Shown here one piece after another: positions 1-64,000 of a DNA stretch of 64,000 bases. The notes under the pieces are model-generated. The model was given only the letters and a program-made list of their open reading frames with translations, did not search any database and was not told the origin of the DNA. The stretch lies in NCBI GenBank assembly GCA_964016885.1, contig OZ024740.1, positions 343,790,001-343,854,000 on the forward strand, read 5' to 3'. Position numbers and translations under genes: made by a program. How positions within the stretch are numbered: the stretch's first letter is position 1; each line of letters begins with the position of its first letter. The DNA comes from Eledone cirrhosa. Lineage: Eukaryota.

Positions 1-590
1 TAATTTAATATATCTACTAACATAAGCGCACAGATGTACGCTAATGCCAGCAAATACACAGATTATGTCATAGTACCTAGGTGGTTCAATGCAGGAGGAT
101 GCAGAACAATAATATAAAAGACGTAAATTAAGAAAATTTAAAAAAAAATTTTTTAAAAAATTAACTTACTTAAATTTTCACTCCAACTAATTAGTTTCTG
201 CAATGGGATAAAGACAGTTACGTAATGAACTGTTGAGAATTTCATTGCGTCATCAGGGAGATCTATTCTCAGCCAAGTCTCCAGGCAATGCGCGGACACT
301 GGGGACTCATATAAAAATAATAATAATCCGGTAAATGGAACAGCTATCGAGGACTGGATTCCAGGCACTGAAAATTCTCACTGCCACTGGTCGGATGGCC
401 GATTCTAAAGAATCAATCACGTGACACAGAGGCTAGTCAGTAGGAATGGGATGGTAAGATGACAGACGCCTACTAACACCCCCCAAAAAATTTAGAAGTG
501 GTTTTGCAGGTTTGCTCGACAAATCAGTGATCTGGAGATAAATATAGATAATTTAATATATCTACTAACATAAGCGCACAGATGTACGCA
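1..590 (-). mobile_element. ~0.55 kb non-coding hammerhead-bearing repeat (PLE pseudo-LTR (pLTR)/retrozyme-like), copy 1, partial tandem
   Basis: The first ~40 nt recur at ~549-589, giving a unit of ~548 nt. Clearly homologous to 1600-2315. Abuts (TA)n and contains a hammerhead motif. Confidence 0.7.
181..260 (-). ncRNA. Type I hammerhead ribozyme, variant with long loop II
   Basis: Minus strand: CTCC-CTGATGA-C-GCAATG...CATTGC-A-GAAA-CTAATTAG-TT^GGAG. Stem I is CTCC/GGAG, stem II GCAATG/CATTGC, stem III palindromic. Confidence 0.7.
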
Positions 591-703
591 TATATGTACA
601 TATATATACATATATATATATATACATATATATATATATGTATATATATACATATATATATATATATGTATATATATACATATATATATATGTATATATA
701 TAC

Positions 704-737
<34 letters not shown>

Positions 738-742
738 ATATG

Positions 743-797
<55 letters not shown>

Positions 798-822
798 GCA
801 TATATATATATGTATATATATG

Positions 823-868
<46 letters not shown>
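591..868. repeat. Imperfect (TA)n microsatellite
   Basis: TA run interrupted by CA/TG. Confidence 0.95.
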
Positions 869-870
<2 letters not shown>

Positions 871-1556
871 TATTGAAGTTTCCGTTGAAAATTGAAAAAG
901 TCATAGGAGTGAAGAGTGTTCTATGTAAGTACCAGAGCTAAATTTAATGTATAATAAACAATACAATATAATTACCTCATTAGCAGAGGTTTCCCGAATA
1001 AGACGAATACAAGAAACGTCCTCATTCATTCGTCGAACAAGGCAATTTAAAACATAGTGAAATATTTGAAGAATCTCCTCAAGAACGGCAAAAGTTTATA
1101 GGGCAAAAATATATATATAAGTAAAAGTAATGCAAGAGATATATGAAAATAAAATAAGGAAATATAGTTAGGGTATGTGTATAAATGTGTGTATATTCAT
1201 TCACAAATGTACATATGTGTGTATGCACAAATGTATGCGTACAGTGAATAAATGTGTGCGTAAGTACATATATGATGGAAAGCATATCAGTGTATGTGTG
1301 ACCACAAATACGTATATAATATACGTTGAAAAAGAAATTGTAAGATAATAGAGTTAACGTACATTCAGACTCAGGTTCTAAGGATTGAAATATATAAACA
1401 TACAAGCATGAAAGCACGCGTATAAACACACACACGCGCGTGACCACATACATGCGAGCGATATATACAGGTAAGGGAGTGTATCAGTCAAAGCAGTGTC
1501 AGGCTGAAGGTCGATATATATACAAAAATGATAAAATGAAAAAATATATGAGAATA

Positions 1557-1599
<43 letters not shown>

Positions 1600-1603
<4 letters not shown>

Positions 1604-2311
1604 AATTAGTATATCTACCAACATATGCGTATAGATGTACACTAATGCTAGCAAATACATAAGTTATGTCATAGTACCTAGGTGGTTCAATGCAGGAGGA
1701 TGCAGAACAAATATATGAAAGACGTAAATAAGAAAATTAAAAAAAAAATTAAAAATTAACTTACTTACTAAAATTTTCACTCCAACTAATTAGTTTCTGT
1801 AATGGGATAAAGATAGTTACGTAATATAACCATCGAGAATTCATTACGTCATCAGGGAGTCTATTCTCAGCTAAGTCTCCAGGCAATGCGCGGACACTAG
1901 TGACTCGTATAAAAATAATAATAATTCGGTGGATGGAACAGCTAGCGGGGACTGGATTCCATGCACTGAAAAAGTTCGTTGTCTCTGGTCAAATGGCAGA
2001 TTCTAAAGAATCAATCACGTGACACTGAGGCTAGTCGGAAGGAGTGGGTTGGTAAGATGACAAAAGCCTACTACCACACCAATGAATTAGTAGTGGATTT
2101 GGCAAGTTTGCTCAACAAATAAATAATTTGGAGATAAATATAAAGAATTAGTATATCTACCAACATATGCGTACAGATGTACACTAATGCTAGCAAATAC
2201 ATAAGTTATGTCATAGTACCTAGGTGGTTCAATGCAGGAGGATGCAGAACAAATATATGAAAGACGTAAATAAGAAAATAAAAAAAAAAAATTAAAAATT
2301 AACTTACTTAC

Positions 2312-2315
<4 letters not shown>
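1600..2315 (-). mobile_element. ~0.54 kb hammerhead-bearing repeat, copy 2, about 1.3 tandem units, flanked by (TA)n on both sides
   Basis: 1600-1772 is repeated almost exactly at 2142-2315. Homologous to 1-590. Confidence 0.75.
1779..1860 (-). ncRNA. Type I hammerhead ribozyme, variant, copy 2
   Basis: Minus strand: ACTCC-CTGATGA-C-GTAATG...CATTAC-A-GAAA-CTAATTAG-TT^GGAGT. Stem II covaries with copy 1. Confidence 0.72.
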
Positions 2316-2376
<61 letters not shown>

Positions 2377-3881
2377 CTGTGTGTGTGTGATTGTATGTGT
2401 GTACCTATGCATACTTACATTTATGTATCAGCTGTGCTAGGGCGAGAAATAAAATTCCAATTTTTTTTTTCTTAATATAATTGTACAATCAATAAATAAA
2501 TAAATAAATAAACCAGTATAACAATATATAAGTAGCATTTCCTTCTCTTTCTTTTACAGTACAGTTCCTTGCTGTAAATGTGCACTGAAAGCTGTGATAT
2601 CTTTAGTTGTAAAACTTGACAAAAACTATCATAGTATCTATAAAGACTTAAGTAGCAGTTTAAACAATAATTTCCGGTCCTTCAAATCTTTGTCTCAGCC
2701 CATCCGACGGATGTATCCGCCTATTCTACAATCGTTATTTTCTAAAGATACTCTAGCTGAAACGCTTCCTTTAGACCTTTCAAAATCATTACTTCTCCTA
2801 TACATTTAATATCTAATATTTTGACGATTTTTGTTTCCACTCTATATCCTCACAATTTACTCCAGCGTTTCTGAAAGTCTATTTCAAAGGCTAAAGGGAG
2901 CATTATAGCATTGTGAAAAACATTAGTCTAAACCTAAAGCTTTCCATCTATGATCATCGGTTATTTTATTCGGCCATCGTGTATACAAGACGACATAAAA
3001 CTCTTCGAGGAGCACGTTGTGTGTACGTGGCACTAAGCGCCATAATCCTGAGCGTTCATGTTTTTTTATCAATTGGACATACTACATGGAACTAGTGTGA
3101 AAAGTGCCTACATGTTCCTACTCTAAATGTAATTATCAAGTGGAAGCAGCATGACACGGTGTAACGAAGTTATACGTGAATTACAAGTATAGGTAAGGCG
3201 ACAGGCCCCCGTAACCTTTCTGTCTACTCAGTTTAACCCACAACCATTTAATCAAACCGAGCTTGTGGTAAAATACACTAATCCAAGATGTCACATGGTG
3301 GTAATAAAAGCGTGTCTTCATAATATTACGTGAATAAATAAAGTCTATTGTTAAACTTGAATTCTATTTATTACCCTCAAGTTTCTTGCCGAGGGGTGAA
3401 ATTTTCAGATATCATAACAATAAAGAAATGATTTCAAAGCATCAGATGAATTTCCCCTTTGATACACCATATGATCAGTTTCTCGCCAGTAAGAAATCTC
3501 AAGTAATGGAAATGTAGTCAACGTCAATAATAACATAGACACACATATAACATATATAATATAAAAAACATTAAAGAATTTGCTTGACAACCACATGACT
3601 CTTGGTTCGATCTTACTGCGCGGCACATTAGACAAATGTTTACTACTATAGCTCCGAGTTTACCAATGTCTTGTGTGTGTATCTGGGTCTATGCTTACGT
3701 AGCTTTGAAGCTTGATCCCCACCAACAAAAAAAGAGACCGATAAAATAAAGAAGCAGATAACAAAAAAATAATAAAAATAATTGGTCGATATCATCGACT
3801 ATATCCCTGTGGTGTCCAGCCTGGCCGCAGTCTAAAAACTGAAAAGAAGCAAAACTTTAAATGAATACATGCATCCTCGCT

Positions 3882-3984
<103 letters not shown>

Positions 3985-5618
3985 TACACACAGACACACA
4001 CAGTTATTTGCAAAAAGTCGCATGTAGTGGAGAGTAGTAAGACTAAATGAGTTAGACACAGGGGGACATACCGACAAAATTGTTTGCAAGAGGTCATGAT
4101 TCAAAAAACACGCAGGGCGATGTAAACAACAGCGCTGTTGAGACCAGTGAAAGTCGGCCGGTGTTTGAAAGTTAAGCATTGATTGATGTCTGACAAACCT
4201 ATTTAAATACTATACTGACTGACACGTTACTGTTTCCTATTAGATGGCCTTGTAAGTACATTGAAAGCACAAGGCCGAGATTGTTGTAGACCTGTGTCAC
4301 TGTGCAGAAATCTATATCACTTTGACGATGTAAATGGGACGGGGATGAGGAGGCGGTAGTAAGAAATAAATTTCAACATTAACAATACCAACAACTAGAA
4401 GAAGGAGATGACAGCGACTATGTAGTTTTGAAGGTGATAACAAATGTCTTCAAGCTAAAGCTGATAGTGTTGGCAACATTGGCGTTTTGTAGTATTGCTG
4501 TTTATTGAGTTAACGGGTAGTTGTTGCTGTTTAACACATGATGATCCACTATGAAGGAAACCTATGATCAAAGAATTTCCAGCCACGACCATTCCTTTTT
4601 TAAGACAGTAAGACCTTATTAAAAGGAAATTTAGTTGCTGTTTGTAGTAGTTCGAACGGCCACATAGAGACTTGAATTCATTGGTTGAATTATAGTTCTT
4701 AGCGGGCGTTAATAGAAAGGTTAATAGCTTGTGGTGTTTAATCGCACCATTAAGTTCTGTGTTCAAGTCCTGCCAGGTGCGACTTTGCTTTTCATTTTTT
4801 TCAGACCCGTTAAAATAATGTTCTTGTCATGTGGTGGGATCGACGTAATCGCTTATACTCACTTAACCCCCAAATTCGTGAATTTTGTGCCAGTATAAGG
4901 AAGTATTGTTGTTTTGAGTGGAGAACGCCAAAACGCGCAATAGATACTGCGCCGTTCAAAATATCAACTACTGCGGGCCCATACATCTTAAATCAAATTT
5001 TATGTATTGAAACTCTGTTACAAATCACTGTTGATTGGGAGAAGGTTCCTCCAGGCTTGTTTCTTTTTTCTCGTGTTTTCTTCTTCATCTTTGCGATTTT
5101 TAATGATTGCTGAATGACGAAATTCCACATAACATATGCTGGGGTAGATAAAATAAAACACCAGTAAACTACCGAGGTCGATGTGATCGACTTACCCCCT
5201 CCAAACTAATTGCTGATCTTCTGCCTATATTAGAAATTATTATTACCAATTTATTTCGTGAGCTAGATTTGAGTGACATAAACACTTACGTATATTTTAC
5301 GGATATCGTAAGTTAGTTTCAGTCGCTTTAATCCTTCTTCTACTTCCAGGGTCACTTCCCCTTTGTTTATATTAAGTCAATTAATTTTTCACACATTCGT
5401 GCACGCACGCACATATATTTATATTGGCGTGTGGTCTAGGGTTTAAAGGGTTGGACTTATAATCATAATGTCGTGGGATCGATTCCTGGACCGGGTTGTG
5501 TATTGTATTCTGTGTATTGAGAAAAATACTTTCACGTTTCTCCACTACATTCAATTTAAAATGAGTTGTAGGTTCGACCTGAAGCAGCTGAAGGACACAA
5601 CGCGCTTCTCTGTACGAG

Positions 5619-5662
5619 TATCAAACTCACAACCATACGATCGTTATCGTTATGTATATATA

Positions 5663-5725
<63 letters not shown>

Positions 5726-5775
5726 AAAAGCGTGGCGTGGTGGGTGCTGGGATAACGATCGTATGGTTCTGAGTT

Positions 5776-5780
<5 letters not shown>
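5619..5780. repeat. 30-bp inverted repeat around a (TC)n(TA)n tract
   Basis: 5619-5648 TATCAAACTCACAACCATACGATCGTTATC against 5751-5780, one mismatch. Confidence 0.85.
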
Positions 5781-5835
<55 letters not shown>

Positions 5836-6150
5836 ATGTGTGTCTGTGTGTCTCTTTAATACACACATTGAATGGATCTCGTGTCAGTTTTGAAGGCACC
5901 AAACAACGGAAATACCTACTCATTGTACTGCAGCGAAATTCTCAGAGAATTTCACATATGCTTATTTCCTTACCCTAAACTTCCTGCCGTTTCAACGTCT
6001 ACACTGGCCTTCCGAATTACAGGTACATTCCAACTAATCGGCTTCCACCAAATGTTCCGTCTATATAAAGTATAACACACAATGGTGGTTTCAATACGAG
6101 ATTGTTGGGCCTAGTTAAGGCTCGGCTTCTCACCTGGAATATCGATATAA

Positions 6151-6193
<43 letters not shown>

Positions 6194-6207
6194 GATATAT
6201 AATGATA

Positions 6208-6750
6208 ATAATGGTTTCTTATATAGGCACAAGGCCAGCAATTTTGGGGGAGGAGAAAGTCGATTAACTTGACCCCAGTGCGTGACTGGTACTTTATTTT
6301 ATCGACCCCGTAACGATGAAAGGCAAAGTTAACCACGGCGGGATTTGAACTCTGATCATAAAGGGACGTAACTCTAAGCTGGAGAGCATCGCGTCCGACC
6401 CTCTACCTATAATGCCAATCCACCGCCCTTAATAATAAGTGTTTCTACTTTTGGCACAAGGCCAGCAATTACCCAGTACATTACTGGTACTTTATTTTAT
6501 CGACCGCCGTAAGGATGAAAGGCAAAGTTAAAATCGACGGGATTTGAACTCAGACCGTAATGGCTTCTTATATAGGCACAGGGCCAGGAATTTTAGGGGG
6601 AGGGGAAGTCGATTAAATCGACCCAAGTATGTTACTGGTATTTTATTTTATCGAATCCGTAAGGATGAAAGGCAAACTTAACCAAGGCGGGATCTGAACT
6701 CAGACCGTAAAGGGGCGTAACGCAAAGCATGCGTACGACCCTCTACCGAT
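6208..6750 (-). mobile_element. Cluster of three tRNA-derived SINE copies (long, partial short, long)
   Basis: Each has a B-box-like GAGTTCA(A/G)ATCC and the core CTTTGCCTTTCATC...GATAAAATAAA...TACCAG on the minus strand. Confidence 0.85.
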
Positions 6751-6762
6751 ATATAATGATAC

Positions 6763-6979
6763 TAATATATAAGGGAACAATGAATCAATATTGCATCATA
6801 TACATATTTAGACTCACGTCTATAAGCGAGTCTACATGTTAACATATATCTGAGGAGCTTCCGATTCCAGAGTCAGGATCGATCATTAATCGATCGTTCC
6901 TCGAGCTGATAGACAATGAAACATATGTAATTAAATATGTATATGATGCAACACTGATTCTTTGTTCCTTTATATATTA
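6763..6979. repeat. ~48-bp inverted repeat enclosing a structured spacer with a degenerate hammerhead-like motif
   Basis: Arms 6763-6810 and 6932-6979. Inside: CTGAGGA at 6850 and GAAACATATGTA at 6918-6929. Confidence 0.6.
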
Positions 6980-7065
6980 CTATTAATGACACTCTGCTCC
7001 CCACGAGCATAGAGTGCTCATTTCGGCATACAGCCTACGGACGCAATTCATTTGTATATATATAT

Positions 7066-7096
<31 letters not shown>

Positions 7097-7579
7097 CCAT
7101 ATAGGTAGGTGAACAAATACAATATATCATATAAGTATGTATATGCATATATGCATGTGTGTTTATATATATATATATATACGTACACACACACATACAA
7201 ACATATATATGTATGTATACATACAGGCACATATATATGTATACATGCAAATATGCATATACACATGTTTATACATATATACAAACTTATATTATATTTG
7301 TTGCAATAAGACTTCATGTGTCTGTATACGTTCCTAATAGCTTCACATTGGTATGTTCAATAAGCATTCGATATGAAATAGATAGAATAAAGTCAACTGG
7401 CTAAACAACTCGAGTTATTCCTTTAATAATCTTGTTGATACCACTTTCTTACAGCGAGATTTAAATACCTTATACAAATGCGTTGAAAACAACAGCATGC
7501 ATATTAATGCCAGAATTTCAAACACTCTACAGTCGATGCAGTAAAATATTTGTTGTAATTTATTCAATTCATACTTTAA

Positions 7580-7930
7580 TGTGATATTCAACAGGACTTT
7601 TACCGTAAAAATTAAAATATTAAACAGCATCCCACTAATTAGCATGAAGTTGTTCGTCACCTCTCTCCACTTCTTTGCTCATAGATATGCGGCTTTCTCC
7701 CCATGTCTTCTCTATCGCTACTATAATAGCATTGTCTCGGTGGAGCTTGCTGGTTTCGTGCCACCACCACTCAGGACCTTCTATTCACCTATAGTGTGTT
7801 CACAAATCTACGCCCCATAACTAACACCAATTTCCAGTCCATCCTCCCTAGAATGGCGAACTTCTGGTCTTCCTTTCCTGTCTATATTTGTCATCCATTT
7901 ATTAGCTGTGTGGATCGCATTAGTCTATGT
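7580..7930 (+). mobile_element. Degenerate CR1/Jockey-group LINE ORF2 C-terminal fragment
   Basis: AHRYAAFSPCLLYRYYNSIVSVELAGFVPPP...ILPRMANFWSSFP resembles the HRR..SL.LFYRYY...SELA..VPP...PRT..LWN.LP tail of these RTs. Confidence 0.5.
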
Positions 7931-8037
7931 GGAACTGTGAAAATCTTAGTTATCACACAAACATTCTTCTCGACCAAAACATCAAAACAATATCTTACAG
8001 CGCATTCAAGGTACCAGTTAAGTAGCAAAGGGAAAGA

Positions 8038-8100
<63 letters not shown>

Positions 8101-9326
8101 TGAGAGAGATAGAGAGAGATGAGGGAGATATTGAGACAGAGGCAGACGCAGAACCATCATTTTTATGTCCGTTTTTCCATGCTTGCACGTGTTGGCCGGA
8201 ATTTAAACCTGGTTCGTGAGACTTAAAGTGACCGAGAGTATACAACTCTATTCCGTCACTTTGACGAAACTGAACTGGAGCAAGTTGAAATGAAATGTCA
8301 CATTCAGGATCATAGTGAGACACACGAATGGGGAATCAAACCCGCGATACTATAATCGTGAACCCAACACTACGCGCATTCACCGGTTAAGTACTGTGTC
8401 AAATTTAATCGACTGCATTTATTTATACTTCACTAAAAAAAAAAAAGGGATCCTTCCAGAGTGTTTCATAAATCTTCATCGTTTGAGATTCGTTTTGTGA
8501 CTTGATCTTCCGATTCATTATTAAAAAGTTTAGATTTACGAGTCTTTCTTTAACTGCTGTTAAACTTAACATTTTGTGCCCTGGAGAAAGATTTTCCAGG
8601 TGCAAATATATAGTTAGTCCTGACCGACGGTGGTCTTTTATAATATATAGATCCTTTTCATGCCTTAGTATCTGAAATATATTATAAGTGCGAAGTGTCA
8701 AAGATCTTAAGTAACCGCTTATGTATTTTAATATTCAAAACAACACTTCGTCATGTTAGACAGATTTCACAAAAAAAACTGCTTTACCTGCCAGGTTTAT
8801 TCAGCAAATGAATAGGCAGGTTCTCTCATGTTTGTATACTTAAGAAGAAGAAGGGGGAAAAGAAGAAGAAGAAGAAGAAGAAGAAGAAGAAGAAGAAGAA
8901 GAAGAAGAAGAAGAAGAAGATGTTGCTGCTATTGCTGCTGCTGGTGATGATGAAGGAGAAGGAAATATACTAAAACCTACCTACAACAGCGTTAAAGAGT
9001 TACAATGACAAAAATATAGAAAAAGTAATTAAAAACATAAAAAAAACCCAGCGGTGCCGAAAGCGTAAAAAAAAAAAAAAAAAAAGGAAAAAAAAAATAA
9101 AATGAAGAGAACGAGATGCGAAAAGAATAGAACGGGAATAAAAGATAAGATATATACGATAAATATTAGAAGAAATGAAAGGAAATAAAACTTCATCAGA
9201 AGAGGTTAGATAACTATCAAACATATATGATCGCGCCATCGTAATTTCGTTCCTTTTATGTTTTTCACACGGGCATGCACACATACATACATATACTCAA
9301 ACATGTACTCACACGCAAAGATTCAG

Positions 9327-9404
<78 letters not shown>

Positions 9405-9480
9405 TCACACACAGGCACACACTGACATATTCAGACACAAACCCACACAAGCATATATATATATATATAATATATATATA

Positions 9481-9557
<77 letters not shown>

Positions 9558-9736
9558 ATATATATGTGTGTGTGTGTGACTATGAATATATGAATATATA
9601 TATATACGTATATACGTGGGTGAATTTGTAGATATATGGGTAGATATTTTATGTATACGTGTTTTTATGTATATGTGTATAGTGTATATATATATATACT
9701 TGTATAATCAGGTAAATAGAGAGATAGAAAAATTTC

Positions 9737-9776
<40 letters not shown>

Positions 9777-9957
9777 GGAACGATAGGGGGCTGAGATCAA
9801 GCCGTTTCGACGGCTAATTCTGGACAAGAATCAGAATTCGACGGCTTGAGCTCAGCCGTCGGGGTCCTACTCGTTCCTATTACCCACTATACTACCCTAA
9901 GTATTGAGTACTTTGGTGCGTTATGGTCCACCTGGTTCCTTACCACATTTCCTTCGT

Positions 9958-11672
<1,715 letters not shown>

Positions 11673-11891
11673 TAAGTTCAAGATAGGGGCACACATAATA
11701 ACAAAGACAATGTCAAAAACAACGGAAAGACGGATAGTCCCATTTCCTTTCTCAACCTCTGGAAATCACTTATGTTTCGGTCCATTAAGGTTGATACCGT
11801 TCATACCAGTGTAGATCGGGACTAACAAAATAATGTAATAATGTAAAGACAAGTTATGCCTTTAGGCAAATTAAACAAGAGCTTAGACAAA

Positions 11892-11940
<49 letters not shown>

Positions 11941-11969
11941 TTTATAACAATATCACCCTCCCCAAATGT

Positions 11970-12026
<57 letters not shown>

Positions 12027-12029
<3 letters not shown>

Positions 12030-12512
12030 TTTCTGAATTTGTTTAGCAAGATTCTTTATCTGAAATCGTGTGTTGAAACCGATATTGTTATACTTTGGGA
12101 GGGTCATGTTGCCAATAAGAAACACACGCACCAGTTGCTTTCACCCCAATTTATTGTAATAAATTTATAATAAATTTATAAATTTATAAATTTCTGGTTG
12201 GTTGGTTGGTTGGTTCCACAACCAGATGATTGTTCATATATTGTCATAGTTCTTTCTTCACACACTCTGTGAAACAAAATGGCGTAGGACAGAACAAAGG
12301 AGAGGCACAGAAACAAAGAAAGGAATCCCCAGTCACTGAAGAGGTCACAGAGTGTGTGACGAAAGAACTATGACAATATATGAACATTCATCTGGTTGTG
12401 GAACCAACCAACCAACCAGAAATTTATAAATTTATAAATTTATTATAATAAATTGAAGTGAAAGCAACTGGTGCGTGTGTTTCTTATTGGAAACATGACC
12501 CTCCCAAAGTAT

Positions 12513-12520
<8 letters not shown>
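12027..12520. mobile_element. PLE-like pLTR remnant with inverted duplication, inserted in (TA)n
   Basis: ~12083-12272 is the reverse complement of ~12345-12520. Homologous to 14673-14984. Contains a hammerhead. Confidence 0.75.
12332..12374 (+). ncRNA. Minimal type I hammerhead ribozyme
   Basis: GTCA-CTGAAGA-G-GTCAC(AGAGTGT)GTGAC-GAAA-GAAC-TA^TGAC. Confidence 0.78.
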
Positions 12521-12610
<90 letters not shown>

Positions 12611-12789
12611 ATATTTATATGTTTATGTGTGTGTGTGCAGAATATTAGTAGATAACATGCCAAGATAATCAATGCCGAGTTTATTTTTGACCGGCCACCT
12701 CCCTGTGGTAAGTTTGTTAAGAAAAGGAAATTTTCGTCATCTCTTGTGTAAGCGTTTGTGCATTGAATAGTAAGAATGTATTACGCTAG

Positions 12790-13470
12790 ATATCGCAGCC
12801 ATGTGTACATTATGAATGAAGTAGTGATGTTCTTTCTCAAGAAAATCCAAGTTCAGTTATACTTTGGTCCAAGCGGGTTGGTATATAACCTGTAGCCCCA
12901 ATAATGAGGGGTATGAAGCTGAACGCGTGATGTATACTGAATCTGCAGACTCCTCACTAATGGTCCGTCGTTATCCTCCTTGTCTTGCATTCTTTTTACA
13001 GAGCATGCTTTTAATGTGTACTGCTAAACAACAATATCAGGTTGGTTATGCTTTAATGTGGTGGCAGTTTTTATTTTTAGGTTCCAACTGTATTCCTTTG
13101 AGCCACCATTCTTAACAATTTCTTCTCTATTTGATTTGATTTTCGTCCGGATTATTCGAATGATCACACTCAGCAACACGGGGAGGAGTAACAGTTGAAA
13201 ATATGTGGCAAGCATCTTCAATCTTTCTTTTGTGCAGTAGGTACTTTGTTGGGATTTCTTGTTCCTGGATTACATGGAAATATCATCCAAGGTAGGATGT
13301 TATCAACTTGTCGGAACCACATGTCAGGCTTTTGGTATAATTTACCCCCTCTACTGCCTGTGTTATTCAACTTAAGTACCCATGTACAACCTTCTCATTG
13401 AATTGACTCATTTATAAATTTTTGTTCAAGCATTGATTAGTCTTACAACATTCATGGGAGAGAGATTATA
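12790..13470 (-). mobile_element. Degenerate non-LTR retrotransposon C-terminus with restriction-like endonuclease (RLE; R4/NeSL-like)
   Basis: TATTLKHNQPDIVV (HNxPD RLE motif) followed by a decayed PLIIGATGYIP-like segment. Broken by stops and frameshifts. Confidence 0.55.
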
Positions 13471-13514
13471 TCAAGTTTTATTTCATGTCTCTATTCAGTG
13501 GCTATCGTTGCTTT

Positions 13515-13868
13515 GAGGCATAGAGTTACGGCCATTTACCTTATGTGTTCAAATCTCGCCGATGTTAGCTTTGCCTTTCATCTTCATGCGGTTGACAAAA
13601 TATAGTACCAGTCATGCACTGGTTTGATCTAATCGACTTTCCCCTCCCTCCAAATTGCTGGTCTTGTACCTATAGTAGAAATCATTTTCAATTGGCAGTA
13701 TCGGTAGAGGGTCGGACGCCATTCTTTCCAGCATAGTTACATCCCTTTACGGTCTGAGTTCAAATCCCGTCAAGGTTAACTTTGCCTTTCATCCTTACGG
13801 GGTCGATAAAATAAAGTACCAGTAATGCACTGCATAATTGCTGGTCTTGTGCCAAAATTAGAAACAAT
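13515..13868 (+). mobile_element. Two tandem SINE copies (long then short form)
   Basis: Same head, core and tail as the other copies. Confidence 0.85.
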
Positions 13869-14213
13869 TATTTTCATGTTCATATGTATGTGTGTCTGAA
13901 ATGTAGATATTTGTATGTGTCTCTAATAATTTAATCTTTTTAAATATATCTATTTTCTCTTTCTCCTTTACTTCTGATAATGGTTACGTGCCCGCCACCC
14001 CATATCAACTGTATTATATTCCTTCTGGGTTTCACTCTGGCACTTATTGAACTTGCTGCGTACACTTGTCCTTAGCCCCTTTCTCGTCTTATTGACTCCC
14101 TTGATTATCCACCCAACTGGTGATTAAAAGGTCATAAATCTTTTTAGCGCAATTTGTCTTCTCCAGCTACTAAAAATGATTATGATAAATAGATGAGCCT
14201 AGTTTGACCACAA

Positions 14214-14272
<59 letters not shown>

Positions 14273-14276
<4 letters not shown>

Positions 14277-14300
14277 CGAAGTGTATCACTTAATATTAGA

Positions 14301-14366
<66 letters not shown>

Positions 14367-14392
14367 TAATGTTAAGTGATACACTTCGCTTT
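14273..14392. repeat. 30-bp fold-back arms around (TA)n
   Basis: AAAGCGAAGTGTATCACTTAATATTAGAAT against 14363-14392, one mismatch. Confidence 0.88.
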
Positions 14393-14544
14393 TATTGTTT
14401 ATGACAATGGTATAACAGTAATTAATGATCACGACGTATTTATATGTTTTATCATTTTCCAATATAACACACTCCCTTTCCTTATATCTCTCACTTTCAT
14501 TCTGTTTTGAGCTGTCAATTTAATATGTACAAAAAAAAAAAAAA

Positions 14545-14981
14545 AGATTTTAGCCACAATCACATCTAACCCAGTCCAGGTAGTTGCTCATATAAGTGAG
14601 GAATTTGCTTAATTGAATCACGTTTCGATGATTTCTTGACCGAAGGAAACAGCCCAAGTTTATATATATATATAGAAACAAGATGGCGTAGGACAGAACA
14701 AAGGAGAGGCACAAAAAGAAAGAAAAGAATCCCCAGTCACTGAAGAGGTCACAGAATGTGTGACGAAAGAACTTTGACAATATATAAACAACCATCTGGT
14801 TGTGGAACCAACCAACGGAAATTTATAAATTCCTAAATTTATAAATTTATTATAATAAATTGAAGTGAAAGCAACTGGTGCGTGTGTTTCTTATTGGCAA
14901 CATGACCCTCCCAAAGTATAACAATATCGGTTTCAACACATGGTTTCAGATAAAGAATCTTGCTAAACAAATTCATAAACG

Positions 14982-14984
<3 letters not shown>
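14545..14984 (+). mobile_element. PLE-like pLTR, second copy of the 12 kb element, ending in (TA)n
   Basis: High similarity to 12271-12520 and to the reverse complement of 12027-12272. The 5' boundary is uncertain. Confidence 0.7.
14736..14778 (+). ncRNA. Minimal type I hammerhead ribozyme, copy 2
   Basis: GTCA-CTGAAGA-G-GTCAC(AGAATGT)GTGAC-GAAA-GAAC-TT^TGAC. Confidence 0.75.
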
Positions 14985-15065
<81 letters not shown>

Positions 15066-16117
15066 AAATATTTCGTATCTCCAAAGAAATACGGTTTTAG
15101 GAAGCCGTAGCTATGAAAACAACAGGGGGGGGGGGGGCTAAAGGCCTCTGGTGATGTCCAGCGGAAGCAAGGGGGACAACCGTCCATGCATTTCAGGCTT
15201 AACTGGCCTTCGTCAAGAGGGTCCCTCCCACTGCTTGCGACTGCTGAACTAGTAGACAGCCGAGAATATATACTTTTCTCATCTGTGTAAATGAGGTGAT
15301 TAATCTCATTTGCATATGAAGCTGCATAAATTGGCTCAAATTATAATAAAAAAGAAATAGGATTTCGCTTCAAGCATAGCTTTATACAATATGTATAAAT
15401 ATTTCGTATCTCCAATAGATGGGCCGCGCAAACAGGGTGATGGCAGATGAAAGAAATTCAAAGGGACGGAATGCAACAGACAGAGGATTTGCTTCGAAGT
15501 CGCTAGACGTATCTGAGGAACTTGCGAATCCAGAGTCAGGTCTGATAAACAAAATTGTGTTTCGATGCATCACTAATTCTTCGTTTTCCATATTATTATA
15601 CTCTGATCTGAAGGGGCATAGAAGTGCTCAACCGGCATACCACTTATGGACGCATCCAAGCAACGTTACTACACATAAATAAATAAATAAATATATATAT
15701 ATATAATACCAACACTGTTCGTATTGCACTCTTTGTTATTGTTTTATTAATTTTTTTTTTACTTATATATATATATATTATATACAGTAAAGGTACCCGG
15801 TGTTGACAGTGTGAAAGAGATTGATCGATTGGTAGTTAAGTGACTGCTCCCGTTCCTTCATCGTTATGTGATATGACAATAAGAACAATATTTCAATTTA
15901 ATCGTGACCGTCTACAAAATCTGAATTATTACGTAATCCACTATCTGCAATTACTGTTGAACTCCGCATACCATCGGAGAGGGTCTTTGGGTGTTTATAT
16001 ATAGTAACAGAGACTCTGGTGCTCAAAGTTCCTGAGATAACAAATAATTTCCCACGTATGTGCAAATGACAGATGTTTTGTCATGCGGCGTCCATACACA
16101 CAGAGGATGCATGTTGA

Positions 16118-16320
16118 GTTGTTTTTGTTGTTGTTGTCTTTGTTGTCATTATTGTCATTGTTGTCATTGTTGTCTTTGTTGTCATTGTTGTCATTGTTGT
16201 CTTTGTTGTCTTTGTTGTTGTTGTTCTTCTTCTTCTTCTTCTTCTTCTTCTTCTTCTTCTTCTTCTTCTTCTTCTTCTTCTTCTTCTTCTTCTTCTTCTT
16301 CTTCTTCTTCTTCTTCTTCC
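16118..16320. repeat. (TTGTTGTCW)n followed by (TTC)n; probable 3' tail of the adjacent RTE element
   Basis: Direct reading. (GAA)n on the minus strand directly follows the LINE 3' end. Confidence 0.85.
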
Positions 16321-17270
16321 TGGGAGGGTCCAGGGGGCAGTGTCTGCAAGCACGCCTTCTAGCAGGTCTTGTCAGAAGCAACTATCTCCAGTTAATCCGG
16401 CTCGATCCACACGTGATCAGCCGAGCTCATAGATATATTCCGACCATCCTGGTTGGGATTTACCCGTAAGTTTCCTGGCGGCTGATTTAGCTTCTAGATC
16501 TGTCCAGCGATTCAGCCCTGAGACACTCTCCCTACATTTTCATAGTATTCGAGAAGTAGCAGCTCTACATGGAGTGACTCTCTGATCTTTGAACAACGCA
16601 CTATATCAACTAAACTTACTCCTGAGACCATTCGGGGAACACCATTTCTGTCAGTTGTATTCAAAATCGTATTCTTTCAGTCATTATGCAAGACACATGA
16701 CCATTGGTGAATATTGGCACGAATACCGAATTGAAGATAGTGAGTTTGGCTTTTACACCTACCTCCTTTCTTCTGATGATCAAATGCTGAAGCTGGCGCA
16801 TAACTGCTCCAACTACTGCAAATCCTGCACTCAACTCAGCCTCCTGCCTCCCATAAATCCTGACCATAGCTCCGAGATTCTTGAAGTTTTCCAAGTGCTT
16901 CAGTCGTACTCGACTTACATTTAGAGTGTATTGCCCAGGCTTCCTTGAGAGGATATGTCAATTAATCTTCGCACCACTGATTTTCATTCGGGTCGTGCAG
17001 CATTCGGCATCATACCTATCAAGTGCAGGTCGGAGATTAGTTTTTGACGAGTTAAATAATATAATGTCATCTGCAAATTCCAGTCGACTGATCTTACACC
17101 TACCAGACTCTATATCCCTTTCAACACGACTGCGCACGTCAATTTTGTCCATGAAGATCGTGGACGAGAGCGACGAGAGTACGCACCCTTGGCATAGTCC
17201 GACAATAACATTGAATGGTTTCGCGGAATAACAAGATACACGTTTAAGCCTTAGGTAGAATGGTTGTTCG
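16321..17270 (-). mobile_element. 5'-truncated, degenerate RTE-clade LINE (RT C-terminal half)
   Basis: GLCQGCVLS, LEFADDIILF, MKISGAK, ENFKNLG, KAKLTIFNSVFVPIFT. Frameshifts and stops. (GAA)n tail. Confidence 0.8.
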
Positions 17271-18035
17271 AAAATATATTTCAGTTTCCACCCAACGCTG
17301 CAAGAACTGGCAGTGGGCCTGTAACTTGTCCTGGGAGGCATGTGATGGAAGTCCAAAAGTTACATATTCCGAGACGCCAGAGAGGGTCTGCTAGGCTCTT
17401 GTTGAGTTAAGAAGAGTGCTGGCATTATGGAACTGAAAACAAAGTGTAAATTTAAAGGCAGCAAATATAAAACGTTTCCCACAGGAGTGTTTGTTACAAA
17501 ACCAAATCGGTTGAGGTGTGGTATGTGTGTGTATTCTACAAAATTATTTGAAATTTAGGTACGTCCCAGAAGGACTGAGAACAATTGTGGGAGCGATGTC
17601 CAATGTGTTTACTTTTTAGATGGTAGTCATGATAGTAGAAATTTTGGCAGTGGGTAAAGCTACTACGATAATGAAGACGTATCAATTTATTCATTGATAA
17701 TAGGATGTTATCCTTCGAAGCACCGTTATAGGGCTGTGGTGTGCGGAAAATTTCCTTTTATTTGAAACATTAAATAGATGGAAACAACAAACTTCTCGAA
17801 ATACAAACTAATGTTATAAATTCATCGCTTCTATTTTTGTTTTCTTAATTTAATCAATCAAACGACACTTGGAATGTAATTGTGAATTTGTTCACGGTTA
17901 TATATTTGTCTGTAAACTTAATGTACTTATAACATATACATTTTAAAACATTCCTATCATAACTCCTTTTGTTTTCTTTTATATTCTGAAGATGTACACA
18001 ATTTATCAATTCATATTCTGAAATAATTTGAATGC

Positions 18036-18094
<59 letters not shown>

Positions 18095-18472
18095 AAGTAG
18101 TAGTATTAGTAGTAGGATGTGGAGGAGGAAGAAGGGCAGGAAGAAGAAGGAGAGGAAGCAGAAGGGAGAGGAGGAGGGGTAGGAGAAGAGAAGTAGTGGT
18201 GATGGTGGTGGATGTAGTAGTAATTGTATTAGTAGTAAAAGTTGTAGTATATACAGTTAAATCAAATACACTCCTACCAACACCACCACCAGATTCCGAA
18301 GCCGCTACGTTGCCTCGCCATCACAAGCACTGTCACGCCTCACCGCCATCAACATCACCACAACATCCACTATCACCTTCACCACCACCACCAACATCCC
18401 CATCACCACCACCACTACCAAGAACAACAACAGCACCTCCAACAACAACAAACTACATCAATGAAATAAAAA

Positions 18473-18651
18473 TAATTGTTTCTACTTTAGGCACAAGGCC
18501 AGCAATTATCCAGTACATTACTGGTACTTTATTTTATCGACCCCGTAAGGATGAAAGGCAAAGTTAACCTCGACGGGATTTGAACTCAAACCGTAAAGGG
18601 ACGTAACTATGCTAGAAAGCATGGCGCCCAATCCTCTACTGATACTGCCAA
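18473..18651 (-). mobile_element. SINE, short form
   Basis: Head TGGCAGTATCAG...GAGTTCAAATCC, core and tail present. Confidence 0.9.
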
Positions 18652-18954
18652 ATAACGTCTGTAATAATAACAACCAAAGCCAGATCAACAATATTACAAA
18701 AAGAACACCAGTAGCATGAATATTAAGGATGCTGATGGTGACGAAGATGATAATATTTTATTAAAATACAAATTATAATTAAGCCATTACTATAACCTCA
18801 TCTTGTAAAGCCTTCATATTTTACGAAAGAGAGAAAAAGAAAATTTCAAAACGAAAAAAAAAAAAAAAAGCGAAGCAAACAGGAAAAGCTAGAGAAAGCA
18901 ACAGTAAAAACAAAAATGGTAAAAAGACAGAGCAAAAAGTAGCAGGAGCAAATG

Positions 18955-19030
<76 letters not shown>

Positions 19031-19044
19031 CAACAACAACAACA

Positions 19045-19081
<37 letters not shown>
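18955..19081. repeat. (AAT)n/(AAC)n microsatellite, 3' flank of the Tx1 element
   Basis: Direct reading. Confidence 0.95.
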
Positions 19082-19083
<2 letters not shown>

Positions 19084-19340
19084 TTTCATTTATTGGCCAC
19101 AAGGGCCGACATATAGGGGACAACACAATAGACAGGGACAGTGGGGGTTTACATAGAGATCGAGTAAGTATAAATAACAAAAAAACAAAAACAAAATAAC
19201 AATAAAAATACAACAATGAAAGTTCCCCAATAAGAGGTATCACCACCCAGGGTTGACTCAAGCACCCCACCAGTCCTGAGCCACCCGACGCTCCTAGGGC
19301 ACCCGGGAAGGGCACCCCTCTCCTTCTCGAATTCACCAGC

Positions 19341-22300
19341 CTACAGGCGCATGATCAGAGTAGGCCCACTCACGCGGGCCATTCTCGCCACATTCACCCA
19401 CCTTTCAGTAAATGTACTGGGGGGCAGCACTTCTCTCTCCACCCTCACCTTCCTTTCCAAGTGAAACTTGAAGAAGTTGATGAGGGATTGGCCGAAGAGA
19501 AAAGTGTCTGTCTTCAGTCCTTTCAACCTGGTCCACCATGCAACCTCTTTCGCTACTGCCACCAGGCAGAGGAAAATTGCCTGCCCTTCCTGACCAAAAG
19601 AAGGCGGCGGGTCAATCTTCACTATGGACTCGGACGATAGCCGGATCCGTTCTACACGCGACAATAGCTGTTCGACATAACCCCACAAGTCAGCAATGCA
19701 CGGACACTGGACGAGTGCGTGCAGAACGGTTTCGTCGCTCTGCGCGCATCTCGGGCAGGTTCGTCTGACAGCACTTCCGTGCCTGTAGAGTTTATCCCGA
19801 ACCGGCAGCGCCCCCCGGTAGCACTGCCAAGCGAGGGATTTCTGGAAGTTATCCATCGTCCCCGGCTCGAAAGTCCTCCGGAACATACTGGTCAGTTCTA
19901 CTTCGTTGACGCCCAGAGCCTCTCCTAGTACGTCATCGCACTTGCCCTCCACTAATCCTCTATAGAAATCTTGAGTGGAAGTTCCACTGACCGCATTGCC
20001 CACCTTGCAGAGTGCAGTGAGCGCCTGGCAACATTCCAGATGCCAGTCGCCCAGTCTCGGTCTCTTCTTGACCCAGGACTGCAGCTCAGTCAAAGAGATG
20101 AGCTGCGGAAAGGCCCGTCTAACAAACGGCGACCACACCTGTTCACCGTTTAGGCAAAATATCTGGAGATGTCGCAGCCTCAGCGCATGTCTGCGCATCA
20201 TTAGCCACGGCATGCCCAGCCCTCCACGAAGAGGGTGCTGGCAGCAGATGGACCGCCTCACCAACGGGACCCGTCCCCTCCACAAAAATTTGAAAAGGAG
20301 CCGTTCCAAATTGGCGAGGCGTGGACGGGGGCAAGGCACGACGGTCAGGCGGTAGTAGATGACGGACGCGATGTACGCGTTCGCCACCTCCGCCCGCCCT
20401 TTCAGTGATAGCTTTCTCTCAGCCCATTTCTGGGTGAGGTTGGCTATCCTGCTCGTCACCTCGTCCCAATTCTTATCCACCTGGAGGTCTGGTCCGAACC
20501 AAACCCCGAGCAACTTTACCGGTCCGTCTGTCCAGCGCCCAACGACGCTGTTGGACGGCATGGACTTGCCTCTCCAGGTGCCGAGCTGCAAGCCCACCGA
20601 CTTTTCCGGGTTAAGTTTTGCTCCCGTCAACTTTTCATATTCCTCCAAATGGGTGCGGATCACCTCGATTTCCGAGGTGTCCGACACCATCACGGTGATG
20701 TCGTCCGCATAAGCGGACGCAGCCTTTCTACGTCCCGGTTCGAGCGGGATGCCCTGCAACAACTCCAGCTTCCGCAGTAGAGGCTCAAGAGTCAATACGT
20801 ACAGAAGTGAGGAGAGAGGGCACCCTTGACGGACCGATCGAGAGATCTGAAACGGTTCCGAGAGGTGGCCATTAACTTTGACCACCGAGCGGATGCCGCT
20901 GTACATTGCAGCGATCCAGCTTCTGAAGACGGGGCCGAAGCCAGCCGCCTCGAGGACAGCCTCCAAGTACCGATGGTCGACCCTATCGAATGCTTTCGAT
21001 TGATCTAAATTGATCAGAGCCCCACCGAAGCCAGGTTTGCACCCAACCCTCTCTATGATGTATCGCATGAGGTGGAGGTTGTCGTGTATGGACCTGGTCG
21101 GGATTGCGCAAGTTTGCGCCTCCCCAACCAAATCTTTGACGACAAGCGCCAACCTTTTCGCTAACACCTTGGCCAAAATCTTAAACTCTGTGTTGAGCAG
21201 GGTTATGGGCCTGAAATTATCTAGTGTGTCCCTCTTGTTCTCGTCTTTCCTTATCAGCGTCACTACGCCACGGCTCACAGAACTGGGAATGCTCCCGTTC
21301 TGCTGCCAGTTGCAGTAGAGCGCTTCGAGGAGATCGGAGAACAAGTCTGGCATATTTACGTAAAGCTCGTAGGGCAGACCATCCAAACCGGGTGACTTGC
21401 GACTCGAGCAGCCGACAAGGGCGTCCTGAATTTCGGCTGATGTTATCGGCTCTTCGCAGCGCTCAGCGTCGGCCGTCGAGAGGCGTGGCAAGCCGTCGAG
21501 GTAGGGACTGAAGTCCGCCGCCATCTCCGACTCACCCATCCTCCCGAACAATCGAGCAAAGTGCTGGCGAAAGGCCTCACACATCCGCTTGGAATCGCTC
21601 AGTTCGTGTCCATCTCGATCCGTCAAAGACCGAATTGTGGTTTTATTTCCACGCTGCGTCTCTGCAAAGCGAGCCCATCGGGCAGCTTTGGTTCCCTCGT
21701 TCCTCAGAGCACGCGCCTTAGCTCTGACAATGCAACCTTCGTGTTTCGCATTGAAGAAATGGTCTAGTGCCATTCTCGCCGCTAGCACGTCTGTTGCAAT
21801 GCCACTACAAATAGCCTCGTCTAACTTAGCTATCAGCCCCTCCTCCTTTCTATTTTTCTCTATTGCTACTTCTTTGCTAAATCCTATCGAGGTTGCTCTA
21901 ATCTCTCTTTTGAGTGCCCCCCACCACCTGTTGTTGACAACCCCCCCTGTCAACTTTTGCTTAACTAAGTTGTTGACCCGGTCCCTGTAAGCTTTACGTG
22001 CCGGAAACGACATGTTTAGCTTCCAGTAGCTAGGTCCTAACCTACGTGTCTTATCTAGGTCGACCATACAGATCACAAGCTTGTGATCTGAATAGGCAAC
22101 CGTTTTAAAATGTGGACATCCTACACTATTTCTATCTCTTTTCCTAATGAAAATCCTATCTATGTACGATCTAGATGACCCTATGCGATTGGTCCAGGTC
22201 CATACTGGCGCATTAGGGAAATCTAGTCGGTACCTGTCAGACAGTTGAAACTGGCTGATCAGGTACTTGAGGCTTTTGCACCCCCCGCTCCTATCAGATA

Positions 22301-22760
22301 CTCCCACACAATCCCAGCGTGCTTCTAAGATGCCATTCCAATCCCCTATTAACAGTAAAGGGCGAGACGTAAGCAGAAAGTTTTCCAGGCGCCTAAAGAA
22401 GTCCGGCCGACCGGCCCCAGTAGGGGCGTAGACGGCCACCAGTCTAAAGGCACCACCTTCGCTATTGCTCACGTCCAGGACCACCAACTTTCCGTCAGGA
22501 TCCCGGAAGATTGACCTTACCTCGAGATCCAGACATTTCCTAAACAGCACAGCCACTCCACCTCCCATTCCCGGCCGACTAACAGATGCAAAGATCTGAT
22601 AATCGTCGAAAATCGGCGCCAGTGCGCGTGTGTCGGAAATTCTGGTCTCGCTGATGGCAATTACATCCATTCCTAGTGACCTGAGGTCGTTGAGCAAGTG
22701 ACCTTGCTTCCAGGGCGACCCCAGGCCACGAACATTTAAACTTCCTACTCTTATGGCCAT
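19341..22760 (-). CDS. ORF2: APE endonuclease, reverse transcriptase and C-terminal CCHC zinc finger (Tx1-like), 1139 aa
   Basis: APE motifs NVRGL, SET, VYAP, GDWN, IDR, SDH. RT motifs KSPGLDG, FRPITLLN, DQSKAFDRV, RQGCPLS, YADD. Zinc finger CPRC-x8-H-x4-C. Confidence 0.96.
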   Translation of the reverse strand: MAIRVGSLNVRGLGSPWKQGHLLNDLRSLGMDVIAISETRISDTRALAPIFDDYQIFASVSRPGMGGGVAVLFRKCLDLEVRSIFRDPDGKLVVLDVSNSEGGAFRLVAVYAPTGAGRPDFFRRLENFLLTSRPLLLIGDWNGILEARWDCVGVSDRSGGCKSLKYLISQFQLSDRYRLDFPNAPVWTWTNRIGSSRSYIDRIFIRKRDRNSVGCPHFKTVAYSDHKLVICMVDLDKTRRLGPSYWKLNMSFPARKAYRDRVNNLVKQKLTGGVVNNRWWGALKREIRATSIGFSKEVAIEKNRKEEGLIAKLDEAICSGIATDVLAARMALDHFFNAKHEGCIVRAKARALRNEGTKAARWARFAETQRGNKTTIRSLTDRDGHELSDSKRMCEAFRQHFARLFGRMGESEMAADFSPYLDGLPRLSTADAERCEEPITSAEIQDALVGCSSRKSPGLDGLPYELYVNMPDLFSDLLEALYCNWQQNGSIPSSVSRGVVTLIRKDENKRDTLDNFRPITLLNTEFKILAKVLAKRLALVVKDLVGEAQTCAIPTRSIHDNLHLMRYIIERVGCKPGFGGALINLDQSKAFDRVDHRYLEAVLEAAGFGPVFRSWIAAMYSGIRSVVKVNGHLSEPFQISRSVRQGCPLSSLLYVLTLEPLLRKLELLQGIPLEPGRRKAASAYADDITVMVSDTSEIEVIRTHLEEYEKLTGAKLNPEKSVGLQLGTWRGKSMPSNSVVGRWTDGPVKLLGVWFGPDLQVDKNWDEVTSRIANLTQKWAERKLSLKGRAEVANAYIASVIYYRLTVVPCPRPRLANLERLLFKFLWRGRVPLVRRSICCQHPLRGGLGMPWLMMRRHALRLRHLQIFCLNGEQVWSPFVRRAFPQLISLTELQSWVKKRPRLGDWHLECCQALTALCKVGNAVSGTSTQDFYRGLVEGKCDDVLGEALGVNEVELTSMFRRTFEPGTMDNFQKSLAWQCYRGALPVRDKLYRHGSAVRRTCPRCAQSDETVLHALVQCPCIADLWGYVEQLLSRVERIRLSSESIVKIDPPPSFGQEGQAIFLCLVAVAKEVAWWTRLKGLKTDTFLFGQSLINFFKFHLERKVRVEREVLPPSTFTERWVNVARMARVSGPTLIMRL

Positions 22761-22789
22761 GCTGGCAGGATGAATGGGAGAGGAAAGGT

Positions 22790-24700
22790 TTACTTACCTT
22801 CCGGGGTCTTGTGAAGGTCGGGTGGTTCGACCTCCATGGTTTGTGGGGTTTCTTTTGGGAACCCCTTTAATAGTCTTGACGTGGGTTTTACGTTCGGGGT
22901 TCCCACATCCCGAGGAAAGCTCTTTCGAATTTCTTTGTATGAAGCGAGCGACATTCGCATCAGAAGCAAATTATCTGGTACGCGAAATGTGCTCGCTTCA
23001 AATGTTTCCCCGTCTTTTTCGATGTTTGTGCTTCGTGCTACATGGGCCATCAATTCCTTGTTGGCCCTTCTGGCAAGCACGAAGTTTTTAATGTTTTGTT
23101 GCTCGGGTTTTATTTGTTCGTGTGATTGTGGTGGTGATAGCTTTGTTAGTGTTGTTTCTATTGTGTCTGCGTTTGTTGTGGGTGGGGTGTCTGTAGTTTC
23201 TGATGTTTGTGTGTCTATTTGTTCTTGTGTCTGTTTAGCTTGTTTGCGTTTGGGGGATTTTGGTGGTTGTGTTGGTGATGCTGTGGGGAAAATGTTTGTG
23301 TGGGTGGTGTGTGTATTTTTTTTTGTGGGGGTGTTTGTGCTTTGTGGATTTCTTTTTTTTTTGTGTTTTGTTTTTTGTATTTTGGGGGACTTTGGTTTTC
23401 CCTCATCTTCACTGCTGGAGGATGAGGGGTCTGTGGCTGTGAGCGTGTTTGTGTCTGAGTGAGTGTTTATGTTCTTGTTCGTGTGTGTATTTTGGGGGGG
23501 AGGGGGAATGGGAGAGCTTTCCTCGTTTCCCCCCTGGGTGTGCAATTTTGGTGGTTCCATTGTTGACGGTGTTGCTGGTGGTCCTTGTCCCGGCGTCGCC
23601 AGCAGTGGAATCTTTCGACCCCTTGCGCTTTTCGGCAGTTGAGGGCAGAAGGCTCGCAAGTGTGTCGTTTCCCCACAAAGGAAACAATGCGGCCTTTTGC
23701 CCTCAGTCATTATATGCAACACCCTCCCGTTTTGGAGGCGGATGTGGTCCGGGATTGTTTTTACGTTTTCGGGTCTGATTTGGAGCAGTATCTCCAGATC
23801 AACCCCGGACCAGTCGTCCCTGGCAGTTCTCGTTGCCTCTACCGGGACTGTATCCGTTCCTTCCACGATTACGCAACCCAGGAGCCACCACATATCAAGT
23901 CCTGGTGGAATCCTGGGAATGCGCACACGTGCTATTCGTTTTCCCATGTGGGAGGGGTACATTATGACCTTGCTGGTTTTGCAAGGGGTCATTGAATGCT
24001 TCACAGCGAGGGCTTCAGACTTGAACAGCACCGAAACGGTGCCGTATTGCCTGCCCCTCTCTATGAAGTCTGTGTCCTCTCTGATGTATTTCAGTGCGGC
24101 TTCTATGTCAGCTTGGGCGATTATCGCTGCCCTCTTTGTCTCTACTGAGATGCATCTGAAATGCACCGTTCTTTTTTCCACTGCCTCAATGGCTTCTGCC
24201 GGGACAGTTAAGTTTGCCCAGGTCTGCTCTTGATTTATGATTTTCCAGGCCTGGGCCAACTTTTCCTCTCTGTTGGTTAAGTCGATGCTGTAGCATGGTC
24301 TCCTTTTAGCCGCTGCCACAGCAGCGAAAGTGTTCTTGTTGGTGTTGTCACTGTTGTTGTTCTTGTTGGTGTTGCTGCTGCTATTGCTGTTGTTGTTCTC
24401 CCCTGTGTCGTGGTTACCCTCTGTGCTGTTGGCCTTGTTGGTGCTGCTGCTGTCGCTACTATTACTCTCTGTGCTGTTCGTTTTGTTGGTGCTCTCGCTA
24501 TTACCACCTTCTGCGCTGTTCGGCTTGTTGGTGTTGGTGTTGTCGCTGTTACCACCTTCCGCGCCGCTCGGCCCGTTGGTGCTGGCACTGTCGCTGCTCA
24601 CATTCGTGCTGGTGGCGCTCCTCGCCTCACCTCTCCTCTCAACGCTCAAGTCGCCGTTGCACGACAGCAGACCCGCCTCTAGGGGGCGTGGCTCCGCCAT
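22790..24700 (-). CDS. ORF1: gag-like nucleic-acid-binding protein with a CCHC zinc knuckle, 636 aa
   Basis: CFLCGETTHLRAFC (CX2CX4HX4C). S/N/T-rich N-terminus, P/T/K-rich linker. Lies just upstream of ORF2 on the same strand. Confidence 0.9.
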   Translation of the reverse strand: MAEPRPLEAGLLSCNGDLSVERRGEARSATSTNVSSDSASTNGPSGAEGGNSDNTNTNKPNSAEGGNSESTNKTNSTESNSSDSSSTNKANSTEGNHDTGENNNSNSSSNTNKNNNSDNTNKNTFAAVAAAKRRPCYSIDLTNREEKLAQAWKIINQEQTWANLTVPAEAIEAVEKRTVHFRCISVETKRAAIIAQADIEAALKYIREDTDFIERGRQYGTVSVLFKSEALAVKHSMTPCKTSKVIMYPSHMGKRIARVRIPRIPPGLDMWWLLGCVIVEGTDTVPVEATRTARDDWSGVDLEILLQIRPENVKTIPDHIRLQNGRVLHIMTEGKRPHCFLCGETTHLRAFCPQLPKSARGRKIPLLATPGQGPPATPSTMEPPKLHTQGGNEESSPIPPPPQNTHTNKNINTHSDTNTLTATDPSSSSSEDEGKPKSPKIQKTKHKKKRNPQSTNTPTKKNTHTTHTNIFPTASPTQPPKSPKRKQAKQTQEQIDTQTSETTDTPPTTNADTIETTLTKLSPPQSHEQIKPEQQNIKNFVLARRANKELMAHVARSTNIEKDGETFEASTFRVPDNLLLMRMSLASYKEIRKSFPRDVGTPNVKPTSRLLKGFPKETPQTMEVEPPDLHKTPEGK

Positions 24701-24910
24701 GTTTTTTTGAGAAAAAAATTATTATTTTTTTTCAAAATAAAGTTCAAATATTTGGGCCAAAAGGCCCAAATATTATGAGTTATTCCTTCACAGGATACAA
24801 ATTAATGTCTTATAATGCTTCAGCGGTACAAAAAATAAACAATTCTCTACAATTAATCCTCAAAAATTGCTTACTCACGGAGCTTCAAAAAACGTACATC
24901 CACTATCGTC

Positions 24911-24941
<31 letters not shown>

Positions 24942-24985
24942 GTAATAATAATAACAACAACAATAACGACGACTACAATAATAAC
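24911..24985. repeat. (AAT)n microsatellite, 5' flank of the Tx1 element
   Basis: (AAT)10 starts at 24911, then decays. Confidence 0.95.
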
Positions 24986-26728
24986 CAGAAGAATAATAGT
25001 AGTTCGTTCTAAATTTCAAATTCTATATGGATTGTAGATTTATCGATAAATTAAGTCGTTAAATTATTGCAGAGCAAATATTATTTACATAATATCTTTG
25101 TCTATCTAAATTGACTTAACCTTAGCACAACATCTTTTAATGTTTACTTTATTTTCTATCTTTTCTTCATTCTTTGTCTTTCTTTGCCTGCTTATTTATT
25201 TATTTATGTATTTATTTATTTATTTATTTATTCTATTTATTTATTTATTTTATTTATTTATTTATTTATTTATTCTGTTTTCTTTCTTGTTTTTGATTTT
25301 TTCTATTTTGAATAATATTGTAATATTGCAAATAATTATGCAGGATGAATGAATTAAAGGTGGTTAGATGAGGTTAGGTGTTAAGATATTCGTGTATAGT
25401 ATGTGTTTGTAAACGTATGTTTATATATGAATGTCTATTGGTTAGAGGTTGTGTATGTGTATGTTTATAGAAGCATTGTGTGCATGTAAATGTGTGTATT
25501 GAAATATGTACGCCTGAGCTTGGTGTGTGTGGAGTATTTGTATGAAGTGAAGAGAATGATTGTAGCAAAATTATATAGAATACATATTTGTATATTATGT
25601 ATGTATGTATTTGCACACACGCACACACACACATATATATATAGACACTTATATATATAGACACTTATAGACATATATGTATATCTATATATATATATTT
25701 ATATGTATACATACATACTTACACACACGCACACACACATATATGTGTTTATATATATATGTGTTTATATATATATATATACACATACAAATACACATAA
25801 AATTAGTTGCGTCTATTTGGTATTTTTTTTTTCTTTCATTTGCGAATTTTTGAATTTTAATAAGCTGTTGAGAAGATTTTAATTCAATGGTTTACTAATG
25901 TAGTTTGCTCTCCAACTTATTGAGATGTATCATTATCATCGGATTTATTGTATACAGGTGTCTAACGTGAAGGTGTAAACATAATTTACAGCTTTAATCT
26001 ACAACTGTCTGGCTGTTCAGATGGTTTGTCTCTGTGAAATTTCTCTGTAGACTTGAAAATGTTTGACGCGACATTTGCAACTTAGATGTCTGATCATATA
26101 TGTGGAAAGTAAGGAGAAGGCGATATTTCACGTTTGCTTTAATAAAGCAAGAGAACTACACTGAAGAGTTGAAATAAGTTAGAAACGTATGCAACGTATG
26201 CGGTGAATTGTCAGAGTTGCTAGAGCCTACGACAAAATACCTTGAAGCATTAATTTCTGCTTGCTGCAGTTTGTGTGCGAAATTTCGCCGAGTTCAACTT
26301 TTACTTTCATCCTCCCGGTGTCGATAAAATAAAGAGTTCGTCCAAAATGGTGGATTGACTCTATCATTGGATGCGATAACATGTGCATCCATGTAACACA
26401 TCCCATGTGGCAGCCCGATATAAGTATTATAAATTAATCAATGATATTTTTCCAGAATTATATGAAGTGTGATATTACCATATGAGAATTTGGAGGAAAT
26501 GCTACGATAGCATGCTATTGTAAAGGTTTGGACAAAAAAAGGTAAAGAAAAAGAAACAAACATAAAAAAGCAACGGAGAGAGAGAGGGAGAGGGGGGAGG
26601 CAGAAAGAGGCATGAGAGAAATGATGTCATATGATACATACACGCATGCGTACACAGGCAGGCAAATACCGAAGTATGTTCATTTCTATAATAGTCAATC
26701 CATTTATCCAACCATATTATCAGCCAAG

Positions 26729-26784
<56 letters not shown>

Positions 26785-27789
26785 CCCTCTGGCAGGCGGA
26801 TCCGGTTATCAGTGGAGACTCCACCGCAACATTCTATAGAGGGCTGGTACGCAGCAGGTGCGACGACGCCCTCGGAGAAGCCCTAGACATGGAGGAGGAC
26901 GAACTGGCCGGCCTGTTCGGTAGGACATTCAACCCGGGACCTATGGACAACTTCCAGAAGTCCCTGGCCTGGCAGTGCTACCGAGGAGCTTTACCCGTTC
27001 GAGAAAGGCTCTACAGACACGGGCGCCCGGGTAGGGACCCCGCCAAAAAGATCTGTCCCAGATGCGTGTGCGACAAGGAAACCGTTGCACACGCATTGGT
27101 ACACTGCTCGGGCGTAGCCGATCTGTGGGGCTATGTCGAACAACTGCTGTCAAGGGTGGGACCGATCCGGTTGACCACCGAGTCTATTGTAATGATCAAG
27201 CCGCCTCCTCCCTTCAAAGATGAAGCAGAGGCGGTGTTTTTGTGCGTAATAGCCATGGCGAAAGAGGTTGTATGGTGGACGCGTCTGAAAGGACTGAGGT
27301 CAGGCACCTTTCTCTCTGGCCAACAACTGGTCCGTTTCTTCCGATATCATTTCGGAAGAAGGATCAGGATGGAGAGAGAGGTGCTGCACCCCAGTCGTTT
27401 TTATGAAAGGTGGGTGAAAGTGGCGAGAATGGCCCGTGTGAATGGGCCTTCTCTTTACATGAGCCTGTAGGTGGAAAAGAGGAAGGAACGAGGGAGCACC
27501 CCCTCTCTGTGCTCCTGAGGAAAAGGGTTGCACACTTTTTTCGGGGGTGTGTGCGACCCCCCAAGGCGCCTCCTCCCTATTGAGGATTTTGTTATAAATT
27601 TTATTTTTTGTTATATTTTATAACAAAATCCTCTATTAAGGATTTTGTTATAATTCTATTTTTTGTTATATTTTATTTTATTTTTATATATTGTTATTGC
27701 CTTCTCCCTATTGAGGACGCCTTGTTTTGTAAACTCCCCCCATTGTACTTGTCCCACTTTTGATGCCCTTGTGGCAAATAAAAGAAACA

Positions 27790-27790
<1 letters not shown>
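26785..27790 (+). mobile_element. 5'-truncated Tx1-like LINE, sister family B (ORF2 C-terminus and 3'UTR), bounded by (ATCT)n
   Basis: The peptide FYRGLV..CDDALGEAL...MDNFQKSLAWQCYRGALPVR...CPRC..ETVAHALVHC...VARMARVNGPSL aligns with the end of the 1139-aa ORF2. Stop at 27470. Confidence 0.92.
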
Positions 27791-27856
<66 letters not shown>

Positions 27857-27897
27857 ACATCTATCTATCTATCTATCTATCTATTTATCTATCTATC
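27791..27897. repeat. (ATCT)n between the two family-B copies; a further (ATCT)14 lies at 26729-26784
   Basis: Direct reading. Confidence 0.95.
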
Positions 27898-28447
27898 CTC
27901 CCCTCTTCAAAAACGAAGGAGATGCGGTGTTTCTGTGCGTAATAGCCATGGTGAAAGAGGTTGTATGGTGGACGCGTCTGAAAGAACTGAGGTCAGACAC
28001 CTTTCTCTCTGGCCAACAACTTGTCCATTTCTTCCGATATTATTTCGGAAGAAGGATCAGGATGGAGAGAGAGGTACTGCACCCCAGCCGTTTTTATGAA
28101 AGATGGGAGAAAGTGGCGAGAATGGCCCGTGTGAATGGGCCTTCGCTCTACATCAGACTGTAGGTGAGAAAGATGAAAGATAAAGGGACCACCTTCTCTC
28201 TGTGCTCCTGAGGAGAAGGGTTACACACTTTTTTCGGGGTGTGTGTGCGACCCCCCAAGGCGCCTCTTCCCTATTGAGGATTTTGTTATTCAATTTATTT
28301 TTGTTATATTTTATATTTTTATATTTTTATATTTTGTTATTGCCTCCTCCTTATTGAGGACGCCTTTTTATTTACATAAAAAGGCGTCCTCAATAAGGAG
28401 GAGGCATTGTACTCTTTGATGCCCTGGTGGCAAATAAAAAGAAAGTT
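27898..28447 (+). mobile_element. Second, shorter 5'-truncated family-B Tx1 copy, followed by (ATCT)3
   Basis: AVFLCVIAMVKEVVWWTRLK...VNGPSLYIRL. The 3'UTR is homologous to 27471-27790. Confidence 0.9.
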
Positions 28448-29249
28448 ATCTATCTATCTATATATGAATTTCTCTCCTCTTTCTTTACACACACACGGCC
28501 AAACACACACACACACTCAAACACACACATACACATACACACACATCTGTGTGTATGTAGGAAATAACTCTAGCTGTGAACATAAATAATATATATAAAT
28601 GTATATATTTCGTACGTTTCCATTTCATTTGTATATACTGTATATATATATATATATGTATGTATATATATAAAGAGAATAATATACAAATGTATTGAAA
28701 ACGTCATATGAAATGTATACATTGACGCATACAAACATACACAGACTCATACATGCATACATATATACACAGACTCATACATACATACCTACCTACATAC
28801 ATACATCTATACATACTTACAGTGCTGGTTATAGTTAATTGGCTGCAGCATTAAGATAGTGTTAAGCGTATTAGGTGTGTATGACAGTATATACCATGTT
28901 TGAGGGTCTTGTCATTAAAGAAAATAATTGTTTCGCTATGAAAAAATATCTTTTCGCTCAGTGAACATGTAATAGCTACCTCAGTAGCCGTCAGAATACC
29001 AGACAACTATTTTAAGTTTCGCTAATCTCTAATTAGTGGCATTCATTCACCGGTTCTGAGATTAAAATAGACTAAAGTCTATATAGATTTTTGCCTGGTG
29101 GACATTTGCTTGAGATGCTCATTTTAATACAGCAAATAGAAAACATTGCTAGAAATACAAAAAAAACAAAACAAAATAAAAAACGTATGCACGAACACAT
29201 ATATAAAACCAAAAGCATGCGTATTTCCCACTGTTGTTATAATGCTGGC

Positions 29250-29517
29250 CGTCTCCCACATCATGTTGCTCTCAAGACTGCACACTGGACCGAAGGGACG
29301 GCCAAAGGCCAGACGGTATGACAATCTTCCCGTTCGGTGGGGGTAGGCCCCTAATCTCGGATGCTACAGCCCCCAGAACACATCTTAGAGCGGTGTTGGC
29401 TGCCCGCAGGTGCGAACCCTACGAGGTGGAGTGGCTGTTACAGCGCGTCTCCCTCACCGTCTTCCAGGGCACGTCCCCTCCATCCTATTCGGCTGGGAAA
29501 AAGAGGCGGACGACCAA
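29250..29517 (+). mobile_element. CRE-like non-LTR retrotransposon RLE fragment
   Basis: DGQRPDGMTIFPFGGGRPLISDAT...LLQRVSLTVFQG matches the RPDG.T..P...G..L.WD.T and QRIS....RGNA pattern. Confidence 0.6.
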
Positions 29518-30097
29518 TACTTATATAAACACGCATACACACTGTGATTTACATGCCTACGCGCACAAAATATCACACACATACCTGGAATGAAACTTAT
29601 ATGCAGCCATACATTTCACCATACACATACTCGTGCAAATGTACACGCATATGTATCGATACTGCCACACATACAGATACTCAAATAAACGTACATGTGC
29701 GTACACTGATATACACTCACACAAACGTACATGTGAATACAAATACAAACATACGCGTACATACACACATGCGCACATATACACTCAAAGAAAGACACAT
29801 TCATAAATTCACAATCATACGCAAATACACCTATACAAATATACACTCAAACACACACATATATGTATATATATATACACACATTAACACTCACGTTTGC
29901 TTCAATAAGGCAAGAGAACTATACTGAAGATTAGAAATAATAATTGATTTTAATCTGGAAAATCTAACGAGAAAACAATCTAACGGGAATAAAATTAATC
30001 TTTTTATAATAATGTTTGACTTATTCATTATTAACATTATCATATTTTTATTACTCTCATTATCAACATTGATGGTCTTATGGTAAAGACATAATAT

Positions 30098-30770
30098 TGG
30101 TTTCTAATTTAGGCACAAGGCCAGCAATTTAGAGGAAAGTTAAATTCGATTATTTCATCGATGCCCGAAGAATTAAAGGCGAAGTTGACCTCGGCGAGAT
30201 AGGAACGTAAAGAGTCGGATGAAAATTCCGCGAAGGGTTTTATCCAACACCCTAACGATTTTGCATTCAGTTCTGCGTAAAGACGTAATATAATATTGAC
30301 AATAGAAATATCCTAGGTGGGGTTCAAGCTGCCTCTTAAAGGCAAGTAATTGCCAGAATCGGTGAAGCGTGGGAAAATTGCCTTGCCGTTTTTTGCATTC
30401 TGAATTCAAATCATGCCAACTTTAACTTCGTCGTTCATCTTTCAGGCCCTGATAAAATAATGTACCAATCAAATAATAGGGTCGATATAACAGACTATTA
30501 TCCCAACCGACAATTATTTGGCCTTTTGCCCTATTTACGAAACCAATATTATTATTAAAAACAGTAAGGGTTGTGGATTGACAGAATCGGTGGAGCGTCG
30601 GACACTATGCTTTGCGACATAGAGTTCTGATTTCAAATTCCGCCGAGGTTAGCTTTGCCTTTCACCCTTACAGGGTTGATAAAATAAAGCACCATTAATG
30701 CACTGGGGTCGATTTAATCGACTTTCCCCTCTCCCAAAATTGCTGGCCTTGTGCCTCTAGTAGAAATTAT
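30098..30770. mobile_element. Cluster of three SINE copies (two decayed; one long form on + at ~30567-30767)
   Basis: SINE core and tail motifs. Confidence 0.75.
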
Positions 30771-30968
30771 TATTAAAAACAGTCTCAGTTCTGAGGAAAT
30801 CTGTCTTTCTCAGAGTATCTGAAATAATTTATGGGTAACACCTTTCGAATTGTGCCACAGCTAAAAAAGGAATCTTCGCAATTGTCAACCCTTATGCATA
30901 TATGTATATGTATGTATTTCTTTATGCATTATTTTCACATATAAGTAAACACTCACTCCCTCGGTCTA

Positions 30969-31090
<122 letters not shown>

Positions 31091-31294
31091 CAATTGTTTC
31101 TGTCATAGATGCAATGCCATCACTTTTGTGGACATTAGTAGTTGATTAAATCGATCCCAGGCGTTGAATTGTACTTTATTTATCGACCCTGAAAGGGGAC
31201 GATGTAAAGTTAACCTCGACAGGATTTGCATTCATAAGGTAAAAACCGGAAAACACCGCTGGGCACTTTTGTTATCCAAAAAACAAGACGTTAT

Positions 31295-31450
31295 ACTTCT
31301 TCCTCTTGTTCGCCTGCTTATTCCCGAGAGAGTCGTGGGGGCAGAATCCTCAAATACTCTTTCCAGCGGGTCCTGTCAGAAGCAACCGCCTCCAATATAT
31401 CCGGCTGGATCCCCAAGCGAGACCAGCCAGGCTCATGAATGTTAGCCAAC
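31295..31450 (-). mobile_element. RTE 3'-end fragment related to 16321-16450
   Basis: Shares GGTC(C/T)TGTCAGAAGCAAC...ATCCGGCT.GATCC...GCTCAT. Confidence 0.6.
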
Positions 31451-31869
31451 GTTATACTTAAGAGATATAACAACTGGGGGAATGAAAAACAAAGCTATAT
31501 AAGATCGATTCCGGGGATAAAAACATTGTAAAATGTATGTATGATAAATATGGGCTTGTTAAAGATTTCATATATACAACTGTACACACACGGTAAACCA
31601 CGAAGACCCCACGTGTTGTCCTTCTCCGACACAACTATTTCCCCTCGGAAAACCCCCCTCTCGATGGATGTGAAATCCGAAATATAGGGACTATTAAATC
31701 GCTTCCAAGGTAACTCTATCTCGTATTATTATTTTTTTATATTTTTCCTACGTTCTTTTACGCTTTCTACGTCTCTTTCTACCCTTCCTCTTTTGTTACC
31801 CGGAGATTTACCCATCTGCATCGTTGAGGATTCCAAAACTATTATATATATATATATTTATTAAAATAA

Positions 31870-34750
31870 CAGATTAAAGTTTAAGCAAATAATCGCTGCT
31901 TTCACCCTTAACGGGATCTTCTGAAACTAACAAAGTCAATCTGTAAACGCAGAAGTGGATATTTAAAAAAACGTTGCAACCGGAGGAAGACAGGAAGACG
32001 ATACTTTGGTTCGTGGAAACGCTCGCTGGCAAAGAACGGGAAAAAACGAATATAATACGTCATTAATAGGAGCGGTGAAAAACAATTACGCGCAAAGATA
32101 GAACCACGTTTATGGTATAAAAGAGGTCGTAGACTAATGTTCTCTTAGGTGGTTCATAGAGACGTTCTCTGGCAATGAACGAAAAAAAAAACGAAGATAA
32201 TACGTCATATGTGGAGCGTGGAGAATAATAGCACGCAAAGACAAAACCACGTAAATGGTATAGCAGAAGTCGTAGACTAAAATTCTAACTAGGAGACCGA
32301 ATGAATCTCCGCTTCAGAGTTAGGAACAAAGTAAATAAATACAATACAGAAGTAATAGAAATAAATAAATACATACACGCAAACAAATACGTACATACAC
32401 AAGCATACGCAGAACACTTACCGTCGGTATACAAAACCACGCACATATAAATATGTGTGTGTGTGTATGCGTGTATACAAATAAATAAATAATTATATAA
32501 ACGTATATAAATAAATAAATACGTATATAACAAGCGCACACACATACCTACATGTAAATACACGAATGTTCGGAGACGTAAGTCAACCAAAACATGAAGT
32601 ACACATATACACACACCCTACATACGTACGAACCAGCATACTCACACAGACGCAAAACTCCTGTATACACATAGCCAAACCATATGTACCAGAATATATA
32701 AAATTATACGCCATAACATAAACAATCAAATTTACGTATGAGAAGGTATACGTACCTTCACAAAACATACGGGTAAAATATACTTACCTATGCAAATAAG
32801 TAATGGTATAAACAAAACATACTTAGCTCCCACATCAAGACGTAAAATATCCACGTATAAATCGTACTATCCGTTAGGGTATAACGTGGGGCTGTAATAC
32901 AGGAAAGTTTTGTGCAATTTATGTTTACAAGCCGAAATTGCCTCAGATTTTTTGTTTAAGATGTGGTCTGTGGCGTAGAGTATTTCCAGGGCCTCAGCGG
33001 CGCAGAGGTCACATGGTCTTTTATTTCCGTTATATGATCTAGCCCTAGCTAGGATCTCCCAGTGTAACTTATATTGGGTGTGGTTGTCTTTTAGACTCCA
33101 GATATAAGCTGAAAGTGACGTCATATTCCTTCTTAGAGGGTAACGAAAAGAATGGGTATGCATGTAAAGACGCTGCTTGAATCTATTGGCGGTTAACCCT
33201 ATGTAGGCCCTACGGGACGTGGGTGTTACAACCTTACATATGTAGACAATGTTACAGGGAGGCATTTCCCGGATAGGGGGCAATCAACCCAATTCCTACA
33301 ATTACAGTTAGTACTAACTACAGGGTTGCACGTGTTCCTACGGCCAGGCAGTTTAGATAAATTTGAAGCTGTGATGTTATGTGCATGGTTAGGAGTCGTA
33401 GAGTAAGAAATTTTAATAGTATTTCTATAAAAAATTTTACTATACTTATGTGTAGGGGGAAAATGCTTCGTAATAAGGGAAAGAAAGATCTTAGCTAATG
33501 GTGTGGCCACCTCCATATGATATGGTGGATTATACCAACAAATGCGACGGGATCTATTTCTTCTAGGTCTATTTTTGTACTCTGTATATGCTACCTTATC
33601 GACAAATCCACTTCGAGCAAGAGCTTCATTGTAATAAGTGGAATGGTCGTTGAAAATACGCTCATTGATGGAAAGACGGGAAAACCTCAACGAAACGTTT
33701 CTTACCAGGTTCTTGGTTATGCTGGCAGGATGGTTGGAATGCTTACTTATGTAATTAAGCGTATCATTCGGCTTTCTATACGGGTAATACAACCCATTCA
33801 ATAAATTGAGGGTAACGTCGAGGTAATTAACGACTGAGAGATTGGCCTCAACCTGTATAGAGAGGTTGAAGCCTTTAAAGAAGGCTGTGAGTTCTTTTCT
33901 GAACCTGTCGCACGCACGAGGTCCGCACTTAGTCATGGTCAAAAGACCATCGTCACGGTACAAACCACCGCCCGCGTTGGGGAATTCGTCCTTGGTAGAG
34001 GAAAGAAGGAAAAGGCCGATAAGATCAGTATCTCCGCAGAATCACTGGCGCCCATACTCACGTCGAATGGGGTACTATTGGATTTTTAATCCAAATAGAG
34101 TCGTCGAAATTAATCACCGACTTTCGGGCATTGAGGATGACATCAACTTCGAAATCCTTAACCACTGTGAGTGTTTTAGCGAAATTGATACCTCTAAGGA
34201 GAAGTGGTAAAGTGATGGAGGAGTAGTAATTGTTGATGTCGAATTGGATAAAACGGCAATGTTCCTTGTTACATATGCCGTTGAACCAATCAATCACCGC
34301 GAAAGAATTGTTCCATAGTGCAAGAGGGGCCAAAATTCTAATTTCAGGTATAATTCTATCAAGAATCGTTTTACTAAGTCTACCTAAATCGGACTTCGTA
34401 GGGTTAATAAGCCGATGATGGTATAAAAGAGATCGTAGACTAATGTTCTCTTAGGTGGTTCATAGAGACGTTCTCTAGCAATGAACGACAAAAACGAAGA
34501 TAATACGTCACATGTGGAGCGTGGAGAACAATAGCACGCAAAGACAAAACCACGTAAATGGTATAGCAGAAGTCGTAGACTAAAATTCTAACTAGGAGAC
34601 CGAATGAATCTCCGCTACAGAGTTAAGAACAAAGTAAATAAATACAATACAGAAGTAATAGAAATAAATAAATACCTACACGCAAACAAATACGTACATA
34701 CACAAGCATACGCAGAACACTTACCATCGGTATACAAAACCACGCACATT
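31870..34750 (-). mobile_element. Penelope-like element of Naiad type, 5'-truncated, with tandem pLTR
   Basis: RT plus GIY-YIG coding remnant. 34418-34748 is a direct repeat of 32112-32445. Confidence 0.88.
32867..34414 (-). pseudogene. Frameshifted PLE ORF: RT, CxC-x5-CP-x2-G-x-C linker and GIY-YIG endonuclease
   Basis: RLINPTKSDLG, QFDINNYYSSI, FDVSMGASDSAEI, GLYRDDGL, NYLDVTL, SNHP, WYNPP, CNCRNWVDCPLSGKC, IVY..YIG..FKQR..H, CDLCAAE, LNKKSE..CKH. About three frameshifts. Confidence 0.9.
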
Positions 34751-34980
34751 GAGATAGACCGCCCGACATCACCGGCGCTCTCTCTCTCAAAATTATTTTT
34801 GAAAAGCATTAGAAATGCGCTACCGGTAAAAACTTAAAACTAAAACTGAATACTAACCAATACTTATTACTAATTTTTACTTATTCCTAATTAAACTATT
34901 TTTCACTGGGAAAAATTTGTCACCATTTTCTTTTCCTTTTTCTAATATATCACAGCTCGTGTGTTACACCTCTATTCTTT

Positions 34981-35034
<54 letters not shown>

Positions 35035-35320
35035 TTTATCGTACAACACAAATTGCATTAGTCTTACCTCGCAGAAGTTTCATCCGCTCCATGATTTTTA
35101 CAGAACCTGTATTTATTATATGCAAGTCTGTATATAAGAGCGCACACTGAATTGGTTAGTGGTAAAAACGATGTTGTGTGGCAATATACATTCATATACA
35201 CACTTACACACATATATATATATATGTGTGTGTATATATAGATTTATTTATGCGTATATATATATATATATATATATACATATGCATATATATACATATA
35301 TATATATATATACACACATA

Positions 35321-35372
<52 letters not shown>

Positions 35373-36719
35373 TATTATATACACACACGCACACACACAG
35401 ACACACACATATATATATATATATAGGTATTCGATTACTCTTATTTCCTCGGTTTGACATGGCATACCAATCAGGTGATAAGTTTGTATTTCTTTGGACT
35501 ATGGTGATTATATCAGGTTTCCTACAGCTATCTACTCTGTTTGTTATGTATTACCATATTTCATATGCTTTGCTTATTCCAATATTTCTCTTCAATATAA
35601 CTTACTCAAGCTGTTACGAGTATATTCATACCAGTTACTGGCATAACTGACATATATCCCAATGCAAATAAACACCTGCTACATCATATCTGTGTAGGTA
35701 TTCAGTATAAGGCAGTACCTGTTAGACAACAAGCACATCATCTACCCTATAGTCAAACTGTCAATAAGACGACATCTAGCTTACATTTTCGTTCTTATTC
35801 CTGTTTTATAATTATTGTTGTGATTGTTGTTATAGATGACATTCTTCTTCTTTTTCTTCTTCTTCTTCTTCTTCTTCTTTGTGCCATATCCAGTATGGGG
35901 GATATCGCTCACAACACTAAAAACTGCAAGAAATGTCTGCAACGTACTAACGCCCCACTTGATACGACAGAAACGCAAAAATTGTGTATAGTGTTATAAA
36001 CAGGAAAGATTGTCTTGACGATCATGCCATTAGAACTAGAGTATATTCATGTCTTTAAAATAAGGTAGACTTATGTAATATACCAAACGAACGGCAATCA
36101 AGAACAAAGATCTGATATTTTAATGTGATAAAGGTCAACTGCTCAATAGTTGTGAGTATCTCGTCTGAAGCTGTGGAAGAAGACGGCATATATAATCAAT
36201 TAATGTTAAAATTACATCTCATTTATTCAAGTAATCGATTCTCCCTTATTCCTGTTATCAAACCTGTACTGGTCTATATAAGTTATATAATAATAAAATG
36301 TCACTAGTTTCTGGAAATGTTGGAGGTTTTTCTTTCGCATCTTCCAAAGAGATTAGTGGTACAGCGAAAATATGGAAAATATTTCCAAGGCGTCTCTATT
36401 TGTATTTGCTGTAATTGAAATATGGCATACTCACACACAGAAGTATTCATACACACCGTTATCCCAATGAGACATATGTACTCGCATTGCATAATTATAA
36501 ATACACCCCCAAAATGAAGTGCATTTATTCACATATCATCACGTTCGCATATCCACAAATGCTTGGCATCAAATTGACTTAAAAAACAAACAACATGGAC
36601 GTTTTGGTCACTGAATTGTTTTCTCAAAAGCGGAACTAACATAAATCTCTAAGAAAAACATCCATCCATTCATATACATAGTTATACGAAACTTTTTGAG
36701 AATCTATATCAGATCGCGC

Positions 36720-36960
36720 GGTTAAACCACTGGGAGTGAAGGACCCCTAGCCTTTGTCAGGGCATTCTTCTATGAGAAGGCAACTCAGGAAACTGGGATA
36801 ACTCCGATATAAAACTTGCGGCTCAGTAGTTACCGATGATGTTGATCTTTTCTTCATTTCGGGTTATAGCTACTGTCGCTCAGAGAGTGGGATTGGCTCA
36901 GTGCACAGTCTTTCCTCGCTTTAAAAAATATCTTCAGGCGCAGGCACTGCACGATAGAAT
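36720..36960 (+). mobile_element. RTE-like 5'UTR fragment
   Basis: TAGCCTTTGTC...GAGAAGGCAACTC...GATATAA is shared with the reverse complement of 47225-47285. The clade assignment is from recall. Confidence 0.4.
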
Positions 36961-37159
36961 TAATTAATAATTATTAATAATGGTATATCGTGCAATGGCC
37001 ATGTTCGGTGGCGAGGGGGCAGCCATTATCATGTATGTATGTATATATAATATAAGTGTGTGTGTTTGTGTGTGTGTATGCCTCCAAGCATATGTCACTT
37101 GCTCATTAAAAAAAAATATATACGTTTTAATACGTTAGATTGATACACGATGTTATCTC

Positions 37160-37253
<94 letters not shown>

Positions 37254-37645
37254 CATACATAGAATAAACAAAGTAAATACTGACATATTGTTAACATAAA
37301 TTCTATAGAGTTATACAGAGAGTTACGCCGAAGTCAAACAAAAAAGGACAAAGAGACTTTTAGGCAGTATGACATTCATAATGTATGGATCCCGACTAGA
37401 CATAACCTGAATGGATGATTGGAATGATAAGACATAAATGTCAATGGTAGAAAGAGCATTATTTTGTCTTTTGACCACACAGGTTGTATAGTTCTTCTAA
37501 TGTATAGTTTTATATATGTTTTATTCTTAATATCACCATTTGAATGGATCTTATGAAGGGTAAAAAAAAAATCAAACACTGAAAAGCAATAGCAATTGCA
37601 AGAAAAACGTGTCAACATTATAAAAAATAAATATCATTCGTTGTC

Positions 37646-37688
<43 letters not shown>

Positions 37689-37794
37689 CTCTCACTCCCT
37701 CTCTCTCTCTCTCTCAATCTCACTGTTTGTCTTTATATATATATATAGCAAAGTTGAAAAAAAAAACGAAATATATATAGACATACACACGCAC

Positions 37795-39241
<1,447 letters not shown>

Positions 39242-40130
39242 TGGCCATGGAAAGCATACATTTTCTTTAATGACTAGGCTCATCATGTTGTCAGTCAAGA
39301 CTTGCCACTTCCCGTGGTGTAGACACTGGCGAAGAAAGCGGAAGCAACCGGAACTAATGTTGATTTAAGCTTCACTGCACATTTCGGTCAATATTTTAAT
39401 AGCTTAAATCACAATTTCTCAATTTCGGAAATACATGTGAGCACACTCAAATATTCACACACACAAATGTATATACATAAACACAGCCACATGTGCATGT
39501 ACGTATGTGTGTTAGTGCGTTTATGCCTGTATGTGAGTGTGTGTGTGTGTGTATGTGCATGAAATGCCTAGTTGATTATTACCGCTGATGTAGTGTAATT
39601 TCATTAGATTCTTCTTCTTCTTCTTCTTCTTCTTCTACTTCTTCTTCTCCTTGTCATCCTCGCTGGTTCTTCCTTTAATTGTAAAAATTGATCGCATTCT
39701 TCTGGACGGTATTTAGGCAGGGACTATATATTATAATAAATTAGCATCCGTTAATGAATGGCTTAGAAAGGACGTTCACAAACGTACGTACGTACATACA
39801 CACACATATACACACACACGCACTAACATACACACACACACATGCACACATACAACCATGCATACAAAGAGAACGTTGCCAATAGAAATAGGAAATACTG
39901 TTTCATTGTAACAAATAAATGAAAAACGGCAGCTATTCTACCTTCTAATTTGGTTTTAATGCAATGGTTAGAAAATAGGATAAGTATAAGATAGGATACA
40001 TCGTATTAATTAAATCGTCACTCAAGTGTAATGTCAAATATCTGAAATGATTTCTCTTAGGGTGATCTATCTATTTTGTAATGTTCAATAACAACCATAA
40101 CGAGACCAACAGCATAACAAATATAATAAT

Positions 40131-40460
40131 AATTGTTTCTACTTTTTGGCACAAGGCCAGCAATTACCCACCGCATTATTGGTACTTTATTTTATCGACT
40201 CCGTAAGGATGAAAATGCAAAGTTAACCTCGGGCGGGATTTGAACTCAGAATGGCAAGGGCCAATAATAATGGTTTCTGATTTCAGCACAAGGCTAGCAA
40301 TTTTCGGGGAGGGGTAAATCGATTAAATCGACCCAAATGCGTGATTGGTACATTATTTTATCGACCCCGGATGAAAGGCAAAGCTAACCCCGACAGGATT
40401 TGAAGTGACAACGTAAAGGGCCGTAACTCCATGTCGCGAAGCATATTATCCTGACTGCTA
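40131..40460 (-). mobile_element. Two tandem SINE copies
   Basis: Core and tail motifs. Confidence 0.8.
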
Positions 40461-40562
40461 GGCAAGTGCCTCCTCGCAATTCTCCTCCTCCAATCTACAG
40501 GCGTATAATCAAGGCAGGTCCATTCACTCTGACCAAAATTCCCACTCTCACCCACCTTTCAA

Positions 40563-40777
40563 CACCTTCGGGTGGTTTTCTGCAAGCATATGTAGTGTGT
40601 ATATTGATATTATACGCAAATATACATGCATGTAGATATGATACGTCAAATAAAATCGTAACTGAGAATATGAACAGAAATATGTACAGAAATTGAAGAG
40701 AGACTGTGTTACATTCTCTTTTGTAATCACTAAAGTTATCCATGATACATTTAAAAAATACGATATTATATATATAT
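40563..40777 (-). mobile_element. Interspersed repeat, inverted homolog of 50251-50446 (possible Helitron 3' part)
   Basis: Its reverse complement aligns by eye with 50251-50446. Confidence 0.6.
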
Positions 40778-41399
40778 TGCATTACGGCCAAATGTTATGA
40801 AAACGAAAAAGCAGAAAATTAGCGACAGAAATATAAACGTAATAAAACGATGCAAATATATGAACGTTTATATAAGCGATGTGATATAGCGTACGGCTAT
40901 ATATGTTATGATATAATGGACACTAACCGGAAGGAAGTGAATCTTAAAGTAAGCAATACATTATATATAATAATATTTATGTTTAATCAAGAGTTACGAA
41001 ATTTAGTAAATAAATTACATAATATTCATTCATCATTTATTCAAGGTAATCCAACTTATTTTAATAACGTGTTCAGAAAAAATGTCCCTGACACAGTACC
41101 GCAGTTCTCCAGTCATTATATAATAAATCATTTTTACTGTTGTTGTTTCGGTTAATGTTACAACCGTGGCTGAGAAGGTATATGATTGGAGCAAACTGCA
41201 AACTGTGTATTGTGAAGGCTTAGGAAGAAGGAAACATGCAATCAAGAAATATTGACAATGAAATTATCAGAATAGGAGAAACCACTGTAATCTGGGGCCA
41301 TTTTGAGAAACCACGTAGGAACATACATTGTTCGAACTACAAAGTGCAAGTAATTGGTTCCATTTTCGAGTTCACGACTTACAGTTCCTTATTGAGAGT

Positions 41400-42130
41400 A
41401 GGCTCATTGAATAAGTCCATGCCCATCATTCATCCTCCTGAAAGTTAGCCGAAGGATAATAGTAAGCATTATTAAATGAAATAACATCTGGTCAATAATA
41501 ATATTGAAATATTCTGCTGCACCTTCTTTGATATAATTCATCACGAATTATTAGCTCTCCCAAGAAAACGATTGTGTATGTGGAATATTCATTTTTACAA
41601 TATTACACTAGGGCATTATATGACTAGAGGATTATTTTCTACAAAAATAAAAAAATGAGGAGAAGCAGCCAGGAACATCAATGTTGAATATAAAAATATA
41701 ATATAAGATTAAAAACAAACGAAGTAAGTCAAACGCTGGGAAAAATATGGAAAGAATTGTTGCTTGAAAACTTTCTGCGCTTAATAAATGTAGTAGGATA
41801 AAAACCATAAGATTAGTTGAACAAAAAATAGACTAAAATGGAAACAGAAATTCTTATCATGATTGCATACGAAGAAACATTTAACAGAAACTTTGTTAAA
41901 ATAAAAATTGATACCCAGCAATATTGTAAGGTGTCAAATTGTTAAAGAAAATAGACAATGGCGTCAATCATTTAGTGTGTGAATATAACAGGATGACACA
42001 AACAGAGACAAAAGAAAACATGACGTGTGATTAGAAAATAAACGGCATTGGTTGTAATTATAGAAATCAGATTAAAATTCAATGTAAAATGGTACCAACG
42101 ACAGCGAGAATTATTGCAATCTACCATTGT
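41400..42130 (+). mobile_element. Highly decayed R4/Dong-like LINE fragment
   Basis: Remnants ETEILIMIA, KIKID, NHLVCE..R and KENMT resemble ETE..I.AAQ...KID...C..C...HI.SEC..LAQ.EY..RHD. Confidence 0.45.
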
Positions 42131-42619
42131 GAGATATTAGACATTTTCTGGCTGTCCAATTGCCAGTGTAATGGAAACCCGGTGACTAGATGTTCCATAA
42201 CAAACAACAACAATATGTAAAATCATAGATATCTCAAAATCATACGATAGGAGCGTCGATACAATGAAAATTGATATCAACGTCAGCCAGAAATAACTAT
42301 TGAAATCTACTATTGTGAGATTATGGACTTTGTCTCGGCAACTAGATATTACCAACAAAAAATTGTAATAACATAGATTTTCCTAAACTATATGATACGA
42401 GAGTCAATACAATATGAATATAACAGATTGTAATTAAGTCTCACCCTAATGGTAATGGTTTCAAATTTAGGCACGTGAACAACAAATTAGGAGAGTGGGA
42501 AAAGTCGACTGAATAACCTACTACTTGATTCGATGAAAGGCACATTCTACTGGAATGGAACTTGAACTTACAATTTAAAAGGATATAATACTGAAATTTC
42601 AGTTGCAGCTAGTGCAGAC

Positions 42620-43085
42620 ACACTACCTTGTTCGTTACCTTGTCCAAGTTCCTTTTCACCAGATTCCGTTCAACTTAACTGGTCCGTCTGTCCGGCATCC
42701 CTCGACGCTGTTGAACACCATGGATTTGCGATTCTAGGTACTGAGCTGCAACCCATCGACCTGTCGGGATTAAGTTTTACTCCCATCAATACTCATTTAG
42801 GAAGGAATTGGCTACCTCAATTTCCGAGGTGGTCGACACCATCACCGTGATATCGTCTGCATATGCCGACGCAGCCCTTCCACGTCCCGGTTCGGGCGGT
42901 ATGCACTTCAACAGCTCCAGCTTCAAAAGTAGTAAATAAAGTGTCAACATATACAGAATGGTGGAGAGACACTTCCCACGGGTGGCTATTTATTATGACA
43001 ACCGAGCAGATACCGCTGTGTATTGCAAAGATCCAACCTCTGAGGACGGGATCAAAGCCGGCTGCTCTAAGGACAACCTTCAATT
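42620..43085 (-). mobile_element. Decayed Tx1 RT fragment related to the intact element
   Basis: Homologous to ~20460-20960 (GGTCCGTCTGTCC, GAGCTGCAA, TTCCGAGGTG, VLRAAGFDPVLRGWI). Confidence 0.8.
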
Positions 43086-43410
43086 CAATCAAACATAAAA
43101 AAAATCATTCAGATATAATTAAGTAAAGATAATAATTCTGATTCCACTCAATTAAAAAATAAATTCCACAGTAAATGAGGGCAACTTTATGTAATCTCAG
43201 TCGCTAAACGGCAATTTAAATCGACATAAGCTCCGGTTTGATATGCCTCTAAGCTTGAAAGAGTCGTTGATTTCATATCTATTGTTCAAAAGTTTTATAG
43301 AATTAATATCCAACACCATTGAATATGGGATCTCGTATCTTTCAAAAGGACAGTTATTTTTTTATTTATGTAAGGAGAAATGTACAGTAAAGGTATTCCC
43401 GAAATAATCC

Positions 43411-43602
43411 AATAATTGTTTCTACTTTAGGCACAAGGCCAGCAATTACCCAGTGCATTACTGGTACTTTATTTTATCGACCCCGTAAGGATGAAAGGCA
43501 AAGTCAACCTCGGCGGGATTTGAACTCAGATCGTAAAGGGACGTAACTATGCTGGAAAGCATGGCGTCCGACCCTCTACCGATACTGCCATTCCACCGCC
43601 CT
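43411..43602 (-). mobile_element. Full-length short-form SINE with 13-bp TSD ATAATCCAATAAT
   Basis: TSD at 43404-43416 and 43603-43615. A and B boxes intact. Confidence 0.93.
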
Positions 43603-44149
43603 ATAATCCAATAATATTACTAATTTTCACGCGAGAAGTATGAACGGTACAATTTCCATCTTCATTCAACCACCAGTATAATACGTTTTATGAAGTCAAC
43701 AGACATAATTTGTTTTACTGTATACAGAAAATGACCTAGGTTGCCTTTCAGCATACCACTGAGCCAATTCAGAAACTCGGTTTCGATTATCGTTGATGTT
43801 ATTCTACTTCAACAATGTTACACATATGGTTATAAAAGGCATGACTGTCACAAGTTTTCGTTTCCCTTTTCGCAATAATCTGAGACCATTGTGAGACTGT
43901 AATTATTTTTTCAGTGTATGAGTACATTATGAATGTATTAATGTAATGTATCAATGCATTCATTTTTTTTTGTATTTCCGTTAAGACAATACATCCTACG
44001 GACGTCATAATGTATATATGGTATATATCATTTTTTGTCATTATTGTTCTTTTTCGTCTGTGTATTTTCGAAATAGCATCATGCCTTATATCAAATTAGT
44101 ATCCTGCAAACATATTGACGACATCTGATCATGGGAATGGCGATAATGC

Positions 44150-44190
<41 letters not shown>

Positions 44191-44643
44191 GTGATAATAA
44201 TAAAATGAAGGTAATAATGTGACGAGGAAAACGGTGATGGCGATGAAAATGTTGACAATGTAGTTGGTAATGCTCGTGAGGAGGACGAAGATAATGGTGA
44301 TGATGATGATGATGATTATGCTGCTGCTGCTGATGATGATGATGAGCATGATAATGGTGAGTTTGGTGATGGTAGGCTGTTTCTAGTGGTCGTCGTAAAT
44401 ACCGTGGTGATTATACTTGTATCTTTGTTATCGATTTGACACAATTGCCACCCGAAGAAATATGTGAATACATATTAATTTCTTTAGGGCAATGTTGTAT
44501 TGTGTTGGTAACTAAGAAAATAGATTAACGGGTCTACATGCATTAGAATCCCTGTCAATTCCGACTTCAAATTCCGTCACCTCGCCGGAATTTCAAAAGA
44601 AAATTACCCACACACATACACTTATATGTGTATAGAATCTCCC

Positions 44644-44706
<63 letters not shown>

Positions 44707-45168
44707 CATAGATGCACACACAAACACACACATATCTATGTGTTTATATATATATATATATATATACCCCGTCCAAACCCATGCAAGCGTGGAACACGGA
44801 CGCTAAACCTGATGATGATGATGATGATGATATATATATATACAAATATATATATATACATATACAGCCACGTATAAACACACACATATATGCGTGCGTG
44901 TATATGCACATGTATGACTATCATATCTATCTAAGCACGACTGGAAAAGACTGTGTGTTTCCCGGAACGCCGTGCTTGATCCTAAATCCTCGGGGACAGC
45001 ACCACTTCTAAATGATGAAGGATCAACGCCTCTCACAGATGGCGAAATGGACAGAAGACTTCAACAGAGTCCTGAAGCAGCCATCAACAATAAATGAATC
45101 TACAAACCCTCAAAACACCCACGCACACATACACCCGCACACACACACATATGTGCATATATATATAT

Positions 45169-45212
<44 letters not shown>

Positions 45213-45280
45213 GCGCATACACGTATATAGAAAGAGCGGTGCGTGTATATATATAAGAATCATAAAGAATATTAAAAATA

Positions 45281-45469
45281 ATTGTTTCTACTTTAGGCAC
45301 AAGGCCAGCAAATTACCCAGTGCATTACTGGTACTTTATTTTATCGACCCCGTAAGGATGAAAGGCAAAGTCAACCTCGGCGGGATTTGAACTCAGATCG
45401 TAAAGGGACGTAACTATGCTGGAAAGCATGGCGTCCGACCCTCTACCGATACTGCCAATCCACCGCCCT
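45281..45469 (-). mobile_element. Full-length short-form SINE with 13-bp TSD TATTAAAAATAAT
   Basis: TSD at 45270-45282 and 45470-45482. Nearly identical to the 43.4 kb copy. Confidence 0.93.
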
Positions 45470-46029
45470 TATTAAAAATAATGGGTAGCAAAAGTTGACT
45501 AGGCCTCAATTCAGGAGTAGTGTGGAAATACGTTATTCTACTGAAATGCAAGATAATTTGGACTTCTTAAATTTGCTTCGGGGACATAAAATAAAGCTTG
45601 TAAACACATGTGCATCATTATTATTTTCATTAGATGGAGCTAGCTCAGAGACGAGGTAAGAGATTTAATGTGAAGCATCATTCAAGTCATTGACGAGCAG
45701 GATGGTAATCGATTAAGTAGCGATTGACGACGAATTTGAATCTATGACATTGGTCAGAGTCACATAGTTCCGAAAATAAAAAAAGAAACAAATGATAAAA
45801 TCTCTAGATTTGATAATCATAATTGAAATTCAAAAAAAGATGTAAACGTACATACATACATGATGGCTGCAAACTCACGCTAAGACCATTGCAATCACAT
45901 GTCAGATTCAGATGTGTGACGCTCGGATATGGCTTTTCAAGCCTGCTAGAGACTTGCACTCCTTCGCATACTAACGAAAATTATAGATTTCCCTGGCCTC
46001 AGGTCTTGCATGAGATTAGTTACCTGTGA

Positions 46030-46412
46030 ACCTTCACAATAACCTATGTATCATAATTCACTGGTTCTCTCTGAACATGGCTGCGACTGTGGCTCCTGAG
46101 ACCCGATCTACTCCATCAAATCTTTCCACACTCAGGGCCCACCAATTCAATCGAAACACCGATCTATTCGAGAAATACACCAGGGCATTGCTTACGCACA
46201 TCCCGTTTAATCTGCTCGTGCTCTATGCGTCTGTTCTCAAAATTAAGGACCCCATCATTCACCATTCCACGCCAAGTTTCTCTTTCAAGAGCTTCTATCC
46301 CCCAGTCAGCCACAATCAAACCAGTTCTTTGCAGTGAGTCCTTTACACAATCTTTGAACCGGAGCTTTGGCTTGTGAGGTGATCTCGTACGTTTACAAAA
46401 CTCGCCATACAA
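46030..46412 (-). mobile_element. RTE/BovB-like LINE 3' fragment
   Basis: LYGE...PKLRFKDCVKDSL...WGIEALERETWRGMVNDGVLNFE. Confidence 0.7.
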
Positions 46413-46429
46413 ACGTTGTATACATATAT

Positions 46430-46880
46430 GCATACATACTAATGAGAAATCTGCAGATACTCCACCCTGACTATACCTTCGGATTTATGCCTGCGATTAT
46501 TGGGGCACTGGGATATGTTAGTCACTGCCTCAACACAAATCTTGAGAAGCTGGGGTTCATAGAAACAGAAAGAACACGACTAGTTAGAAATTTACAAGTA
46601 CAATCCATTAATGGAACAGTAAAAATATGTAAAACATTCCCAAAATTCTGCATCTATTAACTGCATATACACTTGTACAGATACAAATCATATGCACATG
46701 CAGACTACAACTCAAATCATACACATCCACATATACAATAACATCCATACCTGCACACACATGCATACATATCTACCTAGTTGATGTTGTGTAAATTCCA
46801 ATGAGAGAGTCTTGTAACTATGCTAGAAACCGACTCTTTCTCTATTGGCAAAAATTGTGAATTACAAAACAGAAGAATAT
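46430..46880 (+). mobile_element. RLE-type LINE C-terminus and 3' end (NeSL/R4-like)
   Basis: LMRNLQILHPDYTFGFMPAIIGALGYV...LEKLGF...GTVKICKTF. Confidence 0.6.
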
Positions 46881-47224
46881 ACATACATGGTGGCTGCCAA
46901 CTCGTTTTCGAGTACGGCCACTACTTTATATCCATGTAGGAGAACCCCTACCGATGCGCTGAACGAGTGTGACTTTTTAGTCCAGCCAACGACTTGAAAA
47001 CTCTGGTACAAACACTACACTTGTGACAATTATTGACACATAGTGCTGGGCCCATGGTACCATGTGACGACAAGTGCAGAGAGATCTCCAGATATAAAGC
47101 AATGTCTGTGCCGTGAAGCTTTAATAGTGAGCAAAGGCACTTCCCAAAGCCAGTCCCACTCTCTTAACCAAGATGATATTTACCAAAAAGAAGAACAAGT
47201 CAACATCATTGGATACCATCAGGG

Positions 47225-47480
47225 TTGCAGGTGTTATATCAGAGTTTGCCTTCTCCTAGAATTCTGCTTTGACAAAGGCTAATATGTCAGGTCACCAGTT
47301 GGTGCTACTGGTAACATATATCCCAGTACAACCTGTCTCATGGACGGGTCGTTGGCGACTAAACTGGCAACCCCACCATGGTTTCTTGGTGAGGAGGGTG
47401 ACTTTGGACATCCTGCAAGACTAAAAACAAAACCTGTCAAAGGGCAAAGGAGCTCTTAAGAGTCAATGGCCATCCACAAT
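47225..47480 (-). mobile_element. RTE-like 5'UTR repeat; an opposite-orientation homolog lies at 48417-48595
   Basis: Shared GGATGGCC.TTGACTCT, CAGGATGTCCAAA, CACCCTCCTCAC, TTTAGTCGCC, CAGGTTGTACTGGG, CCAGTAGCAC. Confidence 0.55.
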
Positions 47481-47514
47481 CACCGGGAGAGATGACATAC
47501 GTACATACATATAT

Positions 47515-47705
47515 AATTGTTTCTACTTTGGGCACAAGGCCAGTAATTATCCAGTGCATTACTGGTACTTTATTTTATCGACCCCTGTAAAGATGAAAGT
47601 CAAAGTTAACCTCGGCGGGTTTTGAACTCAGAATGATAAGGGCCGTAACTCTATGCGTCAAAGCATGGCGCCCGATCCTCTACCGATACTGCCAATCCAC
47701 CGCCT
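47515..47705 (-). mobile_element. SINE, short form
   Basis: Head, core and tail present. Confidence 0.9.
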
Positions 47706-48999
47706 AATGGCAGCATCTCAGTTTCGAGAATTGCCAATCCTTGTAATGGGTGGCAGGAACATAACATGTTAACCCTTCCTAGGACTTAGATTCCCTTTCG
47801 CATATGCTGTTGTGAAATAAAAAAGGAAAAGGCCATGCTCACGGAACACATGTGAAATTTAAGTGTAGAAAGACCCTCCAGTGGACCACTCCCACTCTCT
47901 GAATAATGATAACAGGTATCTGAAAATAAGAACAGGTCAAATTTATTGGCTGTCATCGAATCTCAGGTTTTACATGAGAGTTTTCCTTCTAGAATTATGT
48001 CCTAACAAAACCCTGAGGTGTTTCACTCTTGGTGGGATAACATCTATGTATCTATGTATGCATGCATACATACATACATGATGGATGCAAACTCTGCTAA
48101 GAGTACTGCAATCGCTTGTCAGATTATAGAGTTTGGTGCACTTTTAGGCTACGGCCAGTCACACAAACCTATAACATATCCTGAACAAGCAATGCTTGCG
48201 CGTTGAAGGTTTTTTAAGTGGGGAAAGGCTTTTCGTTCGACCAATCCCACTCGCTGAGCATCGAAAACACTACCCCAAAAGGAGAACTGGTCAACATCAT
48301 CGGATGCTCCCGAAGCCGCAGGTTTATTTTTTTCAGAGTTTCTCTCTCTTAGAGAGGTGTTGTGACAACAACTGGGGGCCTTTCACTCCCGGGTTGAAAA
48401 AAAAAAAAGTACTATTTGGATGGCCGTTGACTCTGTTGAGTTCCTCTGCCCTTTGCCGGGTCTTTTATTTCACCCCACAGGATGTCCAAATATCACCCTC
48501 CTCACTAAGCAAGCCTGGTAGGGTTGCCGATTTAGTCGCCGACGACGACCATGAGGCAGGTTGTACTGGGTTACATGTTGCCAGTAGCACTCGAAAGCGA
48601 CCATACATACATACATACATACATACATACATACATACAAACATACATACATACACATATACATCAAAAATAAAATCACAATTTATCGAAAGAGAGAACA
48701 TACATATATTCAACTACCCCTCTATAATATACTATGTACACTATTCGTTAATCTAAGATCTTCAGAGGTTTCCTAAACTCATTAATATTGATAACGCTGT
48801 TCTCAAATTTCTATTTTTCTGAGAAGTTAATTGAAATAATATTATCTGTCTATACTTTTTAATACACAAACACTTATACGGTGTACATTATTTGCCAAGA
48901 TTATATATTTTGAAACTATAATTTGTACACCTATAAAAAAATAATAACATTCGGCTATGTAATATATAAATTTCATCTAACCAATAATATATTCGACAC

Positions 49000-49098
<99 letters not shown>

Positions 49099-49520
49099 AG
49101 ATTATGCATGTATGTATACATTTTCGTATATGTGTATGTGCGTTTGATGTATTTGTACGTGTAAGCACTACACTTTAAATTTAGATATCAACACTATATA
49201 TTTTATTATCCTTTTTATTGCTATATTACAATTTTAAATAGTTACCTATATTAATCTACTGCGCTTCAGCTGTAGTCATCTTTGAACTTACAATAAACAA
49301 TACACACTCACACACCATATATATATATATATATAGGAGAGAGAGAGAGAGAGGGGGGGGGGCACAGTCGTAAACGAGTTGAATATCCGCTGAGGGAAAC
49401 GTGCGTCCTCGATTATGCTTTACTCGATTATGCGTCCACGAGTCAAGATTTTTTTCTCTGTTTTCCCTCCTTATAGCCGATTGGATTGTGTCTACCACCA
49501 TTCCTTTATTATATATGCAA

Positions 49521-49584
49521 TATACACCTGATGAGGTCACTAGGATCCTACGTAACCTGGCCACTGAAATATATATAAGGTATA
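49521..49584 (+). ncRNA. Degenerate type I hammerhead motif
   Basis: TATAC-AC-CTGATGA-GGT..CTAGG/CCTGG..ACT-GAAA-TATATA-TA^AG-GTATA. Two core-proximal stem I mismatches. Confidence 0.45.
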
Positions 49585-49696
49585 AATAGACGTCTTTGAA
49601 GCGCTCCTACTAATCTGTCAAGATTCAGGTGTCCAAAAACACACACACGCACACACACGCGCGCGCGCGCACACACACACACACACACACTCACAC

Positions 49697-49736
<40 letters not shown>

Positions 49737-50250
49737 GGAGAGAGATGACGGGTGAGAGACAGAGAGTGTCTGTGTGTGTGTGTATGTGTATTTAAAGTTC
49801 GTGCTGCGGTGACCCGGGAGACTACAAATAGGGGTAGTGTTCTATGTATAGAAAAGAACTGAATATGTATAAAAGAAGATAAAACCTGACTGAGATGGGT
49901 AGCGGGTTCGGCTTGAGAAGGTTTGCTACATACAAGCCGAAACCGCTAGACGCCATGGTCATTTTTTTAAACCTTCGTTTATATTTAAACTATAATAAAG
50001 TAAGGAGCGCGGGACTGCGTACGGATCATAATTTTTTATCCCATTAGTAAAATAAGTTGGATTAATTTGAATAAATAATGAATGAATATTACATAATTTA
50101 TCTACTAAATTTCTTGGCTGTTGATTAAATATATTTTGTTTATTTAAAGATTCACTTCTTTAAAATTTCTTAAATGTCAACACTTCCGGTTGGCCAACGC
50201 TTAAATAAACATACTAATTTTCTGTCACTAATTTTCTCTTAATGTAGTTT

Positions 50251-50463
50251 ATATATAATATCGTCTTTTTTAATGTATCATGGATTACGTTACTGATTAA
50301 ATAAGAGAGTGTAACGCAGTCTTCGTTCAATTTCTGTGTATATTGTCAGTTACAATTTTATTTGATGTACCATATCTTCATGTATATATACTTGCGTATA
50401 ATATCAATATACCCACTACACATGCCAGCAGAAAACCACCCGAAGGGTGGTTTTTCTGCTAGT
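50251..50463 (+). mobile_element. Repeat ending in a strong hairpin and CTAG|T (possible non-autonomous Helitron 3' end)
   Basis: AGCAGAAAACCACCC-GAA-GGGTGGTTTTTCTGCTAG then T. Second copy at 40563-40777. Confidence 0.45.
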
Positions 50464-50516
50464 TATATATAAAGATGTATTCACATAAAAATATATGCAT
50501 TTATGTTCTCTACGTG

Positions 50517-50556
<40 letters not shown>

Positions 50557-51409
50557 ATAGGGAGAAAAAGGCGATTATTAGAACACGTAGGAAACATAAA
50601 TGCATATGTTTTATGTGCACACATCTTTCTTAATAATGCGTAACATAATTACATCAAAAACCACAATATATGAAATGAAATTAAAAATATATATTTATAT
50701 ATATAACAAACGGAATAAACATTGCTAATGGCACTGGTAGAATATAATGTATATTTTCTTAATTACCAATTACCAAAGACAAAAACAAAACAAAACAAAA
50801 CGACGACACAAAAACAAATGACAACAAAATAATTATCAAAGAAGACATACACACACATGCTTACAAATCACTTTTACTCACTTAGACACAGCCTTTACAC
50901 ACATGTAGGACAATGATGTCAAACTGGAAACGATCCCCTGGCATTTCGTTTTATTTCCTGTTTCGTTTATCTCAGAGTCTGCATTCATTTGGAACAGGTG
51001 AAAATGAAATAATTTCTTTTGCTCACTTTATATTTGAATGGTTGATAAACAAACACACGTCACGCACTCACCACACACATACATATGTTAGAGTTAGGGT
51101 TATATATATTATATATACGTACATAGACTTTCCTTTAAGCAAATTCCCTATTGTTTCAAGAAGCTGAAACTCCAGCATTGAGAGAATGCGTTGTAAATAT
51201 TTTTCTTTAATTTTCTGTCATCGACGCTTATATTTTTTTAAATCCCAGTTCTTGCTCCCCCCCCCCCCCCCCTGTATCTATCTCTCTCCCTCCACCTCTC
51301 TCTCTCTTACACATATACACACACACTCTGTATATATATAATGCATATATATTTATATATATGTAATATAATGTACATATATCTATACATATTAAAAACA
51401 ATATATGTA

Positions 51410-51452
<43 letters not shown>

Positions 51453-51478
51453 GTACTTTCACACAAGAACACTCATAA

Positions 51479-51534
<56 letters not shown>

Positions 51535-52699
51535 CAATCTATGAACCTTTCATTGTGAATGGTAATCGCTTGTCCCATTCTCCTTCCTAGCTTCCGCTTG
51601 TTTTCTTTCTTTCTCCCCCACCGCCTTCTCTCTCTCTTTCTGTATTTGTCTGTTTTTTCGTTCGTACTTATTCACACACTAATTATGTATATTTTCTTCA
51701 CACTCACACAATCAGTAATTTCATACCTCTCCCTGCATTCAATTTCGCTCCTCGATTCATGTTGGTTTCAATATCCACTCGCATTTACACATTTACACCT
51801 TCCACGATATCACACAGGTTCTCACAATTACATCAATAGCTATTTATTATTATAATGATGTATGGATTTTGATTTATGTTTGTACGAGTTGACTCTAAGT
51901 CTCCCTCAGAGACCTCAAGAGACAGCATGTTTTAAGTTTATGTGGACATTATGACTAGAATGGTTGATAACTGCCATGGTTTGGGGGATGAATGTATTTC
52001 GGTGATAGGGAAACGTGTTGTAATCGTGTTCCTTTGGTACTTAAGAAGTATTGTTCTAAAAAATGCCTGTCAAACAAGAAAATTAAAAGTTTGTTTAAAA
52101 GTAGCTTGGTGCTAATATGATGGAATGGCAATAAAATAACGACAAAATGCATTTGCAATTATCTATATTTAAAAGTACTTTTGATATGTGAAAAATATTG
52201 TTTTGGAATTACATAGTATTTTTAATCGGATAATATCAATCCATTTGAGTACTATTTGCTGACTTTATTCCAGTTTTGGATTCCCTGGGATTTGAGGTAG
52301 ATGATAATAAGCCCCCTTCCCCATTATTCCTCAATCACTTACAGCTATTGGTATTGGTCTGGTCCTGTGTTTCCACATGTTGCTAATGTCTATCTATTTC
52401 AAGATCTTTGTGCATACCCAATTTTTATTAGATACATTTATATCAATTGAGTCAGTCATGGCGATGATGAGGAGGTATGATTTTTCACTGAGCTCCTTCA
52501 ATATAATATCTAGCATATTTCTATCTTTTTGTCGTTTTCAACTGGAAAGTTCCGTAGGAGTGAGATATGAACCATTTCAAGCACTGGGTGTGTTTTGTGT
52601 TTTCTCCACTTTTTATAGTCTGCTGCTCCCGTCCCTTAAGATTTTAGCTCGATAGTTTAAACTACGTTGGCATATAGATAGTTTCATATATGATAGTTT

Positions 52700-55245
52700 C
52701 ATATGGGTGGGCTTTTTTAATAAGCCCTTTTCTCTGATTTTAAGCCTGAGGACGCTAACCAGAGTTGGGTAGGTGTTTTCTCAACATCAGCATTGTTATG
52801 TTTCTTTGGTTATTTACCATTTGCTGGCAAGATTATTTAAAGTTGCATTTGTAGTATGAGTTTCGTGTGCTTAACTTTTTCAGTGCTTGTTCTTAGTTCA
52901 TCTGATTCTAGAACTTCTTGGCTTTGGAATTCATTTACATATTTTCTTGCCTCTTTTATTACTGAATATAATTTTGGCTGTTTTCGTGCTTTAAAACAAG
53001 TTTTAGCATCCAGTCATCAGAGTATTTCCTGACAATTTTCAGTGACAATTCAAGTTGGAAGAGTCCAGTTTCCCTTTCTTCTGGGTAAGTAAAGTCGTTC
53101 TGTCTACTTCAGGCTGATGTATTCTAGTCATTGTCAACAATTTCCGAATTCTTCTGCCAAGTTCACAGATTTTAGCACTTGACCAGTCAATAATGTTGAA
53201 ACTATAAATTACAACCGGTATGGCTAAATGCTTCAGACCTGTTTCTTGTATTTAGCTCTGTCTAAAGCATTTTTCTCTAATCTTTACTTACCTTATGGAC
53301 TCACCTTATGAAAGCATTCTTCTCTACACTTTGAGTGGTAAATTCTTTCGTCTTCATATACCCCAAATATTTGTAACCCGCCTCTGGTTCTAACTCTTTT
53401 ATAGCAGTTTGTTGATCAATTCCCACGCTGTTTGTTTTGGACCGTTTCCCTCTGATCAATATCACTTTTGTGCAAGGCCAACTTCCTAACGTTGTCACTA
53501 AGTTATTTTACAACTGATAGTAGACCTTGCAGTTGCTGGATGTTATTGGTATTCGGATAACATGCTGCACGGCACATAATTACGGCCTGTTACGTTCTGA
53601 GTTCAAATCCCGCCGAGGTTAGCTTTGCTTTTCATCCTTACGAGCTCGATAAAATAAAGTACCTGTAACGCACTAGGGTGTCTTTCCCCTCCCCCCAAAT
53701 TGTTGTCCTCGTATCTAAATCAGAAACCATTGTTGATGTTGGTGGATTGATAGTATCTATAGAGCGTCGTACAAACATACCTAGCTTGCACAGCCGAGGT
53801 TAACTTTGCCTTTCATCCTTACGGGGTCGATAAAATAAAGTACCAGTAATGCACTGGTATGATTGCTGGTCTTGTACCAAAAGTAGAAACAATAATTAAG
53901 GCCTTTTACGTTCTGACTTCAAATCTGCTCTTGATAAAACTCCATATATTCTCTTCAACTTTTTTAATTTTCCGGATCTTACATTATTTTCAGAGATTAG
54001 TTCAGTTAATGTTGAGATTTCTCCTCTCATTATTTCAATCTCTCTTTCAACTTAATTTCTCCATTGTAGCCTTTTTTCTTCTTTCTTTTTCGGTGGCATA
54101 CATGTTGTTTCAATTACCCTAGCAGATGCATAAATAATTTCATTTAACTCAGTAAGATCAGGTTCCAATTCTTGTATGATTTCTTTTATTTACAAAGTTA
54201 CCAATTTTTCCTTATTTTTCGGGGTTTTTTTGGTTGGTATTAGAGAGTTTTTTAAGTGGTTATCTATCATTCATACTTGTATATCTTAAAACTGCTAGTT
54301 TAGTCAGAAATATTTGCTTCCCATCCATCATAGACCCTCTGTGTTCTTCAGAAAATACTTGATCTTTAAATTCTGTTTCTATTCCACGTTTCTTGTTATT
54401 TCTATCAGTTTGATTAGAATTTCTTACTTCTCCAATCCTTTGTCCGGTTTGGTCAGATGACAACCTTTCAATTAAGACATGTGGCTAGCTAGTCTCTTCG
54501 TCTGATTCTTCATTTCTTTCGTGTCATATATTAAGGCAATTTCTACTGTGTGCCTGATTGCAATGAATTCCGAATCTGTGAGTCTATAATTTCTGAAGAT
54601 ATCTAAACTCCTGCTAACCTACTTTCGTCCAAATAAGGTCTGTTATCTTGACTTAGTTTTCTTCATATTTTGAAAGAACTTGCAGTGTGTCTCTTGAGAT
54701 GGCTTAATTAATTGTTTCTACTTTTGGCACAAGGCCAGCAATTACCCAGTACATTACTGGTACTTTATTTTATCGACCCCATAAGGATGAAAGGCAAAGT
54801 TAACCTCGACGGGATTTGAACTCAGACCGTAAATGGACGTAACTATGCTCGAAAGCATGGCGTCCGACCCTCTACTGATACTGTCTATTCACCACCCTGG
54901 CTTAATTAATGCATAGTAATAAGCATACAACAGTTTTTATACGCTTCCAGGGTCCATTTGTTTTGTTTAGATTTCTCTTTATATGGTGGTTTTGGTGGTA
55001 AACTTACATCCCGGTTCATATTCGGAGAGGAATTTGTGTCAGTGGATTACTTTCCGACCCCAGGCTGGTCGCTTCTCGAGGGACGCGTTTCCTGATTGAT
55101 CATAGGACAAACGATTTGGTGTACTATTTACATTTTTGTTTTCCCTATGAAGCATTTTTGGCTTTAGAAGTCCACCTAGAGCTGCCCCAGTGCTCGCTGG
55201 GTAAAACGAGTTTTCGATAGGGAGCGCCCGGCCCTAGTTCCCAAT
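52700..55245 (-). mobile_element. Decayed R4/Dong-like LINE interrupted by three SINEs
   Basis: IKELEPEAGYKYLG and VIYSFNIIDW....LGRRIRKLLTM..IHQP motifs. SINEs at ~53540-53890 (+) and 54711-54897 (-). The upstream extent is uncertain. Confidence 0.6.
54711..54897 (-). mobile_element. Short-form SINE with 13-bp TSD TGGCTTAATTAAT
   Basis: TSD at 54700-54712 and 54898-54910. Confidence 0.92.
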
Positions 55246-55261
55246 AAAGAAATCATTATTA

Positions 55262-55640
55262 TTGCAGTATCGGTAGACTGTCTGAGACCATGCTTTGCAG
55301 CATAGAATTATGACCCTTTACGTTCTGAGTTCAAATCCTGCCGAGGTTAACTTTGCCTTTCATCTTTACGGGTGTCGATAAAATAAAGTACCAGTAACGC
55401 ACTGGGAAAATTACTGACCTTGTGCCAAAAGTAGAAACAGTTATTATTATTATTCCGGCCCTCAGTATCGGTAGAGGGTCGGGCGCCATGCTTAGCAGCA
55501 TAGAGTTACGGCCCTTTACGGTCTGAGTTCAAATCCCGCCGAGGTCAACTTTGCCTTTCATCCTTTCGGGGTCGATAAAGTAAAGCACTAGTAATGCACT
55601 GGAATAATTGCTGGTCTTGTGCCCAAAGTAGAAACAATTA
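55262..55640 (+). mobile_element. Two tandem short-form SINEs
   Basis: CAGTATCGGTAGA heads, GAGTTCAAATCC, core, and (ATT)-rich tails. Confidence 0.88.
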
Positions 55641-56452
55641 TTATTCCTGCCCTTAATAAGGCAGTGGCGGTGCTGGTGTCGGTATGGATGGGGTTGAATA
55701 CTTATTTTTCTGAATGCTTCAGTGGTAGTGGCGGTGGTGGTTTAGATCTCATTGCCACTGTTAATGTTAGTAATTTTAAAAGTTTATTTTTTAAATTTTT
55801 TTTTAGTTGTTGTGGATGATGATTTTCATGGAGTTTGTTTATTGCTACTACTTGTTTTGACCGGGTCAAGGTCATCAACATCAAGTCTAGGATTAGTTTG
55901 ATGTCATTTCTTCCTTTGAAATCGTTAGGGCTGCTATCAATCTTGTCGAGTTAATTTTAAGAGAAAGGGTGGTGATAGTTTTTATGGTACAGTTAAGTTT
56001 GTTCTCTTCGTCGTTTTTAGAAAACGAGCTGCTTACGAAAAATTATTACTTGGAAAATTTGAAGAAGTCTCTTTCATTTGTGATAGAAATTCTTTCCGGT
56101 CATTTAAGCAATTACCATATCCAAACCATAGAACAAAATGTGTAAACGAAATCGACGAAATATTATAATTATTATTAGTCTTATATTTACTGCGCATCAT
56201 GACTGTATTATCGAGCAGGGTATGTGCAGTGTGGTTTTTTGTGTTACTGTTTCTGTTATTTTGAGATTACACTTCGAAATATGTGTGCAGAGCCTAGTAG
56301 GGCTATTTTTTGTAAGCTGTATATATTCGCAACTCTTGGGGTTTTGGTTATGTATTTTGTCTGTATTTTATAAATACTACTACTACGACGACTACGATGA
56401 CCACCACCACCACCTCCACCACCACCACCTCCACCACCACCACTACTACTAA

Positions 56453-56484
<32 letters not shown>

Positions 56485-59042
56485 TAACACCCACTGCCAC
56501 CACCAAATTTCCCTCCTTGTATGCTTGGTTTTTCTTATTATACAACAAAGTATGCTCAGGGCAATTTTAGATATACCATAGGCTGAAGAATGGAATTTCA
56601 AAGATGTGTCTTTTCGTATGAGAAGGAAACAAAACCTTGAGAGAAGTAGTGCAAGCAGAATATTTAGTTGCTACCCTTTTAGTAATAAGAGAGCTATTTG
56701 AGGGGGTCTATGTGAAGAAGATCTAAAACGGCAGTAAAAAGAGAATAAGATAGCAGCAAACAGCAGCAGAACCAGTAAAGATAATAGCTGAAAGCGGAGT
56801 CTGCTATTCCAGTAGCAGCAGAACAGCCACCACCAGCATCATAGGTATAGCTTCAAGGACGGGAAAATAAGCTCATCTTATGCTTACGTCCAGGGGCCCT
56901 CTTATCCGGTCAGAGTCAATAATGACACCCTTTCATTTTGTATCAATGGTCTCCCTAATCAAAATGCGCGAGGAAAACGGAATCGAAAGGGCCCTATTTT
57001 GCGTAGAAATTTGGTAGAGTACCAAAAACTTTTAAGGGATATACTGGAGTTAAAAACACCTCATACAGTATTTTGTTAGATGTAACTGAGCTTTCAGCAG
57101 GACGTGGGAGCCGTTCCAACTCCCAGACACATGAACTGCGTAAAGGATCATTTGGGATGAAATACTCTGAGAAACAGGTGGGCAGTTATTTGTGGTTCTA
57201 TACCCGACTAAGCTAGTGGTCTCTTAAGCATTTGTGGTTGGATTAACATAACTATTAATATATTTTAATATCGTATCATTGAAAAAAATTATGTAAATAT
57301 ATACTATCAAATAAAGGAGTGAAATGAATATGAATGTAATACAAAGAAGGTCAGAAATTCAACATATTCAATTAGTGTTCCGAATTTCTCTCGTTAATGC
57401 TTCAGTTAATCTATTAAGGTAAAGCAATATGTTTCAATGAACAACACTGTATGTTTCATATTTATCGTTTATAGTTATGCAGTGTTACACTAGGAGTTTT
57501 AGTTCTTTTATTGCCATTAAATAACCTGCATTATGAGTGAATATTATTATTGATTAATGAAGCAAATAGCTACGAAAGAAAAGCTGTTTAACTGGGAGGG
57601 TACTCTATGGTATATTTAAAGCGCAGAAGTCTTACTACGAGGCACGCTTGACTGCCTGAACACAAATTCACACAATAACTATGTATGTCAAGGAAACAAA
57701 AGGCAACAAAGGAGAATGTTATGTGGTCGCTCAATCTGCTAGAAACATCATACAAATCTCTATCAAATTACATCTTACTGTGTTAAGAAAAATTATGGAC
57801 AAGTTGGAAAGTGTAGTTCCTAATATATAAAACAATGTGATCATGGTTATATTTGAAACGCCATTGATTATAGTACTGCTCTCTCAGGTCTGACCTAGGA
57901 GTGTTTAACAATAAGAAGAAAACAAACATACTCTACTACCTACTTCACTCTGTAGTCAGAAACATCAACCAGCTAATGGACTAAAATTTTTTACAAATAC
58001 TAATGCATACTATTTCTGAGCAGTCACCAACCCTTTACAAACTGCAATTATGACTTACATTTGGAATACCTTTACCATTTATGTAGAATCTTCCTATCAA
58101 CCACTCCCCAACCAAGATGGTTCTGTATGCAGTATTTCTACATTTGATGCTTAAGTTTTCTACATAATAAACATTCTCGATAAAACTTCTTCAAATCACT
58201 TTTTGTTTTCTCCACCAATCTCATTGCTCCGTATGGCTATATCATTTCCGAAATATTCAACCAATATCTCTTTATATGGATTTTCTCTGAAAAATGTTTT
58301 TTGACTCTAGTAACATCCAGTATATCTATATTATTTTCAACATTTCAAACGTAACGAAAACCATCGTTAACTATTATCTGTTCCAGGACCTAGAGACGAT
58401 TAAGCCGATAACAGCATGTGACTGGTCTGTATTTTATCGATAGCGGAAAGATAAACGGCAAGAATGATCTCACCGGGAAACGAACTCACAGAATGCTCAT
58501 ACGAGAAGCTCAAAGTTACAAAATATCAAATGTTACGAATGATATTTAGTTGTATAATTTGAAATTTCTATCTCATTTGTAGACAAGAAATCAATTTACA
58601 GGAATGTTGACTATTTTATCTGTTAATTAGCGAAACAATAATACAATATCTGGGTGGTCTCAATAAGACAGACAGTGGGAGGGAATATATAATAGGTTTT
58701 TAATGACACATAGCACTCTAACTACATAACAGAACAGGCTTTTCACACACACACACATATACGCAAACCCACAATACACAAACTCACATACAAACCTGAG
58801 TACTCGCGGACATACATATGTAAAACATAATGAAAAAAAAAATAGTAAAGTAGAGATTAAAATAAGAATAACAGATGTTCGTATAAATCTAAAACTTTTA
58901 CTAAGAACGTGTGGTGTCGGTTAACGTGAGAATCTAACGTGTGGTGTGGCAGCCATATTACACCGCAAGTTTATGCCTTTACACACAGAGAAACAAAGAC
59001 ACACACACACACACAAGCACACACACACAGACACACACACAA

Positions 59043-59108
<66 letters not shown>

Positions 59109-59599
59109 TTATATATGTGTGTCAGACCTGGAATACTTTCTCTTATCAGTTATTTTACTGATTTATATTTGCCTATTTTTTTAATCTTTTAAACTTTCTT
59201 TTAAATAGTTATCTTATGTTTTGATTGTAGATATACACTCCTCATTGTAAACCTCTAAAAAGCAGTATGTATCCTTATAAAACGTTTTTCAAATCAAAGT
59301 TGTGATAAAAAAACGTTAGCATTTAAATATATTAAAGTATAATAGTGATTTTATTAAATGGAACTTCTACATACGCTTATAAACAGGCACACAAATACAT
59401 ATACATATTTGATTGTCTGTAACAAATCATTTCGTTTCTCAAGTCGTGTATAGAATAGAGGGATGTAGTATATTTATCGATCATTTTATAGTAAAAATAT
59501 AAGATAGTGTAGAATAAAATATCTGAACAAAATGTAGTTCATTAAACCAAATGTTCATATAGTAAGTTAGACGTCAGATTGGAGTGATAAAAGAAGACC

Positions 59600-60917
59600 G
59601 ATTTAAATGAACAAGAATCTCAATAAAAGATATTAGAGAAGCAAATGGAAGGAATACTCAAGAGAAAGAATTTGTAATAAGCAACATGCCGGAGTTGTGA
59701 GAAGGATTCACCAACAGACGTGGAATCGAGTGCCAACGACACTAGCTCTCCATAGTTATGTTTTTAACCTGGCGGTTCCATACATAACACTAGTTAGTTG
59801 ACCAATATATACCTCAACTATCCCATGTTCACGTACACGTAATGAAAGATCAGTATTGGCAACACATTTGCTAAATCCGCCGTGCCAAATTTCAATACTA
59901 TTACTGCCAAATTATTTTGTATGTGTTCTTGTACATTCCAACATCATATCGGAAATCTTATTAGTCGAGGTCTACTATATCTTACAGGCCCAACACCTAT
60001 ATCATCAAAATCGTCTTTGAAAGCTTCAATTCATCTTTGATCCTCAAATTTCCAACAAGTTCTTCACTTCTTCGTGAATCAGGAACTGGAAGCACAAATG
60101 CAAGCGATTGAAATGACTTTATGAGAAAAGCATGTTTCGGATTTTCTGAATAATGTCTGTATGTTCGATTATTCCGTTACACAGAATAAGAAATTAACCT
60201 AAGATATCTGCTGTACAGAATTTTAAAAGACATTTAATGCAATAATTTCAATGTCAATCGTCACTCTCAGCTGAAATATCAACACTTGATGTTTTGATAA
60301 TTTGAGTGATTTCATTGTGAGTTGCGTCAAATCTATCACGAAGAATAGTATAGAACAAAAGGGCAGCGTGAAAGCTATTTAACAGAGCATGAATGGTATA
60401 TAATAGATAATCAGCTGGAGCAGTATCAAATGTTCCGTCACTGTAAAGGTAAAACCGTTGAGCAAGTAAGTCTAGATTTCCTTTGAATGCAAATATATGA
60501 AATTCATTTTCATAATCCTCTTTCAATACAAATCCTTCCGATATAATTCTTGCACATATCTCGTCTGTAAGATCATCACCTTCAGAAACATCGCGCTTTT
60601 GTTGCATCAGTTATATCAAGCGTTTTGGATTATATTTGATGTCGCTACATCCAAGTTAGCTAGTGTTTACCATTTTCTAGATGTTTTCCCGTTCAATGCC
60701 TGCTGGAGCTTGCGAGTGATTGTGTTTCGGAAGATTTTGTTTTCATGTTCGATAGCAGACTTGTCAGGTATTTGTCACATTGCAAATATATAACATTGAT
60801 AACAGTATTGTGGCTTACGTAGGAAAAGCCACCGAGAGTTAGCTTAGGCCTTCCTTTTCTAGATAACACAAACACCGTCTCAGATATATTAAAAAATAAT
60901 AGATATCGAACAAGCAT
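59600..60917 (-). pseudogene. Decayed Mutator-like (MULE) transposase with N-terminal FLYWCH-like domain
   Basis: FVLSRKGRPKLTLGGFSY...IYLQC (FLYWCH-like) and LYSDGTFDTAPADYLLYTIHA (MULE first-Asp DGTF motif). Broken reading frame. Confidence 0.75.
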
Positions 60918-61733
60918 GAGAAGACCAAGTATTATGTAACCAATATCGCATTGGTTTGTAGTGAAATTTCATTGAAATGGCAAATATTTAAAGATAAAAT
61001 TCAGTCCCTATTACAGGATCGTTTGCAAATCATATTAAAACCTTTCTTGATTGGTTAATCGATTAAATAACATTCATTACTTGGGTTCATATAAGGCGGT
61101 ACACCAGCAAATTATGACGCCGTTCGTAGTTAAAACGGAAGCACGAATTGGATATGGTCTGAGGTACACAAAATGTGAAAAGAAAACATGTTATAGTCAT
61201 GCAAGGAAATATGTTTAGCATATTTATGCGCTATCAGGTGTGACCAGCCGATAATCAATGTCAGAAACAGTGAAAAAATAAAATATTTCAGATATGTTTT
61301 GTAAGTGAAGTTGTGAACTGTATATTTATTTAGTAAACTAACCAAATACTTTACTAGAAAAGGTTTTAATTCCAATATTTGGAGACCATGAAAACGTGTT
61401 TTATCTTTCAAATTATATTTCGCCTTTCTTTACCCCTATATGAACTTCTATTTAGCTTTGTCATGTTACATCTTCCTTCAATACCCAAAATCCAACATTA
61501 AAGTGGTTAACAGATTAAACTGAGCATGGCATGAATAAACGAAATGATTTATTCTAATTACACACGTGCCTTCTCTCTCTCTCTCATTCTCTCTCTCTCT
61601 CTCCCTCTCTCACACACATATACATACACCGAAACGCTTTCTTGTATATAATATGTTATAGACAGAAGGGCAATTATGTGTAACAGAGAAATGTTGCTGG
61701 TAATCGGCCGACATGTATTGGTAGTAATTATGC

Positions 61734-61811
61734 TATCGAACTCAGCAGGATTCGAAAATTATACCATATATATATATATGGTATAATTTTCGAATCCTGC
61801 TGAGTTCGATA
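61734..61811. repeat. Perfect 78-bp palindrome centred on (AT)7
   Basis: TATCGAACTCAGCAGGATTCGAAAATTATACC-(AT)7-GGTATAATTTTCGAATCCTGCTGAGTTCGATA. Confidence 0.95.
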
Positions 61812-62686
61812 TATATATATATATAATAAGGAGTTGACGGACCCAGCATATTTATCAATGCCAGGACCGGTTGTATCTCAGTGTACTCAATAGGTAATGT
61901 AGGATACATTCCCAGAGTATACACATAGTTATTCGCTTCAATACCACACACGCAAAACGGGTGCCTATAGTAGTCCCCGGACTCGAGTTTCGGCCACACT
62001 TAATTCAGCAGTAGGGTGCAACAATGCATAATCGGCGCATGTGGCTTTATCAGCGGGTATCGCCTAATCAATAACCAATCGATCGACAGAATCCAAACAC
62101 CAGCCCATGCCGGCTCTGACTGTTTATGACGGCCGACACAGTAAAGTGATTAGCAACTGGAATCCGATACAATTCCGTCCCTCGACCAGCCACCGATTTA
62201 CAAACTTTATGTGGTGGCGGGAGAATAGAAAACAAATATTTTCGTTCCCGTCAAATACCCTCAGCCAACGTGTCTCAAACACAAATTAATAAGATAGTGA
62301 AAAGATGGTTATTAGAAAGAGCAGTCCCACATCGATGTATAATAGAATGGTAGCATTTGGCTCAGGTCTCCAAGTTCCATGGCTAGAGGAAAGCGATAGT
62401 AACAATGGTAGTGCCAGTATCTATTATAGAGCGATATAGAGTAGCGGGCTGGATTGCGGCAGCCGCGTGCCTAAACCAGTCTATTTCACAACTCAAAAGA
62501 GTGAGAGATAAAATTAATAGCAGGAATTAGAGCACATATCAAAACAAAACACAATAAAAAAAGTGAAAAATTGTTTAACTTGCTATCATTAGTCTGCTAC
62601 TTGGGAGATAATAATAATAATAAGGAGTTATATATAAAATTATAAGTTTGAAGAATAGTTAGTCAAACTTTATCCATATATATAAT

Positions 62687-62862
62687 AATTGTTTCTACTT
62701 TTGGCGCAAGGCCAGCAATTACCCAGTGCATTACTAGTACTTTATTTTATCGACCTCGTAAGGATGAAAGGCAAAGTTAACCTCGGCGGGATTTGAACTC
62801 AGAATGGAAAGGGCCATAACTCTATGCGCCAAAGCATGGCGTCCGACCCTCTACCGATACTG
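62687..62862 (-). mobile_element. SINE, short form
   Basis: Head, core and tail present. Confidence 0.9.
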
Positions 62863-63270
62863 TAATAATATGCTTAAGGAAAGTATATACTTTCAAACGT
62901 TCAATCAACTGACAGGAAGGTACACGGTGCTGATGACAGCTAATAAGCTAGAAACTAGTTCATCGTTCCTTTGTCAGTGTTGAACAAAAGGTCAACGATG
63001 GTTGCCGAACACTGTACGGCTTAATTCGGGCTGTTTGTTTACAAAAAAAACGAACATTATAATAAATGTTCGGTAAACCCATACGTACATATATATATGT
63101 GTGCATGTATGTATATGCATACTACTGTACGTCTGTATACATATATGTATGTACGTATACATACTTATATTTAAGTATCAGCCGTACTAAGAGTGAGAAA
63201 TTAAATTTCATTTTTTTCCATAATAATATATATTTATATGTAAATGTACATGTGTATATATATATATATA

Positions 63271-64000
63271 TCCTTTCTCCACCAACTACATAATCGCCTT
63301 AAACTTTTCCTCACCCCCCTCCTTCCACCCTGCTATCTCCCCTCCGCCCTTCAACTCTCCTACCTTCTCTTCGCCAAAACCCGGCACTCCAGCCACATCC
63401 ATTTCCTCAGTCACTGCCTCCGCCTCCACCTTATCCTCCTCGGCTTCCGTCTACACTTCCACCCTTCCCCCGCCGCTTCCCCCTCCACGCAACGTATCCT
63501 CACCCGATCCTCACGCCTCCTGATGCGCAACTCCATCCGCGCCTCCCGTTCCACCCTCCGCCAACTTGACTACCAACTGACCCCCACCCTCCTCCGCCTT
63601 AACTCCACCTGCCACCCCCTCCTCGCCCAAGCCATCCTCTCCTTCATCCAAAACCTCAACCACAACCTCTTCTCGTTCCTCAGCTCCACCAAAGCCCGCA
63701 AGCTAACCCCCCCCCCCATCCACCACCCCCATACGCCCACCACTCTCCACCTCTCTCTCGACCCACACCCCTACCCATTCTCCACCCTCCACCTCACCCC
63801 TCACCACACCCTCCCTTCCCCCCAAACACCCAAACCCCACCCCTTGTTGTCACCATACCCCCTGACCTCCCCCTCTCCGCACCTGAGCGCTCACTTCTTA
63901 GTAGAGGCCTTCGCTTCATACCCCACACTCCGCACAGCGACGAGTTCCGCACCCGAACGGAAGTCGAGCGATTCGTGCGACGCACTAAGCTACAGGCACA
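63271..64000 (+). mobile_element. N-terminal coding part of a Penelope-like (Neptune-type) element, running off the window
   Basis: Hand translation gives HIHFLSHCLRLHLILLGFRL in the frame of 63301. From 63843 in another frame: VVTIPPDLPLSAPERSLLSRGLRFIP...ERFVRRTKL, the LSxxExxLLSxGLxFxP...FxRR motif of PLE RTs. Starts right after (TA)n. Confidence 0.7.

Follow-up and report, generated by a model that had tools for sequence, protein, structure and literature searches.

A conserved hammerhead-type motif, probably a variant type I ribozyme, in an abundant non-coding retroelement of Eledone cirrhosa

Analysis of a 64-kb stretch of the Eledone cirrhosa genome (the whole 64,000-nt stretch, called the window below) revealed two copies of a hammerhead-type three-way junction. 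Comparison with their genomic relatives supports that this structure is under selection, because covariation is strong and the core is invariant across sub-families. We consider it probable that the motif is a conserved variant type I hammerhead in a non-coding retroelement of ~525-545 nt, which is likely mobilised in trans by Penelope-like elements (PLEs) and whose transcripts are predicted to cleave themselves after GUU, likely as dimers. The variant appears to be structurally new within the known hammerheads of animal non-LTR retrozymes and PLEs, catalysis being predicted.

The two window copies and the repeat unit

Each of the window folds is an 80-nt structure of type I hammerhead-like form, with the core nucleotides C3 U4 G5 A6 N7 G8 A9 and G12 A13 A14 on the correct strands. 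In both copies A15.1 pairs with U16.1, and the nucleotide at position 17, just 5' of the scissile bond, is not G (GAAA-C...G-U-U, followed after the bond by G). The features of the two folds listed in the preliminary description were all borne out by the sequence, and they lie on the minus strand (Table 1). The double change in helix II, from C-G in copy 1 to U-A in copy 2, is real, and a C.A apposition takes the place of the canonical G10.1-C11.1 pair in both copies. When the window was searched with a covariance model made from relatives, exactly these two sites matched (147 and 124 bits), with no further match at E <= 1.

Table 1. Positions of the two insertions, their hammerhead-like motifs and their flanks in the window.
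Feature	Position	Strand	Basis or remark
Insertion 1	1-590	minus	1.07 units: full unit and ~35-40-nt partial; BLAST of unit against window
Insertion 1, partial unit, 5'-truncated	551-590	minus	precedes full unit in element orientation
Motif copy 1, hammerhead-like	180-260	minus	sequence, fold, covariance model match 159-283 at 124.1 bits
Copy 1 helix I	CUCC 260-257 / GGAG 184-181	minus	sequence
Copy 1 core	CUGAUGA 256-250; GAAA 198-195	minus	sequence
Copy 1 apposition below helix II	C249 opposite A199	minus	sequence
Copy 1 helix IIa	GCAAUG 248-243 / CAUUGC 205-200	minus	sequence
Copy 1 internal loop and hairpin IIb	242-206	minus	37 nt between helix II strands
Copy 1 palindromic helix III	196-185	minus	AACUAAUUAGUU; sequence
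Copy 1 predicted cut	between 185 and 184	minus	after GUU, before G
Insertion 2	1601-2314	minus	1.31 units; BLAST
(AT)n target microsatellite, 3' flank of insertion 2	1560-1600		TRF
(AT)n microsatellite, 5' flank of insertion 2	2315-2376		TRF
Most conserved module of unit, ~unit 265-435	1675-1880	minus	column conservation
Motif copy 2, hammerhead-like	1779-1860	minus	sequence, fold, covariance model match 1758-1881 at 147 bits
Copy 2 helix I, ACUCC/GGAGU	CUCC 1859-1856 / GGAG 1783-1780	minus	
Copy 2 core	CUGAUGA 1855-1849; GAAA 1797-1794	minus	
Copy 2 apposition below helix II	C1848 opposite A1798	minus	
Copy 2 helix IIa	GUAAUG 1847-1842 / CAUUAC 1804-1799	minus	
Copy 2 hairpin IIb	1834-1826 / 1820-1812	minus	
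Copy 2 palindrome (helix III)	1795-1784	minus	
Copy 2 predicted cut	between 1784 and 1783	minus	after GUU, before G

The motif belongs to a unit with a GC content of 35.4%, and the units contain only spurious ORFs. The proposed non-coding repeat of ~545 nt was confirmed, with motif spacings of 524-571 nt in other sub-families. In insertion 1, BLAST aligned unit 4-540 with window 546-5 (85.8% identity) and unit 506-540 with window 587-553. This insertion is of the sub-family with helix II GCAAUG/CAUUGC, and TA-rich microsatellite lies on both sides of it (590-868 by TRF, and the last 200 bases of the stretch upstream). Insertion 2 consists of unit 374-545 (window 2315-2143) and then unit 1-545 (window 2145-1601), and the two insertions share 85.8% identity over 548 columns. 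The earlier term "tandem" holds within each insertion, but the two hammerheads, which are 1,599 nt apart, sit in separate insertions of different sub-families. The most conserved module of the unit is composed of ~30 nt of upstream sequence, the hammerhead and a tail ending ...CGUCUUUCAUAUAU at unit 435 (window ~1711). Conservation in the 20-nt windows of this module was 0.89-0.95, against 0.3-0.7 elsewhere in the unit (15 representatives).

Copy number, covariation and folding

The 3-Gb genome was searched with the motif pattern CTGANGANGN{40,62}CAGAAACTAATTAGTT, the reversed pattern serving as control. There were 10,326 exact matches (5,584 + 4,742), distributed over many sub-families, against 0 + 0 for the reversed pattern, and a pattern excluding both window sub-families still found 3,217 against 0. 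The motif spacing, which gives the unit length, was 524-571 nt across sub-families, and the family unit is ~525-545 nt. Among the ~200 matches listed, which were read by eye, neighbouring motifs on the same strand were ~0.5 kb apart, with one case of ~1.1 kb and none of 3-7 kb. One array of five units was found at C1:380318734-380321459.

None of the Rfam hammerhead models (RF00163, RF00008, RF02275-7) matched the 64-kb window at gathering score. On 151-nt slices at E <= 10, they gave nothing save a mis-registered Hammerhead_3 row of 13.4 bits. Canonical Rfam hammerheads do occur in the genome, with 18 out of 74 scored candidates over the cut-off. A full-length match to Arthropod_7SK, at 40.6 bits, stayed below its cut-off of 44. 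Motif matches in metagenomes amounted to three stretches (two of them identical); none had helix II complementarity, and they were set aside as chance matches.

An alignment of 55 natural copies was used for the pair counts. Each of its rows had passed a pattern fixing the core and helix III, so the invariance of these parts in the alignment is by construction, and the claim of invariance rests instead on the genome-wide counts and on copies found by BLAST alone. The RNAalifold consensus recovered helices I, IIa, IIb and III, with helix I open and three helices round the junction. Paired cells made up 98.1%, against 90.0% in shuffles, and none of 500 shuffles reached this value. Seven pairs changed on both sides, a number equalled by 1 of 500 shuffles, and the covariation score was 0.282 against 0.132, reached by 0 of 500. 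When the partner strand was slid as a control, pairing was seen in just 26-50% of cells. Helix II, of 6 bp, covaried strongly, and one of its pairs occurs as all four Watson-Crick types (UA 25, AU 21, GC 7, CG 2). A repeat that merely happens to contain CUGAUGA and GAAA would suit the absence of an Rfam call, but the reversed-pattern controls of 0 and a covariation that beats 499-500 of 500 shuffles refute chance resemblance, to which we give next to no credence.

In helix I, only one-sided changes were seen in the column counts. Its form differs by sub-family (ACUCC/GGAGU, ACUUCC/GGAAGU and ACUUCC/GGGAGU), which means that a base inserted on one strand is matched on the other. An extension of helix I beyond the internal loop had 0 pairs changing on both sides, the same as shuffles. 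Internal loops with high column conservation flank helix I and separate IIa from IIb; they may be elements of a contact between helices I and II.

The preliminary description had taken the 37 nt within helix II as a loop, whose CAUUAC/UAUUAC words might serve as an alternative partner of the helix II strand and so act as a folding switch. The words are indeed present in both window copies. The region, however, is an internal loop followed by the second hairpin, IIb, all four pairs of which change on both sides, and the words lie in the apical loop of this covarying hairpin. Other sub-families have UUCG-type or unrelated loops from which the word is absent, and the alternative pairing was never used in minimum-free-energy folds. 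A switch is very improbable, and the proposal is not supported.

Conservation of the core across copies had been set beforehand as a test, and the core was found to be kept across sub-families that are ~74-86% alike overall, that is, differing by up to ~26% elsewhere. The eleven core nucleotides, A15.1-U16.1, the non-G at 17, the N.A apposition and the 12-nt palindrome are constant between sub-families. Within the core, N7 alone is freely variable, being U, C, G or A among copies. G12 was changed in 94 scattered single copies against 10,326 intact; among about 10,000 copies, the spacer A before GAAA was replaced in only 48 scattered ones, and position 15.3 was changed in at most 43 scattered single ones. 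Of the copies found by BLAST alone, 44 out of 54 had the exact motif and the remaining 10 had single point changes.

In most sub-families the layer at 10.1/11.1 is a C.A apposition, in one it is A.A, and the canonical G10.1-C11.1 is absent from all of them. The pair next to this layer is an invariant G-C, though the search patterns fix both of its letters. In hammerheads, G10.1 and the phosphate of A9 contribute to a metal site. Given this role and the replacement of G10.1-C11.1 by C.A or A.A, the activity of the variant may be low or absent.

Single-sequence folds were made for five members of the sub-families. The minimum-free-energy fold of copy 2 (-19.8 kcal/mol, z -2.24) contains helices I, IIa and IIb. 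In the monomer, the fold of lowest energy is an inactive conformer, in which the CUGAU stretch of the core is paired with AUUAG from helix III. For the dimer the predicted energy was -49.2 kcal/mol, compared with 2 x -19.8 for two monomers; helix III forms a duplex of 12 bp there and the core stays free. Dimerisation through the palindromic stem III, as had been suggested, is thus favoured energetically in silico. For the entire 545-nt monomer the predicted fold is compact, with an energy of -140.8 kcal/mol; shuffles gave -104.5 +/- 6.5 (z -5.6).

Insertion form, the Penelope-like link and a model of mobilisation

We surveyed 30 composite insertions. All but one (29/30) were longer than one unit, 17 contained both orientations and 27 had a TA-rich flank. 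Read in the hammerhead-sense orientation, the 3' end is fixed and the 5' end variable: 46 of 47 outer 3' ends fell at unit 431-435 or 540-545, with 18 of the 47 at unit 431-435, which makes unit 435 one of two recurrent 3' ends, while the 13 outer 5' ends were scattered. Inverted, 5'-truncated pieces adjoin partial tandems, and the targets are (TA)n microsatellites. Partial tandems, tail-end copies and inverted copies are given as the usual insertion form of PLEs in PMC8557442. This PLE-like architecture suggests that the family is likely mobilised in trans by a PLE reverse transcriptase/endonuclease.

The genome is rich in PLEs, with 10,597 first-look GIY-YIG candidates as well as intact ORFs of reverse transcriptase and endonuclease (RT-EN). 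The four intact PLE ORFs that were read are all canonical, RT before EN, and no Naiad-type ORF (EN before RT) was among them. The sampled PLEs bear minimal hammerheads of their own, unrelated in sequence to the variant. The variant motif was absent from all 30 GIY-YIG loci and all four intact RT-EN ORF loci sampled (34 of >10,000 candidates), and no mobilising or autonomous element was found among these 30 loci and 4 ORFs. PLEs near copies in two loci were considered as partners and rejected, being separate insertions in the same microsatellites.

The earlier alternative that the unit is a pseudo-LTR, or more widely the 3' end of an autonomous PLE seen as tail-end copies, was not supported by this sampling. 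Tail-end, partial-tandem and inverted copies are typical of PLEs (PMC8557442), and PLE ORF fragments lie near several copies. However, none of the 34 sampled loci, out of >10,000 candidates, carries the motif; the neighbouring PLEs are independent insertions with microsatellite between them and the unit; no spacing of 3-7 kb occurs among the ~200 matches listed; and the spacing is 524-571 nt in all sub-families. We regard this alternative as improbable. The retrozyme-like reading proposed earlier is supported: a non-coding repeat of ~0.5 kb, partly tandem, partly inverted and targeted to microsatellites, agrees with the animal non-LTR retrozyme as depicted in the literature (PMC7229834; 10.64898/2026.07.22.740005).

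Truncated copies whose 5' end abuts (TA)n were collected with a (TA)5-anchored pattern, which gave 1,338 overlapping matches; the first 100, representing about 25 distinct places by eye, had starts scattered between -16 and +12, and a sharp peak at +1 was not seen among them. This bears on another alternative, in which the motif descends from a hammerhead but is catalytically dead, its structured 3' module being kept for recognition by the reverse transcriptase, and the multimers arising from template jumps or tandem transcripts. The lack of a 5'-end peak at the predicted cleavage site (about 25 places) agrees with it, as do the C.A or A.A in place of G10.1-C11.1 in all sub-families, the failure of the Rfam models, and the position of the motif inside a conserved 3' module of ~170 nt, where a recurrent 3' end follows ~75 nt downstream. 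PLE families that lack canonical hammerheads also proliferate well (PMC8557442). Against it, the eleven core nucleotides, A15.1-U16.1 and the non-G at 17 are kept despite up to ~26% divergence elsewhere; free variation in the core is confined to N7, which is the hammerhead rule; and the palindrome of the double hammerhead is invariant. Active retrozyme hammerheads of the axolotl, moreover, tolerate a mismatch at the base of helix II (PMC7229834). We judge a dead descendant unlikely, though well above the other alternatives treated so far.

Under the reading preferred here, a variant hammerhead that still cleaves, the hammerhead lies in the sense orientation of the retroelement, and its transcript would be cut after GUU, likely in a dimer joined by the palindromic helix III, releasing RNA of unit length. 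Contigs from four sequencing runs behaved like DNA of this organism and yielded nothing on RNA ends, strand or circles. The template RNA may be multimeric or circular. Reverse transcription is expected to begin at the internal UAUAU words (unit ~435 and ~545), which match the (TA)n target, and to continue beyond the length of a single unit. The internal loop between IIa and IIb probably sits where loop 2 of an ordinary hammerhead contacts helix I. The N.A layer, which is non-Watson-Crick and separates the core from helix II, would be tolerated, perhaps at the cost of needing a dimer. A stronger form of this proposal is possible but doubtful: the motif would represent a class of obligate-dimer hammerheads, with a fixed N.A layer and a long helix II in two parts, its internal loop standing in for loop 2, cutting only in multimeric transcripts to give circles of ~545 nt, which a PLE-like reverse transcriptase would copy by a rolling-circle process primed at UAUAU on nicked (TA)n. 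If such a class exists, standard searches miss its motifs, and hidden ribozymes of a similar kind may be present in other PLE-rich genomes regarded as "hammerhead-less".

If the variant is active, a conserved mismatch layer at 10.1/11.1 and a helix II of about 50 nt are both compatible with the hammerhead core, and curated models and descriptors miss a family of >10,000 copies in one genome. The predicted self-cleavage would extend the range of hammerhead ribozymes known from nature. With 3' ends fixed at two UAUAU words, 5' ends that vary, and multimers and inverted pieces set in (TA)n, the family is a clean natural data set on retrozyme mobilisation, one relevant to the question of whether PLE-type reverse transcription uses circular RNA as its template. 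Together with its relatives, it is also one element of the connection that ties PLEs to this genome's very high microsatellite content.

Comparison with known systems

The 'HHR_half_core' of Naiad PLEs (Craig et al. 2021, PMC8557442) resembles the variant in that its core halves are tens of nucleotides apart and are missed by standard descriptors, and Naiad PLEs share the preference for insertion in (TA)n (PMC8557442). In two Naiad 3' ends, however (Naiad_Ovul and the preceding consensus; PMC8557442), GAAAC lies ~22 nt upstream of CUGAUGA, that is, in the other order. With the core halves opposed in this way and RT before EN in all four intact ORFs here, a link to Naiad was rejected.

The minimal hammerheads of PLE pseudo-LTRs (PMC8557442, PMC7229834) are similar in their PLE context, in being type I and in having a helix III too short for a stable hairpin, but they are compact and lie in autonomous elements beside the RT-EN ORF. 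In pDo500 of Dolichopoda cave crickets (PMC2837043), the unit is ~500 bp, the embedded hammerhead is more conserved than the rest, helices I and II show compensatory changes and a double-hammerhead form has been proposed, as for the present family. However, pDo500 has a compact hammerhead of 49 nt in a tandem satellite, and its changes at G10.1-C11.1 are compensatory pairs (PMC2837043), whereas the mismatch is fixed here.

In HHR_Amex2 of the axolotl, the base of helix II carries a U.U mismatch; cleavage is poor in the monomer and improves in the dimer (PMC7229834). Like the variant, it is a retrozyme hammerhead with a mismatch at this place and a weak helix III (PMC7229834). It differs in having U.U and a short helix II, against C.A or A.A, a long helix II and a perfect 12-nt palindrome as helix III in the variant.

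For the animal non-LTR retrozymes, the sources are Cervera & de la Pena 2020 (PMC7229834) and the preprint of Li, Clavereau & Pollet 2026 (10.64898/2026.07.22.740005), which give a low-GC unit of ~150-450 nt. The present unit is longer, at 525-545 nt (524-571 nt across sub-families). Helix II is long and in two parts here (6 bp, an internal loop and a hairpin of 4-9 bp), against a short stem-loop there; the N.A layer between core and helix II is fixed and non-Watson-Crick, and the variant escapes the Rfam models. The copies are mostly dispersed 1-3-mers in (TA)n rather than long arrays, and the family is known from genomic sequence, with expression and circles predicted. In other respects the two agree: both are short, non-coding, low-GC repeats with one type I hammerhead per unit, which occur as dimers to multimers, are species-specific in sequence, are associated with PLEs and have a helix III that favours the dimer.

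Hammerhead-like motifs and their surroundings in the window

Both motifs open with the helix I 5′ strand (A)CUCC, followed by CUGAUGA and one extra C. Helix IIa, of 6 bp around 37 nt, is GCAAUG/CAUUGC in copy 1 and GUAAUG/CAUUAC in copy 2. On its 3′ side stand one extra A, GAAA and the palindrome CUAAUUAG, which together with its neighbouring bases reads AACUAAUUAGUU, and the motifs end in U16.1, U17 and the helix I 3′ strand GGAG(U). Every motif feature listed in the preliminary description was found in both copies, read on the minus strand. A viroid hammerhead likewise has an additional nucleotide behind A9, and G10.1 helps to form a metal site.

The tandem arrangement claimed in the preliminary description holds only within each insertion: when the ~545-nt unit (1601-2145, minus strand) was compared with the window by BLAST, the two motifs proved to lie not in neighbouring tandem units but in two separate insertions, 85.8% identical and both bordered by TA-rich microsatellite.

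Simple repeats in the window are very long and many (108 TRF rows in 64 kb), and the retroelements described sit in and between such arrays. An apparently intact LINE has an uninterrupted 1,150-codon frame, endonuclease- and reverse transcriptase (RT)-like, with a 642-codon frame before it; related ORF2 C-terminal fragments adjoin (ATCT)n/(TATC)n arrays.

Positions of features in the window (unit positions count along the hammerhead sense)
Feature	Position	Strand	Description
Hammerhead-like motif, copy 1	260-180	minus	80 nt, type I
Hammerhead-like motif, copy 2	1860-1779	minus	80 nt, type I
Predicted scissile bond, copy 1	185|184	minus	
Predicted scissile bond, copy 2	1784|1783	minus	
Insertion 1	1-590	minus	full unit + ~35-40-nt partial unit (BLAST of unit)
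Insertion 2	1601-2314	minus	unit 374-545, then 1-545 (BLAST of unit)
CUGAU/AUUAG complementarity	1855-1851 with 1792-1788		core vs helix III; same in copy 1
LINE	19341-24718	minus	
ORF2 C-terminal fragments	26625-27470; 27654-28163		
Penelope-like element remnant	32867-34450	minus	
Simple repeats	37795-39241; 11129-11674		1.4 kb (AT)n; 0.55 kb

Abundance, covariation and constancy of the motif

The window (C1:343790001-343854000) belongs to a 2.996-Gb assembly, in which the unit gave 2,822 first-look candidates; 40 were scored and yielded 121 matches, mostly of 93-97% identity. A second family shares just ~74% identity with the unit over its length and has 2,410 candidates. The pattern CTGANGANGN{40,62}CAGAAACTAATTAGTT occurred at 10,326 genome places (5,584 + 4,742), its reversed control at 0 + 0, and a variant shutting out the window's two sub-families at 3,217 against 0. 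These counts confirmed that the motif is more than chance. In the 64-kb window, a covariance model built from relatives found only the two copies (147 and 124.1 bits), and none of the Rfam hammerhead models detects them.

Other repeats and hits were met in the genome (G000; contigs C1-C3). In stretches L031-L042, 18 of 74 scored candidates for the canonical Rfam Hammerhead_1 exceeded the 34-bit cut-off (best 37.8 bits; example at G000:C3:10277077-10277121); this further repeat family has a short helix III (ACA U UGU) and the cleavage triplet GUC. Another retrozyme-like family, with a 311-nt unit, forms a perfect tandem (100% identical) at L128:302-1455 (G000:C1:22620302-22621455); an inverted copy lies at 1-303. 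The type I hammerhead-like motif present in every unit is compact; A-U stands in place of G-C as the first pair of its helix II, and ACGCGU, a 6-nt palindrome, forms its helix III. A full-length Arthropod_7SK match (40.6 bits, below the cut-off of 44) lies at G000:C2:194684573-194684853 (+).

A scripted motif search returned 121 distinct instances (180 occurrences) across 122 loci. After removal of 8 with an incomplete 5′ flank or a nested match, and merging of rows identical over the motif and six flanking bases each side, 105 were left; 55 of them, few per sub-family, were aligned, most single-change variants of the two commonest families being omitted. RNAalifold recovered helix I, helix IIa (6 bp), a hairpin (IIb) within the former 'loop', and helix III. 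Covariation, proposed from the two window copies, was observed above shuffles across these 55 genomic rows: 98.1% of cells paired (shuffled 90.0%; reached in 0/500 shuffles), 7 pairs changed on both sides (3.8; 1/500), and the covariation score was 0.282 (0.132; 0/500). With partners slid by 1-3 columns, only 26-50% of cells paired. One helix IIa pair takes all of UA (25), AU (21), GC (7) and CG (2), AU/UA and GC/UA switches occur in two others, and 4/4 pairs of IIb change on both sides. The genome lists held the extra helix IIa versions GAAAUG/CAUUUC, GUAUGG/CCAUAC and GGGAUG/CAUUCC. Helix I versions, read directly from the sequences, were ACUCC/GGAGU, ACUUCC/GGAAGU, ACUUCC/GGGAGU, ACUUC/GGAGU, ACUUUC/GGAAGU and the uncompensated ACUUCC/GGAGU. 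Support for helix I is real but weaker, because MAFFT mis-registers it and direct reading includes this uncompensated version.

Entry to the alignment required a pattern with fixed core and helix III, and the genome patterns additionally prescribe the opening G and the final C of helix IIa, so that invariance of those columns is by construction. Independent counts show that these parts are really constant between sub-families. Against 10,326 intact copies, a non-A base preceding GAAA was found in 48 scattered copies, a changed G12 in 94, and a non-U at position 15.3 in at most 43 (several rows unrelated). Among 54 complete motifs found by BLAST alone, 44 were exact and 10 had single point changes. 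N7 varies by sub-family (U, C, G or A), and the base following CUGANGA is C, except A in one sub-family; U variants there look like CpG decay. In a whole-unit alignment of 15 members, conservation was 0.89-0.95 from ~30 nt upstream of the hammerhead, through it and along the tail to unit 435, and 0.3-0.7 in the remaining windows.

Single-sequence folds of five sub-families form helices I, IIa and IIb. In 4/5, the minimum-free-energy monomer pairs core CUGAU with helix III AUUAG and would be an inactive form; in the sub-family with N7 = C this pairing is lost and the helix III hairpin forms instead. The two-copy fold (-49.2 kcal/mol vs 2 x -19.8) leaves the core free, with helix I formed in trans and helix III as a 12-bp duplex. 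This predicted fold is the classical double-hammerhead arrangement, and two other sub-families modelled as dimers gave the same outcome. For the whole unit, taken from one cut site to the next, the fold energy is -140.8 kcal/mol vs -104.5 +/- 6.5 for 100 shuffles (z -5.6). The suggested folding switch by CAUUAC/UAUUAC is not supported, because these words sit in the IIb apical loop, where other sub-families have UUCG-type or different loops.

Insertion structure and Penelope-like elements

The insertion analysis covered 30 composites around copies of the family; one locus, which overlaps another, was left out. All but one (29/30) exceed one unit, the maximum being ~2.9 units; 17 carry both orientations, with a head-to-head inverted 5′-truncated piece, and 27 have a TA-rich flank. 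Their 60 outer ends include 47 3′ ends in hammerhead sense, 46 of which lie at unit 431-435 (18) or 540-545 (28). UAUAU words of the unit coincide with both recurrent 3′ ends, and (CT)n(TA)n often adjoins the 540-545 ends on their 3′ side. The remaining 13 outer ends are 5′ ends, spread over unit 6-511. This end pattern shows that the template is hammerhead-sense RNA. Reverse transcription may be primed by microhomology, and the template would be multimeric or circular. The insertions match those of Penelope-like elements (PLEs) as described in PMC8557442, which have such an architecture, (TA)n bias included. Unit anatomy and insertion architecture support the retrozyme-like reading first put forward in the preliminary description; catalysis, RNA release and circles of the 545-nt element are predictions from sequence.

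The genome is PLE-rich (10,597 first-look GIY-YIG candidates), with intact ORFs of 636-1,096 codons, RT then endonuclease. The variant motif was found in 0/34 PLE loci read; their hammerheads are their own, compact ones, and PLEs adjoining unit copies are separate insertions into shared microsatellites. A near full-length canonical PLE (L123:2809-8093; G000:C2:177486808-177492092), RT then GIY-YIG with broken frames, takes the form of a partial tandem plus an inverted piece and sits in (TA)n. Its terminal repeat holds a compact CUGAAGA...GAAA hammerhead, and it directly adjoins a copy of the unit. The window's own canonical PLE remnant is frameshifted, with RT motifs, a CxC...CPL linker and then GIY-YIG; no variant hammerhead was found near it.

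Comparison with known hammerheads

The points of interest are a conserved mismatch layer between core and helix II, a family with >10,000 copies missed by standard searches, and clean retrotransposition footprints. Our literature search, with subscription journals outside its scope, found no description of the variant architecture; a prior description is possible. Natural hammerhead core variants of other kinds are documented (PMC3088659). The 'HHR_half_core' of Naiad PLEs seemed a candidate relative; in two consensus 3′ ends given in PMC8557442, its halves stand in the other order. The cave-cricket pDo500 repeat is similar in unit size, but its hammerhead, as described, is compact (49 nt; PMC2837043). 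Axolotl HHR_Amex2, with a mismatch at the helix II base and weak cleavage as a monomer but better as a dimer, is a precedent for the helix II base mismatch of the variant motif (PMC7229834).

Animal non-LTR retrozymes are described as non-coding repeats, short and low in GC, that each carry one type I hammerhead, occur as dimers up to multimers and are regarded as non-autonomous derivatives of PLEs (PMC7229834; preprint 10.64898/2026.07.22.740005). The 545-nt element fits this group as portrayed in both sources. It departs from the group in its invisibility to all Rfam hammerhead models, its unit length, its long two-part helix II and a fixed C.A or A.A in place of G10.1-C11.1. We rate the variant motif as a new structural variant of the hammerhead in a retrozyme-like element.

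Follow-up and report, generated by a model that had tools for sequence, protein, structure and literature searches.

A very young family of LINEs, one intact member of which lies in the 64,000-nucleotide stretch of DNA analysed here (the window), inserts specifically in (ATT)n microsatellites, and this specificity is real and well supported by the junctions of copies collected throughout the genome. Judged from its sequence, the element is an APE-type non-LTR retrotransposon of the L1 superfamily. It very probably represents a family, likely of the Tx1 clade, that enters a pre-existing (ATT)n repeat, likely by target-primed reverse transcription depending on its own endonuclease. With (ATT)n, a new target is added to those of an already familiar type of element, which does not amount to a new kind of system.

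Structural Organization of the Element

As proposed in the initial annotation, the two ORFs, which lie on the minus strand, are open, and the perfect repeats (AAT)11 and (AAT)10 abut the two ends of the element in identical orientation. The proposal of a repeat-embedded element thus stands, but its start at 18955 takes in a compound array, including (AAT)23 at 18957-19025, and the limits of the element proper are 19082-24910. The following features were recognized:

24911..24940, minus strand: (ATT)10 at the 5' junction, probably the target array, perhaps together with units of an RNA leader
19082..24910, minus strand: full-length APE-type LINE of subfamily A, 5829 bp, its ends fixed by means of copies elsewhere in the genome
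24701..24910, minus strand: 5' UTR, the first ~110 nt of which vary among subfamilies A, B, C, D and E
24747..24774, minus strand: perfect 12-bp hairpin in the 5' UTR, common to subfamilies with other heads
22790..24700, minus strand: ORF1, 636 aa, with an RNA-binding-like region and one CCHC zinc knuckle at 23645-23686
19341..22760, minus strand: ORF2, 1139 aa
22083..22742, minus strand: APE-type endonuclease domain, ORF2 aa 7-226
22167-22199, minus strand: betaB6-betaB5 loop T188-S198, placed by alignment to the L1-EN chimera LR1 and from the available text of PMC1950540
20502..21236, minus strand: reverse transcriptase (RT) domain, ORF2 aa 509-753, with YADD at 684
19683..19841, minus strand: C-terminal zinc finger zf-RVT, ORF2 aa 974-1026
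19095..19107, minus strand: 3'-terminal stem-loop (4-bp stem, CUUGU loop), followed by AATAAA, the predicted recognition signal for the RT
19049..19081, minus strand: (ATT)11 at the 3' junction, duplicated target devoid of a poly(A) tail
18951..19048, no strand assigned: remaining compound (AAT)/(AAC) microsatellite, host flank

Read in the sense of the element, the junctions consist of (ATT)10 followed by GACG at the 5' end and of AATAAATGAAATC followed by (ATT)11 at the 3' end, with no poly(A). ORF2 contains the Pfam domains Exo_endo_phos (PF03372), RVT_1 (PF00078) and zf-RVT (PF13966), all above the cut-offs, together with the catalytic motifs E38, GDWN, SDH and YADD, and its best match among PDB entries is human L1 ORF2p (E 2.6e-57, as compared to 5.2e-22 for R2). 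The zinc knuckle of ORF1 is a single CX2CX4HX4C motif at aa 339; no Pfam domain, including the L1 ORF1 domain, was found in this protein, and its look-alikes in the Atlas bear zf-CCHC (scores 0.91-0.92).

A few additional features of the 5' half were observed. In the Atlas, residues 120-365 of ORF1 (window 22793-24340) lead with a score of 0.89 to the host protein ZCCHC3, more precisely to its RNA-binding domains; this protein is reportedly able to suppress LINE-1. The Asn/Ser-rich start of ORF1 contains a 48-bp tandem repeat (24416-24595), the copy number of which varies among copies of the element to give an ORF1 of 620 or 636 aa. The heads of the subfamilies (window 24701-24910; L176, L209, L241, L244, L190) are unrelated over the first ~110 nt, which corresponds to a replacement of the 5' UTR, all of them starting with G and keeping the hairpin located ~45 nt ahead of ORF1.

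Distribution of the (ATT)n Junctions

Two samples of copies were used to survey the junctions. In the 5'-anchored sample, the 30 loci fetched from the best 40 5'-end matches all start at the identical base, so that the 5' end is complete, as the initial annotation had assumed, and all 30 heads are preceded by 4-17 ATT units. The 3'-anchored sample, which avoids selecting for full length, contains 39 other best matches to the last 317 nt, 60 copies added in chromosome order from the 947 3'-end matches by skipping those already sampled or already seen to be short, and the window copy, giving a total of 100 loci. Full-length copies account for 82 of these loci (59 of subfamily A and 23 of subfamily B, which is ~86% identical), although L173 and L174 may represent one duplicated insertion within this count.

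Sense-strand ATT touches the head in all 82 full-length copies, and at least four perfect ATT units occur at the 5' junction in 79 of them (79 of the 100 loci), always in the same orientation. Since (ATT)4 precedes 52 of 127,976 positions in the window, the ATT units found at the 5' junctions cannot be attributed to chance. Non-ATT 5' junctions in most other copies had been named beforehand as the outcome speaking against specificity, and the survey gave the opposite picture. Both proportions also exceed the share of flanks of one type (>20%) above which, in the available text of PMC4494074, Kojima considers a family target-specific. Genome-wide, the A head joined to (ATT)3 has 319 exact matches, as compared to 312 for an internal 31-mer from the 5' part of this subfamily. 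The heads of subfamilies C (5), D (7) and E (1) are similarly preceded by 3-15 ATT units, many of these heads having been found through their position behind an A or B copy. Among 171 distinct 3' ends (114 ATT, 21 ATCT and 36 short or variant runs), a sample biased to two families, no third target repeat was detected. The (AT)n arrays of the window, one of which extends over 1.4 kb at 37795-39241, far outnumber its (ATT)n arrays and yet are not a target.

Proposed Mechanism and Choice of the Target

According to the mechanism proposed here, the ORF2 protein would bind the 3' stem-loop of the RNA, and the endonuclease would nick the (AAT)n strand at AAT/AAT, a TpA step as in L1. The junctions show that the copy begins at the last base of the element, without poly(A) and with at most a short tail, and the truncated copies show a second-strand cut ~17 nt away, which duplicates 5-6 units. 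A few AUU units might lead the full-length RNA, with about even chances, and the end of the cDNA would then anneal to the upstream array to create the uniform 5' junction. Finally, ATT units are kept on both sides of each insertion and the site is hit repeatedly, as shown by arrays of up to 10 copies. The stem-loop at the origin of this scheme possesses an invariant CUUGU loop and paired changes across subfamilies, with 7 two-sided cells against 0 of 500 shuffles reaching as high a value in a control that ignores relatedness.

The main alternative, which is rather unlikely but deserves to be weighed, supposes that the target is chosen mainly by pairing of the AUU-rich 3' end of the RNA, combined with a loose nick at TpA by an endonuclease of L1-like preference. 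A sister family is associated with another repeat, (ATCT)n, and two of its copies occur in tandem in the window:

26785..27790, plus strand: copy of the sister family truncated at its 5' end, flanked by (ATCT)14 (26729-26784) and (ATCT)n (27791-27897)
27898..28447, plus strand: another truncated copy of the ATCT family, shorter than the preceding one and arranged in tandem with it

The first of these copies shares 63% amino-acid identity with the element over the C-terminal part of the sister. Both families comprise hundreds of near-identical copies, and the same best-match 3' sampling yielded 38 full-length copies out of 39 for family A versus 29 truncated copies out of 30 for the ATCT family. 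These 29 copies are truncated at scattered points, the remaining one being of unclear length. Full-length ATCT copies nevertheless exist, with 15 of 21 heads preceded by a run of at least three units.

In a quick version of the RT tree, as distinct from a finished search, the ATCT copies are sister to A plus B (support 97), and the ATT-targeting subfamily C branches outside this group, so that ATT is the ancestral target and ATCT the derived one. The RT is ~80% identical to that of A in both the ATCT family and C, while the endonuclease of the ATCT family, known from L231, a complete natural copy, and from three incomplete ones, is 61% identical to that of A, as compared to 72% for C. Thirty-two endonuclease residues that do not vary among the ATT families are replaced in the ATCT family. 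One of these changes, I193S, is located in the betaB6-betaB5 hairpin loop, and the available text of PMC1950540 ties this endonuclease loop to target choice. The ATCT lineage is nested within the ATT lineages, has switched to (ATCT)n and possesses a faster-diverged endonuclease.

A choice of the target by pairing would agree with the TpA step at which both sister families would cut, with the off-repeat sites occupied by L204 and, in the ATCT family, by L117, and with the nicking by L1-EN, described in the available text of PMC1950540 as looser in vitro than integration in vivo. It is difficult to reconcile, however, with an endonuclease that has diverged more from A in the ATCT family than in the more distant, ATT-keeping C at similar RT identity. 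It is equally difficult to reconcile with the zero-tail copies L208 and L195, in which the last base of the element is followed by a variant unit recurring on the 5' side, with no RNA-derived ATT at the 3' end. Recognition of the repeat by the element's own endonuclease is accordingly the preferred reading.

Evidence for a Pre-Existing Target

The idea that (ATT)n was present before the element, already put forward in the initial annotation, is borne out by empty paralogous sites which carry the repeat and by truncated copies with target-site duplications. At one site of a host repeat, 25 of 30 loci keep a clean flank and no element, with 3-11 ATT units (median 7), whereas the filled sites in that host repeat (L068, L089, L093, L175) exhibit 11-15 units, which corresponds to a gain of ~5-6 units. 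The truncated copies L215 and L198 are associated with 17-bp duplications extending from ATT into the non-ATT flank, the truncated L203 with a duplication of at least 8 bp, the full-length L221 and L210 with 18-bp duplications, and L236, from the ATCT family, with a 17-bp duplication. Together with the zero tails of L208 and L195, the empty sites and the duplications identify ATT as the target and not as the ends of the element. Both marks of target-primed insertion, 5' truncation and duplication, are encountered in L215, L198, L203 and L204, and in L236 and L111 from the ATCT family.

The 20 non-full-length loci comprise 2 with actual or possible other heads, 6 in which the copy is fused with, or inverted relative to, a second one, and 12 ending in host DNA. 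Five of the latter 12 junctions adjoin ATT or a duplication that begins in ATT. In one further copy (L204), the duplication is located at a site other than ATT, and the remaining six (L182, L183, L184, L211, L217, L219) lack both ATT and a duplication at their 5' side; these six may represent deletions.

It is very improbable that both repeats are a leader and a tail belonging to the element and carried into arbitrary AT-rich sites devoid of any pre-existing target. Such an origin would account for 5' runs that almost never fall below four units and are longer than the 3' run in 53 of the 82 full-length copies, as well as for the six truncated copies lacking ATT at their 5' side. It is contradicted by the empty paralogous sites already holding the repeat. 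The duplications of truncated copies which start in ATT, the variable length of the 5' runs (2 to 21 units among the 82 copies) and the ATCT copies, of which 20 out of 30, cut at many internal points, abut at least three repeat units by a strict test, also argue against it.

Uniformity of the 5' Junctions

A 17-bp duplication should often place non-ATT bases against the head, yet this was seen in none of the 25 full-length copies flanked on either side by a short run, and a leader is therefore proposed here. In addition, L189 and L208 contain a surplus of ATT beyond what the duplicated target held. Unlike those of the uniform ATT family, the last bases before the head vary in the ATCT family. 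For R2, the available text of PMC3774820 relates uniform 5' junctions to target-derived sequence left on the RNA, the junctions being variable where this sequence is absent. By analogy, an AUU leader on the full-length RNA might explain the uniform 5' junctions of the ATT family, an explanation to which we give about an even chance. Instead of a leader, a variable second nick could be at work, as the truncated ATCT copies L104, L123 and L227 also lack the non-repeat part of the duplication, and slippage or a point change could be responsible for the surplus ATT of L208 and L189. A search of the element with Rfam yielded no ribozyme (a single chance-level match) and no hammerhead core was found; the HDV-ribozyme descriptor also matches 24-43 of 60 shuffles.

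Family Size, Age and Tandem Arrays

Exact matches to a 34-mer taken from the 3' end occur 947 times in the genome, which contains ~300 full-length heads. The 39 aligned dispersed A copies (5.8 kb) differ by a median of 14 substitutions and 26 of them keep both ORFs open, in agreement with the youth attributed to the family by the first reading; the window copy is 5 substitutions away from its nearest relative. Judging from these sequences, the family may still be active at present.

As each insertion leaves ATT on both sides, a site can be reused and head-to-tail arrays arise. The largest one (G000:C1:423361001-423421000, L277-L282) consists of 10 full-length copies arranged head to tail and separated by exact (ATT)5 spacers, with members 0-42 substitutions apart and a divergence rising from 5' to 3'. 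An inverted 3'-end fragment follows its last copy. Five further arrays of 2-4 copies each were seen. Growth at the 5' side only, to which the gradient of the 10-copy array would correspond, is ruled out as a rule by the reverse gradient of the arrays at C1:181.4 Mb and C2:264.5 Mb. Separate insertions are indicated for array members that differ by 19-52 substitutions, and duplication or conversion for those that differ by 0-3.

The latter situation, found for copies 2 and 3 of the C1 array and for the members of the C4:276.7 Mb array, is what would be expected if the near-identical copies were due to assembly error or to duplications, whether tandem or segmental, instead of retrotransposition, but this is extremely improbable for the family, given the unrelated flanks of dispersed copies that stop exactly at the ends of the element, the 19-52 substitutions separating members of other arrays, and the presence of the 5' UTR in contigs of the public runs X1 and X4, X1 being possibly the window's own sample. 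In the public runs X5 and X6, the 5' UTR is hardly covered or not covered at all.

Associated Elements

Another element of the window shares the 3' stem-loop:

18474..18650, minus strand: SINE with the shared 3' stem-loop, ending in ATT, candidate passenger (limits approximate)

In many loci, the SINE ends with the same CUUGU loop and spacing and with ATT, and its 5' junctions lie near ATT in 12 of 25 cases from a biased sample. Owing to this common loop, spacing and ending, the SINE is likely moved by the LINE group of the window, as a partner or passenger.

A different LINE, in which CCHC, RHD and PD..D-type motifs are recognized, terminates in the microsatellites used by the element, but on the opposite strand (L038, L042 and others; downstream of the element). 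We take it to be Dong/R4-like from these motifs, and its occurrence in the same arrays would represent a convergent use of one repeat. A fragment of an RT, old and broken, occurs at 42659-43083 on the minus strand and belongs to the LINE group of the element.

Significance and Possible Applications

The basis of microsatellite targeting by APE-type elements was qualified as not well understood in the available text of PMC3812793 (2013). Two young families with ~80% identical RTs, different repeats and a polarised change offer a test of how targets change, the 32 endonuclease positions providing a short, testable list for the switch from ATT to ATCT. The occurrence of this switch in a close sister makes the new target variant more useful. 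Insertion of whole copies (38 of the 39 youngest) into a harmless repeat is of interest for a site-directed insertion tool, and the family helps to account for a microsatellite-rich, LINE-clustered genome structure. A broader view remains tentative and somewhat doubtful, namely that of an active, uncatalogued Tx1-like radiation that would regenerate its (ATT)n target, integrate almost exclusively at full length through the annealing of an AUU leader, move an abundant SINE owing to the common 3' stem-loop and include a sister in which ~30 substitutions have adapted the endonuclease from a repeat of 3 bases to one of 4 bases.

Comparison with Known Systems

The ORF1 of Tx1 elements possesses an RNA-binding domain and a CCHC zinc knuckle and not the L1 ORF1 domain. 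ORF1 of the window element displays the same combination, with its CCHC knuckle, its RNA-binding-like region and no L1 ORF1 domain according to Pfam, and this anatomy points to the Tx1 clade. No protein named Tx1 emerged from homologue searches or from a cluster look-up, and in a quick tree the RT branches with unnamed relatives, apart from the clade that comprises the named fish RT proteins. To judge from its repeat features, the host of the window element may be an octopod. In Octopus vulgaris, L1-Tx1 families are present and were recently active according to the available text of PMC13282606, which states no target and the supplement of which is a family count only. The available texts of PMC8967140, PMC9115989, PMC10294476, PMC4758252 and PMC9004415 add nothing about targets. 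No Tx1 element with an ATT or ATCT target appears in the accessible part of the literature searched; Repbase, Dfam, Kojima and Fujiwara 2004, and the supplement of PMC4494074 may hold such elements.

With Tx1L of Xenopus and human L1, the element shares an ORF2 of the APE-RT-zinc finger type, and the anchors T188 and S198 of its hairpin loop are spaced like T192 and S202 of L1 in the available text of PMC1950540. It differs from both by the lack of poly(A), the repeat target, and an ORF1 which bears a CCHC knuckle but not the Pfam domain of L1 ORF1. R2 elements with upstream 28S sequence on their RNA similarly show uniform 5' junctions, which become variable where the leader is absent, but they belong to a different clade with a different enzyme, and no ribozyme was detected in the window element. 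No description of an R2-like 5' joining for an APE element was found in the accessible texts of the literature searched.

Two known groups resemble the element by their targets. Dong elements, from the R4 clade, consist of a single ORF with a C-terminal restriction-like endonuclease. They use the same microsatellite, given as (TAA)n in the available text of PMC3812793, where Dong is listed among the APE-type elements; the two ORFs and the N-terminal APE of the window element rule out a Dong/R4 identity.

The closest parallel is found in the Tx1 families whose targets, according to the available text of PMC4494074, are (TC)n, (TTC)n, (TTCC)n and (TTTC)n. An identity with Kibi or Koshi is ruled out by the target, since no (TC)n or (TTC)n 5' junction occurs among the 82 full-length copies. 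Like the teleost elements Kibi ((TC)n) and Koshi ((TTC)n) and the crocodilian Tx1 elements ((TTCC)n or (TTTC)n), the element described here is a two-ORF APE-type LINE devoted to a single microsatellite; it differs from them by targets, (ATT)n and (ATCT)n, which are not polypyrimidine, and by a host that is likely an invertebrate.

Follow-up and report, generated by a model that had tools for sequence, protein, structure and literature searches.

The young, related LINE families of Eledone cirrhosa (genome size 3.0 Gb) are almost confined, family by family, to (ATT)n, to (ATCT)n or to a fixed site in a DNA transposon. We consider it probable that these families, likely of the Tx1 type, insert at different short motifs, likely through differences in the sites nicked by their APE endonucleases. 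Coordinates without a contig name refer to the stretch of 64,000 nucleotides that was analysed (the window).

LINE copies in the window

Element A (19082-24910, minus strand) belongs to the (ATT)n group and, at 5.83 kb, is a full-length LINE. Its ORF1 (22790-24700, minus strand) encodes 636 amino acids with a CX2CX4HX4C knuckle, and its ORF2 (19341-22760, minus strand) encodes 1139 amino acids that include an APE endonuclease, a reverse transcriptase and a zf-RVT domain (Pfam PF03372, PF00078 and PF13966). Both reading frames are intact. The flanking (ATT)n repeats detected by TRF, also on the minus strand, are at 18951-19081 (3' flank, partly interrupted by GTT) and 24911-24966 (5' flank).

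The ORF1 protein has no Pfam match at E 0.01; its look-alikes in a protein atlas (0.90-0.93) are CCHC or ZCCHC3-type RNA-binding proteins, which are treated as a lead. With L1 and R2 alone as the comparison set, the best solved relative of the ORF2 protein is L1 ORF2p (residues 4-853, E 2.6e-57), with R2 at 5e-22. The N-terminal APE domain, the reverse transcriptase, the C-terminal zinc domain and the greater closeness to L1 are those of an APE-type LINE of the L1 group, as are the variable 5' truncation, fixed 3' end and target duplications of the copies. The ORF2 of a B copy (L044) has the same Pfam domains, with zf-RVT slightly below the cut-off. A structure prediction for the A endonuclease from four sequences reached a pLDDT of 52 and was left unused. 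Elsewhere in the genome, ten full-length A heads lie about 5.84 kb apart in a head-to-tail array of about 58 kb (G000:C1:423367675-423420172), which could be either a series of insertions or a later amplification.

The 5' end of element A lies 1.9 kb from B1, a 5'-truncated LINE copy on the opposite strand. B1 is 1006 bp long (26785-27790) and represents the last ~1.0 kb of an element of ~5.7 kb. It is preceded by (ATCT)14 (26729-26784) and followed by about 27 ATCT units (27791-27896), which also form the 5' flank of B2, a 551-bp 5'-truncated copy of a sister subfamily with the end AAAAAGAAAGTT (27897-28447). B2 is followed by (ATCT)3 plus ATAT (28448-28463). All of these features are on the plus strand, and the two longer repeats are identified both from the sequence and by TRF. 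The coordinates bear out the first-pass annotation, which described two differently truncated copies between (ATCT)n tracts, except that the final flank is short, since only (ATCT)3 and ATAT come after B2. Because the 5' repeat of B2 is the 3' flank of B1, the window alone offers three, not four, independent flanks. Chance is ruled out as the origin of the repeat flanks: among random 40-mers from the rest of the window, a 12-bp ATCT run occurs in 0 of 5000 and an ATT run in 0.2%.

B1 encodes 227 codons of the ORF2 C-terminus (zf-RVT match in Pfam, E 6e-6), up to a stop codon at 27468-27470 that is followed by the 3' UTR and a terminal motif with AATAAA. The similarity to element A previously remarked on in this C-terminus amounts to about 63% identity, and the 3' ends of A, B1 and B2 do have in common, as had also been proposed, the motif GCCCT(T/G)GTGGC(A/C)AATAAA..GAAA. 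B1 and B2 are 90.7% identical across 420 coding bases and differ in their 5' breakpoints. This level of identity, together with a terminal signature of the B2 subfamily that is found at 512 exact 3' ends genome-wide, identifies B2 as a separate, older insertion; copies 99% identical to B1 sit elsewhere, and the earlier reading of B2 as an independent insertion stands. A local tandem duplication of B1 as the source of B2 is ruled out by the subfamily end and the identity value. Most likely, B1 landed in the repeat on the 5' side of the older B2.

The genome contains 3548 candidate matches to B1, and all 40 that were scored are 99-100% identical; the scored samples for B1 and A are best hits and therefore represent the youngest copies. 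The 3' UTR of B2 has a short inverted duplication (28379-28400) in place of part of the normal sequence. There are no Rfam matches across 18500-29000. Other elements in the window include a broken Penelope-like element (32867-34450, minus strand; by eye, a reverse transcriptase and then a GIY-YIG-like frame), a reverse transcriptase fragment of another LINE type that is RTE-like by eye (16857-17359, minus strand) and an almost pure (AT)n tract of about 1.5 kb (37758-39270).

Insertion sites across the genome

A genome search found 355 exact full-length heads of family B and 317 of family A. The 5' flanks were counted in the first 30 heads per family in genome order, with a 12-bp run required within 40 bp upstream. 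An ATCT run precedes 28 of the 30 B heads and an ATT run none, and an ATT run precedes 29 of the 30 A heads and an ATCT run none. The division between (ATT)n and (ATCT)n that had been proposed from the window is thus real and reciprocal genome-wide. The presence of 5' (ATCT)n at family-B copies elsewhere, on which that proposal depended, extends to truncated B1 copies: 15 of 20 have an upstream ATCT run, 0 of 20 an ATT run, and the 20 copies have 20 distinct breakpoints. Four of these 20 have no 12-bp ATCT run at either side. Under a stricter rule (an 8-bp run ending no more than 6 bp from the head), ATT is found at 30 of 30 A heads and ATCT at 17 of 30 B heads, the lower figure arising because short extra bases often lie between repeat and head. 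About 11 of the 30 heads of each family are directly behind another element, and the readable ones are of the same target group.

On the 3' side, 0 of 133 ATCT-group ends begin ATTATT and 0 of 79 ATT-group ends begin ATCTATCT. The common terminal motif has 16,813 genome occurrences (control, 0). Reverse-strand counts of this motif are inflated by double matches, and the forward strand was used: its 8405 motifs are followed by ATCTAT in 3522 cases (42%) and by ATTATT in 2790 (33%). The remaining 25% are degenerate sites, the third family described below, or rarer targets that have not been seen; no further microsatellite target was found in the pattern-sampled ends examined (30 loci and 40 further regions). 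The older B2 subfamily is looser: ATCT runs of 8 bp are present at 16 of its 30 3' flanks and at only 4 of 17 apparent 5' junctions, several of the 17 being internal deletions. The target is present in more than 20% of flanks, the preference that serves as a criterion for the Tx1 clade in the available text of PMC4494074.

A very abundant SINE of ~185 bp carries the ATT signature. Its copies in the window include 45267-45467, 43403-43600 and 18465-18651 (minus strand) and 13691-13872 (plus strand), with 16 more hits. The SINE has A and B boxes that we take to be tRNA-like, and its last ~25 bases are similar to the LINE terminus. Flanks begin ATTAT in 59 of 72 copies. Non-periodic duplications of 9-20 bp are found in 33 copies, against at most 8 bp in shuffled pairs. 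In 28 of 31 insertions a pyrimidine precedes the duplication, which places insertion at Y|ATTAT. Judged by these features, the SINE is a likely partner of the ATT group; mobilization instead by another LINE clade with an ATT target is possible.

A third family inserts into a MITE

The first-pass annotation had advised looking for relatives with other repeat targets, and family C is such a relative: its target is a 72-bp repeat inside a MITE. Family C was first seen in 4 of the first 30 ends and has 51 exact ends genome-wide. In all 30 C ends examined, the same phase of the 72-bp repeat comes next, and the flank begins CTCTATA. The 72-bp unit has 27,009 exact 34-bp matches genome-wide. An empty copy of the host at L231 is 741 bp long and reads TTAA|CCCTTTAGCATTTA...TAAATGCTAAAGGG|TTAA. 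It has the marks of a MITE, namely TTAA at both sides, terminal inverted repeats that start from CCC, and no coding capacity; from the TTAA and the CCC-start ends, the host is presumably of the piggyBac type. MITEs with an internal 72-bp tandem array were observed at L231 and L211-L230, on many contigs.

At the same 17 of 30 loci (arm of at least 100 bp), similarity is 84.7% among the MITE arms and 98.4% among the C ends. Full-length C copies are 96.0% alike. A truncated C copy at L228 has its own duplication of ~76 bp, another truncated copy is 309 bp long, and tandem C copies occur at two loci. On these comparisons, C entered older MITEs independently. A 64-bp duplication was considered for full-length C and rejected, because the upstream and downstream units differ by eye. 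The C flank retains a TCTAT core, and the cut register could be either Y|ACTCT or A|CTCT. Many C copies at L217-L230 retain both ends and have large internal deletions, which are commoner than in A or B.

Relationships of the families

In the tree, the ATCT families fall into a single clade (SH-aLRT 99) and the ATT families into two further lineages, so that A and B are cousins, not sisters. A and B are 69.5% identical in ORF2, 61% in the endonuclease and 80% in the reverse transcriptase. They belong to two multi-family groups and, at these ORF2 and endonuclease identities, are separated by many changes, so the earlier description of them as sister or close families has to be abandoned. In support of their proposed suitability for mapping specificity, ORF2 is intact in 11 of 20 full-length A copies and in 10 of 20 full-length B copies. 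Family C is nested within the ATCT clade (100/100) with 82-86% ORF2 identity, and the branch that names its nearest ATCT family has support of 46/62. The switch of C within the ATCT group is thus a closer one than that between A and B.

Mapped on the tree, the targets follow its branching with four changes, the smallest number possible. The joint monophyly of the two ATT lineages lacks resolution in the rooted tree, which comes from a quick search with eight ~40% homologues as outgroup; its rows were projected from copies that are in part frameshifted. Of the two microsatellite targets, ATT may be the older.

Outside relatives include P0001 at 78%, and P0002 and others at about 42%. No named Tx1 protein is among the 120 homologues listed or their clusters. 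ORF1 proteins of the Tx1 clade have RNA-binding domains and a CCHC knuckle, unlike mammalian L1 ORF1, and the knuckle of A ORF1 is such a feature. The A/B/C radiation is likely to belong to the Tx1 clade. Its targets are ATT, ATCT and the 72-bp unit instead of the (TC)n, (TTC)n or related pyrimidine tract of the Kibi/Koshi lineage.

Endonuclease loops

In the L1-DNA structure, according to the available text of PMC8565326, the only base contacts are made by the loops at the Pro197 and Asn118 sites. The alignment to L1 ORF2p is gap-free over the hairpin, and residue 193 of the present elements corresponds to Pro197 and residue 114 to Asn118. A comparison of the DNA-contacting loops of A and B, as had been recommended, reveals a difference at the hairpin tip: six of the seven ATT-group rows have I or V at residue 193, and the ATCT and C rows that cover this residue have S. 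The C hairpin loop is the same as in its ATCT relatives. Between C and the nearest ATCT family, 6 of 26 endonuclease differences fall within residues 114-121, where the L1 Asn118-type loop changes from SGTPRPDF to FWAARPEY in C; the tryptophan at 115 is absent from every other family sampled. B-group and C endonucleases are 76-85% identical.

The loop-target connection is a candidate, being a correlation across three groups, and the loop matching L1 residues 117-120 is likewise a candidate for the change behind the target of C. Only tentatively do we suggest that C recently moved, almost completely, from a microsatellite target to one phase inside a DNA transposon through a rewrite of the Asn118 loop while the hairpin stayed fixed. 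Loop grafts in L1 had a partial effect on nicking and failed to confer the specificity of Tx1L (available text of PMC1950540).

Target choice and the origin of the repeat flanks

Degenerate arrays (ACCT, ATCTGT, AGT) continue on both sides of insertions. Where the flank is non-periodic, target duplications are roughly 13-20 bp long, with locus-specific bases duplicated over 18-20 bp at L362, about 15 at L361 and L352, 13 at L374 and 16-18 at L393. Several B-group copies occur at a lone ATCT, ACCT or ATAT with an array on neither side. The lone sites, the arrays on both sides and the duplicated bases all point to a short core as the recognized site, with microsatellites as its densest supply. 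The B target is thus a short core, Y|ATCT, that is used outside microsatellites too.

Among 20 full-length B copies, arrays are on both sides of 15 and on neither side of 2, with 2 ambiguous cases and one de novo (ATCT)5. The last of these, at L352, consists of the 15-bp duplication and then an added CC(ATCT)5 inside a 32-bp minisatellite, with no ATCT elsewhere in the 420 and 330 minisatellite bases examined. Two independent B insertions lie at the same phase of a 49-bp minisatellite that contains no ATCT (L393, L394 and L339; G000:C1:108.72-108.83 Mb), and one of them was later duplicated locally (L393/L394). The later insertion is 99.5% identical to a distant copy versus 99.0% to its neighbour, which favours direct recognition over the flank of a local donor. 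Full-length B copies at two unrelated loci, L333 and L335, are preceded by a 5' repeat with an identical variant end, ATCT followed by two GTCT units; this variant suggests that the upstream flank travels with the RNA.

In the mechanism that we consider probable, targets would be family-specific likely because the DNA-cutting APE domains differ. The endonuclease would nick the bottom strand at a T/purine step in the family motif, which on the top strand would be Y|ATTAT for group A and Y|ATCT or Y|ATMT for group B. This nick would prime reverse transcription, probably with a few RNA-DNA base pairs assisting. As the motif recurs every 3-4 bases in microsatellites, these would be targeted most, and since each insertion would divide an array and duplicate part of it, elements of the same group would pile up in tandem. 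Family C would have arisen within the ATCT group and would now be restricted to the MITE repeat. Takahashi and Fujiwara reportedly found in 2002 that endonuclease swapping moved specificity in SART1/TRAS1.

The absence of poly(A) from all 245 distinct 3' junctions could also mean that the RNA itself carries a memory of the target. AATAAA lies 7-10 bases before the element end, so transcripts would end inside the donor flank, and this flank would pair with the nicked target; the endonucleases could then be fairly permissive, and a switch such as that of C could occur with no change in protein. Such pairing would fit the first four flank bases at B1 ends, which are ATCT at 97-100% per position, also at non-repeat sites, and the phase fidelity of C (30/30) with its hairpin unchanged. 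The extra (ATCT)5 at the 5' junction of L352 indicates that flank repeats can travel with an element, and downstream-target pairing is reported for R1Bm and SART1 in the available text of PMC7265360. However, the SINE ends in A, so the pyrimidine before its duplication is not set by pairing, and junctions beginning ACCT, ATAT or GTT match the target and not the RNA. The repeated use of the non-ATCT minisatellite is not parent-daughter, which weighs slightly in the same direction. We regard a target memory in the RNA, the main alternative, as unlikely overall; that RNA-DNA pairing may be the main selector counts against the endonuclease mechanism. It is very improbable that the repeats are tails made by the elements, with 5' repeats due to chance, duplication or earlier tails. 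Consistent with tails are the clear de novo (ATCT)5 at L352, a probable gain of (ATT)n at L130, a 12-bp run restricted to the 5' side in 3 of 20 full-length B copies and in 2 of 20 full-length A copies, and the duplication of part of the array by every insertion. Yet a 3' array is absent in many B-group copies (it is shorter than 8 bp at 14 of 30 B2 ends, and there is none at L339, L373, L374, L378 and L393), and these copies rule out an obligatory (ATCT)n tail. The flanks also continue pre-existing degenerate arrays, and ~17,000 ends would be a small number beside the microsatellites of a 3-Gb genome, to judge from 249 TRF rows in the window. The first-pass suggestion that these elements seed microsatellites thus goes mostly unsupported: away from repeats, B-group copies usually arrive without (ATCT)n, and seeding is clear in one case among 20 full-length B copies.

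Random insertion followed by retention in repeats, with B2 as a local duplication and C as a hitchhiker in its MITE, is largely refuted, and we give it hardly any credence. The genome is very repeat-rich, local duplication of inserted copies does occur (L393/L394), all 13 exact full-length C heads have one common junction, and many C copies have internal deletions, as such a process might produce. It would leave unexplained the reciprocal exclusion in young, 99%-identical copies, the fixed phase and strand of the junctions and the subfamily end of B2. Hitchhiking as the sole cause of the C pattern is also contradicted by the gap in divergence between C ends and the far older MITE arms, and by the separately truncated and tandem C copies.

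Relation to known elements

Teleost Tx1 elements divide microsatellites, Kibi using (TC)n and Koshi (TTC)n, and a crocodilian Tx1 group uses (TTCC)n/(TTTC)n (available text of PMC4494074 and PMC3812793). Like Kibi and Koshi, related APE-type LINEs here divide microsatellites among themselves. The targets in this case are instead (ATT)n and (ATCT)n. At least three ATT and at least eight ATCT families coexist in this genome, unlike in the Kibi/Koshi system, and some have 99%-identical copies with intact ORFs.

The available text of PMC4494074 also describes Tx1L of Xenopus, which inserts in the non-autonomous piggyBac element Tx1D, and a crocodilian SINEU that has its target in common with Tx1-Mar. 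Family C resembles Tx1L in targeting a non-autonomous, TTAA-flanked DNA transposon, and the SINE resembles SINEU in having the target of group A. Unlike Tx1L, C is nested, at the ORF2 identity given above, in a group that targets microsatellites, and its target is a 72-bp tandem unit inside the transposon, similar to the ATCT core (TCTAT). The putative T/purine nick and the length of the duplications are like those of human L1. In contrast to human L1, these elements have no poly(A) tail, a CCHC-type ORF1, a zf-RVT C-terminus and much narrower targets, and the hairpin is TNRIGSS or ANRSGSS in place of FSAPHHT.

Dong is an R4-type element with a restriction-like endonuclease, and Waldo and Mino are R1-type elements. 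These non-LTR elements insert into microsatellites as well, namely TAA (Dong), ACAY (Waldo) and AC (Mino), according to the available text of PMC3812793. Dong has the same triplet class of target as group A; all three belong to other clades, and their switches are not homologous to those described here.

A 2026 annotation of Octopus vulgaris lists 13 recently active L1-Tx1 families, and the word "target" is absent from its available text (PMC13282606). Our literature search found no report of ATT- or ATCT-targeting Tx1 elements in cephalopods or other invertebrates, or of such a LINE radiation in one invertebrate genome; Repbase entries may list such families. The partition of microsatellites by Tx1 relatives, the targeting of piggyBac (Tx1L) and the partner SINE (SINEU) are already described. 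What appears new is the targets and the radiation within one invertebrate genome.

Implications

How APE-type LINEs choose their targets is still an open question, with partial results from L1 grafts (available text of PMC1950540) and few base contacts (available text of PMC8565326). Known target-specific pairs are usually distant in sequence. Here, one genome contains intact and very young A and B families and the closer B-group/C pair, each with tens to thousands of natural sites. The question of specificity thereby narrows to a handful of residues and an exchange experiment, which is relevant to the engineering of site-specific retrotransposons. The findings explain why LINEs are stacked in tandem within microsatellites and, probably, where the very abundant SINE inserts; they also temper the view that these LINEs create microsatellites. 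If the tentative account of family C is true, the Asn118 loop would be a transplantable specificity module for APE retrotransposons, and retargeting would possibly be locked in by flank sequence carried in the RNA. The A, B and C families would be a natural test set for insertion-site choice.
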